Made by a program: the position numbers and the translations under genes
Origin: Usitatibacteraceae bacterium
GTDB lineage: Bacteria; Pseudomonadota; Gammaproteobacteria; Burkholderiales; Usitatibacteraceae
Direction of reading: 5' to 3'
DNA length: 40,301 nucleotides
Assembly: GCA_044221765.1 (NCBI GenBank)
Contig: JBGAOO010000001.1
Span: 1 to 40,301, forward strand
Part shown: one piece after another, positions 1 through 40,301 of the stretch
How the letters are laid out: the number at the start of each line of letters is the position of its first letter
Numbering within the stretch: the first letter of the stretch is position 1
Notes under the pieces: generated by a model
Seen by the model: the letters and a program-made list of their open reading frames with translations, nothing else
Databases searched by the model: none
What the model was told of the DNA's origin: nothing

Positions 1-252
1 GAAGAACTTGGTGGAGACGACGTACCGCAGGCGCGGCCAGGCGAGCTTCTTCAGCACCTCGCCCATGATGCGTTCGCTCTCGCCGGCGGCGTACACCTCC
101 GCGTTGTCGAAGAAGTTCACGCCCGCGTCGTACGCGGCGGCCATGCACTCGGTGGCGAGCCGCGTGTCGACCTGGTTGCCGTAGGTCACCCAGGAGCCGA
201 AGGAGAGCTCGCTCACCTTGAGGCCGGCACGGCCGAGGCGTCGGTAGTTCAT
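1..252 (-). CDS. aldo/keto reductase family oxidoreductase; only the N-terminal 84 codons lie in the window and the gene runs off the window start
   Basis: Reverse-strand ATG at 252-250 reads [70 protein letters not shown], a typical AKR (Kv-beta/Tas-like) N-terminus. It is absent from the ORF track because the window edge truncates it. Confidence 0.8.
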
Positions 253-491
253 GGTGTCTTTCGCCGGGAGGGGAATCGGGCGCCCATTATCCCGGATTCG
301 GGCGCGCCCCTCGCGACGGGTGCGGCGGCACGCCGTCGCCAGGGGCCGAAAGGGACGCATCCGTGCGTGAATCCGTTGACGCGCGGGCATCCGGGGATTA
401 GTCTGTTTGCAAGGTCTCCGGTCGCAACGAATTAACGGATTACCGATGTAACACAAGCAGGCAAAACCATAACACTCGCGGTGCACACGCC

Positions 492-707
492 ATGAAAAAA
501 CTCGCTGCCCTCGCCGGCCTCTTCCTCGCGCTCCTGCTGCCTTGCGCGCCCGCCTTCGCCCTGGGCGACATCTGGCCGCCGCAGGACCCCAACCGCCCCC
601 GGCGCGTGGCCGCGCCCGAGATCGACGCCACCTCCGGCACGAAGGCCCTGGCGGTCCTCGTCGGCGGCCTGCTGCTCGCCGGTGAAGCGCTGCGCCGCCG
701 CCGCTAG
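492..707 (+). CDS. small secreted protein with a VPEID-CTERM-type exosortase sorting signal (the motif here is APEID)
   Basis: 71 aa. Signal peptide [23 protein letters not shown]. The C-terminus has the tripartite sorting-signal layout: VAAPEID, a short spacer, a hydrophobic helix [12 protein letters not shown], then RRRR. It lies immediately upstream of an exosortase/CPBP fusion. Confidence 0.7.
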
Positions 708-817
708 AGTCCGGCTGCCGGCTTTCCGCTCCCGCTTCAAGACGCGCGGCGTTCCCGGTTCCGGGGGCGCCGCGTTGACTTCAGGGCCCGTTCGAGCAAC
801 GGGCAGGCAACGCTTCC

Positions 818-2410
818 TTGGCTGACATCCACGCCTCACCCCTCACGCCCTGGCGCTTCGCGGCCTTCGGCGCGCTGCTGGCCGCCGAGATCGTCCTGCT
901 CACGCTCAGCTTCGAGCCCTCGAGACTGGGGAACCTGCCCGCCTGGTCGGCCTCGCTCCTCGCCCACTCCTCGACGTTCCTGCGCATCGCCATCGCCATG
1001 GCGGCGACCCTGCTGCTGGTCCTCAGCCCGCGGTACGCGGACGTGATCGGGCATTTCGACGGCCACGCGCAGCCCAACCGGGTGGCCTGGGTGCTGGTGC
1101 AGGTGGCCGCCTTCTCGGCCCTGTTCCAGCAGACCGACCACCTCTTCCGGGGCGGCGGAAGCGGCGCCTGGTCCGTGGCGGGCTGGTTGCTGCTCTGCCT
1201 TGCCGTCCTGGGCGCCTGGGCCCTCGCGCTGGCACCCTGGCGCGCGTGGTGGCAGTTCCTGGCGCGCGAGCGCCCGGCCCTGCTCGCGAGCCTCGCCGCG
1301 GGCCTGGCGGCCTGGCTCTTCGGCCTGGCCACGCAGGTGTTCTGGCGCCCGATGGCGCAGTGGACGCTCTACCTCGCGCACGGGATCCTGCGCGAGGCCT
1401 ACCCGGAGGTGGCCTACGACCCCGTGGCGGGCACCGTGGGCACCTCGCGCCTGGTGCTGGAGATCGCGCCCCAATGTTCCGGATACGAAGGCATGGCGCT
1501 GGTGAGCGTCTTCGTCGCCGTCTATCTCTGGCTGTTCCGCTCGCGGCTCGCGTTCCCGCGCGCCCTGTGGCTGCTGCCCGTGGGCCTCGCGGCGATGTGG
1601 GCCGCCAACGTGCTGCGCATCGCGGCCCTGGTCGCGGTGGGCACCTCGATCTCGCCGGACATCGCGGTGGGCGGCTTCCACTCGCAGGCGGGGTGGATCG
1701 CCTTCACGCTGATCGCGCTCGGCCTCATCGCCGCCTCGCACCGGCTGGGCCTCGTGATGAAGCCCGGCGGCGAGCCGGCGGCCAATCCGGCCGCGCCCTA
1801 CCTCGTGCCGCTCATCGCCCTGCTCGCGACGTCGATGGTCACCGCCGCCTTCACGGACGGCTTCGACGCGCTCTACCCCGCGGGCGTGCTCGTCACCGCG
1901 CTCGCCCTGTTCCGCTACCGCGCCGCGCTGTGGCCCGTGCGGCTCGACCGCCCCGTCGTCGCCGTCGCCATCGGGATCGCCGTGTTCGCGCTCTGGATGG
2001 CGCTGCAGGAACAGGCGGTCGGCGTCTCGGGCGCCGCCGCCCCGCCCTGGGCCGGCCTGCCCCCCACGCTCGCCGCGGCCTGGATCGCCTTTCGCGTGGC
2101 CGGCTCCGTGCTCACCGTGCCGATCGCGGAGGAGCTCGCCTTCCGCGGCTACCTGATGCGAAAGCTCGCGGGCGGCGAGTTCGACCCGGCCGCGCCGCTG
2201 CGCTTCACGGCGCTCTCCTTCGTCGCCTCCTCCGTGCTCTTCGGCCTGCTGCACCACGGCTGGATCGCCGGCACGCTGGCGGGCGCGGCCTTCGCGCTGG
2301 CCGCCCTGCACCGCGGCCGCCTGTCCGACGCCGTCGTCGCGCACATGACCGCCAACGCGCTCATCGCCGCGAGCGTCCTCGGCTTCGGGCGCTGGGACCT
2401 CTGGCTCTGA
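818..2410 (+). CDS. xrtE: exosortase E / CPBP (CAAX-type) intramembrane protease fusion, VPEID-CTERM system
   Basis: Polytopic membrane protein. Exosortase signatures: LEIAPQCSGYEG (Cys), NVLRIAAL (Arg) and FHSQAGWIAF (His). C-terminal CPBP motifs: EELAFRGYL, FGLLHH and AHMTANA. The TTG start at 818 is the only start before the first TM helix, so the start is uncertain. Confidence 0.8.
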   Translation: MADIHASPLTPWRFAAFGALLAAEIVLLTLSFEPSRLGNLPAWSASLLAHSSTFLRIAIAMAATLLLVLSPRYADVIGHFDGHAQPNRVAWVLVQVAAFSALFQQTDHLFRGGGSGAWSVAGWLLLCLAVLGAWALALAPWRAWWQFLARERPALLASLAAGLAAWLFGLATQVFWRPMAQWTLYLAHGILREAYPEVAYDPVAGTVGTSRLVLEIAPQCSGYEGMALVSVFVAVYLWLFRSRLAFPRALWLLPVGLAAMWAANVLRIAALVAVGTSISPDIAVGGFHSQAGWIAFTLIALGLIAASHRLGLVMKPGGEPAANPAAPYLVPLIALLATSMVTAAFTDGFDALYPAGVLVTALALFRYRAALWPVRLDRPVVAVAIGIAVFALWMALQEQAVGVSGAAAPPWAGLPPTLAAAWIAFRVAGSVLTVPIAEELAFRGYLMRKLAGGEFDPAAPLRFTALSFVASSVLFGLLHHGWIAGTLAGAAFALAALHRGRLSDAVVAHMTANALIAASVLGFGRWDLWL

Positions 2411-2486
2411 AGGGGGCAGCGGGTCACAAAGCGTAACGGCCTTCCGTCGGCCGCCAGAATCGGGGCACCCCACGCAGGAGAGCCCC

Positions 2487-3023
2487 ATGCGCCGCCTGAT
2501 CGCCGCCGCCTGCTCCGCCCTCGCCTTCGCCGCCTTCGCGCAGTATCCGTCCCCCACGCCGTCGCCGTCGCCTTCACCGGCACCGGCACCGGCGGCCTCC
2601 GCCCCCGCGCCCCGGGCCACCCTCGCCGATGTCGCGTGGCTGCAGGGCTACTGGGTCGGCGAGGGCCTGGGCGGCATCCTCGAGGACGTGTGGATGCCCC
2701 CCAAGGCCGGCGTGATGCTGGGCGCCTTCCGCCTGGAGAAGAAGGACGGCACGCGCGGCTTCTACGAGCTCTTCGCGATCGAGGAGGTGGAAGGCACGCT
2801 CGAGTTCGTCGTGAAGCACTTCCATCCCGACTGGGTCGGCTGGGAGGAGAAGGACAAGGCCTTCCGCGTGCGCCTGTCGAAGGTGTCCGCCGGCGAGGCC
2901 GTGTTCGGCCGCATCGAGTTCGAGCGCAAGGCCGCGGACGCGCTCGAGGTGCGCCTCGCCATCCGCAGCAGGGACGGCACGGTGCGGCACGAGGTCCTCT
3001 CCTTCCGGCGCAGGGCGCTCTAG
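2487..3023 (+). CDS. secreted DUF6265-like (lipocalin-like) protein with a Pro/Ser/Ala-rich linker
   Basis: Signal peptide MRRLIAAACSALAFAAFA, a PSPTPSPSPSPAPAPAA linker, then WLQGYWVGEGLGG..EDVWMPPKAGVMLGAFR..FYELFAIEE..GTLEFVVKHFHPDWVGWEEKDK. I recall this pattern from DUF6265 proteins. The family assignment is from memory. Confidence 0.6.
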   Translation: MRRLIAAACSALAFAAFAQYPSPTPSPSPSPAPAPAASAPAPRATLADVAWLQGYWVGEGLGGILEDVWMPPKAGVMLGAFRLEKKDGTRGFYELFAIEEVEGTLEFVVKHFHPDWVGWEEKDKAFRVRLSKVSAGEAVFGRIEFERKAADALEVRLAIRSRDGTVRHEVLSFRRRAL

Positions 3024-3063
3024 CGCGGGAAGGCGGGCCGGGAGCGCGTATTAGAATGCGCTG

Positions 3064-4242
3064 ATGGACCACGCCCGCCGCAACGTCTTCCTGCTCGCCT
3101 GCTGCCAGGCGCTCCTCTTCACCAACAACGTCACGCTGATCGCGCTGAACGGGCTGGCGGGATTCGCGCTGGCCGACAACAAGGCCCTGGCGACGCTGCC
3201 GGTGACGGGCTACGTGGTGGGCGCGGCGATGTCCACCTACTTCGCCTCCCTGTGGATGAAGCGCGTGGGCCGGCGCGCGGGCTTCTACACGGGCACGGTC
3301 TTCGGCCTGGCGGGCGGGTCCCTCGCGACGCTGGGCATCTACCTGTCGAGCTTCTGGACGCTGGTCGCCGGCACGCTCGTGCTGGGCACCTACAACGCGT
3401 TCGGACAGTACTACCGGTTCGCCGCGGCCGACGCGGCCCCCGTCGCCTGGCGGGCGAAGGCGATCTCCCTCGTGATGGCCGGCGGGCTCGTGGGCGGCAT
3501 CGTCGGCCCGGAGATGAGCAAGTGGACGCGCGACCTGGCGCAGCCGACCTTCCTCGCCTCCTACGCCTCGCTCATCGGCCTGTGCCTCGCCACGATGGCG
3601 ATCCTCGCCGGCCTGCGCATCCCCGACCCCAAGGGCGAGGAGGTGCACGGCGAAACGCGCCCGCTGCCGGAGATCATGGCCCAGCCGGCGTTCATCGTCG
3701 CGGTCGTGGTGGGCGCCATCGGCTACGGCGTGATGAACCTGCTCATGACCTCCACGCCGCTCGCGATGGGCTTCTGCGGGCACCCGTACGCCGCGGCCGC
3801 GAGCGTGATCAGCGCGCACGTGATCGCGATGTTCGGCCCCTCCTTCTTCACCGGCTCGCTCATCCAGCGCTTCGGCGTCGTGAACGTGATGCTCGCGGGC
3901 GTGGCGCTCATGTTCGCGTGCGTGGGGATCGCGCTCTCGGGCCAGCAGGTGACGCAGTTCTGGCTCTCGCTGGTGCTGCTGGGCCTGGGCTGGAACTTCA
4001 TGTTCGTGGGCGGCACGACGCTCCTCACCGAGTCCTACCGTCCCGCCGAGAAGGCCAAGGCGCAGGGGGCGAACGAGATCCTGGTCTTCTGCACCACGGC
4101 CACCTCGTCCTTCGCCTCCGGCGTGCTCGTGAACACCGCCGGCTGGAACACCCTCAACTACGTGGCGCTGCCCTTCCTCGCGATCGCCGGTCTCGCCGCG
4201 CTCTGGCTCGCGCATCGCAGGCGAGCGGCCGTGCCCGCCTGA
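3064..4242 (+). CDS. MFS transporter
   Basis: 392 aa with about 12 hydrophobic segments. MFS-like loop motif MKRVGRRAG after TM2. Codon usage (high GC3) matches the host. Confidence 0.85.
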   Translation: MDHARRNVFLLACCQALLFTNNVTLIALNGLAGFALADNKALATLPVTGYVVGAAMSTYFASLWMKRVGRRAGFYTGTVFGLAGGSLATLGIYLSSFWTLVAGTLVLGTYNAFGQYYRFAAADAAPVAWRAKAISLVMAGGLVGGIVGPEMSKWTRDLAQPTFLASYASLIGLCLATMAILAGLRIPDPKGEEVHGETRPLPEIMAQPAFIVAVVVGAIGYGVMNLLMTSTPLAMGFCGHPYAAAASVISAHVIAMFGPSFFTGSLIQRFGVVNVMLAGVALMFACVGIALSGQQVTQFWLSLVLLGLGWNFMFVGGTTLLTESYRPAEKAKAQGANEILVFCTTATSSFASGVLVNTAGWNTLNYVALPFLAIAGLAALWLAHRRRAAVPA

Positions 4243-4261
4243 ACACCCCACCGGAGCCCCG

Positions 4262-4735
4262 ATGATGAGCGACGAGCACCTTTTCGAGACCACCCTCGCC
4301 TGGCCCGCCGACCCGGCGCAGCCGAAGCCGCCCGAGCCCGCGTTCTCGCGCAACAGCACGATGGGCGCCGCGGGCCACGCGGCCATCGACGGCTCCTCGC
4401 CGGTGCCCCTGGGCGGCGAAGGCGCGCGCTACAACCCCGAGGAACTGATGACGCTGTCGCTCTCCGAGTGCCACATGCTCACCTACCTCGCCCTCGCGGC
4501 GAAGAAGCGCGTGGCGGTGCTCGCCTACGAGGACCGGGCCACCGGCACGCTGGGCAAGGGGCCGTCGGGGAAGATGCAGATGGTGAAGGTGCTGCTGCGG
4601 CCGAAGGTGACGGTGGCGCGCGGCACGGACCTGGCCGACGCGCAGGCGATGCACGAGAAGGCGCATGCGCACTGCTTCATGGCGAACTCGGTGAACTTCC
4701 CGGTCGAGCACGCCCCGGAAGTGGTCGAGGGCTAG
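4262..4735 (+). CDS. OsmC family protein (peroxiredoxin-like)
   Basis: 157 aa. NPEELMTLSLSECHMLTYLALAAKK ... HEKAHAHCFMANSV matches the two-Cys OsmC/Ohr fold pattern. Confidence 0.8.
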   Translation: MMSDEHLFETTLAWPADPAQPKPPEPAFSRNSTMGAAGHAAIDGSSPVPLGGEGARYNPEELMTLSLSECHMLTYLALAAKKRVAVLAYEDRATGTLGKGPSGKMQMVKVLLRPKVTVARGTDLADAQAMHEKAHAHCFMANSVNFPVEHAPEVVEG

Positions 4736-5118
4736 CGGGCCCCGGGCGGCGCCTTCCTTGCGCGAGCCCCCGGCGCGGCCTTGCGCGCGGCCGCCCGCAG
4801 CGCCGCCTCGAAGCCCAGGCGCGCCCACCGGGCCATCTCCGCCGGGCTCTCGAGGGCCTCGTCCGGCGCGCGACGGTACGACATCGAGGTCGCCTTCCCG
4901 CCCTTCGAGACGAACTCGAAGGGCTCGAGCCCCTGCGCCTCGAACGCGGCGCGGTTCCCGTCGTCCACCTTGAGGTAGAGCACGTCCTGCGCGACGAGCG
5001 CCAAGAAGGCGCCGTGGTGGTAGAGGCCCCAGCCGCCGAACATCGCCTTCGCCTCGACGGGCCCGAAGGCGCGCATCGTCTCCAGGACGTGCTCGACGTA
5101 CTCGCTGCGCATCGCCAT
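4732..5118 (-). CDS. TfoX N-terminal domain protein
   Basis: MAMRSEYVEHVLETMRAFGPVEAKAMFGGWGLYHHGAFLALVAQDVLYLKVDD...FEFVSKGGKATSMSYRRAP is the TfoX_N pattern. I trimmed the 253-aa track ORF to the internal ATG at 5118, because the upstream part is Arg/Ala/Gly junk. Confidence 0.75.
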   Translation of the reverse strand: MAMRSEYVEHVLETMRAFGPVEAKAMFGGWGLYHHGAFLALVAQDVLYLKVDDGNRAAFEAQGLEPFEFVSKGGKATSMSYRRAPDEALESPAEMARWARLGFEAALRAAARKAAPGARARKAPPGAR

Positions 5119-5144
5119 CGGCAGGCGGCTCGCGCGCGCCGCGC

Positions 5145-5564
5145 CTACCTGGGCGTGTCCGGTTTCGGCTTGGACTCGCCGTCCGGGTCCGGCTTGCGCG
5201 CCTGGCCGGGTCGCGCGGGGAAGCCCCACGGCGGGTTCCACGGCTCCTCCACCTTCGGCCGCTGCTCGAGCTCCTTGCGGATCTTCTCCTGGCGCTCGCG
5301 CTGCTCCTGGCGGTAGCGCTTGTCGCGCAGGTCGGCTTCCTCGCGCGCCTCGAGCGTGCGCCGGGCGATGGCCTCGTCGGCGATGCGCTCGGCGTCGGGC
5401 TGGCCCGCGTGCGAGGTGTCGACGCGCTTCTGCGCCTTGTCGAAGGCGCAGGGCACTTCCTGGTACGTGACGCGGCCCTTGGCGTCGATGCACTTGAAGA
5501 GCTGCTGCCCGGAGGCGGCCGCCGGCAGCGCGAGGGCGACGAGCAGGGCGAAAGGCTTCAGCAT
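5145..5564 (-). CDS. DUF4124 domain-containing secreted protein
   Basis: MLKPFALLVALALPAAASGQQLFKCIDAKGRVTYQEVPC is the DUF4124 signature after a signal peptide. A charged coiled region and a Pro-rich tail follow. Start trimmed to the ATG at 5564. Confidence 0.7.
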   Translation of the reverse strand: MLKPFALLVALALPAAASGQQLFKCIDAKGRVTYQEVPCAFDKAQKRVDTSHAGQPDAERIADEAIARRTLEAREEADLRDKRYRQEQRERQEKIRKELEQRPKVEEPWNPPWGFPARPGQARKPDPDGESKPKPDTPR

Positions 5565-5724
5565 GGTGGCGATTCCTGTCCGGCGGGCATGCGCCGCGCG
5601 ATTCCTGATGCGGAATCTACGCGCTTTCGGGCGCTCCTTGGTTACGGCTGAAGCGCGCCGGCGGCCCGCAATCCCAGGTCCGAAAACGGCGAGCAGGCCG
5701 GCGGCCCCGGCGGATAATGGCGCC

Positions 5725-7182
5725 ATGCACCTCGACCCCGCCCAGTGCTACCGCGCGCTGCTCACCCACGACGCCCGCTTCGACGGCCGCTTCTTCGTGG
5801 GCGTGGGCACCACGCGCATCTACTGCCGGCCCGTCTGCACGGCGAAGACGCCGCTCGCGCGCAACTGCCGCTATTTCCCGAGCGCGGCGGCGGCGGAGTC
5901 GGAGGGCTACCGGCCCTGCCTGCGCTGCCGGCCCGAGCTCGCCCCGGGCTATGCCGCGGTCGATGCCAACCGGCGCCTGGCGCAGTCGGCGGCCACGCGC
6001 ATCGAGGACGGGCGGCTGGAGGACGCGAGCCTCGCGGACCTCGCCGCGGCGCTCGGCGTCACCGACCGGCACCTGCGCCGCGTGTTCCGGCAGGAATTCG
6101 GCGTGACGCCGGTGGCCTACGCGCAGACGCAGCGCCTGCTGCTCGCCAAGCGCCTGCTCACCGACACGGCGCTCCCCGTCCTCGAGGTCGCGATGGCGAG
6201 CGGCTTCGCGAGCCTGCGCCGCTTCAACGACCTCTTCCGCACGCGCTACCGCCTCACGCCGGGCGGGCTGCGCAAGCGCGCCGCCGCGCCCACCCAGGCC
6301 GACCGGCTCTCGTTCGACCTGGGCTATCGACCGCCCTACGACTGGCCCGCGCTGCTCGCCTTCCTCGGCACGCGCGCCGTCGCGGGCGTCGAGGCCTCCG
6401 ACGCGAGGCGCTACCGCCGCACCGTGCGCCTGGAACGCGGCGGCCGCACGCACGCGGGCTGGATCGAGATCGCGCCCTCGCCGCGGCGCTCGGCCCTGCG
6501 CCTCACGGCCAGCGCCTCGCTCGCCGGCGCCCTGCCCCTGCTGATCGCGCGCGTGAAGCAGCTGCTCGACCTGGCGTGCCACCCGGAGGAGATCGCCGCG
6601 GCGCTCGGCCCGCTCGCGAGGACGCATCCCGGCCTTCGCCTGCCGGGCGCGATGGACGGCTTCGAGATCGCCGTGCGCGCGATCCTGGGCCAGCAGGTCA
6701 CGGTGAAGGCCGCGACGACGATCGCCGGCCGGTTCGCGCGCGCCTTCGGGGAGACGATCGAGACCCCGCAGGCCGGGCTCGACTGCCTGTTCCCGACGGC
6801 GGAGGCCATCGCCGCGAAGGCCCCGACCGACATCGCGGCGCTCGGCATCATCGCGAGCCGCGCCCGTGCCATCCACGCGCTGGCCCGGGCGCTCGCGGCG
6901 GGCACCGTGCAACTCGATCCCGCGGCGCCGGTCGAACCGACGCTCGCCGCGCTGCAGGCCCTGCCCGGCATCGACCCGTGGACCGCGCACTACATCGCCA
7001 TGCGCGCGCTCGCCTGGCCCGATGCCTTCCCGCATCCGGACGTCGCGGTGCTCAAGGCGATGGGCGAGGCGGACGGCAAGCGCGCGCTCGCGCGCGCCGA
7101 GGCCTGGCGCCCCTGGCGTTCCTACGCCGTGCTGCACCTGTGGAAGTCCCTCGAAGCGCCCCCGAAGGAGAAGACACGATGA
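5725..7182 (+). CDS. bifunctional Ada-type methylphosphotriester methyltransferase/AraC regulator fused to DNA-3-methyladenine glycosylase II (AdaA-AlkA)
   Basis: N-terminal Zn-Cys4 Ada motif (YCRPVCTAKTP...YRPCLRCRPE), an AraC HTH (LADLAAALGVTDRHLRRVFRQEFGVTP...ASGFASLRRFNDLF), then AlkA_N and HhH-GPD (ILGQQVTVKAATTIAGRF...LPGIDPWTAHYIAMRAL). Start ATG at 5725; the track ORF begins too far upstream. Confidence 0.85.
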   Translation: MHLDPAQCYRALLTHDARFDGRFFVGVGTTRIYCRPVCTAKTPLARNCRYFPSAAAAESEGYRPCLRCRPELAPGYAAVDANRRLAQSAATRIEDGRLEDASLADLAAALGVTDRHLRRVFRQEFGVTPVAYAQTQRLLLAKRLLTDTALPVLEVAMASGFASLRRFNDLFRTRYRLTPGGLRKRAAAPTQADRLSFDLGYRPPYDWPALLAFLGTRAVAGVEASDARRYRRTVRLERGGRTHAGWIEIAPSPRRSALRLTASASLAGALPLLIARVKQLLDLACHPEEIAAALGPLARTHPGLRLPGAMDGFEIAVRAILGQQVTVKAATTIAGRFARAFGETIETPQAGLDCLFPTAEAIAAKAPTDIAALGIIASRARAIHALARALAAGTVQLDPAAPVEPTLAALQALPGIDPWTAHYIAMRALAWPDAFPHPDVAVLKAMGEADGKRALARAEAWRPWRSYAVLHLWKSLEAPPKEKTR

Positions 7183-7721
7183 TCCGCTACGCCCGCCTCG
7201 CCACGCCCCTGGGACCGATGATCGCGCTCGAGGAGGAGGGCCGGCTGCGCGGCCTGGACTTCACCGACGCCAAGTACGCCGTGCGGATCGAGGCTTCGTG
7301 GATCGAGGCTCCGCGAACCGACGTGCTGCGGGCGTGCGCCGCACAGCTGGCCGAGTACTTCGCCGGCGAGCGCGGCCGTTTCGACCTGCCGCTCGCCCCG
7401 CGCGGGACCGCCTTCCAGCAGGCCGTGTGGCGCGAGATCTCGCGCGTGCCCTACGGCGAGACGATCGCCTATGGCGAGCTCGCGGCGCGGGCGGGCGCCC
7501 CCGGCTCCGCGCGCGCGGCGGGAGCCGCCACCGGCCGCAATCCCCTCGCGATCGTCATCCCGTGCCATCGCATCGTCGCGGGCGATGGCGCGCTCACCGG
7601 CTACGCGGGCGGGCTCGGGCGCAAGGTGAAGCTGCTCGCGCTGGAGAAGGGTCCCGTCGAGGCGGCGTTCCGGCCCGCCGCACCGGCCCGCGGCGCCGCG
7701 AGCGCGGATATCGCCGCTTGA
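7179..7721 (+). CDS. ogt: methylated-DNA--protein-cysteine methyltransferase
   Basis: Active-site motif IVIPCHRIV, plus FQQAVWREISRVPYGETIAYGELA. The ATG overlaps the alkA-fusion stop as ATGA (7179-7182), which suggests translational coupling. Confidence 0.9.
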   Translation: MIRYARLATPLGPMIALEEEGRLRGLDFTDAKYAVRIEASWIEAPRTDVLRACAAQLAEYFAGERGRFDLPLAPRGTAFQQAVWREISRVPYGETIAYGELAARAGAPGSARAAGAATGRNPLAIVIPCHRIVAGDGALTGYAGGLGRKVKLLALEKGPVEAAFRPAAPARGAASADIAA

Positions 7722-8614
7722 GGGCGGCCGATCTCGTCCGCCTCGTCGCGCTCGCGGCGATCTGGGGCGGCTCGTATCTCTTCATGCGCATCGCCGTGCC
7801 CCACGTGGGCGCGGCCTGGCTCGTCGAAGGGCGCACGCTCGCCGGCGGCCTCGTGATGGCCGCCTTCCTCGTCGCCACGCAGCGCGGCTCGGGCCTGGCG
7901 AGGCACTGGCGCGGCTACCTCGTGATGGGCGTGGTGGGCGTCGCGGCGCCCTTCTGGCTGATCGGCACCGCGGTGAAGACCATCGACGCCTCGACGGCCG
8001 CGATCCTGAACGCCACCTCGCCCATCTTCTCGGCGATCGTCGCCGCGATCTGGATCCGCGAGCGCCTCACGGCGGAGAAGGTCGCGGGCATCGCGCTCTC
8101 GATCGCGGGCATCGCGGTGCTCGTGGGCTGGACGCCCAGGCCGATGACGCACGCGGAGCTGCTCGCATGCGCGATGTCGCTCACGGCCTGCGCCTGCTAC
8201 GGATTCATCGCGGTGTTCACGAAGGTGCACATGAAGGACGCGCCCTCGGCGGCCCTCTCGGCGGCCAGCTGCCTCGTGGCGGCCCTCGCGATGGCGCCCT
8301 TCACGCCGTGGGAGGTGCTCGCCTCTCCCGTGCCCGCGGGCGCCTGGCTCGCCGTGCTAGCGCTCGGCGTGGTGTGCACCGGCTACGCGTTCATCCTCTA
8401 CTATCGCCTCATCCGCGAGCTCGGGCCCGTGAAGGCGCTCACGGTGACGCTGCTCGTGCCCGTGTTCGGCATCCTCTGGGGCGTGCTCTTCCTGGGCGAT
8501 CCCCTCACGCCGGGGCGGGTGGCGGGGTGCGCGATCGTGCTGGCGGGGTGTGCTCTCGCGCTGGGGCTGATGCGATTGCCGGGGCGGCGGGGAGTGACGC
8601 TGCCCAAGAGCTAG
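7718..8614 (+). CDS. DMT superfamily (EamA-like) transporter
   Basis: 10-TM pattern with two EamA halves. N-terminus (TTG)RAADLVRLVALAAIWGGSYLFMRI. The TTG start at 7718 overlaps the ogt stop. The last ~7 codons and the TAG stop lie inside the left arm of repeat element E1. Confidence 0.8.
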   Translation: MRAADLVRLVALAAIWGGSYLFMRIAVPHVGAAWLVEGRTLAGGLVMAAFLVATQRGSGLARHWRGYLVMGVVGVAAPFWLIGTAVKTIDASTAAILNATSPIFSAIVAAIWIRERLTAEKVAGIALSIAGIAVLVGWTPRPMTHAELLACAMSLTACACYGFIAVFTKVHMKDAPSAALSAASCLVAALAMAPFTPWEVLASPVPAGAWLAVLALGVVCTGYAFILYYRLIRELGPVKALTVTLLVPVFGILWGVLFLGDPLTPGRVAGCAIVLAGCALALGLMRLPGRRGVTLPKS

Positions 8615-8802
8615 GACACGGATGAACACGGATGAACACGGATAAGGGCGAATGTGTCCGGGGCTGTTTCTCCGCCGTGAGAATTGCGGGCATCGATTGC
8701 AAGCCACCACGGTTCGACGAAGCGGGCTGAATGCCGCCTATCACGAATCAATCCGTGTTCATCCGTGTTCATCCGTGTCCTAGCTCTTGGGTAGCGTCAC
8801 TC
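8592..8802. repeat. E1: 211-bp composite inverted-repeat element (52-nt arms, 107-nt core), no cargo
   Basis: Left arm 8592-8643 is GAGTGACGCTGCCCAAGAGCTAGGACACGGATGAACACGGATGAACACGGAT. The reverse complement of the right arm (8751-8802) is identical apart from one mismatch (GCTGCCC vs GCTACCC). Confidence 0.9.
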
Positions 8803-8823
8803 GAAACTGTTTAGCATGTCGCC

Positions 8824-10887
<2,064 letters not shown>

Positions 10888-10915
10888 CGACCCCCACGAT
10901 CCGCGAGGAGATAGC

Positions 10916-11239
10916 ATGAAGAAGTCCGCACTCATCATCGCCGCACTCGGCGCCGCCTTTGCCGCCGCTCCTGCCATGGCCAGCCTCGAGCTCGCCACCA
11001 AGAGCGCCTGCACCGCCTGCCACCAGGTCGACAAGAAGCTGGTCGGCCCCGCCTACCAGGAGGTCGCCGCCAAGTACAAGGGCAATGCCAAGGCCGAGGC
11101 GATGCTCATCGAGAAGGTCAAGAAGGGCGGCGTGGGCGTGTGGGGCCAGGTCCCGATGCCCCCGAACGCCGCCGTGAAGGACGAAGACGTGAAGACCCTC
11201 GTGAAGTGGGTCCTCGCCGGCGCGCCCGCCAAGAAGTAA
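10916..11239 (+). CDS. cytochrome c-551/c8 family (class ID) monohaem cytochrome
   Basis: Signal peptide MKKSALIIAALGAAFAAAPAMA, haem site CTACH, KKLVGPAYQEVAAKY and GVWGQVPMPPN. The SD GAGGAG lies 7-8 nt upstream of the ATG at 10916, so the track start at 10877 is rejected. Confidence 0.85.
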   Translation: MKKSALIIAALGAAFAAAPAMASLELATKSACTACHQVDKKLVGPAYQEVAAKYKGNAKAEAMLIEKVKKGGVGVWGQVPMPPNAAVKDEDVKTLVKWVLAGAPAKK

Positions 11240-11259
11240 GGTAAGCGCACGCTTACGCG

Positions 11260-11287
11260 AAAAAGCCGACCTCGCGTCGGCTTTTTC
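11260..11287 (+). terminator. rho-independent terminator after the cytochrome c gene
   Basis: AAAAAGCCGAC-CTCGC-GTCGGCTTTTT: a GC-rich stem followed by a T-run. Confidence 0.7.
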
Positions 11288-11409
11288 CATTCTGGGAAGG
11301 GCCTTGGGCCAAATTGACACGTCCGGGGGGCACTCCCATAATCTCCCGCCTGTTTTCCCCGCGTCGCCAGGCCCATCCGGCCCCAACACTTTCCCACCAG
11401 GAGATCTCG

Positions 11410-12693
11410 ATGAATCGTCCCACCCAGCTGGGCCTCGCCGTGCTGCTCGCCCTCGGCGTCGTCGCCTGCGGCTCCAAGGAAGAAGCCAAGCCCGCCCCGA
11501 AGGCCGATGCGGCCCCGGCCGGCATCACCGTCACGATCGCGCACGCGGGTCCGCTCACCGGCTCCATCGCCCACCTGGGCAAGGACGACGAGAACGGCGT
11601 CGCGCTCGCCGTGATGCACGCCAACGAGAAGAAGATCAGCCTGGGCGGCAAGCCCGTCACGTTCAAGATGGTGAGCGAGGACGACCAGGCCGACCCGAAG
11701 GTGGGCACCACCGTCGCGCAGAAGCTCGTGGACGCGAAGGTCGCCGCCGTCGTGGGCCACCTGAACTCGGGCGTGACCATCCCCGCCTCCGAGATCTACA
11801 ACAAGGCCGGCATCCCGGTGATCTCGGGCTCGGCCACCAACCCGACCCTCACCGAGCGCGGCCTGAAGACCGTCTTCCGCACCGTCGGCCGCGACGACCA
11901 GCAGGGCCCGGCCATCGCCGCCTACATCGCCGGCGAGCTGAAGGGCAAGAAGGTCGCCCTGGTCGACGACAAGACCGCGTACGGCGAGGGCCTCGCGAAC
12001 GAGGTGGAGAAGGCCCTGAAGGCGGCCAAGGTCACCATCGTCACGCGCGAGCGCACCACGGACAAGGAAACCGACTTCAAGGCCGTGCTCACGAAGATCA
12101 AGGGCAAGAACCCGGACGTCGTCTTCCACGGCGGCATGGACGCCACCGGCGGCCCGATGCTCAAGCAGGCCCGGGAACTGGGCATCAAGGCCGTCTTCGC
12201 CTTCGGCGACGGCGCCTGCACGGACGAGATGTCCAAGCTGGCCGGCGCGGCCTCCGAGGGCTTCGCCTGCTCGCAGGCCGGCCTGCCCGCCGTCGCGGCG
12301 AGCAAGGAGTTCCAGGACGCGTTCAAGGCCAAGTTCGGCGAGATCAAGCAGTACGCCCCGTACTTCTACGACGGCGCCATGGCGATGATCGAGGCCATGA
12401 AGAAGGCCGATTCCGCCGACCCCGCCAAGTTCGCCCCGAAGATCTTCGAGGTGAGCTTCCAGGGCGCCACGGGCAAGGTCGAGTTCGACGCCAAGGGCGA
12501 CCGCAAGGACGCGGAGATGACCATCTTCCGCATGGGCAAGGACGGCAAGATCGCCCCGGTGGCGATCGTGAAGAACGGCGTGTCCTCGCCCTTCGCGCAG
12601 CCGGCGGCGCCCGTCGCCGCCCCGGCCGCCGAGGCGAAGAAGGACGAGCCCGCGAAGCCCGCCGAGAAGAAGGCCGAGGAAAAGAAGAAGTAG
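11410..12693 (+). CDS. livK: branched-chain amino acid ABC transporter substrate-binding lipoprotein (LivK/LivJ family) with a Lys/Ala/Pro-rich C-terminal tail
   Basis: Lipobox LALGVVAC, then the type I periplasmic binding fold pattern (IAHAGPLTGSIAHLGKD..., VVGHLNSGVT, ALVDDKTAYGEGLA). SD CAGGAG before the ATG at 11410. First gene of a livHMGF cluster. Confidence 0.9.
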   Translation: MNRPTQLGLAVLLALGVVACGSKEEAKPAPKADAAPAGITVTIAHAGPLTGSIAHLGKDDENGVALAVMHANEKKISLGGKPVTFKMVSEDDQADPKVGTTVAQKLVDAKVAAVVGHLNSGVTIPASEIYNKAGIPVISGSATNPTLTERGLKTVFRTVGRDDQQGPAIAAYIAGELKGKKVALVDDKTAYGEGLANEVEKALKAAKVTIVTRERTTDKETDFKAVLTKIKGKNPDVVFHGGMDATGGPMLKQARELGIKAVFAFGDGACTDEMSKLAGAASEGFACSQAGLPAVAASKEFQDAFKAKFGEIKQYAPYFYDGAMAMIEAMKKADSADPAKFAPKIFEVSFQGATGKVEFDAKGDRKDAEMTIFRMGKDGKIAPVAIVKNGVSSPFAQPAAPVAAPAAEAKKDEPAKPAEKKAEEKKK

Positions 12694-12710
12694 CCCTCGC
12701 CCCACGGGAG

Positions 12711-12740
12711 AACGGCACCGGCGACGGTGCCGTTTTTTTT
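12711..12740 (+). terminator. intra-operon rho-independent terminator/attenuator between livK and livH
   Basis: AACGGCACCG-GCGA-CGGTGCCGTTTTTTTT: a perfect 9-bp GC-rich stem followed by T8. Confidence 0.7.
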
Positions 12741-12783
12741 GGGACTGCGTAGAATCGGCCCATCGCCAACGAGGAGTGCCGCC

Positions 12784-13782
12784 CTGGATACCTTCCTGCA
12801 GCAGGTGGTGAACGGCCTCACGCTCGGCAGCGTGTACGCGGTCGTCGCCCTGGGCTACACGATGGTGTACGGGATCATCCAGCTCATCAACTTCGCGCAC
12901 GGCGAGGTGGTGATGATCGGCTGCATGGTGGCCTTCTCCGTCATCGTCGCGCTCGCGCCGACGGGCCTGCCCCCGCTCTTGATCGTGGGCGCGGGCATCC
13001 TCGTGGCCGTGCCCGCCTGCATGGCGGTCGGCTACGTGGTCGAGCGCGTGGCGTACCGGCCCCTGCGCACCGCCCCGCGCCTCGCCCCGCTCATCACCGC
13101 GATCGGCGTGTCGATCGTGCTGCAGCACCTGGCCCTGCTCGTGTGGAGCCGCAACATCATCGCCTTCCCCCAGATCATCGAGCTGAAGCTCGTGCACCTG
13201 GGCACCAGCGAGACGAGCGCGGCCATCTCCAACATCCAGATCGCGATCATCCTCACCTCCTTCGCGATGATGGGGGGCCTGCTCGCGCTCGTGTACCGCA
13301 CGAAGCTCGGCATCGCGATGCGCGCCACCTCGCAGAACCCGGTGGTGGCGGGCCTCATGGGCGTGGACATCAACCGGGTCATCTCCGCGACGTTCGTGAT
13401 CGGCGCGGCCCTGGGCGCGATGGCGGGCGTCATGGTCGGCAGCTACTACGGCATCGCGCACTACCAGATGGGCTTCCTCCTGGGCCTCAAGGCCTTCAGC
13501 GCCGCGGTGCTCGGGGGCATCGGCAACCTCGCGGGCGCGGTGCTCGGGGGCATCCTCATGGGGCTCATCGAGTCGCTCGGCGCGGGCTACGTGGGCGACT
13601 TCACCAACGTGTGCACGCTCGATGCGTTCCTGCCCGGATTCGCGGAGGTCTGCGCGGCGAGCCCCGAGTCGAGCCTCTTCGGCTCCAACTACGAGGATGT
13701 CTATGCGTTCATCGTGCTGATCCTGGTGCTCGTCTTCCGGCCCTCGGGGCTGCTGGGCGAGCGTGTCGGCGACCGGGCGTAG
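12784..13782 (+). CDS. livH: branched-chain amino acid ABC transporter permease LivH
   Basis: (L)DTFLQQVVNGLTLGSVYAVVALGYTMVYGIIQLINFAHGE is the canonical LivH N-terminus. The homologous Met position is a CTG at 12784, preceded by GAGGAG at a 7-nt spacing. The only canonical in-frame starts (GTG 12727, TTG 12739) lie within the terminator hairpin and its T-run (12711-12740), so the start is uncertain. Confidence 0.8.
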   Translation: MDTFLQQVVNGLTLGSVYAVVALGYTMVYGIIQLINFAHGEVVMIGCMVAFSVIVALAPTGLPPLLIVGAGILVAVPACMAVGYVVERVAYRPLRTAPRLAPLITAIGVSIVLQHLALLVWSRNIIAFPQIIELKLVHLGTSETSAAISNIQIAIILTSFAMMGGLLALVYRTKLGIAMRATSQNPVVAGLMGVDINRVISATFVIGAALGAMAGVMVGSYYGIAHYQMGFLLGLKAFSAAVLGGIGNLAGAVLGGILMGLIESLGAGYVGDFTNVCTLDAFLPGFAEVCAASPESSLFGSNYEDVYAFIVLILVLVFRPSGLLGERVGDRA

Positions 13783-13790
13783 CTTGGCGT

Positions 13791-14284
13791 TAGTGAGTTA
13801 CGCCACCCAGAGGTGGGGACACGGATGAACACGGATGGACACGGATATTGGATTGAAGGGGCAAGCGGACGTTTCACGTTTCCCGAAGTGTCATCGGTGC
13901 AGCGTTTCGGGTAGCGAACTCCCTTGGTGTCGGGTTCCTGGAAAAGGTCTATGAGAACGCACTTGCGATCGAGCTACGCCTTGCCGGCCATGAAGTCGAG
14001 CAGCAACGCACGGTCGACGTGCGATACCGATGCGAGATCGTCGGCATCTACCACGCGGACCTCGTGGTCGACCGCTGCCTCATCGTCGAGCTCAAGGTGG
14101 CCGAATCCCTGTCCGCCGGTCACAAGGCGCAATGTCTCAATTCCCTCAGGGCATCGGGCCTCGATACCGGCTTGGTCATCAACTTCGGCCGGCCACGCCT
14201 CGAAATCCACCGCATCCTGTCCTGAGCGATCCCTCGACTCATCCGTGTTCATCCGTGTCCCCGCCTTCGGGGCGGCGTCACTCC
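13791..14284. mobile_element. E2: cargo-bearing member of the inverted-repeat family, enclosing a GxxExxY gene
   Basis: Left arm 13791-13846 is TAGTGAGTTACGCCACCCAGAGGTGGGGACACGGATGAACACGGATGGACACGGAT. Right arm 14241-14284 is ATCCGTGTTCATCCGTGTCCCCGCCTTCGGGGCGGCGTCACTCC, an imperfect reverse complement. The interior is visibly lower in GC and GC3 than the flanking liv genes. Confidence 0.8.
13857..14225 (+). pseudogene. GxxExxY protein (PD-(D/E)XK nuclease fold, PDDEXK_3/TIGR04256-like), nearly full length but without a usable start codon
   Basis: The frame reads ..SRSVIGAAFRVANSLGVGFLEKVYENALAIELRLAGHEVEQQRTVDVRYRCEIVGIYHADLVVDRCLIVELKVAESLSAGHKAQCLNSLRASGLDTGLVINFGRPRLEIHRILS*. It contains the GxxExxY motif and a D..(I/V)ELK nuclease core. 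There is no ATG, GTG or TTG in frame between the stop at 13854-13856 and GTG 14019. The 68-aa track ORF is only the C-terminal half. Confidence 0.75.
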
Positions 14285-14312
14285 CCGCCGATAGCCCGGC
14301 CACTACCGCCAA

Positions 14313-15401
14313 GTGACCATGGGCACCCTGTCCGCGCTTCGCGAGGATCCCCGCCTGAAATGGGCCGGGATCGCCCTCATCGCGATCGCGCTCGTGGCCC
14401 TGCCCTTCGCGCTCGCGATGGCGGGCACCGCGTGGGTGCGCATCACGAACCTCGCCATCCTCTTCGTGCTCCTGTCGCTGGGCCTGAACATCGTCGTGGG
14501 CTTCGCCGGGCTGCTCGACCTGGGCTACATCGCCTTCTATGCCGTGGGCGCCTACGTGTACGCGCTCCTCGCCTCGCCGCACTTCGGCCTGCACCTGCCG
14601 TGGTGGGCCATCCTGCCCATCGGCGCGGCGGTGGCCTGCCTGTTCGGCGTGCTGCTGGGCACGCCCACGCTCAAGCTGCGCGGGGACTACCTCGCCATCG
14701 TGACGCTGGGCTTCGGCGAGATCATCCGCATCTTCCTGAACAACCTCTCCGAGCCCTTCAACCTCACCAACGGCCCGAAGGGCATCGCCACCATCGACCC
14801 GGTGCGCTTCCTGGGCATCGACTTCGGCGTGGCCTCGCCCCTGGGCCCGCTCGTGGCCACGGAGACGGTCAAGTACTACTACTTCCTGCTCGCGGTGCTG
14901 CTCGTGGTGATCGTCGTGAACCTGCGCCTGCAGGATTCGCGCATCGGCCGCGCGTGGGAGGCGATCCGCGAGGACGAGATGGCCGCCCGCGCCATGGGCA
15001 TCAACACCACGCGCATGAAGCTGCTCGCCTTCGCGATGGGTGCCTCCTTCGGCGGCATCGCCGGGGGCATGTTCTCCGCGATCCAGGGCTTCATCAGCCC
15101 CGAGAGCTTCATCCTCACCGAGAGCGTCATGGTGCTCGCCATGGTCGTGCTGGGCGGGATGGGCAACATCTGGGGCGTGATCCTGGGCGCGGTGCTGCTC
15201 TCCTTCGTGCCGGAGATCCTGCGCTACACCGTGCAGCCGGCGCAGCTCTGGCTCTTCGGCCGCTCGATCATCGACCCCGAGGTGATCCGCATGCTGCTCT
15301 TCGGCCTGGCGATGGTGGTGATGATGCTGGTGCGCCCGGCCGGCCTCTTCCCCTCGGCGGTGAGGAAGCGCGAGCTCGCGCGCGGGGACGACGACGAATG
15401 A
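14313..15401 (+). CDS. livM: branched-chain amino acid ABC transporter permease LivM
   Basis: 362 aa, polytopic. GLNIVVGFAGLLDLGYIAFYAVGAY and LRGDYLAIVTLGFGEIIR are LivM signatures. Confidence 0.9.
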   Translation: MTMGTLSALREDPRLKWAGIALIAIALVALPFALAMAGTAWVRITNLAILFVLLSLGLNIVVGFAGLLDLGYIAFYAVGAYVYALLASPHFGLHLPWWAILPIGAAVACLFGVLLGTPTLKLRGDYLAIVTLGFGEIIRIFLNNLSEPFNLTNGPKGIATIDPVRFLGIDFGVASPLGPLVATETVKYYYFLLAVLLVVIVVNLRLQDSRIGRAWEAIREDEMAARAMGINTTRMKLLAFAMGASFGGIAGGMFSAIQGFISPESFILTESVMVLAMVVLGGMGNIWGVILGAVLLSFVPEILRYTVQPAQLWLFGRSIIDPEVIRMLLFGLAMVVMMLVRPAGLFPSAVRKRELARGDDDE

Positions 15402-16189
15402 GCGCCGCCGCGCCCATCCTCGAGATCGAGCACGTCACCAAGCGCTTCGGCGGGCTCACCGCGCTCTCCGGGGTGAGCTTCTCCATCCGCCGCGGCGAGA
15501 TCTACGGCCTCATCGGCCCCAACGGCGCGGGCAAGACCACGCTCTTCAACGTGCTCACCGGCCTGTACCGCCACGACGAGGGCCAGTTCCGCTTCGAGGG
15601 CGCGGCGCTGCAGGACGCGACGCCGGACCGCATCGCCGCGCTCGGCATCGCCCGCACCTTCCAGAACATCCGCCTGTTCGCGAACCTCTCCGCGCTGGAG
15701 AACGTGATGATCGGCCGGCACGTGCGCACGAAGGCCGGCGTGCTGGGCGCCATCCTGCGCGATCCGCGCACGCGCGCCGAGGAGGCCGCGATCAACCGAC
15801 GCGCCCACGAGCTGCTCGACTACGTGGGCATCGGCGCGCGCGGCAACGAGCTCGCCCGCCACCTGCCCTACGGGGACCAGCGCCGCCTGGAGATCGCCCG
15901 CGCCCTTGCCACGGACCCGCGCCTCATCGCCCTCGACGAGCCCGCGGCGGGCATGAACGCCACGGAGAAGCAGGAGCTGCGCGTGCTCCTGGAATCCATC
16001 CGCCGCGACGGCACCACCATCCTCATCATCGAGCACGACATGCGCCTGGTGCTGGGCCTGTGCGACCGCGTGCTCGTGCTCGACTACGGCAAGCGCATCG
16101 CCGAGGGCGTCCCCGCCGACGTGCGGCGCGATCCGAAGGTGATCGAGGCTTACCTCGGCGCGCAACATGCCGCGACCGATGTCGAGTGA
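15398..16189 (+). CDS. livG: branched-chain amino acid ABC transporter ATP-binding protein LivG
   Basis: Walker A GPNGAGKTT, signature LPYGDQRRLEIARAL, Walker B LIALDEPAAGM. The ATG overlaps the livM stop (ATGA). Its TGA stop (16187-16189) lies inside the GAGTGAC start of element E3. Confidence 0.9.
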   Translation: MSAAAPILEIEHVTKRFGGLTALSGVSFSIRRGEIYGLIGPNGAGKTTLFNVLTGLYRHDEGQFRFEGAALQDATPDRIAALGIARTFQNIRLFANLSALENVMIGRHVRTKAGVLGAILRDPRTRAEEAAINRRAHELLDYVGIGARGNELARHLPYGDQRRLEIARALATDPRLIALDEPAAGMNATEKQELRVLLESIRRDGTTILIIEHDMRLVLGLCDRVLVLDYGKRIAEGVPADVRRDPKVIEAYLGAQHAATDVE

Positions 16190-16462
16190 CGCTACCCAAA
16201 GGCAAGGACACGGATGAACACGGATGAACACGGATCAAAATCGAATGGAGCGCCACGAACCGATCGCTGTTGCGTGCTGTTCGACCGCTCATGAGCCACT
16301 GAATGCCGTGCGGACCGGATTGGCCATCGCAATTTCAGAATCCATCCGTGTTCATCCGTGTTCATCCGTGTCCTTGCCTTTGGGTCGCGTCCTCCCCGCA
16401 GTGTCCTTGCCTTTGGGTCGCGTCACTCCCCGCATGTCCCGGCCTTTGGGTAGCGTCACTCC
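16184..16462. repeat. E3: 212-bp inverted-repeat element (52-nt arms, 108-nt core) plus two extra tandem copies of the 33-nt terminal module
   Basis: Left arm 16184-16235 is GAGTGACGCTACCCAAAGGCAAGGACACGGATGAACACGGATGAACACGGAT. Right arm 16344-16395. The module GTGTCCTTGCCTTTGGGTCGCGTC(A)CTCC recurs at 16368, 16401 and (diverged) 16434, a 33-nt period. Confidence 0.9.
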
Positions 16463-16465
16463 CCC

Positions 16466-17173
16466 ATGCCCATGCTGAAACTGGAAAGCGTCGAGGTCCA
16501 CTACGGCGGCATCCGCGCCGTGAAGGGCATCGACCTGTACGTGGAGCAGGGCGAGCTGGTGTGCCTCATCGGCGCCAACGGCGCGGGCAAGACGACCACG
16601 CTGCGCGCCATCACGGGCCTCGCCCACGCGAGCGGGCGCATCGTCTACGACGGCGAGGACATCGCGGGCCTGAAGCCGCACCAGATCGCCCGCAAGGGCC
16701 TCGCCCTCGTGCCCGAGGGCCGCGGCGTCTTCCCGCAGCTCACGATCGACGAGAACCTCGCGATGGGTGCCTACGCGCGCGGCGACAAGGCGGGCATCGC
16801 CGCCGACACCGAGCGCGTGTTCCACCTCTTCCCGCGGCTCAAGGAGCGGCGCCGGCAGACGGCGGGCACGATGTCCGGCGGCGAGCAGCAGATGCTCGCG
16901 ATCGGCCGGGCGCTCATGGGCCGGCCGCGCCTGCTGCTGCTCGACGAGCCGAGCATGGGCCTCGCGCCCATCATGGTCGAGCGCATCTTCGAGGTGATCC
17001 GCCTCATCGCCTCCGAGGGCGTCACGATGCTGCTGGTCGAGCAGAACGCGCGCCTCGCGCTGGAGGCGAGCCGGCGCGCGTACGTGCTCGAGAGCGGCCT
17101 GGTCACCCTCTCGGGCGCGGCGGCCGACCTCCTGCACGACCCGCAGGTGCGCAGCGCCTACCTCGGGGAGTGA
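16466..17173 (+). CDS. livF: branched-chain amino acid ABC transporter ATP-binding protein LivF
   Basis: MPMLKLESVEVHYGGIRAVKGIDL.., Walker A GANGAGKTT, signature MSGGEQQMLAIGRAL, Walker B LLLLDEPSMGL. The start could be the second ATG at 16472. Confidence 0.9.
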   Translation: MPMLKLESVEVHYGGIRAVKGIDLYVEQGELVCLIGANGAGKTTTLRAITGLAHASGRIVYDGEDIAGLKPHQIARKGLALVPEGRGVFPQLTIDENLAMGAYARGDKAGIAADTERVFHLFPRLKERRRQTAGTMSGGEQQMLAIGRALMGRPRLLLLDEPSMGLAPIMVERIFEVIRLIASEGVTMLLVEQNARLALEASRRAYVLESGLVTLSGAAADLLHDPQVRSAYLGE

Positions 17174-17299
17174 TGCGCGAACGGCCTTACCAATGTAACC
17201 TGCGCGTGACGGGAAGCACAGACGGCCCGATGGGGGGGCCGCGACAATAACGAGAACGGTGGCGTGCCCGGTTCGCCGCCCGCTAGGACAGGGAATCCC

Positions 17300-19090
17300 A
17301 TGACTTCGAATCGCGCCGCGCGCGGCGTCCTTCTCGGCCTGGCCGCGATCGTGCTGCTGGGCACGCTCGCGTTCCTGTACTGGCGCACCGAAGGCATCGA
17401 CTTCAAGCGCGACGCCGAGGCGCTCACGCTGCTGCGCGAGCTGAAGGACCTGGACACCCGCTGGGATGCCGACGCGGCCCGCCTGGCCGCGAGCCCGACC
17501 GCCGCCGTGCCCGCCGACCGCACGCCCACGCTCCAGCGCATCCTGCGCGAGCTCGAGCGCGCGCGGGGCCGCCCGGAACTCGTCGCCGCCCTGCCGGAGA
17601 TCACGCAGGGCATGTCGGACAAGGGCAAGGCCTGGGAAGCCCTCAAGGCGCGCCACGGCGCCTCGGCGCAGGCGCTCAAGGCCTCGGACGAGGCGCTTGC
17701 GGCGCTCGCCGCCGAGGCCGGCGCCGTCCGCCTGCGCGACCCCAAGCGCGCCGAGCGCGCCTCGGCCTTCGCCGCCGAGGTCGCCGTGCTCGCCTCCGGG
17801 GCCCGCACCGCCGGCAACGAGGACGCGGGCGCGGGCCGCCCGGCCTTCGACACTCGCCTCGCCACGCTCAAGGACGCGGCCGCCGCCACGGACTACGCCC
17901 TCTCCCCGCCGGCCGACCGCGCCGACGAGGCCGTGCGCGCCTTCCTCGCCGCGCGCGCGGCCGAGCGCGAGGCCGCCGAGAAGTTCGCCTTCCTCACCGT
18001 CGGCGCGCGCGTGGACCTGCTGGCGCAGACCATCTCCCGCTCCGTGCAGGCCGCGCTCGAGGAAAAGGAGCGCTGGCGCGTCTACCTGGTCTTCTATGCC
18101 GCCGCCCTGCTGATCGGGGTGGGCTACCTGGTCGCGCGCGTGGTGGCCGCGCAGGAGGCCCTCAAGGCCGCGAACGAGGGCCTGGAGAGGCGCGTCTCCG
18201 AGCGCACGCGGGAGCTGTCCGAGACGCTCACGCGGCTGAAGGAATCCGAGGCGCAGCTCGTGCAGAGCGAGAAGATGTCCTCGCTGGGCCAGATGGTCGC
18301 CGGCGTCGCCCACGAGATCAACACGCCGCTCGCCTACGTGAAGAACAGCGTCGCCACCGTGTGCGAGCGCCTGCCCGAGCTCAAGGACGCGGTGATGCAG
18401 TCCGAGCGGCTCATGTCGCTGCTGCAGGCGGAGGCGGCCGACCCGAAGGACCTGCAGGATGCCTTCGCCGCCACCGCCACGCGCCTGGCGCAGATCCGCG
18501 ACCACCAGGTGATCGGCGACCTGGAGTCGCTCTCGAAGGACGGCCTGCACGGCATCGAGCAGATCTCGGACCTGGTGGGCAACCTCAAGAACTTCTCGCG
18601 CCTGGACCGCAGCAAGGTGGCGAGCTTCAACGTGAACGAGGGCCTGTCGGCCACCCTGCTCATCGCCCGGCCGCAGCTGCGCGGGATCGAGATCGACCGC
18701 CGGTTCGGCGAGATCCCCTCGATCACCTGCTCCCCGTCCCAGGTGAACCAGGTGTTCCTGAACCTGGTCACCAATGCCGCGCAGGCCATCGAGCGGCCGG
18801 ACAAGCGCATCCGGATCACCACCCGCCGCGAGGGCGCCGAAGCCGTGGCCATCGAGGTGGCCGACAACGGCAAGGGGATCGCCCCGGAGGTGCTGCCCAA
18901 GATCTTCGACCCCTTCTTCACCACCAAGGAGATCGGCAAGGGCACGGGCCTGGGCCTGTCCATCGTCTACAAGATCGTCTCGCAGCACGGCGGCCGGATC
19001 GACGTAAAATCGGTGGTGGGCGAGGGGACCCTCTTCACGGTCGTGCTGCCCGTCCACCCGCCCGCCGACCTGGCCGACTCGCTTCCCTGA
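17300..19090 (+). CDS. sensor histidine kinase (one N-terminal TM, long helical sensor region, second TM, HisKA + HATPase_c), no receiver
   Basis: H-box [26 protein letters not shown]-box [13 protein letters not shown]-boxes VADNGKGI and [11 protein letters not shown]. Start placed at the ATG at 17300 ([20 protein letters not shown]). The helical N-terminal region may be a DAHL-type domain, but that is uncertain. Confidence 0.85.
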
Positions 19091-19093
19091 CCC

Positions 19094-20998
19094 ATGGAAA
19101 TCCCCGAGAAGATCGGCAAGTACAGCGTCCAGGGCATCCTGGGCAAGGGGGCGACCGGGCTGGTCTACCGCGGCTTCGACCCCGGCATCAAGCGGCCGGT
19201 GGCCCTCAAGGTCATCGCCAAGGACCAGCTCGACCCGGCCGACGTCGACTACGTGATCAAGCGCTTCCGCCACGAGGCGGAGGCGGTCGGGCGCCTCACG
19301 CACCCGCGCATCGCGGCGATCTACGACTTCATCGAGACCGAGGACCTCGCCTGCATCGTGATGGAGCTGGTGAACGGCAAGAGCCTCGCGCACCACCTGA
19401 AGGAAGTCACCAAGTACGGCTTCCGCGACACCTGGGACATCATCCGCCAGGTGCTCGACGGCCTCGCCTACTCGCACGGCCAGGGCGTCATCCACCGCGA
19501 CATGAAGCCCGGCAACATCCTGATCAACGACGACGGGCGCATCAAGATCACGGACTTCGGCGTCGCGCGCATCGACACCTCGACCCTCACCGTGATGGGC
19601 GACATCGTGGGCACCCCCCACTACATGGCGCCCGAGCAGTTCAGCGGCCTGGAGGCCACCCCGGCCACCGACCTCTACCAGGTCGGCGTCATCCTCTACG
19701 AGCTGCTCACCGGGCAGCGGCCGTTCACCGGCAACAACGTCGAGATCCTGCGGCGCGTGATGAACGACCGCCCGGCGAACCCCTCCACGCACAACCCCAC
19801 GGTCACCTGGCAGCTCGACTGGGTGGTGCAGAAGGCCATCGCGAAGGACCCGAAGGAACGGTTCGCCTCCTCGCGCGAGTTCGCCGAGGCGCTCAAGGGC
19901 GCCCTCGAGGAGAGCATGGGCGTGCCGCTCGCCGTGCCGGCGGTCACCAATTCCGGGCCCAAGTCCCCCGTGGCCAACCTGCTCGACAAGGCGCGCCTCA
20001 TCGCCGGCGCCAAGGATGCCGGCGTGATGGGCGAGGCGGCCGAGACCGCTTCCGCCCCCGCCACCTTCGCCGCCGGCGGCGACGCGAAGAAGGCCCGCGT
20101 GCTCTTCGTCGACGACGAGGAGCGCATCCTGAACGCCCTGCGCACGCTCTTCCGCGGCCAGTACCACGTGTTCACGGCGGAGAACGGCCCGCTCGCCCTG
20201 GAGTTCGTGAAGCGCTTCGGCATCCACGTGGTGGTGAGCGACCAGCGCATGCCCAACATGCTCGGCACGGAGCTGCTCAAGCAGGTGAAGGAGCTCTCGC
20301 CCAATTCCGTGCGCATGCTGCTCACGGGCTACTCCGACCTCGCCTCCATCGTGGGCTCGATCAACGAGGGCGAGGTGTTCCGCTTCGTGAAGAAGCCCTG
20401 GGACAACGCCGAGATCCAGAAGACCGTCGCCGACGCCGTGGCGATCGCGATGGAGCTGGCGAGCGCCCCGGCCGTGGCCGCCACGCCCCTGGAGAAGATC
20501 GAGGCCTCGATCCTCGTGGTGGATTCGGGCGCGGACCTGGTGGACGGCCTGAAGAGCGTGCTGGGCAACATCGCGCCCATCCGCGCCGTGGCCTCGCCCG
20601 ACGACGCGCTCAAGGTGCTCGAGGCCGAGGAGGTCGCGCTCATCGTCGCCGACCTGGGCGTGGGCCAGGAGGGCCTCACCACGCTCTTCAAGCTGCTGAA
20701 GGCGCGCCACCCCGAGATCCTCTCCATCCTGGTGACGGAATCCTCGGATTCGGAGCTCGTCATCGAGCTCATCAACCAGGCGCAGATCTTCCGTTTCCTG
20801 AACAAGCCCATCAACGTGCGCCAGATGCGCGGCCACGTGGAGGCGGCGCTCGAGAAGTACCGCGCCTTCAAGCAGCGGCCCGACCTGGTGCGCGGGCACG
20901 CCGTGGTCGACAGCCTGCAGGCCAAGACCTCGCTCTGGGGCGCCAAGCTCTTCGAGCGCATCCGCTCGCTGCCCGACCGCCTGTTCTCCCGCGCCTGA
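19094..20998 (+). CDS. Hanks-type Ser/Thr protein kinase fused to two CheY-like receiver domains
   Basis: Kinase motifs GKGATGLVY, VALKVI, HRDMKPGNIL, TDFGVAR and MAPEQ. REC1: VLFVDDEE..VVVSDQRMPNMLGTELL..LLTGYSD..FVKKPW. REC2: ILVVDSGAD..LIVADLGVG..ILVTESSD..FLNKP. It starts 4 nt after the HK stop. Confidence 0.85.
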   Translation: MEIPEKIGKYSVQGILGKGATGLVYRGFDPGIKRPVALKVIAKDQLDPADVDYVIKRFRHEAEAVGRLTHPRIAAIYDFIETEDLACIVMELVNGKSLAHHLKEVTKYGFRDTWDIIRQVLDGLAYSHGQGVIHRDMKPGNILINDDGRIKITDFGVARIDTSTLTVMGDIVGTPHYMAPEQFSGLEATPATDLYQVGVILYELLTGQRPFTGNNVEILRRVMNDRPANPSTHNPTVTWQLDWVVQKAIAKDPKERFASSREFAEALKGALEESMGVPLAVPAVTNSGPKSPVANLLDKARLIAGAKDAGVMGEAAETASAPATFAAGGDAKKARVLFVDDEERILNALRTLFRGQYHVFTAENGPLALEFVKRFGIHVVVSDQRMPNMLGTELLKQVKELSPNSVRMLLTGYSDLASIVGSINEGEVFRFVKKPWDNAEIQKTVADAVAIAMELASAPAVAATPLEKIEASILVVDSGADLVDGLKSVLGNIAPIRAVASPDDALKVLEAEEVALIVADLGVGQEGLTTLFKLLKARHPEILSILVTESSDSELVIELINQAQIFRFLNKPINVRQMRGHVEAALEKYRAFKQRPDLVRGHAVVDSLQAKTSLWGAKLFERIRSLPDRLFSRA

Positions 20999-21039
20999 GC
21001 GAAGGCGCCGCCCGCGGCCTTCCCCTCCCGGACCGCCCC

Positions 21040-21825
21040 ATGACGACCCTCACCAAGGACGACCTCGCCGACCTCAAGCGCGCCAAGGCGCTGCTGGAGA
21101 ACCCCGGCCTCGCCGCGAAGCTCTCGGCGATGCTGGGCACGCCCGTGGAAAAGGGCATGAAGCTGCTGCCGGCCTCGTGGCAGAAGGGCGTGCACAAGGC
21201 GACGGAGGCGGCGCTCATGAAGGCGCTCGACGTGGCGGTGACCTCGCTGGGCGAGCGCCCGCGCCTGAAGTCCCAGGACGGCTTCCACCGCATGGCCGCG
21301 GCGGCCTCGGGCGCGGTGGGCGGCGCCTTCGGGCTCATGGCCCTCTCGGTCGAGTTGCCGGTCTCCACCACCCTCATGCTGCGCTCGATCGCCGACGTGG
21401 CCGCGAGCGAGGGCGAGAACCCGCGCCACCTGGACACCAAGCTCGCCTGCCTCACGGTGTTCGCGCTCGGGTCGACGAAGGACAAGCGCGACGACGCGGG
21501 CGAGTCGGGCTACTTCGCCGCGCGCGCGGCGCTCGCCTCCGCCGTCTCGGAGGCCTCGGCGCACCTGGCGAAGAAGGGCCTCGCGAAGTCGGGGGCGCCC
21601 GCCCTGGTGCGGCTGGTCACCACCATCGGCGCGCGCTTCGGCGTGGTCGTCTCGGAGAAGGCCGCGGTGCAGGCGATCCCGATCCTGGGCGCCGCCGGCG
21701 GCGCGATGGTGAACACGGTGTTCATCGGGCACTACCAGGACATGGCCCGGGGGCACTTCATCGTCCGGCGCCTGGAGAAGATCCACGGCGCCGATCCCGT
21801 CCGCGACGCCTACCGGAGAGCCTAG
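21040..21825 (+). CDS. EcsC family protein
   Basis: 261 aa. LENPGLAAKLSAMLGTPVEKGMKLLP..., GLMALSVELPVSTTLMLRSIADVA and QAIPILGAAGGAMVNTVFIGHYQDMARGHFIVRRLE match the EcsC (PF12787) pattern as I recall it. Confidence 0.7.
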   Translation: MTTLTKDDLADLKRAKALLENPGLAAKLSAMLGTPVEKGMKLLPASWQKGVHKATEAALMKALDVAVTSLGERPRLKSQDGFHRMAAAASGAVGGAFGLMALSVELPVSTTLMLRSIADVAASEGENPRHLDTKLACLTVFALGSTKDKRDDAGESGYFAARAALASAVSEASAHLAKKGLAKSGAPALVRLVTTIGARFGVVVSEKAAVQAIPILGAAGGAMVNTVFIGHYQDMARGHFIVRRLEKIHGADPVRDAYRRA

Positions 21826-21828
21826 AGC

Positions 21829-22122
21829 ATGAGCGCCTACGTCCTTGCCGAGATCGAGATCGACGACCCCGAAGGCTACAAGGAATACACGACGATGGTG
21901 CCCGCGACGATCGCGCAGTACGGCGGCCGCTTCCTGGTGCGCGGCGGCGCGGCCGAGGTGCTCGAGGGCGAATGGCCGCAGCGCCGGCGCGTGCTGCTGG
22001 AATTCGCCTCGATGGAGGCCGCCCGGCTCTGGTGGGATTCGCCCGAGTACGAGAAGCCCAAGGCCCTGCGGCGCGCCTCCAGCCACGGGCGCCTGCTGCT
22101 GCTCGAGGGCTTCCCCGGCTGA
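21829..22122 (+). CDS. DUF1330 domain-containing protein
   Basis: MSAYVLAEIEIDDPEGYKEYTTMVPATIAQYGGRFLVRGG..EVLEGEW..RRVLLEFASMEAARLWWDSPEY is the DUF1330 (dimeric alpha/beta barrel) pattern. Confidence 0.8.
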   Translation: MSAYVLAEIEIDDPEGYKEYTTMVPATIAQYGGRFLVRGGAAEVLEGEWPQRRRVLLEFASMEAARLWWDSPEYEKPKALRRASSHGRLLLLEGFPG

Positions 22123-22130
22123 GTTCCGGA

Positions 22131-22174
22131 GGGGACAGACGCGAAGGGGACAGACACCGAGGTGTTTGTCCCCT
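22131..22174. terminator. GGGGACAGAC direct repeat plus an 11-13 bp hairpin between convergent genes; candidate bidirectional terminator, possibly a degenerate relative of the repeat family
   Basis: GGGGACAGACGCGAAGGGGACAGACACC-GA-GGTGTTTGTCCCC followed by TTCTTCCC. The stem is 22147-22159 paired with 22162-22174, with one G-U pair. Confidence 0.45.
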
Positions 22175-22211
22175 TCTTCCCTTCAGGATGCCGGCCGGTC
22201 AGTCCGGTCTG

Positions 22212-23444
22212 TCAGCGGCCGCGCCAGGCGGGCTTGCGGAAGGACTTCCCGGCGCCGCCGGGCTTGCCCGAGGGACGCGCGCCCGAGGGCGCGCGCGAGG
22301 GCATGCGCACCTTCGGCTCCAGGCCCTCGATCACCGACACGGGAATGCGCTGGGCGGTGAAGCGCTCGATCGTGCGCACCTGCGGGTGGTCGCCGGTGTT
22401 CACCAGGCTGATCGCGATGCCCGAGCGGCCCGCGCGGCCGGTGCGGCCGATGCGGTGCACGTAGTCCTCGGCCTGGCGCGGCAGGTCGTAGTTGATCACG
22501 TGCGAGATGCCGTGCACGTCGATGCCGCGCGCGGCCACGTCGGTGGCGACGAGGACGCGCAGCCGTCCCACGTGCAGCGACTGGATGGTGCGGTTGCGCG
22601 CGCCCTGGTTCATGTCGCCGTGCAGCGCCGCGGCCGCGAAGCCCTTGGAGTGCAGGTTGAGCGCCAGCTCGTCCGCCGCGCGCTTGGTCGCGGTGAAGAC
22701 GATGGCCTGGTTCATCGAGACGTCGCGCAGCAGGTGGTCGAGCAGGCGGTTCTTGTGGCCCTGGTCGTCCGCCAGGTGCATGCGCTGCTCGATGTTCACG
22801 TTGCGCGCCTGGGCGGCGTCGATCTCCACGCGCGCCGGGTCCTTCATGAGCGCGCGGGCCAGGTGGGCGATGTTCGATTCCAGCGTCGCCGAGAAGAGCA
22901 GCGTCTGGCGCTCGGCGGGCGCCTTGGCGACGATCGCCTCGAGGTCGTCCTTGAAGCCCATGTCGAGCATGCGGTCGGCCTCGTCCAGCACCAGCAGCTG
23001 CAGGCGCGAGAGGTCGACGCGGCCCGACTGCATCTGGTCGAGCAGCCGGCCGGGCGTCGCGACGAGGATGTCCACGCCGTTCTGCAGCAGGCGGTTCTGC
23101 ACCGGGTAGGGCATGCCGCCCACGATGGAGACGATGCGCACGCGCATCCGGCGGCCGTAGGTCTCGGCGGCCTTGGTGACCTGCATGGACAGCTCGCGCG
23201 TGGGCACGAGCACCAGCACGCGCGGGCCGCGGCCGGCGCGCGCATGCGGCTCGGCGAGCAGCTGCAGCGCCGGCAGCATGAAGGCGGCGGTCTTGCCCGA
23301 GCCCGTCTGCGACGAGACCATGAGGTCGCGCCCGGTGAGGGCCTCGGGGATCACGCGCAGCTGGACGGGCGTGGGGGCGGTGTAGCCGGCGGCGGCGACA
23401 GCCTCGCACAGCGAGGGCACGAGGCCCAGGGCATTGAAAGCCAT
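22212..23444 (-). CDS. DEAD-box ATP-dependent RNA helicase (RhlE-like)
   Basis: Q-motif GYTAPTPVQ, motif I SQTGSGKTAAF, PTRELS, DEAD-box as VLDEADRML, SAT, and HRIGRTGRAG. Basic Gly/Arg-rich tail. Start trimmed to the ATG at 23444 (MAFNALGL). Confidence 0.9.
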   Translation of the reverse strand: MAFNALGLVPSLCEAVAAAGYTAPTPVQLRVIPEALTGRDLMVSSQTGSGKTAAFMLPALQLLAEPHARAGRGPRVLVLVPTRELSMQVTKAAETYGRRMRVRIVSIVGGMPYPVQNRLLQNGVDILVATPGRLLDQMQSGRVDLSRLQLLVLDEADRMLDMGFKDDLEAIVAKAPAERQTLLFSATLESNIAHLARALMKDPARVEIDAAQARNVNIEQRMHLADDQGHKNRLLDHLLRDVSMNQAIVFTATKRAADELALNLHSKGFAAAALHGDMNQGARNRTIQSLHVGRLRVLVATDVAARGIDVHGISHVINYDLPRQAEDYVHRIGRTGRAGRSGIAISLVNTGDHPQVRTIERFTAQRIPVSVIEGLEPKVRMPSRAPSGARPSGKPGGAGKSFRKPAWRGR

Positions 23445-23727
23445 TGGATGTTCTTCCGGCGCGGCCATTCCGGTGGGCGCGCGAGCGTACGGCGATTGCG
23501 AGAAAGGCATGCCGTCCGTCGTCGGAAACGGGGAATCGCGATCCGCCGCTGAAGCGGCGGGCGAGCGAAGCCGGCAGGCCAAGACACCGGCACCAACCGA
23601 CTCGCAATCCTCGAGGAAACTTCCGCGGGGGAACTGCTGCAGGAAGAGAGGAATTCTCTTCCGGGGAGGTCAGGGACGATGAACCGAAAGCGGTGAAAAA
23701 CAGGGGTTGCTGCACCGCACAACCGGC

Positions 23728-23756
23728 ACTATACCGGAAAGAGCCCTGATTACCAA
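23728..23756 (-). promoter_or_regulatory. candidate sigma70 promoter for the DEAD-box helicase
   Basis: On the minus strand: TTGGTA (23756-23751), a 17-nt spacer, then TATAGT (23733-23728). This predicts a ~275-nt leader. Confidence 0.4.
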
Positions 23757-23797
23757 TGGTTTTTTCCGGCCGCCCGTGATCGGCGGCGCGGGCGGCT

Positions 23798-24703
23798 TCA
23801 CGCCCAGTCCTTCGGCACGAGGAAATCCGTGTAGAGCCTCGCCTCGGGCGTGCCGTCCTCGGGCTTCCAGGCGTAGCGCCACTTCACGACCGGCGGCAGC
23901 GACATGAGGATGGATTCCGTGCGCCCGCCCGACTGGAGGCCGAAGTGCGTGCCGCGGTCCCAGACCAGGTTGAACTCGACATAGCGTCCGCGCCGGTACG
24001 CCTGGAAATCGCGCTCGCGCTCGCCGTAGGCGATGCCGCGCCGGCGCTCCACGATCGGCGCGTAGGCCGGGATGAACGCCTCGCCCACCGCGCGCATCAC
24101 CGCGAAGCTCCGGTCGAAGCCGAGCTCGTTGAAATCGTCGAAGAAGGTGCCGCCGATGCCGCGCGGCTCCTGGCGGTGGCGGTTGTAGAAGTACTCGTCG
24201 CACCAGGCCTTGAAGCGCGGGTGCAGGCCCGGGTCGACGGCGTCGAGCGCCGCCTTGTTCGCGCGGTGGAAGTGCGCGCAGTCCTCCTCGAAGCCGTAGT
24301 AGGGCGTGAGGTCCATCCCGCCGCCGAACCACCACACGGCCTTCGCCGCGTCGCCGTCCGGGCTCTTGGCCGCGAAGAAGCGCACGTTCATGTGCACCGT
24401 GGGCACGTAGGGGTTGCGCGGGTGGAAGACGAGCGAGACGCCCATCGCCTCCCAGGGGCGGCCGGCGATCTCCGGCCGGTGCGCCGAGGCCGAGGGCGGC
24501 AGCCGGGTCCCGGTCACGTGGGAGAAGCCGACCCCGCCGCGCTCGAGCAGGTTGCCTTCCTCCACCAGGCGCGAGAGGCCGCCGCCGCCCTCGGGGCGCT
24601 GCCATTCGTCGCGCAGGAAGGCCTTGCCGTCCAGGGCGCCGAAATGCTCGACGATCCGGTCCTGAAGGCCCGTGAGGTATTGCCTGACGGCGGTGATGTC
24701 CAT
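23798..24703 (-). CDS. hemF: oxygen-dependent coproporphyrinogen III oxidase
   Basis: 301 aa. [54 protein letters not shown] and [36 protein letters not shown] are HemF hallmarks. Confidence 0.92.
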
Positions 24704-24734
24704 GCGGGTTCCACGAAGGCGGGAACCCGCGATT

Positions 24735-26009
24735 CTACGTCCGGCGGTGGATGGCGCGGTGGCCGATGTCGCGGCGGTACTGCATGCCCTCGAAGCGGAT
24801 CCTCGCGACGGCCTCGTAGGCGCGGTCTGCGGCGATCTTCACCTTGTCGCCGAGCGCGGTGACGCAAAGCACGCGCCCGCCGCTGGTGACGGGCCTGCCC
24901 TCGCGCATCGCGGTGCCGGCATGGAAGACGTGGACGTCGTCCGGGTCCCTGGCGAGGCCCTCGATGGGGTCGCCCTTGCGCGGGGCATCGGGGTAGCCGG
25001 CGGCCGCGAGCACCACGCCCAGCGCGGCGCGCCGGTCCCACTGGGCCTCGGCCCGGTCGAGCGTGCCCGCCACGGCGTGCTCGAGGAGCTCCAGGAAATC
25101 GCTCTTGAGCCGCATCATGATGGGCTGCGTCTCCGGGTCGCCCATGCGGCAGTTGAACTCGACGACCCGGGGGGCGCCCGCCTCGTCGATCATGAGGCCG
25201 GCGTAGAGGAAGCCCGTGTAGGGGATGCCGTCGGCCTCCATGCCGCGCAGCGTGGGCAGGATCACCTCGCGCATCACGCGCGCGTGCACCTCGGGCGTGA
25301 CCACCGGCGCGGGCGAGTACGCGCCCATCCCGCCGGTGTTCGGGCCCCGGTCGCCGTCGAAGATCCGCTTGTGGTCCTGGGAGGAGGCGAAGGCGAGCGC
25401 GTGCTTGCCGTCGGCCATCACGATGAAGCTCGCCTCCTCGCCCGCCATGAACTCCTCGATCACGACGCGGTGGCCGGCCTCGCCCATCGCACCGCCCGAG
25501 AGCATCTGGTCGATGGCCTCGTGCGCCTCCGCCGGCGTGGTCGCCACCACCACGCCCTTGCCGGCGGCGAGGCCATCGGCCTTGATCACGATGGGCGCGC
25601 CTTTCAGGTCCACGTGCGCATGCGCGGCCTTCGCGTCGGTGAAGGTCGCGTAGTGCGCGGTGGGAATGCCGTGGCGCACCATGAAGCGCTTGGCGAAATC
25701 CTTGGACGACTCGAGCTGCGCGGCGGCCTTCGTGGGCCCGAAGATCGCGAGGCCCTCGGCGCGGAAGAGGTCGACGATGCCGGCGGCGAGCGGGGCCTCG
25801 GGCCCCACGACGGTGAGGTGCACGTCCTCGTCGCGGGCGAGCTTCACGAGCTCGGCCGGGGTGCTCGCCTCCACGTTGAGCAGGCCGTCCTCGCGCGCGG
25901 TGCCGGCGTTGCCGGGGGCGACCAGCACCCGCGAGACGCGGGGCGATTGCGCGAGCTTCCACGCGAGGGCGTGCTCGCGCCCGCCCGAGCCGATGACCAG
26001 GAGTTTCAT
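24735..26009 (-). CDS. purD: phosphoribosylamine--glycine ligase
   Basis: [25 protein letters not shown]..., [35 protein letters not shown] and [14 protein letters not shown]. Start trimmed to the ATG at 26009. Confidence 0.92.
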
Positions 26010-26020
26010 GCGGGTCCCCG

Positions 26021-27589
<1,569 letters not shown>

Positions 27590-27613
27590 GAGCGGAATTT
27601 CCCGTGGGCCCCG

Positions 27614-27898
27614 TCAGTCCAGGCCGTGTTCCTGGAGCTTCTTGCGGAGCGTGTTGCGGTTGATGCCGAGGAGCTCGGCCGCGCGGGTCTGGTTGCCCTG
27701 CGCGTGGTACATGACCACCTCGAGCAGCGGCTTCTCGACGCAGTTCACGACCATGTTGTAGATGCCCGAGGCCTTCTCGCCGTCGAGATCCTTGAAGTAC
27801 TGCTTCATCATCTTGCGCACGGTGGAGGAGAGGTCGCTCTCCCTTTCGGCGGCTTCCGCCCTCGCGGCGGCGGCGCGGGACTGGCTTCTAGGCTGCAA
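27614..27898 (-). CDS. fis: DNA-binding protein Fis
   Basis: C-terminus YFKDLDGEKASGIYNMVVNCVEKPLLEVVMYHAQGNQTRAAELLGINRNTLRKKLQEHGL is unmistakably Fis. The start is uncertain: the TTG at 27898 overlaps the dusB stop, and the alternatives are the GTG or ATG just before KMMKQYF. Confidence 0.85.
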   Translation of the reverse strand: MQPRSQSRAAAARAEAAERESDLSSTVRKMMKQYFKDLDGEKASGIYNMVVNCVEKPLLEVVMYHAQGNQTRAAELLGINRNTLRKKLQEHGLD

Positions 27899-28901
27899 GG
27901 GCCACCTCGTCCAGGTATTCCAGGCGCTGCGAGTGCGTGCACAGGCCGTCGAAGAAGGCACGGACCGCGTCGACCTGCTCGCGGGCGGTTTCCAGGGTGT
28001 TCATGCGCGCGCGGAACACGGCGGAGTGGCTGAGCCCCCGCGTGTACCAGGCGATGTGCTTGCGGGCCATGCGCGAGCCGCGCTGCTCGCCGTAGAAGGC
28101 GTAGAGGTCGTCCAGGTGCGCGAGCAGGACCTCGCGGATCTCCGCGGTCTCCGGCGGCGGGAGCTTCTCGCCCGTGGCGAGGTAGTGCGCGATCTCGCGG
28201 AAGATCCAGGGGCGGCCCTGGGCCGCGCGGCCGATCATCACGGCGTCGGCGCCGGTGTAGGCGAGCACGTGCTTCGCCTTCTCGGGCGAATCGATGTCGC
28301 CGTTGGCCATGACGGGGATGCGCACCGAGGCCTTCACCGCCCGGATGGTGTCGTACTCCGCCTCGCCCGTGTACATGCAGGCCCGCGTGCGCCCGTGCAG
28401 GGCGAGGGCGGCGATGCCGCTGTCCTCGGCGATGCGGGCGATGGAGAGCGCGTTGCGGTTCTCGAGGTTCCAGCCGGTGCGGAACTTGAGGGTGACGGGC
28501 ACCTCGACCGCGCGCACCACCGCCTCGACGATGGCGCGCACGAGCGGCTCGTCCTTCAGCAGCGCCGAGCCGGCGGCCACGTTGCAGATCTTCTTGGCCG
28601 GGCAGCCCATGTTGATGTCGATGATCTGGGCGCCCTTGTCCACGTTGTACCGCGCCGCCTCGGCCATCATCGCGGGGTCGGAGCCGGCGATCTGGATGAC
28701 CCTGGGCTCGACCTCGCCCTCGTGGTTGCCACGGCGGATCGTCTTCTCGGAACCCCAGAGCAGCGAATTGGAGGCGACCATCTCCGACACCGCCATCCCC
28801 GCTCCCATCTTCTTGCAGAGCTGGCGGAATGGCCGGTCCGTCACGCCCGCCATGGGCGCGACGACGAGGTTGTTCCGGAGGGTGATGGAGCCGATCTTCA
28901 C
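27888..28901 (-). CDS. dusB: tRNA-dihydrouridine synthase B
   Basis: (GTG)KIGSITLRNNLVVAPMAGVTDRPFRQLCKKMGAGMAVSEMV...IDINMGCPAKKI...VTLKFRTGW matches the DusB N-terminus. It sits upstream of fis, as in the conserved dusB-fis operon. The track start at 29027 is rejected. Confidence 0.9.
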   Translation of the reverse strand: MKIGSITLRNNLVVAPMAGVTDRPFRQLCKKMGAGMAVSEMVASNSLLWGSEKTIRRGNHEGEVEPRVIQIAGSDPAMMAEAARYNVDKGAQIIDINMGCPAKKICNVAAGSALLKDEPLVRAIVEAVVRAVEVPVTLKFRTGWNLENRNALSIARIAEDSGIAALALHGRTRACMYTGEAEYDTIRAVKASVRIPVMANGDIDSPEKAKHVLAYTGADAVMIGRAAQGRPWIFREIAHYLATGEKLPPPETAEIREVLLAHLDDLYAFYGEQRGSRMARKHIAWYTRGLSHSAVFRARMNTLETAREQVDAVRAFFDGLCTHSQRLEYLDEVALAA

Positions 28902-28941
28902 GGCGTTTGTAGTCGCTCTGGGAGCCGCGGAAAAGGCGCCT

Positions 28942-28969
28942 ATTTTATACGCAGCCCTTCCCGCGACAA
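28942..28969 (-). promoter_or_regulatory. candidate sigma70 promoter for dusB-fis with an upstream A-tract
   Basis: On the minus strand: TTGTCG (28969-28964), a 16-nt spacer, then TAAAAT (28947-28942). An AAAAAAA tract lies just upstream (28973-28979). This is one of the few AT-rich patches in the window. Confidence 0.4.
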
Positions 28970-29230
28970 ACATTTTTTTGAATCTTGCGTGTCGCAAGCG
29001 GGAGACTTCCTGCGCGAAGTCAAGCAACGTGCGCGCCGGTCCGGAATGCGCACGGGAAGGGCGCGGCGCCTCGCGGCGAAAATCCGATGCGCGTCCGGCG
29101 GTTGCGCCGGATTCCTCGAATCCGCGCTAGCCGCGCGCGAGCGCTCGCGCGATGGCGGCTCGCACGCGTCCGACCGCGGCACCGGCTCGGCGCGGTGCCT
29201 CCCGCCGCGCAGCGCCCGGCGCGCCGCGCC

Positions 29231-30382
29231 TCACTGCTTCTTGCCGCTCAGGTTCCCGACCAGGGAGGAAGCCGCGGACAGCCCGCCACCCATGGTCCCG
29301 GCCACGCCGCCCTCGAACGGACCGGTCTTCACCAGGCCACGCCCGCTCTGGTCGGACCCGGCCTGCACGACCACGCTGCCCTTGCCGTTGCTGATCACGA
29401 GCCGCCCGGCCCCGGATTCGGCCCCGGTGGCGAGCGTGACCTGCGCGGTGCCTTCGGCATCGAAGACGTTCACCATGCCCGCGTTGCCGTCGCTCGCCAG
29501 TTCGGCGCGCGCCTTGCCGCCTTTCGGGCCGAAGACGCGAACGACCCCACCGGCCGGGGTCGAGGAGACGGACACGACCGAGTTGCCGCCCGCCGCGCCG
29601 GTGAGCACCATCCGCCCGCCATCGGGATCGGCCATCAGCCCCGCGACGGCCTTCGCCCCGGGACCGAACACCTTCACGGTGCCCTCGCCGGACTTGGTCG
29701 CCGTGAGCGTGATGAACTCCGCCGTGCCCTTGCGCAGGTAGAGGCCGAGCCCGTCTTCGGCCCGGTGCCCGAGCATGGCGGACTGTTCGTTGTCCTTCAC
29801 GCGCAGGAAGCTGCCCGAGGGATTGGCCACCAGCGAGGACAGCAACGCGCCGGACGCATCGAAGAGCTGGACCGACGACGAGCCGCCCGCGCCGGGGCCC
29901 ATCTCCACGCGGCCAGCTTCCGGATTGCCGACGACGGCGCGCGCCGCGCCCGCCGCGCCACCGGCATCGACGCGGAAGAGGACGCGTCCCGCGGCATCCT
30001 GCACGACGAACGGCGCGCGCAAGGTGGACGGTTGCGCCGCGGGCGGCGGCGTCGGCGCCGGGTTGCGCCCGGGCGGCGGCGGCGTCGGGGATTCGAAGAC
30101 CTTGGCCTCGAGCGTGCGCACCCGGTTCTGCAGGTCGAGCACGCGCGCGTTCGTCTCGTTCAGGTTCGTCTGCAACCGGACGTTGTCCTTCCTGAGGTCC
30201 GCGATCTCCTTGAGGATGATCTCCGTCGTGCCCCGCGGCGGCACGCGCGCCTCCAGCAGGTTCACCTGGTTCTGCAGGATGGCGTGCTGCGCCTGCTCCA
30301 CCGGCTGCGCGAGCGGGGGCCGCCTCGAGCAGGAAGAGGGCGAGGGCGGCGGACAACAGGGCGGTTCCGGTCTGCATGGCAT
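29231..30382 (-). CDS. secreted coiled-coil / Gly-Val-rich repeat protein of unknown function, with reading frame disrupted near the signal peptide
   Basis: The ATG at 30377 encodes a good signal peptide, MQTGTALLSAALALFLLEAAP. The remaining ~370 codons (PLAQPVEQAQHAILQNQVNLLE.. coiled coil, then repeats) lie in another frame that is reachable only from the ATG at 30382, which gives no signal peptide. The frames meet at a C5 run (G5 on the plus strand, 30315-30319). Confidence 0.6.
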   Translation of the reverse strand: MPCRPEPPCCPPPSPSSCSRRPPLAQPVEQAQHAILQNQVNLLEARVPPRGTTEIILKEIADLRKDNVRLQTNLNETNARVLDLQNRVRTLEAKVFESPTPPPPGRNPAPTPPPAAQPSTLRAPFVVQDAAGRVLFRVDAGGAAGAARAVVGNPEAGRVEMGPGAGGSSSVQLFDASGALLSSLVANPSGSFLRVKDNEQSAMLGHRAEDGLGLYLRKGTAEFITLTATKSGEGTVKVFGPGAKAVAGLMADPDGGRMVLTGAAGGNSVVSVSSTPAGGVVRVFGPKGGKARAELASDGNAGMVNVFDAEGTAQVTLATGAESGAGRLVISNGKGSVVVQAGSDQSGRGLVKTGPFEGGVAGTMGGGLSAASSLVGNLSGKKQ

Positions 30383-30597
30383 TCCCCAGGGTGGACGAAG
30401 CGCGTACGCCTGCGGGAACGGCCCGCGCCGGCGGCGCTTCGACGGACCGCGCGAGCCGGCGCCGCGTCGGCTCGCCGCACGGGAGCCGAGGCGCCGGTCG
30501 GAAGCCACTCTACTTCACCCGGGACGGCCGATCGATCGCCGCGCCCGCCATTTTTCGCCGCGGCGCGCGGGGAGCATCCGCCATATTTCGCGCGCCG

Positions 30598-34292
<3,695 letters not shown>

Positions 34293-34296
<4 letters not shown>

Positions 34297-35279
34297 CGCG
34301 CGCCCCGCGCGCGGAAGCGCTCGAGCAGCTCGCGTCCCTCGGGCCCGGCGCGCTTCTCCCACTCCTCGATGGCCTCGCGCGCCGCCTCGGCCAGGCGTGC
34401 CCGGAGCGCCGGCGCGATGGCCGGCGTGATCGTCATGCCGTTCTCCTTCATGCGGGCATGGTTGGCGGCCACGCGCCCCTGCATCGCCTGCCACTGCCGC
34501 GCCTCGGTCTCGGCCGCGATCTCGAGGACCGCCCGGCGCGAGGCCTCGTCCAGCGCCTCGAAGCGCTCCAGGCCCACGGTGGCGAAACTGAGCGGCACCG
34601 CGTAGCCGATCTCGGTGAAGTGCGGCAGGTGCTCCCAGAGCTTGCGGCCGGCGCCGCCATCGCCCGAGGAGAGCACCGCGTCGATCTCCCCGCTCGCGAG
34701 CCTGGCCGGCAGGTCGGAGAAGGACACCACGCTCGCCTTCGCCCCGAGCCGCGCGAAGAGGGCGGTGCCGGTGCCGTCGTAGGTGCGGATCCTCAGCCGC
34801 GAGACCGCGGCCACGGTGTCGGCCGGCGCCTTGGCCCACACGCCCGCGGCGGGCCAGGGCGTGGCGTAGAGCAGCTTCTGCCGGCGCGCGGCGAAGAGGC
34901 GCTCGTACGCGGGCCGCGCCAGGTCGTAGAGGGCGCGCGCCTCGCCCACGTCGGCCGCGAGGAACGGCAGCGAGGAAAGGCCCAGCAGCGGGATGTCCGC
35001 CCCGAGCGCGCCGCCGAAGGTGTCGGCCATCGCGACCTTGCCCTCGGCCACCGCCGCCACCTGCTCGCGCGACTTCCACCCGAGCTTCGCGTCGGGCATG
35101 GCGATGACCGCGAGCTTGCCGTGCAGGCGCTCGCCCACCCGCCTGGCGAAGTACGCGTCGCCCTCGGCGGTGAGCGATGTCGCGGGATACTCGTTCGCGA
35201 TGGCCCATTCCTGCGCCGGGTGGTGCGCGCACGCGCTGGCGGAAACGGCGATGAACGCGAGGGCAAGGGCGGTTCGCAA
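34293..35279 (-). CDS. TRAP transporter substrate-binding protein (DctP family), orphan copy co-transcribed with the oxoprolinase
   Basis: Signal peptide (TTG)RTALALAFIAVSASACA with GGGAGA 7 nt upstream (alternative ATG at 35354). EWAIANEYPATSLTAEGDAYFARRV...LYATPWPAAGVWAK...IRTYDGTGTALFARLGA parallels the DctP paralog at 35475. Confidence 0.8.
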
Positions 35280-35474
35280 GACGATTCTCCCGGGGGACGC
35301 GAGGGGCGGTGGCACGCGCGGGCCCGAAGCAGGCCGCCCGGCGCGCGACAACATTTTGACACGGGGGGACGCGCTTGCTAGTTTCCGGGGTGTGCCGCGC
35401 CCGCCCGACGGGCGCCCGGCTGCCCGCCACCCCCGGACCCCCGAACTTCCCCACCACCCCCAGGAGAGCCGATC

Positions 35475-36443
35475 ATGAAACGCCTGCATGGCCTCGTCGC
35501 GCTGCTTGCCGCCGGCCTCGTCACCGCCGCCAGTGCGCAAACGAAGTGGGACATGCCCACGCCCTACGCCGCCACCAACTTCCACACGGAGAACGTGGTC
35601 CAGTTCGCCGCGGACGTCGACAAGGCGACCGGGGGCAAGCTCAAGATCACCGTGCACTCGAACGCCTCGCTCTTCAAGGCGAACGAGATCAAGCGCGCGG
35701 TGCAGGGCGGCCAGGCGCAGATCGGCGAGATCCTGCTCTCGGGCTACTCCAACGAGGACCCGATCTTCGGCACCGACTCGGTGCCCTTCCTCGCCACGAG
35801 CTACGCCGAGTCCGCCAAGCTCTGGAAGGTCTCGAAGAAGGCGGTCGAGGACCGCTTCGCCAAGCAGGGGATGATGGTCCTCTACGCCGTGCCGTGGCCG
35901 CCGCAGGGCATCTACACCACCAAGCCGATCAACTCGGTGGCGGACATGAAGGGCCTCAAGATGCGCACCTACAACCCGGCCACCTCGCGCATCGCCGAGC
36001 TCGCCGGCGCGCAGCCGGTCACCATCCAGGCCGCCGAGCTCGCGCAGGCCATGGCCACGGGCGCGGTGAACGCGAACATCACCTCCGGCGCCACGGGTTA
36101 CGACACCAAGGCCTGGGAGGTGGTGAAGAACTACTACGACACGCAGGCCTGGCTGCCCAAGAACGTCGTGTTCGTGAACAGGAAGGCGTTCGACGCGCTG
36201 GACAAGCCCGCGCAGGCGGCGGTGCTCAAGGCCGCGGCCGAGGCGGAGACGCGCGGCTGGAAGATCTCCGAGGAGAAGACCGGCTTCTACACGGGCGAGC
36301 TGAAGAAGAACGGCATGAACGTGCAGCCGCCCTCGGCCCAGCTCAAGGCCGACTTCAAGAAGATCGGCGACACGATGACGGCGGAGTGGCTCAAGAGCGC
36401 CGGCGCCGACGGCCAGGCGATCGTCGACGCCTTCCGCAAGTAG
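35475..36443 (+). CDS. dctP: TRAP transporter substrate-binding protein DctP family
   Basis: Signal peptide MKRLHGLVALLAAGLVTAASA, then KWDMPTPYAATNFHTENVVQFAADVDKATGGKLKITVH...LYAVPWPPQGIYTTKPI..MRTYNPATSRIAEL. Followed by the Q and M subunits. Confidence 0.9.
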   Translation: MKRLHGLVALLAAGLVTAASAQTKWDMPTPYAATNFHTENVVQFAADVDKATGGKLKITVHSNASLFKANEIKRAVQGGQAQIGEILLSGYSNEDPIFGTDSVPFLATSYAESAKLWKVSKKAVEDRFAKQGMMVLYAVPWPPQGIYTTKPINSVADMKGLKMRTYNPATSRIAELAGAQPVTIQAAELAQAMATGAVNANITSGATGYDTKAWEVVKNYYDTQAWLPKNVVFVNRKAFDALDKPAQAAVLKAAAEAETRGWKISEEKTGFYTGELKKNGMNVQPPSAQLKADFKKIGDTMTAEWLKSAGADGQAIVDAFRK

Positions 36444-36476
36444 CCCCCCGGCCGCGGCGCACAGGACGGCCCTCCC

Positions 36477-36992
36477 ATGCGCCGCGCGCTCGACGCCCTC
36501 TATGACGGCGCGGCCTGGGCCGCGGCCTTCTTCATGGTGGGCGTGCTGCTCATGGTGCTCGCGAGCGTGCTCGGGCGCCTGCTCGACTTCAACCTGCGCG
36601 GCTCCGACGCCTACGCCGGCTACTCGATGGCGGCCGCGGCCTTCCTCGCCGCCGCGCACACGCTCAAGCGCGGCGAGCACATCCGCGTGACGCTGCTGCT
36701 CGAGCGCTTCGGCGCCCGGGTCACGCACCTGATGGAGCTGTGGTGCCACGCGGGCGGCACCTTCTTCTGCGCCGCCCTCGCCTGGTACAGCGTGCGCCTC
36801 GCCTGGCAGTCGTACGCCTTCAACGACATCTCTCAGGGCAACGACGCCACGCCGCTGTGGGTCCCGCAGCTGAGCATGGCGGTGGGGGCGTGCATCCTGC
36901 TCGTGGCCATGGTCGACGACCTCGTCCTGCACGCCCGGCACCGCGCGAAGCAGCGCGCCACGGCGGACCAGGACCTGAAGCTGATGGAATAG
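36477..36992 (+). CDS. dctQ: TRAP transporter small permease (DctQ)
   Basis: 171 aa with 4 TM segments, positioned between dctP and dctM. Confidence 0.85.
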   Translation: MRRALDALYDGAAWAAAFFMVGVLLMVLASVLGRLLDFNLRGSDAYAGYSMAAAAFLAAAHTLKRGEHIRVTLLLERFGARVTHLMELWCHAGGTFFCAALAWYSVRLAWQSYAFNDISQGNDATPLWVPQLSMAVGACILLVAMVDDLVLHARHRAKQRATADQDLKLME

Positions 36993-36999
36993 CGCGGCC

Positions 37000-38292
37000 A
37001 TGGACCTGCTCATCACCGCCGCGCTCATCGCCCTGCTCTTCCTGCTGCTGGGCAGCGGCCTGTGGATCGCGCTCTCGCTGCTGGGCGTGGCGTGGATCGG
37101 CATGGAGCTGTTCACCACGCGCCCGGTGGGCGACGCCATGGCCGTCACCATCTGGGGCTCGATGTCGAGCTGGACGCTCACCGCGCTGCCGCTCTTCCTG
37201 TGGATGGGCGAGATCCTCTTCCGCACGCGCCTGTCCGAGGACATGTTCAAGGGCCTGGCGCCCTGGCTCACGAAGATCCCCGGGCGGCTGCTGCACACGA
37301 ACATCATCGGCTGCACGATCTTCGCGGCCGTCTCGGGCTCGAGCGCGGCCACGTGCGCGACCATCGGCAAGATGACGCTGCCCGAGCTCCAGAAGCGCGG
37401 CTATCCCGAGGAGATGACGATCGGCACCCTCGCGGGCGCGGGCACCCTCGGGCTGCTCATCCCGCCCTCGATCATCATGATCGTCTACGGCGTGACGGCG
37501 GAGGTGTCGATCACGCGCCTGTTCATCGCCGGCGTGCTGCCCGGGCTCATGCTCGCCGGGCTCTTCATGGGCTACACGATCATCTGGGCCCTGCTCAACC
37601 CCGGCAGGATCCCGGAGGAGAAGGAGCACCTGGGCTTCGGCCAGAAGCTCTACGCCTCGCGCCACCTCATCCCGGTGGTGGGCCTCATCGGGCTCGTGCT
37701 CGGCTCGATCTACGTGGGCATCGCCACGGCAACGGAAGCCGCCGCCCTGGGCGTGGTGGGCGCCCTCGCCATCTCCTGGCTGCAGGGCTCGATGAGCCGG
37801 AAGGTGTTCGTCGAGAGCCTCATGGGCGCCACGCGCCTTTACTGCATGATCGCGATGATCCTGGCGGGCGCGGCCTTCCTCACGCTCTCGATGGGCTACA
37901 TCGGCCTGCCGCGGCACCTGGCCGAGTACATCACGGGGCTGGGCCTGTCGCAGTTCTGGCTGCTCTTCTGGCTGATGGTGTTCTACATCATCCTGGGCTG
38001 CTTCCTGGACGGCATCTCCATGGTCGTGCTCACCATGGGCGTCATCCTGCCCACCATCCAGAAGGCGGGCGTGGACCTCATCTGGTTCGGCATCTTCATC
38101 GTGCTCGTGGTGGAGATGGCGCAGATCACCCCGCCGGTGGGCTTCAACCTCTTCGTGCTGCAGGGCATGACGAAGAAGCAGATCACGTGGCTGGGCCGCG
38201 TGTCCTTCCCGCTCTTCCTGCTCATGATGGTCGCGGTGCTGCTGCTCTACTACTTCCCCGGCATCGTGACCTGGCTGCCCGGCCACATGTAG
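37000..38292 (+). CDS. dctM: TRAP transporter large permease (DctM)
   Basis: 430 aa, polytopic. FAAVSGSSAATCATIGKMTLPEL and GTLGLLIPPSIIMIVYG are DctM signatures. Confidence 0.92.
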   Translation: MDLLITAALIALLFLLLGSGLWIALSLLGVAWIGMELFTTRPVGDAMAVTIWGSMSSWTLTALPLFLWMGEILFRTRLSEDMFKGLAPWLTKIPGRLLHTNIIGCTIFAAVSGSSAATCATIGKMTLPELQKRGYPEEMTIGTLAGAGTLGLLIPPSIIMIVYGVTAEVSITRLFIAGVLPGLMLAGLFMGYTIIWALLNPGRIPEEKEHLGFGQKLYASRHLIPVVGLIGLVLGSIYVGIATATEAAALGVVGALAISWLQGSMSRKVFVESLMGATRLYCMIAMILAGAAFLTLSMGYIGLPRHLAEYITGLGLSQFWLLFWLMVFYIILGCFLDGISMVVLTMGVILPTIQKAGVDLIWFGIFIVLVVEMAQITPPVGFNLFVLQGMTKKQITWLGRVSFPLFLLMMVAVLLLYYFPGIVTWLPGHM

Positions 38293-38328
38293 CGGCGCGG
38301 GAGCCGGCCACGACGCCGGCGGTCCCGC

Positions 38329-38919
38329 TCAGTCGTGGTGCCGGCCGCGGCCCATCCCCGCGCCCATGCCGCCCATCGCGCCCGGGCCATGCATCCCGCC
38401 CCGCTGGTCGATGATCGCCTTCTGCTCCTTCGTGAGCGAACCGTAGAGCTCGCCCAGGGACTTCGCCATCGACGCCATCGCCGCGCCGCGCTGCTGCATC
38501 TGCGCCGCGTGCTGCGCCATGCGCTCGGGTGCCGTCGGCACCGCCGCGCCTTCCTGCGCCTTGGCACGCGCGGGATGCAGGGCGCCCGCCTGCGATTTCG
38601 TCGCGTCCGCGAACTTCTTCCAGGCGCCTTCCTGGTCGGCGGTGATCTTCAGCCGGGATTTCAGGATGACCAGGTGGGCTTCCGCGCGGGCGGCGGGATC
38701 CACGTCGGCCATCGGGCCGTGCCCCGGGCCCATGCCGCGACCGGCGCCCGGGCCGTGCCCCGGTCCCATGCCCATGCCGTGCCCGGGACCCATGCCCATG
38801 CCCTGCCCGGGACCCATGCCATGGCCGGGGCCGCCCGCGGGTTGCGCCTGCGCGAGCGCCGAGAAAGCCAATGCCACGCCGGCGACGAGCCCGGCCACTG
38901 CCTTGTGATGTCGATTCAT
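38329..38919 (-). CDS. periplasmic Spy/CpxP/ZraP-family (LTxxQ) protein with Gly/His/Met-rich repeats
   Basis: Signal peptide MNRHHKAVAGLVAGVALAFSALAQA. N-terminal GPGHGMGPGQGMGMGPGHGMGMGPGHGPGAGRGMGPGHGP. Helical core with LTKEQKAII. C-terminal GGMHGPGAMGGMGAGMGRGRHHD resembles the ZraP tail. Divergent from an OmpR-type RR/HK pair. Confidence 0.8.
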   Translation of the reverse strand: MNRHHKAVAGLVAGVALAFSALAQAQPAGGPGHGMGPGQGMGMGPGHGMGMGPGHGPGAGRGMGPGHGPMADVDPAARAEAHLVILKSRLKITADQEGAWKKFADATKSQAGALHPARAKAQEGAAVPTAPERMAQHAAQMQQRGAAMASMAKSLGELYGSLTKEQKAIIDQRGGMHGPGAMGGMGAGMGRGRHHD

Positions 38920-39135
38920 GGTGCGTCTCCAGTGATGTGGGTGGGATGTCCGTTCGAGGGTCCGCCCCGCATCCGGGGAAGGCGCCTCGCAACGGTTATG
39001 ATTTGAGCACCGCGGTGTAAGCGCGCGATGTCACGCAAGGCCGATTTGGTAGCGCACTGCGACAAGCCGGCCGGCCGACACACTGCGTTACTTTTCTCCC
39101 TTCCGAGCCCGGCGCCACCCCCGCAGAATCCCGCC

Positions 39136-39858
39136 ATGGACGCCCCCGACCACATCCTCGTCGTCGACGACGACGCCGAGATCCGCAGCCTGCTCACCGA
39201 GTACCTGGTGAGGAACGGGCTGCGGGCGACGGCGGTCGCCGACGGGCGGGCCATGTGGCAGGCGCTCGAGGCGGCGCGGATCGACCTGGTCGTGCTCGAC
39301 GTGATGCTCCCGGGCGACGACGGCCTCACCCTGTGCCGCAACCTGCGCGCCCGGTCGGAGATCCCCATCCTCATGCTCACCGCGCGCGGCGAGGAGACCG
39401 ACCGCATCGTGGGCCTGGAGATGGGCGCCGACGACTACCTCGCGAAGCCCTTCAGCGCCCGCGAGCTGCTCGCGCGCGTGAAGACGATCCTGCGCCGCGC
39501 GCGCAGCCTGCCGGCGAACCTGCGGCCGGACAACGCGCGCCACCTGCGCTTCGCCGGCTGGCTGCTCGACACGGTGCACCGGCAGCTGCGCTCGCCGGAA
39601 GGCGTGGTGACGCCGCTCTCGGGCGCCGAGTACCGCCTGCTGCGCATCTTCCTCTCGCACCCGAACCGGGTGCTCAACCGCGACCAGCTGGTGGACCTCA
39701 CGCAGGGGCGCGAGGCGGACCCGCTCGACCGCAGCATCGACGTGCAGGTGAGCCGCCTGCGCCACCGGCTGGGCGACGACCCGCGCGAGCCGCGCCTCAT
39801 CAAGACCGTGCGCGGCGAGGGCTACGTGCTGTCGGCGGAGGTCGCCGCGGAGCCATGA
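39136..39858 (+). CDS. OmpR/PhoB-family response regulator
   Basis: ILVVDDDAEIRSLL..LVVLDVMLPGDDGL..ILMLTARGEETDRIVGLEMGADDYLAKPF, plus a winged helix (LSGAEYRLLRIFLSHPNRVLNRDQL...IKTVRGEGYVL). Start at the ATG at 39136. Confidence 0.9.
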   Translation: MDAPDHILVVDDDAEIRSLLTEYLVRNGLRATAVADGRAMWQALEAARIDLVVLDVMLPGDDGLTLCRNLRARSEIPILMLTARGEETDRIVGLEMGADDYLAKPFSARELLARVKTILRRARSLPANLRPDNARHLRFAGWLLDTVHRQLRSPEGVVTPLSGAEYRLLRIFLSHPNRVLNRDQLVDLTQGREADPLDRSIDVQVSRLRHRLGDDPREPRLIKTVRGEGYVLSAEVAAEP

Positions 39859-40301
39859 GGCGCTACCTGCCCCGCTCCCTCTTCGGGCAGCTGATGCTGG
39901 TGCTGGCGGGCGGGCTCGTCCTCGCGCAGCTGCTCAGCGCGGCGCTGCACCTGCTCGAGCGCGACTCGGTGCTCGCCCGCGCGAGCGGCATGCAGCCGGC
40001 GCAGCGCATCGCCGACATCGTGAAGCTGCTCGACTCCCTCGGCCCCGCCGAGCGCGAGCGGATCGTGCGCATCCTGAGCGTGCCGCCGCTCGTCGTGTCG
40101 CTGGACCGCGCGCCGGCGGCCCCGCCGCCCGATCCGGGCGGCAGCGCGCGCGCGCAGATGTTCTCGGCCATGCTGCAATCGGCCCTGGGCGACGACCGCC
40201 CCGTGTTCGCCGCCGTCCGCCCGCGGCCGGGACGCGATCCGGACGTGGCGCCCCCCGAGGGTCCGATGCGAAAGGGCATGGGCATGGGCGGCCCGGGCGG
40301 G
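39855..40301 (+). CDS. sensor histidine kinase, N-terminal part only (runs off the window end)
   Basis: The ATG overlaps the RR stop (ATGA). TM1 is LFGQLMLVLAGGLVLAQLLSAAL, then a periplasmic region ending in ..PMRKGMGMGGPGG at the window edge. The kinase assignment rests on operon position only. Confidence 0.6.
   Translation, partial: MRRYLPRSLFGQLMLVLAGGLVLAQLLSAALHLLERDSVLARASGMQPAQRIADIVKLLDSLGPAERERIVRILSVPPLVVSLDRAPAAPPPDPGGSARAQMFSAMLQSALGDDRPVFAAVRPRPGRDPDVAPPEGPMRKGMGMGGPGG

Follow-up and report, generated by a model that had tools for sequence, protein, structure and literature searches.

What kind of element is the 211-bp hairpin that separates an EamA gene from a DUF255/thioredoxin gene in the genome of a Usitatibacteraceae bacterium, and how did it come to share its arms, and little else, with other hairpins nearby? 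We addressed this question in a window of 40,301 nucleotides (the whole stretch of contig JBGAOO010000001.1 that was analysed, with all features below given on its plus strand), in syntenic relatives, and in loci from many phyla that were selected either by DNA or by protein similarity. On balance, we regard the hairpin, E1, as a gene-less member of a family of promoterless, selfish hairpin cassettes whose transcripts would be cut by RNase III and whose arms would be acted upon in trans by a nuclease-fold protein, GxxExxY.

E1 is a long stem that links two host genes

A repeat search confirmed the geometry given by a first-pass annotation of this DNA, namely 52-nt arms at 8592-8643 and 8751-8802 around a 107-nt core (8644-8750), 211 bp in all. 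The right arm mirrors the left with a single G:T pair (98% complementarity). The left arm is made of an outer part (8592-8615, GAGTGACGCTGCCCAAGAGCTAGG) and a decamer array (8616-8643, ACACGGATGA x2.8), and Tandem Repeats Finder (TRF) detected the same 10-nt unit, ACACGGATGA x2.8, in every arm. The general plan of an arm is a lineage-specific outer part followed by three tandem decamers (CACGGATGAA). Allowing up to two mismatches, CACGGATNNNCACGGA occurs 13 times in the window, as against 1.7 occurrences expected. The core has a G+C content of 59%, and the contig 71%.

The predicted RNA fold of E1 has an energy of -143.9 kcal/mol, compared with -75.3 +/- 4.7 for shuffled sequences (z = -14.6), and the DNA fold is similarly extreme (z = -13.8). 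A 52-bp stem of this kind is a plausible RNase III substrate. The EamA stop codon (TAG, 8612-8614) lies inside the left arm: the end of the gene reads cggcgggg followed by TAA in the relatives L122 and L123, and cggcgggg followed by AGTGACGC in the window. The right arm ends 21 nt 5' of the ATG (8824) of the DUF255/thioredoxin gene. Promoter and terminator scans at E1 returned nothing, and the stem is followed by cgaaactg, with no intrinsic terminator. Searched against Rfam, the window gave no hit at the gathering score, and the elements (8400-16600) none with an E value up to 1.

Three further copies, one of them with a gene

The family had been reported to recur within the window, and E2, E3 and a degenerate fourth copy all proved real. 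E3 has a left arm (16184-16235) that is 92% identical to that of E1 and includes the livG stop codon TGA (16187-16189) in its outermost pairs (GAGTGA), a 108-nt loop (16236-16343) unrelated to that of E1, and a right segment (16344-16464) composed of an arm (16344-16391) and then three tandem 33-nt copies of the outer part (16368-16464). These copies reach the start of livF (16466), and the same three are present in strain L121. The reduced form reported near 31789-31905 agrees only in part with its description: it is a remnant, E4 (31770-31890), located between two minus-strand genes. Its single left-type arm (31770-31821) is degenerate, with a decayed decamer array (GGACACGGATGGACACGGACCAGGACGGAT), and gives way to short GGGGAC.GTCCCC palindromes; a right decamer arm is missing.

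E2 encloses the gene that had been noticed there, which we identified as a GxxExxY / PDDEXK_3 (PF13366 / TIGR04256) reading frame by Pfam (E = 8e-35, 120 bits, cut-off 22) and by NCBIfam (TIGR04256; E = 1e-36, 125.7 bits, cut-off 35). The E2 left arm (13795-13846) begins 12 nt after the livH stop codon, is 81% identical to the E1 left arm, and carries the GxxExxY start codon (ATG, 13835-13837) in its last decamer. In the window the gene (13835-14225) is a pseudogene, its frame shifted by a 7-nt tandem duplication of ACGTTTC (13869-13875 and 13876-13882), with the D...ExK catalytic motif still readable. The right arm (14239-14283) holds two decamers. L207, which is 99% identical, has an intact GxxExxY gene of 127 aa and three decamers in this arm; the duplication and the one decamer are the differences between the two. 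Judged by its sequence, E2 is a complete gene-bearing cassette that was recently inactivated. To its right the old junction TGAccATG (14314-14321) persists.

As first described, it is the arms that are conserved, in contrast to the loops: between E1 and E3 the arms are 92% identical and the cores 44%. The colinear blocks that these two cores had been said to share carry little weight at that level of identity, with a borderline local alignment score (p = 0.05), and across genomes 33 of 36 core pairs did not score above shuffles. Neither core folds better than shuffles on its own (z = +0.3 for E1, +0.1 for E3). Comparison of the E1 and E3 loops with each other, with orthologous loops and with the GxxExxY gene body yielded short motifs at most; tblastn and blastn found no similarity between the loops and the gene body, and the E1 loop has no detectable homologue. 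The view that E1 and E3 are gene-less relatives of the gene-bearing form represented by E2 is supported.

Filled, empty and remnant junctions in relatives

We compared eight syntenic relatives (loci of 20-22 kb) at the three gene junctions occupied by E1, E2 and E3 (sites 1, 2 and 3). Depending on the genome, each junction is filled, precisely empty, or reduced to a remnant of one unit. Where elements are present, in the relatives as in the window, the stems take in the upstream stop codon and finish immediately ahead of the start codon that follows. The hosts group as (L125,(L280,(L124,(W,(L278,(L122,L123,(L126,L279))))))), where W is the window, with bootstrap support of 85-98 for the main nodes and of 67 for the innermost grouping. 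All three sites are empty in L126 and L279, where the junctions read TGAccATG or ATGA, and GTGA; these two genomes are nested among filled ones. At site 3 of L278 one CGCCGAT unit is left in a 31-nt spacer, and at site 1 of L124 the element was lost together with the EamA stop codon. The suspected presence/absence polymorphism at orthologous sites is therefore borne out by two empty genomes, a remnant and a deletion, and the empty and remnant sites rule out that E1 is a static local structure.

Where filled, site 2 always bears a gene, and sites 1 and 3 are gene-less, in six genomes each of the seven that are filled. The enclosed GxxExxY gene is decaying in the window and in L280. The same three junctions are occupied down to a protein identity of about 72%. 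Comparison of filled and empty junctions gave two candidate duplication marks (TGAccATG to the right of E2, TAA...TTA at site 1), each of which can be explained by stop and start codons and by stem pairing. The TAA...TTA bounds (TA...TA) are seen at site 1 in L122, L123 and L125 and are absent from E1 and E3 of the window and from L280; a stem that pairs a stop codon yields TA...TA automatically.

Arms change type together, along with the resident gene

Decamers fall into types: CACGGAT in the window, L123 and L280, CGCCGAT in L122, L124 and L278, and CACAGAT in L125. All copies in a genome share one type, except at site 2 of L125; L123 also has a solo CGCCGAT arm elsewhere. Among the seven filled genomes the decamer type tracks the type of the resident GxxExxY protein and not the host tree. 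GxxExxY identity is 74% (window and L123) and 69% (L122 and L124) within a type and about 50% between types, though the host proteins of L122 and L123 are 86% identical. The outer parts of the arms differ between elements and pair within each element. As a test of RNA-level selection, we counted 24 G:U and 19 A:C mismatches in the stems, a tally that relies on crude reading-frame-based gene calls, which are unreliable in DNA of high G+C content.

Taken together, these comparisons indicate that the E1 family undergoes gain, loss and concerted rewriting within genomes. Ordinary RecA-mediated gene conversion among short repeats could account for the concerted evolution, and the three-site pattern could reflect repeated insertion at hot spots and not rewriting.

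A nuclease-fold gene accompanies such arms across phyla

The first-pass annotation had proposed a search with the arm and its unit in the complete genome and in related genomes. Decamer arrays of this kind were found in many phyla, and the repeat family is real. The 17-mer ACACGGATGRACACGGA occurs at no fewer than 120 loci in many phyla, 94 of them with arrays of at least three units and 68 with an inverted partner within 2.5 kb. A GxxExxY reading frame is found at the arms in eight of the DNA-selected loci, and in a ninth, L077, it lies beside hairpins of another unit type; gene-less copies outnumber gene-bearing ones by about 10:1 in this set. Selection by protein similarity alone gave the reciprocal view: of 79 metagenomic GxxExxY genes chosen in this way, 60 lie between inverted arms, at an inverted repeat score of at least 14 (the shuffle null reached a maximum of 10, with 0 of 79 at this cut-off). 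In bracketed loci the period of the left arm is 10 nt in 38 and 9 nt in three. The 60 protein-selected loci provide the family decamer consensus, CRCNGATGAA, which E1, E2 and E3 fit, and we define the cassette family by inverted arms with at least two to three tandem units of about 10 nt of the type CRCNGATGAA.

The same decamers are also present in viral contigs. The gene upstream runs in the same direction in 52 of 63 cases, and frequently fewer than 40 nt separate its stop codon from the arm. GxxExxY is the only gene repeatedly found inside such arms, and none of 208 loci is flanked by conserved rRNA motifs. In many subfamilies the array ends in GATAA, GATAG or GATTGA and the gene starts further on. 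This emerged when we asked whether the ATG of the last decamer shares the reading frame of the gene as a rule, a test that was confounded by matches extending into the arm; a start codon inside the arm is therefore a feature of the window's lineage only. That a gene of PD-(D/E)XK fold goes with such arms across phyla had been missed at first reading, as had the exact placement of the elements at stop/start junctions of co-oriented genes and the concerted change of decamer type within genomes. In the literature searched we found no mention of these repeat strings and no link of the GxxExxY family to repeats; the hairpin cassette family is apparently both very widespread and undescribed.

An AF2 model of the GxxExxY protein (pLDDT 91) has a PD-(D/E)XK fold, and its nearest solved structures, Cas4, lambda exonuclease and MGME1, are generic PD-(D/E)XK neighbours (TM about 0.5). 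G31, E34, Y37, D73, E83 and K85 are invariant, as is the D...ExK motif. A sequence search of the PDB with the protein gave no match, PHROGs only a marginal match to a family without assigned function, and PADLOC none. GxxExxY / PDDEXK_3 comprises 13,318 representatives at 50% identity, and a 2012 survey of the PD-(D/E)XK superfamily lists the function of the family as unknown (PMC3424549).

A proposed promoterless, selfish cassette and its alternatives

In the reading that we favour, the decamer arms of a complete cassette enclose a promoterless GxxExxY gene of about 125 aa with a PD-(D/E)XK fold, and the variable outer part prolongs the stem as far as the upstream gene's stop codon. The cassette would be transcribed within the host operon, where a stem of about 50 bp would form in the RNA and be cut by RNase III, as experiments have demonstrated for the similarly built intervening sequences of 23S rRNA. 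The GxxExxY nuclease may act in trans on decamer arms at the DNA level, much as RAYT proteins act on REPINs, and E1 and other gene-less copies would thereby spread, be replaced or be homogenised. Stop codons at the element ends, together with the ATGA in each decamer, would keep the flanking host genes intact. More tentatively, one may imagine a very widespread and hitherto unrecognised two-part selfish system in which GxxExxY, a minimal PD-(D/E)XK nuclease, recognises decamer arrays of its own type and inserts, excises and overwrites cassettes at stop/start junctions in host operons, with ATGA decamers and stop termini as a frame-independent stop/restart adaptor by which both neighbouring genes stay functional, and 23S rRNA intervening sequences as a special case in rRNA; we consider this less likely than not.

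Several of the observations above can be read differently. The same three junctions stay filled down to about 72% protein identity, the stems span exactly from stop to start codon, with pairing that survives sequence change, and the elements are co-oriented with their hosts. These features would suit a host-serving, vertically inherited RNA element, operon punctuation of the REP/BIME kind that provides RNase III sites, stabilises mRNA or maintains translational coupling; GxxExxY would be only an occasional passenger, and concerted change would be due to gene conversion. This is unlikely in our view: the L126/L279 lineage lost all three elements cleanly, without visible replacement, decay products are seen in L278, L124 and E4 of the window, the enclosed gene is itself decaying in two genomes, and the composition lies 10-15 points below the G+C content of the contig. 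The presence of the same decamers in many phyla and in viral contigs also points to horizontal spread. Decay might equally be taken as the whole explanation, such that a complete GxxExxY cassette invaded every site and E1 and E3 are leftovers of independent gene deletion, with no movement in trans. Genes caught decaying (window, L280), remnants of decreasing size (site 3 of L278, E4) and loops that are unrelated between copies are all in keeping with this history, which we nevertheless find quite improbable, given that sites 1 and 3 are gene-less in all filled cases and site 2 always has the gene, that the loops show no trace of the gene body, that gene-less copies prevail about tenfold among the DNA-selected loci, and that gene-less arms still switch type along with the resident gene.

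The MITE-like or Correia-like label proposed at first, under which E1 would descend by deletion from an insertion sequence and, being non-autonomous, rely for its movement on a conventional transposase from another place in the genome, is very improbable. It accords with terminal inverted repeats, small size, lack of coding capacity and presence/absence polymorphism, and the TA...TA at site 1 in L122, L123 and L125 would fit a TA duplication. The loops, however, are unrelated within one genome despite arms that are 92% identical, and gene calling in the eight syntenic loci turned up no member of a transposase family, which argues that E1 is not a classical MITE. Its arms are decamer arrays, with a unit number that varies by slippage, plus a variable outer part, and not transposase-type terminal repeats; Correia features are absent; the TA...TA follows from the pairing of a stop codon and is missing in window E1, E3 and L280; and it is only GxxExxY that recurs inside the arms. 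We also considered an integron attC-type cassette and set it aside, given the repeats on either side of the gene and the lack of an integrase in the vicinity.

Relation to known systems

A close parallel in architecture to the selfish cassette that we propose is found in the 23S rRNA intervening sequences of Coxiella burnetii and Leptospira, in which a long terminal inverted repeat likewise forms a stem. In Coxiella the terminal stem is 28 bp long, tandem GACAGAT repeats precede a small decaying reading frame, the repeat number varies between strains, and RNase III excises the sequence (PMC4990558). Like the decamers, the three GACAGAT copies stand 5' of a small, promoterless and often decaying frame in strain-variable number, and intervening sequences, too, ride on the host transcript and are regarded as selfish (PMC4990558). 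The string ACAGATGA is common to the Coxiella heptamer array and to the CACAGATGAA decamer subtype. The differences are that cassettes lie between protein-coding genes, whereas intervening sequences lie in helix 25 or 45 of 23S rRNA; that the period is 10 nt in cassettes and 7 nt in Coxiella; that the cargo is a GxxExxY gene of PD-(D/E)XK fold in the former and an S23p four-helix-bundle frame in the latter; and that cleavage by RNase III is established for intervening sequences and a prediction for cassettes. Since none of the 208 loci is in rRNA, the link is one of architecture only.

REPIN-RAYT systems resemble the cassettes in their short, hairpin-forming inverted doublets dispersed in intergenic DNA (PMC3116915, PMC3337134), in having a small gene of their own, bracketed by the same repeats and matched to their type, and in long persistence at the same sites as within-genome sequence populations. 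RAYT is an IS200-like Y1 transposase, whereas the cassette protein belongs to PF13366 / TIGR04256 and has a PD-(D/E)XK fold, and a REP is 20-30 nt long with a GTAG-type motif, whereas cassette arms are tandem decamers with a variable outer stem. Unlike REPINs, cassettes are located at stop/start junctions and their arms enclose about 100 nt of loop, and the link between their protein and repeats is one of association. Correia elements and other MITEs share with cassettes a size of 100-250 bp, inverted ends, an intergenic location, co-transcription with neighbours and presence/absence among strains, and RNase III binds or cleaves the hairpin in Correia RNA (PMC2649163, PMC10969869). Correia elements of the Neisseria type are marked by fixed ends of 26 bp, a TA duplication and a conserved core that contains an IHF site; cassettes differ in their unrelated loops, decamer arrays and cognate nuclease-fold gene, in having no demonstrable duplication, and in their host, here a betaproteobacterium of the Usitatibacteraceae group.

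The enclosed gene may also be compared with homing endonuclease genes, free-standing or intron-borne, which include PD-(D/E)XK members such as I-Ssp6803I. Like the cassette gene, these occupy one fixed chromosomal site in some relatives and are cleanly absent in others, and they have divergent same-site alleles that depart from the host tree, and seem to pass through rounds of invasion, decay and loss. Unlike them, cassettes have no intron or intein context, possess long hairpin arms, and have gene-less copies elsewhere.

Hairpins of this kind have practical consequences as well. They break metagenome assemblies (many gene-carrying contigs are shorter than 2 kb), they spawn spurious reading frames and peptides such as MNTD... 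and ...IRVHPC...., and they alter the C-termini of host proteins, as with EamA in the window. For the GxxExxY family, decamer-array hairpins at gene junctions, with arms that evolve in concert and with clean gain and loss, represent a concrete candidate substrate. The cassettes would also offer an explanation for a long-standing puzzle, the nature of the 23S rRNA intervening sequences and their reading frames.

Hairpin elements at gene junctions

The hairpin E1 described in the first-pass annotation was recovered by a repeat search, with arms at 8592-8643 and 8751-8802 (52 nt, 98% complementary) separated by 107 nt. The same search bore out its recurrence, locating E1-type arms at 13795-13846 and 14239-14283 (the gene-bearing E2) and at 16184-16235 and 16344-16391 (E3). 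TRF finds the 10-nt unit ACACGGATGA 2.8 times at the end of each E1 arm. The 219-nt E1 stretch folds as RNA at -143.9 kcal/mol versus -75.3 for shuffled sequences (z = -14.6), and as DNA with z = -13.8. Folded alone, the E1 and E3 loops have no structure of their own, and the case for colinear blocks in these cores is weak: the loops are essentially unrelated (44% identity, with a borderline alignment score). As for the fourth, reduced copy, an arm-like remnant is present at 31770-31890, but it consists only of one decayed arm and some small palindromes. Weak arm-like fragments at 355-395 near the contig start (ATCCGTGcgtgaATCCGTT) and at 30905-30918 inside a coding region (GGGTAGCGCCACTC) may be chance matches or old remnants. 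Tandem repeats called by TRF at 38713-38829 look like an ordinary coding repeat: they encode a GPGHGMGM repeat within 38329-38919 (minus strand), whose product, judged by sequence alone, looks like a secreted, Spy/CpxP-like protein with LTKEQ, next to what by the same token looks like an OmpR-type response regulator gene.

Each of the three elements separates two genes of like orientation: the EamA transporter and DUF255/thioredoxin genes for E1 (site 1), livH and livM for E2 (site 2), and livG and livF for E3 (site 3). Their G+C content is 56-61%, against 71% for the contig. The upstream stop codon falls within the stem base (TAG at 8612-8614 in E1, TGA at 16187-16189 in E3), and the next start codon follows within about 20 nt of the right arm. 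At E3 this interval reaches about 75 nt and contains three tandem 33-nt repeats, copies of the right arm's outer portion (16368-16464; 92% matches) that are also present in strain L121 and give the left arm alternative pairing partners. The EamA frame enters the E1 arm and stops at the TAG there (8592-8614), whereas in relatives it ends in TAA exactly where the window's arm starts; the element has thus altered the EamA C-terminus. A TAGCAT motif 6-9 nt 5' of the DUF255 ATG (8808-8823) is conserved in filled and empty genomes alike (L122, L123, L126, L279), and in L279 its TAG is the EamA stop codon.

Filled and empty sites among relatives

Eight syntenic loci were found through the DUF255 protein, at about 72-79% protein identity to the window. 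A neighbour-joining host tree from two proteins (DUF255 and LivF) has the topology (L125,(L280,(L124,(W,(L278,(L122,L123,(L126,L279))))))), where W is the window genome. Its main nodes have bootstraps of 98, 85, 96 and 92, and the innermost group (L122, L123, L126 and L279) has 67. Some assemblies are error-prone: L279 genes are fragmented, and an extra G in L280 may be an artefact of sequencing. A search for empty orthologous sites, as the first-pass annotation had proposed, found all three junctions cleanly empty in L126 and L279 (TGAccATG or ATGA at site 2, an overlapping GTGA at site 3), a lineage nested among filled ones. This presence/absence polymorphism rules out a static local structure.

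In W, L123 and L280 all three sites carry CACGGAT-type decamers, and in L122 all three carry the CGCCGAT type, in each case with the gene at site 2. L124 has CGCCGAT at sites 2 (with gene) and 3; L278 has an empty site 1, a CGCCGAT element with a 136-aa gene at site 2 and one CGCCGAT unit in a 31-nt spacer at site 3; L125 has CACAGAT at sites 1 and 3 and a nested, gene-bearing element at site 2 (L125:16104-16570; CGCCGAT outer, CGCGGAT/CGCAGAT inner). The decamer type is therefore uniform within each genome, L125 site 2 excepted, and is not monophyletic on the host tree; L125 is the single genome whose sites differ in type. The GxxExxY proteins encoded at site 2 group into the same types as the decamers, with identities of 74% (W-L123) and 69% (L122-L124) within types and about 50% across them, and L122 and L123 differ in type despite 86% identity of their host proteins. 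Outer arms vary between sites and genomes, yet pair inside each element: the paired run past the decamers is 22/22 in window E1, 17 at L123 site 1 and 13 at L122 site 1, and between window E3 and L123 site 3 there are three compensated changes with none uncompensated. All types share a short spacer to the left of site 2 (ATGCGTTATC.AGTTA), so replacement seems confined to arms and cargo.

The single unit in the L278 livG/livF spacer (L278:16420-16455) is apparently what remains of a resident-type element after deletion. At L124 site 1 (L124:9960-10005) the element, the EamA stop codon and the spacer are all gone, and the EamA frame now runs 83 nt into the DUF255 gene; the deletion was imprecise, and the site is not a cleanly empty one. 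L123 has a solo CGCCGAT-type arm that immediately follows a minus-strand gene's stop codon (L123:880-935), so two families coexist in this genome, and at L123:15300-15450 the 3' end of its GxxExxY gene and the following sequence stand in three tandem copies of about 50 nt before the right arm.

A nuclease-fold gene associated with decamer arms

The E2 reading frame matches PF13366 PDDEXK_3 (E = 8e-35) and TIGR04256 'GxxExxY protein' (E = 1e-36). In the window it has no in-frame start codon; compared with the intact 127-aa gene of L207, a 99% identical strain, it is broken by a tandem 7-nt duplication, ACGTTTC, at 13869-13882. The right arm has two decamers in the window (14239-14258) versus three in L207, and together these differences indicate slippage ongoing between strains. 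The intact gene starts at an ATG within the last decamer (ggATGgacacggat, giving MDTD...), as do those of relatives (MNTD... or MNADVTPMNAE...). An AF2 model (pLDDT 91) has the PD-(D/E)XK fold, its nearest solved structures being Cas4, lambda exonuclease and MGME1, all weak matches; the GxxExxY and D...ExK residues are invariant. The family comprises 13,318 representatives at 50% identity (E <= 1e-3). It matched no known defence protein family, and its sole match among phage protein families was marginal, to a family of unknown function.

The 17-mer ACACGGATGRACACGGA was searched in one-genome-per-species contigs (596 Gb), giving at least 120 matching stretches from Verrucomicrobiota, Planctomycetota, Acidobacteriota, Chloroflexota, Nitrospirota, Bacteroidota and several proteobacterial classes; by our own arithmetic, about 140 matches are expected by chance. 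Arrays of three or more units (94/120 listed matches) and an inverted partner array within 2.5 kb (68 loci among those listed) show that the matches are not chance. Inner distances of inverted pairs cluster at 8-45, about 60-130, about 200 and about 370-500 nt. Eight of these DNA-selected loci have a GxxExxY frame at the arms. In a ninth, L077, the frame lies next to hairpins of another unit type, with a complete small CACAGRG-type hairpin on either side (L077:1140-1860). At L100:4900-5450 the order is arm, gene, complete hairpin.

The converse test started from 80 metagenomic loci picked solely by GxxExxY protein similarity. The gene was bracketed by an inverted repeat scoring at least 14 in 60 of the 79 evaluable loci; shuffled controls reached at most 10. 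The left-arm period was 10 nt in 38 loci and 9 nt in three, with units CGCAGAT, CACAGAT, CGCCGAT, CACGGAT and others followed by GAA (consensus CRCNGATGAA). By heuristic gene calls, the upstream neighbour was co-oriented at 52/63 loci, and in many cases no more than 40 nt separated its end from the arm.

In IMG/VR viral contigs the 17-mer occurs in 69 stretches (L209-L277), 56 with three or more units and some contigs with 3-4 copies; none of the 69 has a GxxExxY gene. Either viruses may be a path of horizontal transfer, or these contigs may include host DNA. Other small genes lie beside or between decamer arms, encoding a TacA-like antitoxin (PF08681) and a DUF2513 protein (L003:7140-7600, L008:5290-6440). 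Another widespread repeat, gtcattctgagcgaagcgaag..., lies inside or beside arms in Acidobacteria and Chloroflexi loci (L044:6802-7160, L048:3284-3540, L105, L108); it translates to VILSEAK/CHPERSE-like peptides and may be another kind of cargo.

Proposed mechanism and alternatives

The architecture, the GxxExxY association, the junction placement, the turnover and the within-genome uniformity of arms are direct observations, on which a mechanism may be proposed. Because no promoter was found at E1 and the element is co-oriented with its host genes, the cassette is probably transcribed along with the host operon. Perfect RNA stems about 50 bp long are typical substrates of RNase III, and the one predicted in the operon RNA would qualify. 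Every decamer contains ATGA, so that three units at 10-nt spacing supply every frame with both a stop codon and an ATG, and further stop codons stand at the ends of the element (GAGTGA...TCACTC, TAA...TTA). On this reading of the sequence, a cassette could insert at the 3' end of whatever reading frame it meets and would create no read-through. Arrays terminating in GATAA, GATAG or GATTGA, with the gene start lying beyond them, are found in many subfamilies. The arm type of gene-less copies matches that of the resident nuclease, which suggests that the GxxExxY protein may act in trans on decamer arms, as RAYT does on REPINs (PMC3116915). Ordinary gene conversion could also produce concerted arms, with no dedicated enzyme.

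The description of the elements as classical MITEs fails, since the copies have unrelated loops and the sequence examined showed no parent insertion sequence. Gene-less copies might instead be independent decay products of full cassettes, an explanation weakened by sites 1 and 3 being gene-less wherever filled and by loops that bear no trace of the gene. Stems fitted exactly to junctions are what an RNA element serving the host would display; against such a role stand the clean losses and decay products, the decaying cargo and low G+C, and a distribution that spans phyla and extends to viral contigs.

Among described objects, 23S rRNA intervening sequences come closest, and the window element may be likened to one placed in an operon. 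The Coxiella sequence has a 28-bp terminal stem. Three tandem GACAGAT repeats, variable in number, precede its small reading frame, which is decaying, and excision by RNase III was demonstrated in vitro and by RACE (PMC4990558). The window element would likewise work as a REPIN does, with a different enzyme. It belongs to neither family, and no Rfam family matches the elements. Curated descriptions of the GxxExxY or the four-helix-bundle family may mention rRNA intervening sequences. A 2012 superfamily survey gives the function of GxxExxY/PDDEXK_3 as unknown (PMC3424549), and our literature search found no paper with the decamer repeat strings and none linking these proteins to repeats. We regard the elements as bacterial interspersed hairpins with a cognate gene, and as being of considerable interest.

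Follow-up and report, generated by a model that had tools for sequence, protein, structure and literature searches.

Does the short segment between livH and livM in this genome form an element of its own and, if so, of what kind? The window that we analyzed, the whole stretch of 40,301 nucleotides from a Usitatibacteraceae bacterium, holds in this spacer a segment, E2 (13795-14283), in which inverted arms surround a GxxExxY frame. An earlier reading of the letters by themselves (the sequence-only reading) had placed the frame at the livH-livM junction, between inverted arms like those of two further copies, E1 and E3. We found this to be correct on each point. Profile searches identified the flanking genes as BPD_transp_2 permeases, that is, livH and livM, the core arms around the PF13366 frame (13806-13837 and 14240-14271) are 32 nt long and 91% complementary, and matches to a shared 18-mer lie at E1, E2, and E3. 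The features of the junction are as follows.

12727..13782, forward strand: livH-type permease gene (PF02653, E 2.5e-43; conserved synteny in L001, L003-L007, and L208-L213)
13783..13795, no strand: outermost inverted segment CTTGGCGTTAGTG (inverted repeat I3, 13 nt, 92% complementary)
13795..13846, forward strand: left arm of E2, outer segment GAGTTACGCCACCCAGAGGTGGG followed by 2.8 units of ACACGGATGA (arm type as in E1/E3)
14240..14283, reverse strand: right arm of E2, 2 units of TCATCCGTGT followed by outer segment CCCCGCCTTCGGGGCGGCGTCACTC
14301..14313, no strand: sequence that pairs with 13783-13795, ending directly ahead of the livM start
14319..15401, forward strand: livM-type permease gene (BPD_transp_2 family profile; start compared with orthologues)

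The existence of a hairpin-framed GxxExxY gene in the livH/livM spacer is confirmed. E2 is a compact element of about 490 bp with two parts, a nuclease gene and inverted arms built of 10-nt units; with their outer segments, the arms cover 13795-13846 and 14240-14283. The left arm begins 12 nt after the livH stop codon, and the right arm has one unit fewer than that of L001. The outermost segment (13783-13795) pairs with 14301-14313, also in the RNA fold, and lengthens the stem nearly to the livH stop and the livM start. By orthologue match, livM starts at ATG 14319; the listed ORF opens at GTG 14313. We found no promoter-like site inside E2, and a Rfam scan of the window at the gathering threshold gave no match. 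E2 has no recognizable promoter of its own and sits within the liv operon.

The frame at 13857-14225 matched PF13366 (PDDEXK_3) with 120.1 bits (E 8e-35; profile positions 3-117 of 117; cutoff, 22) and TIGR04256 with 125.7 bits (cutoff, 35), and PF13366 (TIGR04256) was its sole family match. The GxxExxY motif is present as GFLEKVY near the N terminus, and G31, E34, and Y37 were invariant in alignments. The catalytic core of the window frame consists of D73 and E83-L-K85 (ADLVVD ... VELK). In a 50-sequence alignment, E44, D73, and E83 were invariant and K85, Q97, and Y101 were at least 90% conserved; the last two belong to the QxxxY motif, which reads Q97-C-L-N-Y101 in homologues and has Ser at 101 in the window. 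The AlphaFold model had a pLDDT of 91, and its best PDB matches were Cas4 SSO0001 (4ic1), MGME1, lambda exonuclease, and the AddAB nuclease domain. Foldseek comparison to these solved nucleases gave E values of 2e-4 to 1e-2 and a TM score of about 0.5, a moderate likeness at the domain level only. A PDB sequence search with the nuclease gave no match. The protein shares with Cas4, RecB, and lambda exonuclease, its best structural matches, the motif set E, D, ExK, and QxxxY; it differs from them in being only 127 aa long and encoded by a stand-alone gene. The profile and model data support the assignment of the E2 ORF to the GxxExxY/PD-(D/E)XK family, in its RecB/Cas4-like branch, as a predicted nuclease. 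A profile search that left the ORF outside the family would have refuted the sequence-only reading, and the searches placed it inside.

The gene starts inside the left arm and is interrupted soon afterwards, as the following features indicate.

13835..14225, forward strand: predicted RecB/Cas4-like PD-(D/E)XK nuclease gene of the GxxExxY family (PF13366/TIGR04256), a fresh pseudogene in two frames (profiles, structure model, fold search)
13835..13837, forward strand: predicted authentic nuclease start codon, ATG, in the last repeat unit of the left arm (orthologue comparison)
13869..13882, forward strand: frameshift lesion, a perfect 7-nt tandem duplication, ACGTTTC/ACGTTTC (orthologue alignment)
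14142..14144, forward strand: TCC (Ser) versus TAC (Tyr) in orthologues, the Tyr of QxxxY (orthologue alignment)

The sequence-only reading had stated that the frame at 13857-14225 holds no ATG, GTG, or TTG ahead of GTG 14019 and that reading from ATG 13825 ends at a stop codon at 13912-13914. Both statements are true. From these, it had proposed that a single indel parted the nuclease frame from a start at ATG 13825. The frameshift is real, but the start is ATG 13835, one repeat unit past ATG 13825 and in the third frame, and the lesion is a 7-nt duplication rather than a 1-nt indel. From ATG 13835, the window reads MDTDIGLKGQADVSR; P0001, which is 99% identical, reads MDTDIGLKGQADVSRSVIG, and the homologous ATG is the start in all orthologues. 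The liv-site orthologues all open with ATGAACACGGAT (MNTD) or a close variant, and intact ones are 127 aa long with an MNTD/MDTD N terminus encoded by the last arm unit, as had been anticipated; about half of the diverse family members likewise start in the arm. Orthologue comparison indicates that the arm carries the start codon of the nuclease gene, as proposed.

The ACGTTTC duplication was absent from 5/5 aligned orthologues and from L001. When one ACGTTTC copy was deleted in silico, we obtained a 127-aa ORF whose sole difference from P0001 was Y101S. The suspicion that this copy is decayed was well founded: relative to a 98.4%-identical relative, it has gained the 7-nt duplication and Y101S, its stem is weakened by two substitutions, and an arm unit is missing. 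The window contains no intact frame of about 125 aa because the 7-nt duplication parts the start from the domain. The window copy is a family member by sequence yet a pseudogene, and it was apparently knocked out very recently through the 7-nt duplication and Y101S.

How long has the gene been at this site? In 8/8 additional lineages that we studied closely, with protein identities as low as 56%, we found it at the livH/livM junction, and the junction is occupied in L001, L003-L007, and L208-L213. All 13 of the liv-site loci that we fetched carry the gene; these loci were found by protein search, so the set is biased toward occupied sites. Among liv-site nuclease orthologues, dN/dS was 0.09 to 0.21 with dS of 0.8 to 1.5. 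The nuclease gene of the window has a GC content of 0.607 and a GC3 of 0.748, versus 0.68 to 0.72 and 0.96 to 0.98 for livK, livH, livM, livG, and livF, and in all eight lineages the GC3 of the gene is 0.61 to 0.75 versus 0.93 to 0.99 for its flanks. The lowered GC and GC3 had been taken as consistent with a foreign origin. The compositional offset is real, but that interpretation is misleading, given the occupied junction in 8/8 further lineages and purifying selection. On this comparative evidence, E2 is not a recent arrival: it has stayed at livH/livM across an entire betaproteobacterial clade, with its protein under purifying selection. The nearest named relatives of the clade are Usitatibacter/Usitatibacteraceae. 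Stable residence at a single site with purifying selection is also what a domesticated host gene would show.

The two other copies in the window have arms and no cargo.

8592..8802, no strand: E1, cargo-less, 52-nt arms (98% complementary) and a 107-nt loop (fold z -13.4)
16184..16461, no strand: E3, cargo-less, at the livG/livF junction, 48-nt arms and a 108-nt loop (repeat match, empty/filled comparison)

At 3 or fewer mismatches, the window contains 12 matches to the 18-mer CACGGATGAACACGGATG, versus 0.03 expected; besides those at E1, E2, and E3, there is one more 3-mismatch match at 31795. The site orthologous to E1 is occupied by a hairpin in L003-L006. E3 has its outer right segment in three copies, and its left end, GAGTGA, gives livG its stop codon. 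The phylogeny places E2 as older than E3. The loops of E1 and E3 showed no similarity above chance, and 37 cargo-less loops contained no convincing remnant of the nuclease gene. Because the loops are unrelated and without gene remnants, the hairpins are not recent deletion derivatives. The best candidate for such a remnant, the L102 loop, failed on inspection. Inspection by eye showed no target-site duplication at the ends of E1, E2, or E3 or between empty and filled livG/livF junctions. Elsewhere, the exact arm 18-mer was found in cargo-less hairpins across many phyla, and among viral contigs in only 29 stretches. Cargo-less hairpins are far commoner than gene-bearing ones; about 3/120 loci selected by arm sequence contained the gene.

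Arms vary between lineages yet remain complementary within most elements. They matched at 57/57 positions in L128, 54/55 in L208, and 52/60 in L209, and irregular lineage-specific units are mirrored in both arms of an element, as are the differences between E1 and E3. L003-L005 are the exception. Their outer arms are of two types, so pairing extends over only about 30 nt, and in L003 we found no arm pairing in the 75 nt scored, with the right arm displaced by a 54-nt triplication. The long stem is therefore not kept in every case. At the E1 site, the units are CGCAGATGAA in L005/L006 and CACGGATGAA in the window, L003, and L004; at E2, the arm types are II/II, I/II, or I/I according to lineage. 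L005 and L006 have the E3 loop in opposite orientations; the loop lies inside a patch of about 260 nt that diverges, in sequence that is otherwise 100% identical. The flanks of L208 and L212 are the most similar (0.91/0.89) and their nucleases the most different (0.53). L002 and L001 diverge by about 13% in livH and almost not at all from 50 nt ahead of the cassette onward. Patchy identity between metagenome contigs (L005/L006 and L002/L001) could in part reflect strain-chimeric assembly. Judged from these alignments, arm types, unit types, and loops have been swapped at fixed sites, and the cassette apparently has as well. Unit type does not track cleanly with nuclease lineage.

The predicted RNA fold of the window contains the long-range stem, with the nuclease ATG inside it. 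Mismatches in the arms of 51 diverse loci showed no overall bias to G.U on the sense strand (62 G.U versus 72 A.C), so they make no case for selection on an RNA stem; a 15:4 bias to G.U among liv-site arms came from related lineages. On its inward-reading strand, the arm has start and stop codons in several frames, and in relatives a Shine-Dalgarno-like AAAGG stands ahead of livM. Separately, we observed that arms yield many spurious ORFs (MNTDEHG... and FIRVHPCSSV...) and displace stops, starts, and ribosome-binding sites of genuine operon genes, so recognizing arms improves annotation.

Is the pairing of gene and arms peculiar to the liv locus? Among diverse metagenome GxxExxY loci, 56/61 had arrays of 8- to 11-nt units at most 200 nt away, and the modal layout was array, gene, inverted array. 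The expectation that other members of the family are flanked by arms was usually borne out, with arrays of like form and often of a different unit variant. The score of the upstream flank against the reverse-complemented downstream flank had a median of 39, versus 18 in controls. An in-frame ATG lay within 23/47 clear upstream arrays, and by our own count about 24/50 representative proteins have an MN[AT]D-type N terminus. The unit consensus that accompanies the family is 9 to 10 nt long, about CRCRGATGAA, across phyla. The gene is co-oriented with its upstream neighbor in 28/41 cases and with its downstream neighbor in 31/46. Some copies adjoin a complete hairpin instead of lying within one. 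Among enclosed cargoes, GxxExxY alone recurred and GxxExxY alone was identified; two array pairs with wider spacing, in L014 and in L064, encompass other ORFs. An antisense ORF over the nuclease gene, with an MNTD start from the right arm, was considered as a second gene and rejected, since it is fully open in only 11/80 loci.

We found the family in 8/72,556 plasmid records, all of them large replicons, with one weak match in PHROGs and none in a phage collection or in a PADLOC defense search. These results give no tie to phages, plasmids, or known defense systems. PF13366/TIGR04256 comprises 13,160 clusters at 50% identity and is listed as of unknown function (PMC3424549); one literature note places a GxxExxY gene next to a CRISPR-associated reverse transcriptase (PMC8934634). 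In the literature on GxxExxY, PF13366, PDDEXK_3, TIGR04256, the arm sequences, and the arm peptides, we did not find the pairing of gene and arms described.

Our best reading is that E2 is an apparently undescribed nuclease-plus-hairpin element whose layout comes nearest to REPIN/RAYT systems, rRNA intervening sequences, and free-standing homing endonuclease genes. In REPIN/RAYT systems, the gene keeps one fixed locus through long vertical inheritance and the repeats persist as a within-genome population (PMC3116915; bioRxiv 10.1101/2021.07.10.451892). E2 resembles them on both counts, and also in that its gene is flanked by inverted palindromic repeats that are dispersed as many gene-less intergenic hairpins. 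It differs in its enzyme, a predicted PD-(D/E)XK nuclease rather than the HUH/Y1 (IS200/IS605-like) transposase that is RAYT, which we did not meet in E2. It differs further in that its arms are tandem 10-nt units whereas REP has a GTAG head, in that loops of its type are not conserved between copies, in that its unit sequence is shared across phyla, and in that a start codon lies within the repeat.

The Coxiella 23S rRNA intervening sequence with an S23p ORF has a 28-bp terminal stem (PMC4990558). Like E2, such sequences are about 430 to 490 nt long with a terminal inverted-repeat stem and one ORF of about 120 aa, lie inside a transcribed unit, are looped out in RNA (for E2, in the predicted fold), and are prone to decay. 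In contrast, E2 lies in an mRNA intercistronic spacer rather than a 23S rRNA helix (0/40 GxxExxY loci were in rRNA), its cargo is a predicted nuclease rather than a four-helix-bundle protein, and its arms are repeated units. We noticed no S23p-type four-helix-bundle cargo in like arms among the enclosed cargoes examined.

Free-standing homing endonuclease genes are small nuclease genes between conserved genes, co-oriented with them, whose translation start is hidden in a hairpin. E2 shares with them signs of same-site exchange, degeneration, a predicted hairpin-hidden start, and co-orientation; it differs in that the repeat family around it occurs gene-less too, and all sampled clade members carry the gene. 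Correia/NEMIS and ERIC are short inverted-repeat elements in operon spacers that form long RNA stems and can donate stop or start signals. Their cores are conserved, and their range does not exceed a genus or family; E2-type elements, by contrast, conserve just their arms and share their unit across phyla.

We propose, with somewhat less than even confidence, that E2 is a two-part element in which the arms pair in the transcript, the nuclease acts on the arrays or the hairpin, and gene conversion spreads the arms. In the operon transcript, the arms would form a stem of about 32 bp here and up to 57 bp in relatives, or about 45 to 50 bp with the outer segments in the window fold. This stem would loop the cassette out and hide the nuclease start codon, which would keep expression low and limit it to the period before the right arm is transcribed; it would also keep the livH stop and the livM start adjacent. 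The nuclease would recognize unit arrays, or the hairpin or cruciform that they form, and repair of its breaks by gene conversion would homogenize the arms and spread them, alone or together with the gene, to other copies and sites. On this view, the gene-bearing copy and the cargo-less hairpins belong to a single system. A wider proposal, which we regard as possible though rather doubtful, is that GxxExxY genes and unit arrays form an undescribed cross-phylum class of two-part mobile or self-maintaining elements. A minimal RecB/Cas4-like nuclease would read the arrays or their hairpin and drive gene conversion, which would keep the arms paired, flip or replace loops, and seed new hairpins, and the arms would serve as an expression and insulation module by offering inward-facing starts and multiframe stops and by looping out of host transcripts.

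Three other explanations have to be weighed against the two-part element. The arms may instead be hairpins that work at the RNA or host level (RNase III sites, mRNA stabilizers or insulators, intercistronic spacers) and spread or persist independently. A host or defense-type nuclease would then merely use the hairpin as a platform, gaining an inward ATG, tight repression, and operon tolerance, with no role in mobility. The long vertical residence with dN/dS of 0.1 to 0.2, the operon-internal site without a promoter, the multiframe stops and starts of the arm, the AAAGG ahead of livM in relatives, and the excess of cargo-less hairpins over gene-bearing ones (about 3/120 with the gene) all agree with this, as does the parallel with rRNA intervening sequences, which are excised by RNase III (PMC4990558). 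It leaves unexplained why the sole recurrent cargo is GxxExxY and why a shared 10-nt unit consensus accompanies the family across phyla, and the absence of an overall sense-strand G.U bias, the lack of a PADLOC match, and a GC3 offset that endures despite long residence weigh against it. We consider this explanation unlikely. The enduring, foreign-looking GC3 agrees with a selfish gene of the free-standing homing endonuclease type that targets empty alleles or hairpin loops, with the arms as homology for break repair and the hairpins as landing pads of separate origin. PD-(D/E)XK homing endonucleases exist, e.g., I-Ssp6803I. The fixed place among conserved neighbors, the co-orientation with them (28/41 upstream and 31/46 downstream), the disagreement between nuclease and flank phylogenies with sharp identity breakpoints beside the cassette, and a degenerating window copy, as the homing cycle predicts, point the same way. 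Yet every sampled lineage of the clade has the gene and no empty livH/livM junction was seen in a sampling that is protein based and biased to occupied sites, some copies lie beside rather than inside a complete hairpin, and this reading does not account for where the arms came from or how they spread across phyla. We judge homing of this type to be unlikely.

A transposon/MITE pair, in which GxxExxY is an IS-like transposase and E1 and E3 are internally deleted derivatives moved in trans by cut-and-paste or copy-and-paste, seems improbable to us. It would account for terminal inverted repeats common to gene-bearing and gene-less copies in one genome, for the near-equal loops of E1 and E3 (107 and 108 nt), and for E2 predating E3 in the phylogeny. 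Against it, visual inspection gave no target-site duplication, the loops have no sequence in common with one another or with the gene, and the copies occupy orthologous sites across diverged genomes rather than variable ones. The predicted protein is a 127-aa single-domain nuclease without an evident DNA-binding or strand-transfer module, and the family is nearly absent from plasmids (8/72,556) and absent from the phage collection.

The steady physical link of PF13366/TIGR04256 to one kind of repeat makes the arm arrays a candidate substrate, which is a testable hypothesis. If the link is functional, short palindromic repeats would be able to arise and persist in bacterial genomes without a transposase, and the family may include a very small sequence- or structure-specific nuclease.

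We found that E2, the gene-bearing element, lies in the 530-nt spacer between two permease genes of the liv operon, with the following features.

12727-13782, livH-type permease, PF02653 match
13795-13846 and 14240-14283, inverted arms of E2, within the livH/livM spacer
13783-13795 with 14301-14313, extra 13-nt inverted pair, which carries the pairing nearly as far as the livH stop codon and the livM start codon
14319 (ATG)-15401, livM-type permease, PF02653 match

Each arm consists of an outer segment (GAGTTACGCC...GGGG) followed by 2 to 3 tandem 10-nt units, ACACGGATGA. The core pairing joins 13806-13837 with 14240-14271 (32 nt, 91% complementary). With up to 3 mismatches allowed, the arm 18-mer CACGGATGAACACGGATG occurs 12 times in the window, versus 0.03 expected. 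A lone 3-mismatch copy (CACGGATGGACACGGACC) at 31795-31812, without an inverted partner and amid densely packed long ORFs, is probably a chance match.

The frame at 13857-14225 is a full-length match to the GxxExxY family (PF13366, E 8e-35; TIGR04256, E 1e-36). The sequence-only reading had proposed that a start codon in the arm normally opens this gene and that the window copy is decayed. As that reading noted, the nuclease frame has no start codon from 13857 until GTG 14019, and the frame that begins at ATG 13825 runs into a stop at 13912-13914. A database search returned thousands of homologues, the closest of which are mostly 127 aa long with the N-terminus MNTD[VF]GLKG..DVSRSVIGAAF; the 99% identical homologue, P0001, reads MDTDIGLKGQADVSRSVIG.... 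The locus that encodes P0001, L001, is 98.4% identical to the window over 3.3 kb and, except for a duplication, matches it from ATG 13835 on. Therefore, the true start is ATG 13835, which sits in the final unit of the left arm; the start is thus borne by the repeat, but not at 13825. The duplication, a perfect tandem repeat of ACGTTTC at 13869-13882, is absent from L001. It causes a +7 frameshift, and deletion of one copy gives the 127-aa protein again. The only other coding difference from P0001 is a Tyr-to-Ser change at 14142-14144, in the Tyr of a QxxxY motif kept in at least 90% of homologues. The copy is indeed decayed, through this 7-nt tandem duplication rather than the single indel proposed at 13857-13911. 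Compared with L001, E2 also has two stem-weakening substitutions and one arm unit fewer. We concluded that the window copy of the nuclease gene is a fresh pseudogene. Its GC is 0.61 and its GC3 is 0.75, versus a GC3 of 0.96 to 0.98 in the five liv genes.

We found that every homologue whose contig was fetched (P0001, P0004, P0026, P0031, P0065, P0118, P0098, and P0076) resides at the livH/livM junction, down to 56% identity. The livH/livM loci fetched were L001-L007 and L208-L213, and the closest sources with a name are a Betaproteobacteria MAG and Usitatibacter. The E2 gene is not a recent arrival at this junction. Among the five closest lineages compared, dN/dS was 0.09 to 0.21 at a dS of 0.8 to 1.5, so the nuclease protein has been kept by selection. 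Nuclease GC3 was 0.61 to 0.75 versus 0.93 to 0.99 in the flanks in 8/8 lineages, and simple long residence does not explain this lasting offset. Nuclease identity correlated only loosely with flank identity (Spearman 0.41). The flanks are most alike between L208 and L212 (0.91/0.89), but this pair has the most different nucleases (0.53) as well as different unit types. L001 and L002 encode an identical nuclease protein next to livH genes that differ by ~13%, and this divergence vanishes ~50 nt before the livH stop. The loose identity correlation, the GC3 offset, and the L001/L002 breakpoint suggest that the cassette is exchanged at a fixed site, although a strain-chimeric metagenome assembly could also be the source of the L001/L002 break. 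In L001, the closest relative, the periplasmic binding protein gene upstream of livH (2-1747) is annotated as one 581-aa product in which a cytochrome c domain is fused to Peripla_BP_6. Cytochrome c is encoded by its own 103-aa gene in other relatives, so the L001 product may be either a true fusion or an artifact of gene calling.

The AlphaFold model of the intact orthologue P0004 was confident (pLDDT, 91; pTM, 0.83) and had its best PDB matches in Cas4 SSO0001, MGME1, lambda exonuclease, Cas4 Pcal_0546, and the AddAB nuclease domain (E, 2e-4 to 2e-2; TM, about 0.5). A 50-sequence alignment shows no variation at E44, D73, or E83 and at least 90% conservation of K85, Q97, and Y101. The E2-type protein is a minimal RecB/Cas4-like PD-(D/E)XK domain. 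No sequence-detectable relative was found in the PDB, and the sole superfamily survey listing PF13366 gives its function as unknown (PMC3424549). The family comprises 13,160 clusters at 50% identity (E ≤ 1e-3). About 20 of the best 150 representative proteins (P0121, P0123, P0126, and others) have two GxxExxY domains in one ORF of 250 to 390 aa; these are tandem cassettes or fusions.

We fetched 80 diverse GxxExxY loci (43 to 63% identity) from metagenomes. When the upstream flank was compared with the reverse-complemented downstream flank, the median score was 39 versus 18 in controls, and 28/67 loci exceeded the 99th percentile of a conservative control. A clear tandem array precedes the gene at 47/80 loci, with a period of 10 nt in 33 and 9 nt in 12, and contains an in-frame ATG in 23 of these 47. 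The units include CACGGATGAA, CGCAGATGAA, CACAGATGAA, CGCCGATGAA, CGCAAATGAA, and ACAGGATTA, with the reverse complement downstream. Of the 61 loci with enough flank, 56 carry one or more arrays within 200 nt; the commonest layout is array, gene, inverted array. Alternatively, the gene is followed by a complete hairpin (Gemmatirosa; L124). Another arm type, made of 8-nt ACGCCAAG units (peptide KRQDAKG...), occurs at L121 (about 320-800) and L124 (about 250-1050), the latter arranged as arm, gene, arm, loop, inverted arm. By our own count, ~24/50 representative proteins have an MN[AT]D-type N-terminus. At L139, group II intron D1-D4 RNA (1125-1264, minus strand; 116 bits) lies ~70 nt from the GxxExxY gene (1333-1671).

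An exact scan for CACGGATGAACACGGATG in one genome per species gave at least 120 matches (loci L008-L127), versus ~17 expected for the whole collection by our own estimate from equal base frequencies. The matches listed fall in Verrucomicrobiota, Planctomycetota, Acidobacteriota, all proteobacterial classes, Nitrospirota, Chloroflexota, Bacteroidota, Leptospiraceae, and others. They include 60 inward-facing array pairs, with loops of 1 to 229 nt in 57/60 and with neither outer flanks nor loops conserved. At three of the loci listed (L015, L018, and L085), a GxxExxY gene directly follows the left array, and it is the only recurrent and only identified protein cargo among these matches. Wider array pairs span other ORFs at L014 and L064. 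At L064 (3007-3964), inward arrays 912 nt apart surround a 203-aa ORF that lies between ORFs of 502 aa and 1058 aa; the ORF may be another kind of cargo, or the two arrays may be independent of each other. Arrays of ACCGCAGAGACGCAGAGG (L044 and L100) directly adjoin some 18-mer hairpins. Three consecutive units carry ATG and TGA in all three frames of one strand, and the other strand is stop-free in every frame.

Arms like those of E2 also frame two cargo-less hairpins in the window.

8592-8802, E1, 52-nt arms, 98% complementary, loop of 107 nt
16184-16461, E3, 48-nt arms, loop of 108 nt

Their orthologous sites are occupied in L003-L006, with unrelated loops. The E1 site, the EamA/DsbH spacer, holds a hairpin in 5/5 genomes (window 8592-8802; L005/L006 about 4840-5010). 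The units there are CGCAGATGAA in L005/L006 rather than CACGGATGAA, which shows that one element has taken the place of another at this site. The ~8 kb compared between L005 and L006 shows 100% identity outside a ~260-nt patch centered on E3, and within that patch the loop of this livG/livF hairpin is inverted (L005 12399-12481, L006 12389-12471; reverse-complement z = 15). The patch takes in the last 80 nt of livG, whose 3' end has ~12 substitutions. In the deeper-branch genomes L208-L213, E2 is present and the livG/livF junction is uninterrupted, so E2 predates E3. The empty junctions show an ATGA overlap in three genomes and 2 nt in L209; where the site is filled, livG takes its stop codon from the element end, GAGTGA. 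In the E3 right arm, the outer segment (GTGTCCTTGCCTTTGGGTCGCGTCACTCCCCGCA) occurs 2.9 times in tandem at 16368-16464, with a 33-nt period. There are also two right arms in L004 E3 and two right-arm pieces in L003 E1, and partial arm duplication seems common.

We found that the two arms of an element match at 57/57 (L128), 54/55 (L208), and 52/60 (L209) positions and perfectly over ~40 nt in L210. Irregular units of single lineages (GATAGTGACGGATG, GATAACAACGGATG, and GAAACGGATGATCGG) are mirrored in both arms, as are the differences between E1 and E3 in the window. The arms of one element evolve in concert. The outer arms are of type I (GAGTGACGC..CCCAAAGG..GGACACGG) or type II (GCAGTAAACCTTTGGAACACGG). 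At E2, both outer arms are of type II in L208, L128, L209, and L210 and of type I in the window and L001; L003-L005 carry a I/II hybrid, in which pairing is limited to the unit arrays (~30 nt). For L003 E2, where a 54-nt triplication displaces the right arm, the 75 nt scored showed no arm pairing. The repeated 54-nt unit (L003 10348-10512; 3.1 copies, 100% identity) lies just 5' of the right arm and spans the final GxxExxY codons and the spacer after the gene.

We compared E2 with known systems. In REPIN/RAYT systems, too, a gene sits between inverted copies of a dispersed repeat and persists vertically over long times (PMC3116915; bioRxiv 10.1101/2021.07.10.451892), but E2 has no HUH transposase. 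The intervening sequences of 23S rRNA, with a 28-bp terminal stem around a small ORF, are excised by RNase III (PMC4990558); they resemble E2 in this architecture, but E2 is not in rRNA. Free-standing homing endonuclease genes are among the closest in architecture; unlike them, E2 has no known empty sites. E2 therefore fails a defining feature of each. We found no description of the GxxExxY-arm association in the literature by family, accession, arm sequence, or arm peptides.

No promoter-like site lies in E2; across 11000-17500 there is just one, at 11314-11342 (plus strand), where the livK start is listed. The space between the arms is entirely taken up by the cassette, whose stop codon is 14 nt before the right arm. 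Therefore, it must be transcribed with the liv operon. The predicted fold has a long-range arm stem of ~55 bp in L208 (z = -12.3) and a paired 32-nt core plus outer segments in the window (z = -6.0), and the nuclease ATG falls inside this stem. In L208, L210, and L003-L007, the outer right arm carries a Shine-Dalgarno-like (A/G)AGG 10 to 12 nt before the livM ATG. The stem might loop the cassette out of the transcript, hold the livH stop and livM start side by side, and restrict translation of the nuclease to the time before the right arm has been transcribed. Arm mismatches on the sense strand show no general G.U bias (62:72), so selection on an RNA stem is not demonstrated.

At the DNA level, arms that change in concert, inverted loops, swapped arm types, and replaced cassettes suggest that the arms often undergo recombination or gene conversion. 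No gene remnants were found in hairpin loops, and no target-site duplication was evident by eye. Unit type does not follow nuclease lineage cleanly. The nuclease is the only protein consistently tied to the arms. It may spread mainly itself into hairpins, as in homing, or may also multiply gene-less hairpins in trans, as RAYTs do. The most economical proposal is that the nuclease acts on the arrays or the array hairpin and so may start recombination or conversion.

Follow-up and report, generated by a model that had tools for sequence, protein, structure and literature searches.

Correia elements, the MITEs of Neisseria, are about 100-200 bp long, carry long terminal inverted repeats (TIRs), lie in intergenic or operon-internal positions and are co-transcribed with their neighbours; RNase III cleaves their transcripts at the TIR stem, and the elements are also reported to undergo inversion (PMC10969869). 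ERIC (IRU) elements are imperfect palindromes of 100-130 bp in transcribed intergenic regions of operons and influence the fate of mRNA, and Rickettsia palindromic elements (RPE) are inserted in frame within ORFs (PMC10969869). REP/BIME sequences, which occur with RAYT transposases, are short GC-rich intergenic palindromes tagged with GTAG/CGTC (PMC3733652). The IVS of 23S rRNA are small selfish cassettes whose inverted repeats pair into a stem within the transcript, and they can include a small ORF, S23p in the case of Coxiella (PMC4990558).

In the 40,301-nt stretch of Usitatibacteraceae DNA analysed here (the window), a long, hairpin-forming and ORF-less palindrome, E3 (16184-16465; 282 nt, about 280), lies exactly between the transporter genes livG and livF. 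The inverted-repeat search gave arms of 48 nt each (16188-16235 and 16344-16391), which are 98% complementary and 108 nt apart. The parts of E3 were assigned as follows.

16184-16207, plus strand: left outer module, GAGTGACGCTACCCAAAGGCAAGG (direct reading, repeat tools, orthologues)
16208-16235, plus strand: left decamer array, ACACGGATGA in 2.8 copies (tandem-repeat search: period 10, 100% matches)
16236-16343, no strand: central loop, 108 nt, ORF-less (direct reading)
16344-16371, plus strand: right decamer array, TCATCCGTGT repeats, complement of the left array (repeat searches)
16368-16400, plus strand: right outer module copy 1, GTGTCCTTGCCTTTGGGTCGCGTC-CTCCCCGCA (direct reading, repeat tools, comparison with the metagenome contig L121)
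16401-16434, plus strand: right outer module copy 2 (direct reading, repeat tools)
16435-16465, plus strand: right outer module copy 3, TGTCCCGGCCTTTGGGTAGCGTCACTCCCCC (direct reading)

The livG stop codon TGA (16187-16189) sits within the left outer module, and the livF start codon ATG (at 16466) directly follows copy 3, within a (CCCATG)x2 duplication. The variable sub-terminal segment of the left arm is AAAGGCAAGG (16198-16207), of which module copy 1 is the exact complement; in the window this copy has lost one A and reads GTCCTCC, and it is intact in L121. The fold energies called for in the preliminary description were calculated, and E3 was predicted to fold at -148.7 kcal/mol as RNA (z = -10.0) and at -86.9 kcal/mol as DNA (z = -12.0), the z-scores of the window elements ranging from -10 to -13. 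The predicted stem of E3 is about 50 bp, with the livG stop and the livF start at its base. A promoter and terminator scan of 16000-16600 gave no match, and E3 is not an intrinsic terminator, because its stem is not followed by a T-run.

Further copies of the element, one of them with a gene, were found in the window.

8592-8802, plus strand: E1, cargo-less sister of E3 (repeat search, reading, domain search)
13795-14283, plus strand: E2, full-length cargo-bearing element between livH and livM (reading, profile searches)
13835-14225, plus strand: GxxExxY / PDDEXK_3 nuclease gene of E2 (profile searches, strain comparison)
31770-31890, no strand: degenerate fourth copy (repeat search, reading, translation)

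E1 (211 nt, ORF-less) lies between an EamA-family gene, whose reading frame stops at a TAG within the left arm of E1, and a DUF255/thioredoxin-like gene; its arms are 52 nt long and 98% complementary by the inverted-repeat search. The fourth copy retains a left arm with three decayed decamers and remnants of the right module, and is translated through in frame within a fused hydantoinase/oxoprolinase ORF on the minus strand. E2 shares its arms with the cargo-less copies, and its sole gene codes for a PD-(D/E)XK protein of 127 aa that does not belong to the known transposases. E3 is a miniature, cargo-less copy of a palindromic element whose full-length form bears a nuclease gene. In size and number the copies agree with MITEs (three full and one degenerate copy in the 40-kb window, with no transposase gene), as do the inverted repeats of E3 and E1 (48-52 nt, 98% complementary). 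The 18-mer ACACGGATGNACACGGAT has 12 matches in the window against 0.07 expected.

E3 resembles the Correia elements in its long TIRs, its operon-internal position, its probable co-transcription with the neighbouring genes and the inversion seen in a relative (the E3 loop of L248 is inverted with respect to that of L249). The sequences are, however, unrelated, and the arms here consist of tandem decamers with a variable outer module. The TA target duplication and the IHF site of Correia elements are not evident here, and whereas Correia elements have no known autonomous parent and are confined to one genus, the present family has a PD-(D/E)XK-bearing full-length form and occurs in many phyla. 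ERIC elements are likewise operon-internal palindromes, but they have neither tandem-decamer arms nor an associated protein gene, and their arms are far less perfect. The fourth copy recalls RPE in its in-frame position within the oxoprolinase gene; it is the single in-gene case, the other copies being at gene junctions. The right outer module contains GTAG and CGTC (GGGTAGCGTCAC), as REPs do. REPs are 20-40-bp self-palindromes, whereas the partner of the module is the opposite arm, at a distance of about 200 nt, and no RAYT-like gene is associated with the elements; a REP/RAYT reading was dropped, since the module is not self-complementary. The 23S rRNA IVS share the cassette organization and differ in their cargo, which is a four-helix bundle there and a PD-(D/E)XK protein here. 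Identity with these IVS was not supported either: a scan of the fetched loci for six conserved rRNA motifs found none of them, and E1-E3 lie between protein-coding genes. With Rfam, the whole window gave no match at the gathering score, and the E3 region gave only RsmY (E = 3) and sR41 (E = 8.7) at E <= 10.

The arms of the family consist of 2-4 tandem decamers (ACACGGATGA) and a lineage-specific outer module, and the decamer palindrome was found in many phyla, from Verrucomicrobiota to Betaproteobacteria. In a metagenome scan with the pattern ACGCNNCCCN{8,11}GACACGGATG, seven of the 120 loci returned were real elements and the rest were chance matches. The literature search, by repeat sequence and by cargo family names, returned no description of the element; the family is therefore widespread and, as far as found in the literature, undescribed. 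In the Usitatibacteraceae-like relatives L244-L249, elements occupy the E1, E2 and E3 junctions, and in L252 and L254 they occupy the livH/livM and livG/livF junctions; in all, orthologous elements were found in more than eight other assemblies. The central loop of E3 cannot be aligned with the loops of the orthologous elements. The livG/livF site is empty in L255 and L266-L269; in the empty sequence GCGTGAGCCT (L255, L266/L267), livG and livF overlap by GTGA. The empty livH/livM site in L266 reads TGAGCATG, and the livG/livF junction of L264 retains a 31-nt scar that includes a decamer remnant. E3 is therefore a member of the family inserted at the stop/start overlap of livG and livF, a wider context that the preliminary description lacked. 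For operon biology, this means that insertions occur exactly at translationally coupled junctions, where a hairpin would restore the proximity of stop and start.

The presence/absence polymorphism at the orthologous livG/livF site is as expected of a mobile element, and together with the long TIRs, the small size and the several copies in 40 kb it would suit a conventional MITE, the arms of which are TIRs that match because both have to suit one binding site of a transposase encoded elsewhere, and the modules of which are nested or repeated end insertions. The genome-specific decamer also agrees with this, as repeats co-evolving with a binding protein would be expected to behave so: the decamer is ACGCCGATGA in L252 and L264 and ACGCAGATAA in L255, in cargo-bearing and cargo-less copies alike. 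However, no transposase is associated with the elements, and a clear target-site duplication was not seen in the comparisons of filled and empty sites. The empty site reads GCG/TGA/GCC (L255, L266), and a duplicated (R)TGA is compatible with the filled sites of L244, L245 and L254 and not with that of the window, where the inverted repeat takes in the TGA and remodelling has altered the right junction. The mirrored variation described below, moreover, affects a segment that lacks conservation from copy to copy, and the segment is therefore not a binding-site consensus. We regard the conventional MITE as improbable.

The outer module of E3 had been described as tandemly triplicated, and this was borne out by TRF (16368-16464; period 33, 2.9 copies, 92% matches, score 159). 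The general risk that short-read assemblies collapse or expand repeats would make the triplication an artefact, and the similarity among the elements might in the same way be put down to chance. The numbers of 18-mer matches and the fold z-scores given above, and the orthologues in other assemblies, argue against chance; and since the three modules are also present in L121, an independent, SNP-different metagenome contig (ENA ERZ27258485), the triplication is not an artefact of the window assembly and is fixed in at least two strains. We give almost no credence to either of these explanations. The statement that the third copy resembles the E1 terminus more than its neighbours do comes down to a single base (GGGTAGCGTCACTC against GGGTCGCGTCACTC), which also complements the left terminus of E3 itself, GAGTGACGCTACCC; the terminal half of copy 3 is the exact complement of that terminus. 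Slippage or repeated events at the end of the element, as the preliminary description had suggested, are a reasonable source of the triplication. The units include the flank CCCCGCA, and similar right-junction duplications are present in relatives (three units in the window E3, two in L244 E1, two in L245 E3, and three of 58 nt in L244 E2). The L244 E1 unit takes in a decayed duplicate of the start of the gene downstream. Repeat units that include flank bases in this manner fit junction duplication better than clean insertion, and the best reading of the 33-nt triplication is a duplication of the junction (module and flank CCCCGCA).

Other changes point in the same direction. The inverted loop of L248 matches that of L249 at 71 of 85 positions (alignment score 57, against 14.5), the number of decamers is 2 or 3 among near-identical strains, and the decamers are identical across genomes in which livF dS is 0.30-0.45 and the loops are unalignable. 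Loop flip, change of decamer number and genome-shared decamer variants together argue for exchange at the DNA level, from one arm to the other and among copies. For exchange among copies, the decamer type peculiar to each genome is stronger evidence than is the similarity of outer modules within genomes, which is weakly supported (mean distance, 1.67 vs 2.47; p about 0.03); L248, with two decamer types in one genome, speaks against it. A foldback origin, with cargo-less elements arising as inverted duplicates of the left end, was looked for in homology between the loop ends and the 5' region of the cargo gene, for which the scores were mostly within noise.

The sub-terminal segments of E1 and E3 differ from each other and, as had been noticed, the opposite arm carries the matching change (AAGAGCTAGG/CCTAGCTCTT in E1 and AAAGGCAAGG/CCTTGCCTTT in E3, exact complements in each case). 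For E2 the mirrored change is a trend only, since CCCAGAGGTGGGG against CCCCGCCTTCGGGG leaves one A·C, one G·U and one U·G. Covariation was tested against shuffles on 11 elements: the score was 0.173 against 0.100±0.012 and was reached in none of 500 shuffles, a significance that is overstated because the orthologous elements share kinship; two-sided changes numbered 19 cells and 8 pairs (shuffles, 7.4 and 4.6). In the same elements, slid registers of the arms pair at 32-44% only. Family-wide (55 elements), 152 non-consensus bases are mirrored, against 42.9±6.2. The arms covary well above the shuffle level, and this part of the preliminary description stands. Its further conclusion, that base pairing in an RNA or single-stranded DNA hairpin is what is maintained, is not established, given the signs of DNA-level exchange described above, the conservation of the decamers as sequence and the pattern of mismatches. 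Among the 29 arm mismatches on the transcribed strand there are 9 G·U, 13 A·C and 7 transversions; this small sample shows no G·U excess on the sense strand and would still be compatible with RNA-level selection. As a general caution for the method, mirrored ('compensatory') changes in inverted repeats do not alone show that an RNA structure is selected; DNA-level exchange between the arms yields the same signal.

Selection on an RNA hairpin would have E3 co-transcribed with the liv operon and the pairing of its arms maintained, possibly because RNase III cleaves the stem of about 50 bp, by analogy with Correia transcripts, which are cut at their TIRs (PMC10969869), or because the stem juxtaposes the livG stop and the livF start and so saves translational coupling. 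The covariation is real, and several features of the insertion sites agree with such selection: E1-E3 and all six annotated cargo genes of the plasmid sample (see below) are co-oriented with the flanking genes, the ancestral junctions are tight (the GTGA overlap; TGAGCATG), the starts downstream of the elements have no obvious Shine-Dalgarno (SD) sequence, the predicted stem has the stop and the start at its base, and copy 3 restores perfect terminal pairing beside the livF ATG. Against it, G·U is not in excess, and the decamer part is conserved as sequence across phyla, beyond what mere pairing would need. The right outer module of E2 in L244-L249, TCCAAAGGTTTGCG, is not complementary to the left module, yet both are conserved, and only about one in two of the 11 elements forms the terminal 12 pairs. 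No Rfam family was matched, and the loop inversion and the genome-specific decamers require DNA-level events in any case. We consider selection on an RNA hairpin a serious rival, though less likely than not as the main explanation.

Arm-to-arm conversion and quasipalindrome template switching are known from chloroplast inverted repeats, Y-chromosome palindromes and E. coli hotspots. Such DNA-level mechanisms keep inverted repeats identical, invert the spacer and give double changes without selection on a fold. We favour, with moderate confidence, a MITE-like palindromic element that is kept symmetrical by DNA-level exchange from arm to arm and from copy to copy, the triplication being a junction duplication. 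E3 entered the 4-nt livG/livF overlap (GTGA), its left end now providing the livG stop. The complementarity of the arms would then arise mainly by gene conversion (arm-to-arm and copy-to-copy), template switching or recombination, on a scale of tens of bp, which differs from that of the large palindromes. The exchange may be set off by cutting of the decamer arrays by the family nuclease, and the same exchange would account for the loop flips, the changes in decamer number, the presence of one decamer variant per genome and the tandem duplications at the right junctions. In a transcript shared with the liv operon, the element would form a stem of about 50 bp that rejoins the livG stop with the SD-less livF start; such a reunion of stop and start may explain why insertions are tolerated at these junctions.

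The reading frame of E2 was assigned to the GxxExxY family by profile searches (PF13366, E = 8e-35, 120.1 bits, cut-off 22; TIGR04256, E = 1e-36, 125.7 bits, cut-off 35) and by its D...ExK and GxxExxY motifs. Its start ATG was placed in the second decamer. A tandem duplication of 7 nt (13869-13875 / 13876-13882) shifts the reading frame of the gene in the window, and the gene is intact in the near-identical strains L242 and L243 (127 aa; P0001). Among 50 homologues, G31, E34, Y37, D73 and E83 are invariant and K85 is kept in at least 90%, and the dN/dS of the cargo is 0.09-0.21; the gene is under purifying selection. In the AF2 model (pLDDT 91.5), the predicted fold has Cas4 SSO0001 and lambda exonuclease as its nearest structures. 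PADLOC gave no defence-system match for the cargo and the PDB no sequence match, and the only functional statement on the GxxExxY family found in the searchable literature was 'unknown'.

GxxExxY is encoded in seven of seven elements of other phyla that have loops of 370-523 nt. In an independent sample of eight GxxExxY genes on plasmids, three are flanked by 9-10-mer arrays in inverted orientation and a fourth by one inverted ACACGGAT unit; all six annotated genes are co-directional between housekeeping genes, for example between fabD and fabG. One cargo gene, in L255, is antisense to its neighbours. The co-directional position of cargo genes inside operons argues for a role of transcription, and with it of an RNA stage, at least where the cargo is concerned, a point against the favoured DNA-level explanation. 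More broadly, and tentatively, as a proposal somewhat more apt to fail than to hold, GxxExxY/PDDEXK_3 could be the engine of unrecognised, cross-phylum selfish palindromic cassettes: it would cut its own 9-10-mer arrays and so drive homing-like conversion, spread to operon junctions, homogenisation and correction of the arms, with E1 and E3 as riders and the hairpin gating translation. If the link holds, a biological role would be assigned to a very large protein family (7948 matches at E <= 1e-10 among the candidates scored).

The decamers also supply the nuclease gene with its ATG and a ribosome-binding-like GGA, and tandem decamer arms that serve at the same time as the translation start of the cargo distinguish this new family of prokaryotic palindromic elements. 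The decamer motif ACACGGAUGA resembles RUACARGGAUGU, the motif of CsrA/RsmE sites (PMC4347634). Such a site is not favoured here: stem formation would leave the GGA base-paired, and an SD-like GGA with ATG accounts for the motif no less well. The family also occurs in phyla that are often not known to have CsrA. A decamer-type M[NDHK][TAS][DE] motif occurs in the first 40 residues of 97 of the 120 closest homologues, 68 of which have the exact MNTD start. The arrays flanking the nuclease gene also encode its ribosome-binding site, start codon and N-terminus.

E3 is a cargo-less member of a family of nuclease-associated palindromic elements. The site of its insertion is a GTGA overlap of stop and start codons; the arms of E3 mirror each other, and the right junction shows duplication. 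The window has three full elements and a degenerate copy, with the following features.

8592-8802: E1, between an EamA-family gene and a DUF255/thioredoxin-like gene
13795-14283: E2, between livH and livM
13835: start ATG of the nuclease gene (cargo) of E2, within the second decamer
16184-16465: E3, between livG and livF
16187-16189: livG stop codon, inside the left terminus of E3
16188-16235 and 16344-16391: arms of E3, 48 nt each, 98% complementary, with 108 nt in between
16466: livF ATG, four bases past copy 3 of the right outer module, within a (CCCATG)x2 duplication
31770-31890: decayed fourth copy, within the minus-strand ORF 30598-35457

The arms of E1-E3 (52 nt and 98% complementary in E1) follow the plan GAGTGACGC-NN-CCC-variable-GG for the outer module, then about three tandem decamers ACACGGATGA; the core 18-mer occurred 12 times in the window (0.07 expected). 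Direct reading bore out the preliminary description in that the sub-terminal segment differs between E1 (AAGAGCTAGG / CCTAGCTCTT) and E3 (AAAGGCAAGG / CCTTGCCTTT) and is mirrored exactly in the opposite arm of each; the same trend claimed for E2 holds approximately, with one A·C, one G·U and one U·G. The fourth copy is read in frame as part of a fused hydantoinase A/B (oxoprolinase) ORF, to which it contributes roughly 35 residues directly ahead of a conserved 10-residue motif, a situation like that of the Rickettsia palindromic elements (PMC10969869).

The E2 ORF matched PDDEXK_3 (PF13366; E = 8e-35) and TIGR04256 'GxxExxY protein' (E = 1e-36). In the window a tandem duplication of 7 nt (ACGTTTC x2; 13869-13882) shifts its frame, which reflects recent inactivation or else an error in sequencing; in the near-identical strains L242 and L243 the gene is intact (127 aa, starting MDTDIGLKG...). 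The cargo is under purifying selection (dN/dS 0.09-0.21). Its structure model was confident (pLDDT 91.5) and came nearest to Cas4 SSO0001 (E = 2.5e-4, TM 0.55) and lambda-type exonucleases, with tRNA-splicing endonucleases reaching only E ~0.1. Among the 120 closest homologues, 97 had a decamer-type motif within the first 40 residues and 68 the exact MNTD start. No PADLOC model, PDB sequence or Rfam family matched, and in open-access full texts the protein family had incidental or 'function unknown' mentions only and the repeat no description.

The family was scanned with the motif ACACGGATGNACACGGAT, one genome per species, which gave at least 120 loci, in Verrucomicrobiota, Planctomycetota, Acidobacteriota, Bacteroidota, Nitrospirota, Chlamydiota, several proteobacterial classes and others. 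Among the matches listed, the motif was frequently an inverted pair (at least 68 arm pairs, loops of 13-906 nt), and all seven loops of 370-523 nt encoded GxxExxY proteins, mostly with an MNTD start inside the left array. As an independent sample, selected without the repeat, eight GxxExxY genes from plasmids of cultured bacteria were used. The gene lay co-directionally between unrelated housekeeping genes in all six annotated cases, including fabD|fabG and radA|FAD protein; other 9-10-mers formed inverted arrays in Bacteroides (CACAGAGGA, 24/26), Sphingomonas (CGCGAAGGA, 23/25) and Bernardetia, and one inverted ACACGGAT unit was present in Treponema. On a Fusobacteria plasmid (L257), where the repeat contains the core ATCCGTGT, and a Prevotella plasmid (L263), the gene is flanked by direct, not inverted, repeats of the upstream junction, which is a separate flank architecture within the family. 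The exact 18-mer was also found in 65 stretches of IMG/VR predicted viral contigs (L270-L334; about 6 chance hits estimated), with an inverted partner array in 19 of the 65 and the cargo gene between the arms in none; the miniature form may reside in phages or in wrongly assigned cellular DNA.

A small set of syntenic loci was collected from related Betaproteobacteria/Usitatibacteraceae MAGs via cargo and LivF homologues. Elements were found at the same three junctions as in the window in L244, L245, L246 and L248/L249, and at livH|livM and livG|livF in L252 and L254, for which the fetched loci comprise the liv operon only. In L255 and L266-L269, loci with about the same LivF closeness (81-87% identity) as those with elements, the livG|livF junction is empty; the genes there overlap by GTGA (…GCGTGAGCCT…). 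In L266, livH|livM is empty as well (TGAGCATG). L264 has at livG|livF (3469-3501) a 31-nt spacer only, with the decamer remnant TCGCCGAT, where L252, whose decamer is of that type too, has a full element (3786-4001); the spacer looks like a deletion scar. The filled and empty sites, together with this apparent scar, thus show the elements to be insertions into junctions with translational coupling, from which they can also disappear. In L244, L245 and L254 the sequences would fit a 3-4-nt (R)TGA duplication. E3 and its family have the TIRs, size, copy number and polymorphism of MITEs.

The 33-nt terminal module of E3 is tandemly triplicated, as had been described; Tandem Repeats Finder (TRF) reported 16368-16464 with a 33-nt unit, 2.9 copies, 92% matches and a score of 159. 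The same three modules, with copy 1 intact, are present in L121, a metagenome contig that is independent, comes from another strain and differs by SNPs; the triplication is therefore not an artefact of the window assembly. Each unit is made up of the outer module plus the four closing bases of the decamer array on one side and the flank CCCCGCA on the other, and the junctions between units (CCCCGCATGTCC) are similar to the final flank (CCCCCATGCCC). Relatives also show duplications at right junctions: in E1 of L244 an incomplete second right arm comes after a decayed copy of the 5' end of the downstream gene; E3 of L245 has a complete second right arm; E2 of L244 has a 58-nt repeat in three copies (10353-10510) over the last cargo codons and the bases downstream, just inside the right arm; and small duplications lie at the livF start in L252 and the window. 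Of the earlier proposals (end-processing, slippage or nested insertions), slippage at the junction fits these observations, as does unequal exchange there; clean nested insertions do not fit. The supposed resemblance of the third copy to E1 amounts to one base (GGGTAGC vs GGGTCGC), and the same base completes copy 3 as the exact complement of the left terminus of E3.

Fold energies of E3 were -148.7 kcal/mol for RNA (z = -10) and -86.9 kcal/mol for DNA (z = -12). In the minimum-energy DNA fold and both centroid structures, copy 1 is the partner of the left arm's inner 42 nt and copy 3 that of its ten terminal nt, the intervening material being bulged out. The left sub-terminal segment has its match in copies 1 and 2 and the left terminus in copy 3, so the left arm is effectively split-paired; one possibility is that the extra copies release the livF start from the stem.

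Sub-terminal segments at the E3 site (left / right arm) and their pairing
Window: AAAGGCAAGG / CCTTGCCTTT, exact complement
L244: AAAGACGGGG / CCCCGTCTTT, exact complement
L245: AAGGACGGGG / CCCCGTCCTT, exact complement
L248: AAGGGCGAGG / CCTCGCCCTT, exact complement
L246: AAGAACGGGG / CCCCGTCTTT, G·U and A·C
L249: AAGGGCGAGG / CCCCGCACTT, two mismatches

Formal counts on 11 elements showed that the arms covary beyond shuffles: 83.4% of cells were paired (80.0±0.7 in shuffles), both sides had changed in 8 pairs and 19 cells (4.6 and 7.4), and the covariation score was 0.173 (0.100±0.012), reached in 0 of 500 shuffles. When the register was shifted by 1-3 columns, only 32-44% paired. The double changes clustered in columns 17-22 / 51-56, the segment singled out in the preliminary description, and the outermost 12 pairs were formed in only about half of the 11 elements. 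Family-wide (55 distinct elements), both arms of the 30-nt arrays had the same non-consensus base 152 times, against 42.9±6.2 with shuffled partners (maximum 67 in 2000), and the next 12 nt outward gave 168 mirrored against 93±8.6. The elements are interrelated, so these shuffle figures are not probabilities; the covariation signal is clear nonetheless.

The step from covariation to a selected fold, also taken earlier, is not compelling: mirrored changes would also arise, with no selection on the fold, from DNA conversion between arms and between copies or from template switching. An RNA-level role of arm pairing is a strong rival, given that the elements are co-oriented inside operons, have stop and start codons at the stem base and show no obvious SD sequences downstream; several observations nevertheless point to DNA-level processes. 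In a small sample of oriented clade elements, arm mismatches showed no wobble bias on the sense strand (9 G·U, 13 A·C, 7 transversions). The decamer sequence itself is kept across phyla, and it is identical between genomes with livF dS of 0.30-0.45 and unalignable loops. Decamer number is unequal between near-identical strains. Decamer type is genome-specific (ACGCCGATGA in L252 and L264, ACGCAGATAA in L255) and shared by copies with and without cargo at the same orthologous sites. The 85-nt loop at the E3 site is flipped in L248/L250 relative to L249 and L246 (71/85 matches inverted; alignment score 57 inverted vs 14.5; L248 12310-12545 vs L249 12300-12520), and L248 and L249 encode an identical cargo protein. 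The outer modules of E2 in L244-L249 are conserved yet non-complementary. Lastly, the extension GCGGGGAGTGACGC is common to E1-left (8585-8600), E2-right (14275-14290) and copies 1-2 of E3 (16420-16434); GCGGGG at E1-left is the 3' end of the EamA gene, kept in relatives whose element has another outer module, which hints at an exchange that took flank bases along with the module.

Two decamer types occur in L248/L249, ACGCAGATGA at the EamA|DUF255 site and a fourth site (4852-4990 and 18181-18305 in L248) and ACACGGATGA in E2 and E3; therefore two subfamilies coexist in one genome. Gain, loss, inversion, copy-number change and genome-wide homogenisation all occur in the family. We infer that the GxxExxY nuclease recognises the decamer arrays and that breaks there are repaired from the sister arm or other copies; such repair would yield all of these changes, the mirrored arms and the junction duplication. 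In the transcript, the stem would hide the nuclease's own start and bring the stop and start of the host genes together again. In its working, E3 would be closest to the transcribed palindromic MITEs of the Correia and ERIC types (PMC10969869). The E3 family is unlike these and the Rickettsia elements in its tandem-decamer arms, its PD-(D/E)XK gene with the start codon inside the arm and its cross-phylum spread; if the nuclease proves the engine, the element class would be new.

The RNA form of the decamer, ACACGGAUGA (window 16208-16235, all arrays), resembles the CsrA SELEX consensus RUACARGGAUGU, a term occurring in PMC4347634. Successive decamers put GGA 7 nt 5' of the next AUG, an SD-like spacing, and the only Rfam near-hit in E3 was RsmY (E = 3). 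Presumably the RNA form also fits the RsmE consensus. Unrelated to the palindromic elements, a 24-nt tandem repeat GCCCAGGCCGTGCCCGGGACCCAT lies at 38746-38827 in the window (3.4 copies, 84% matches), within which periods of 6 and 12 nt are nested.
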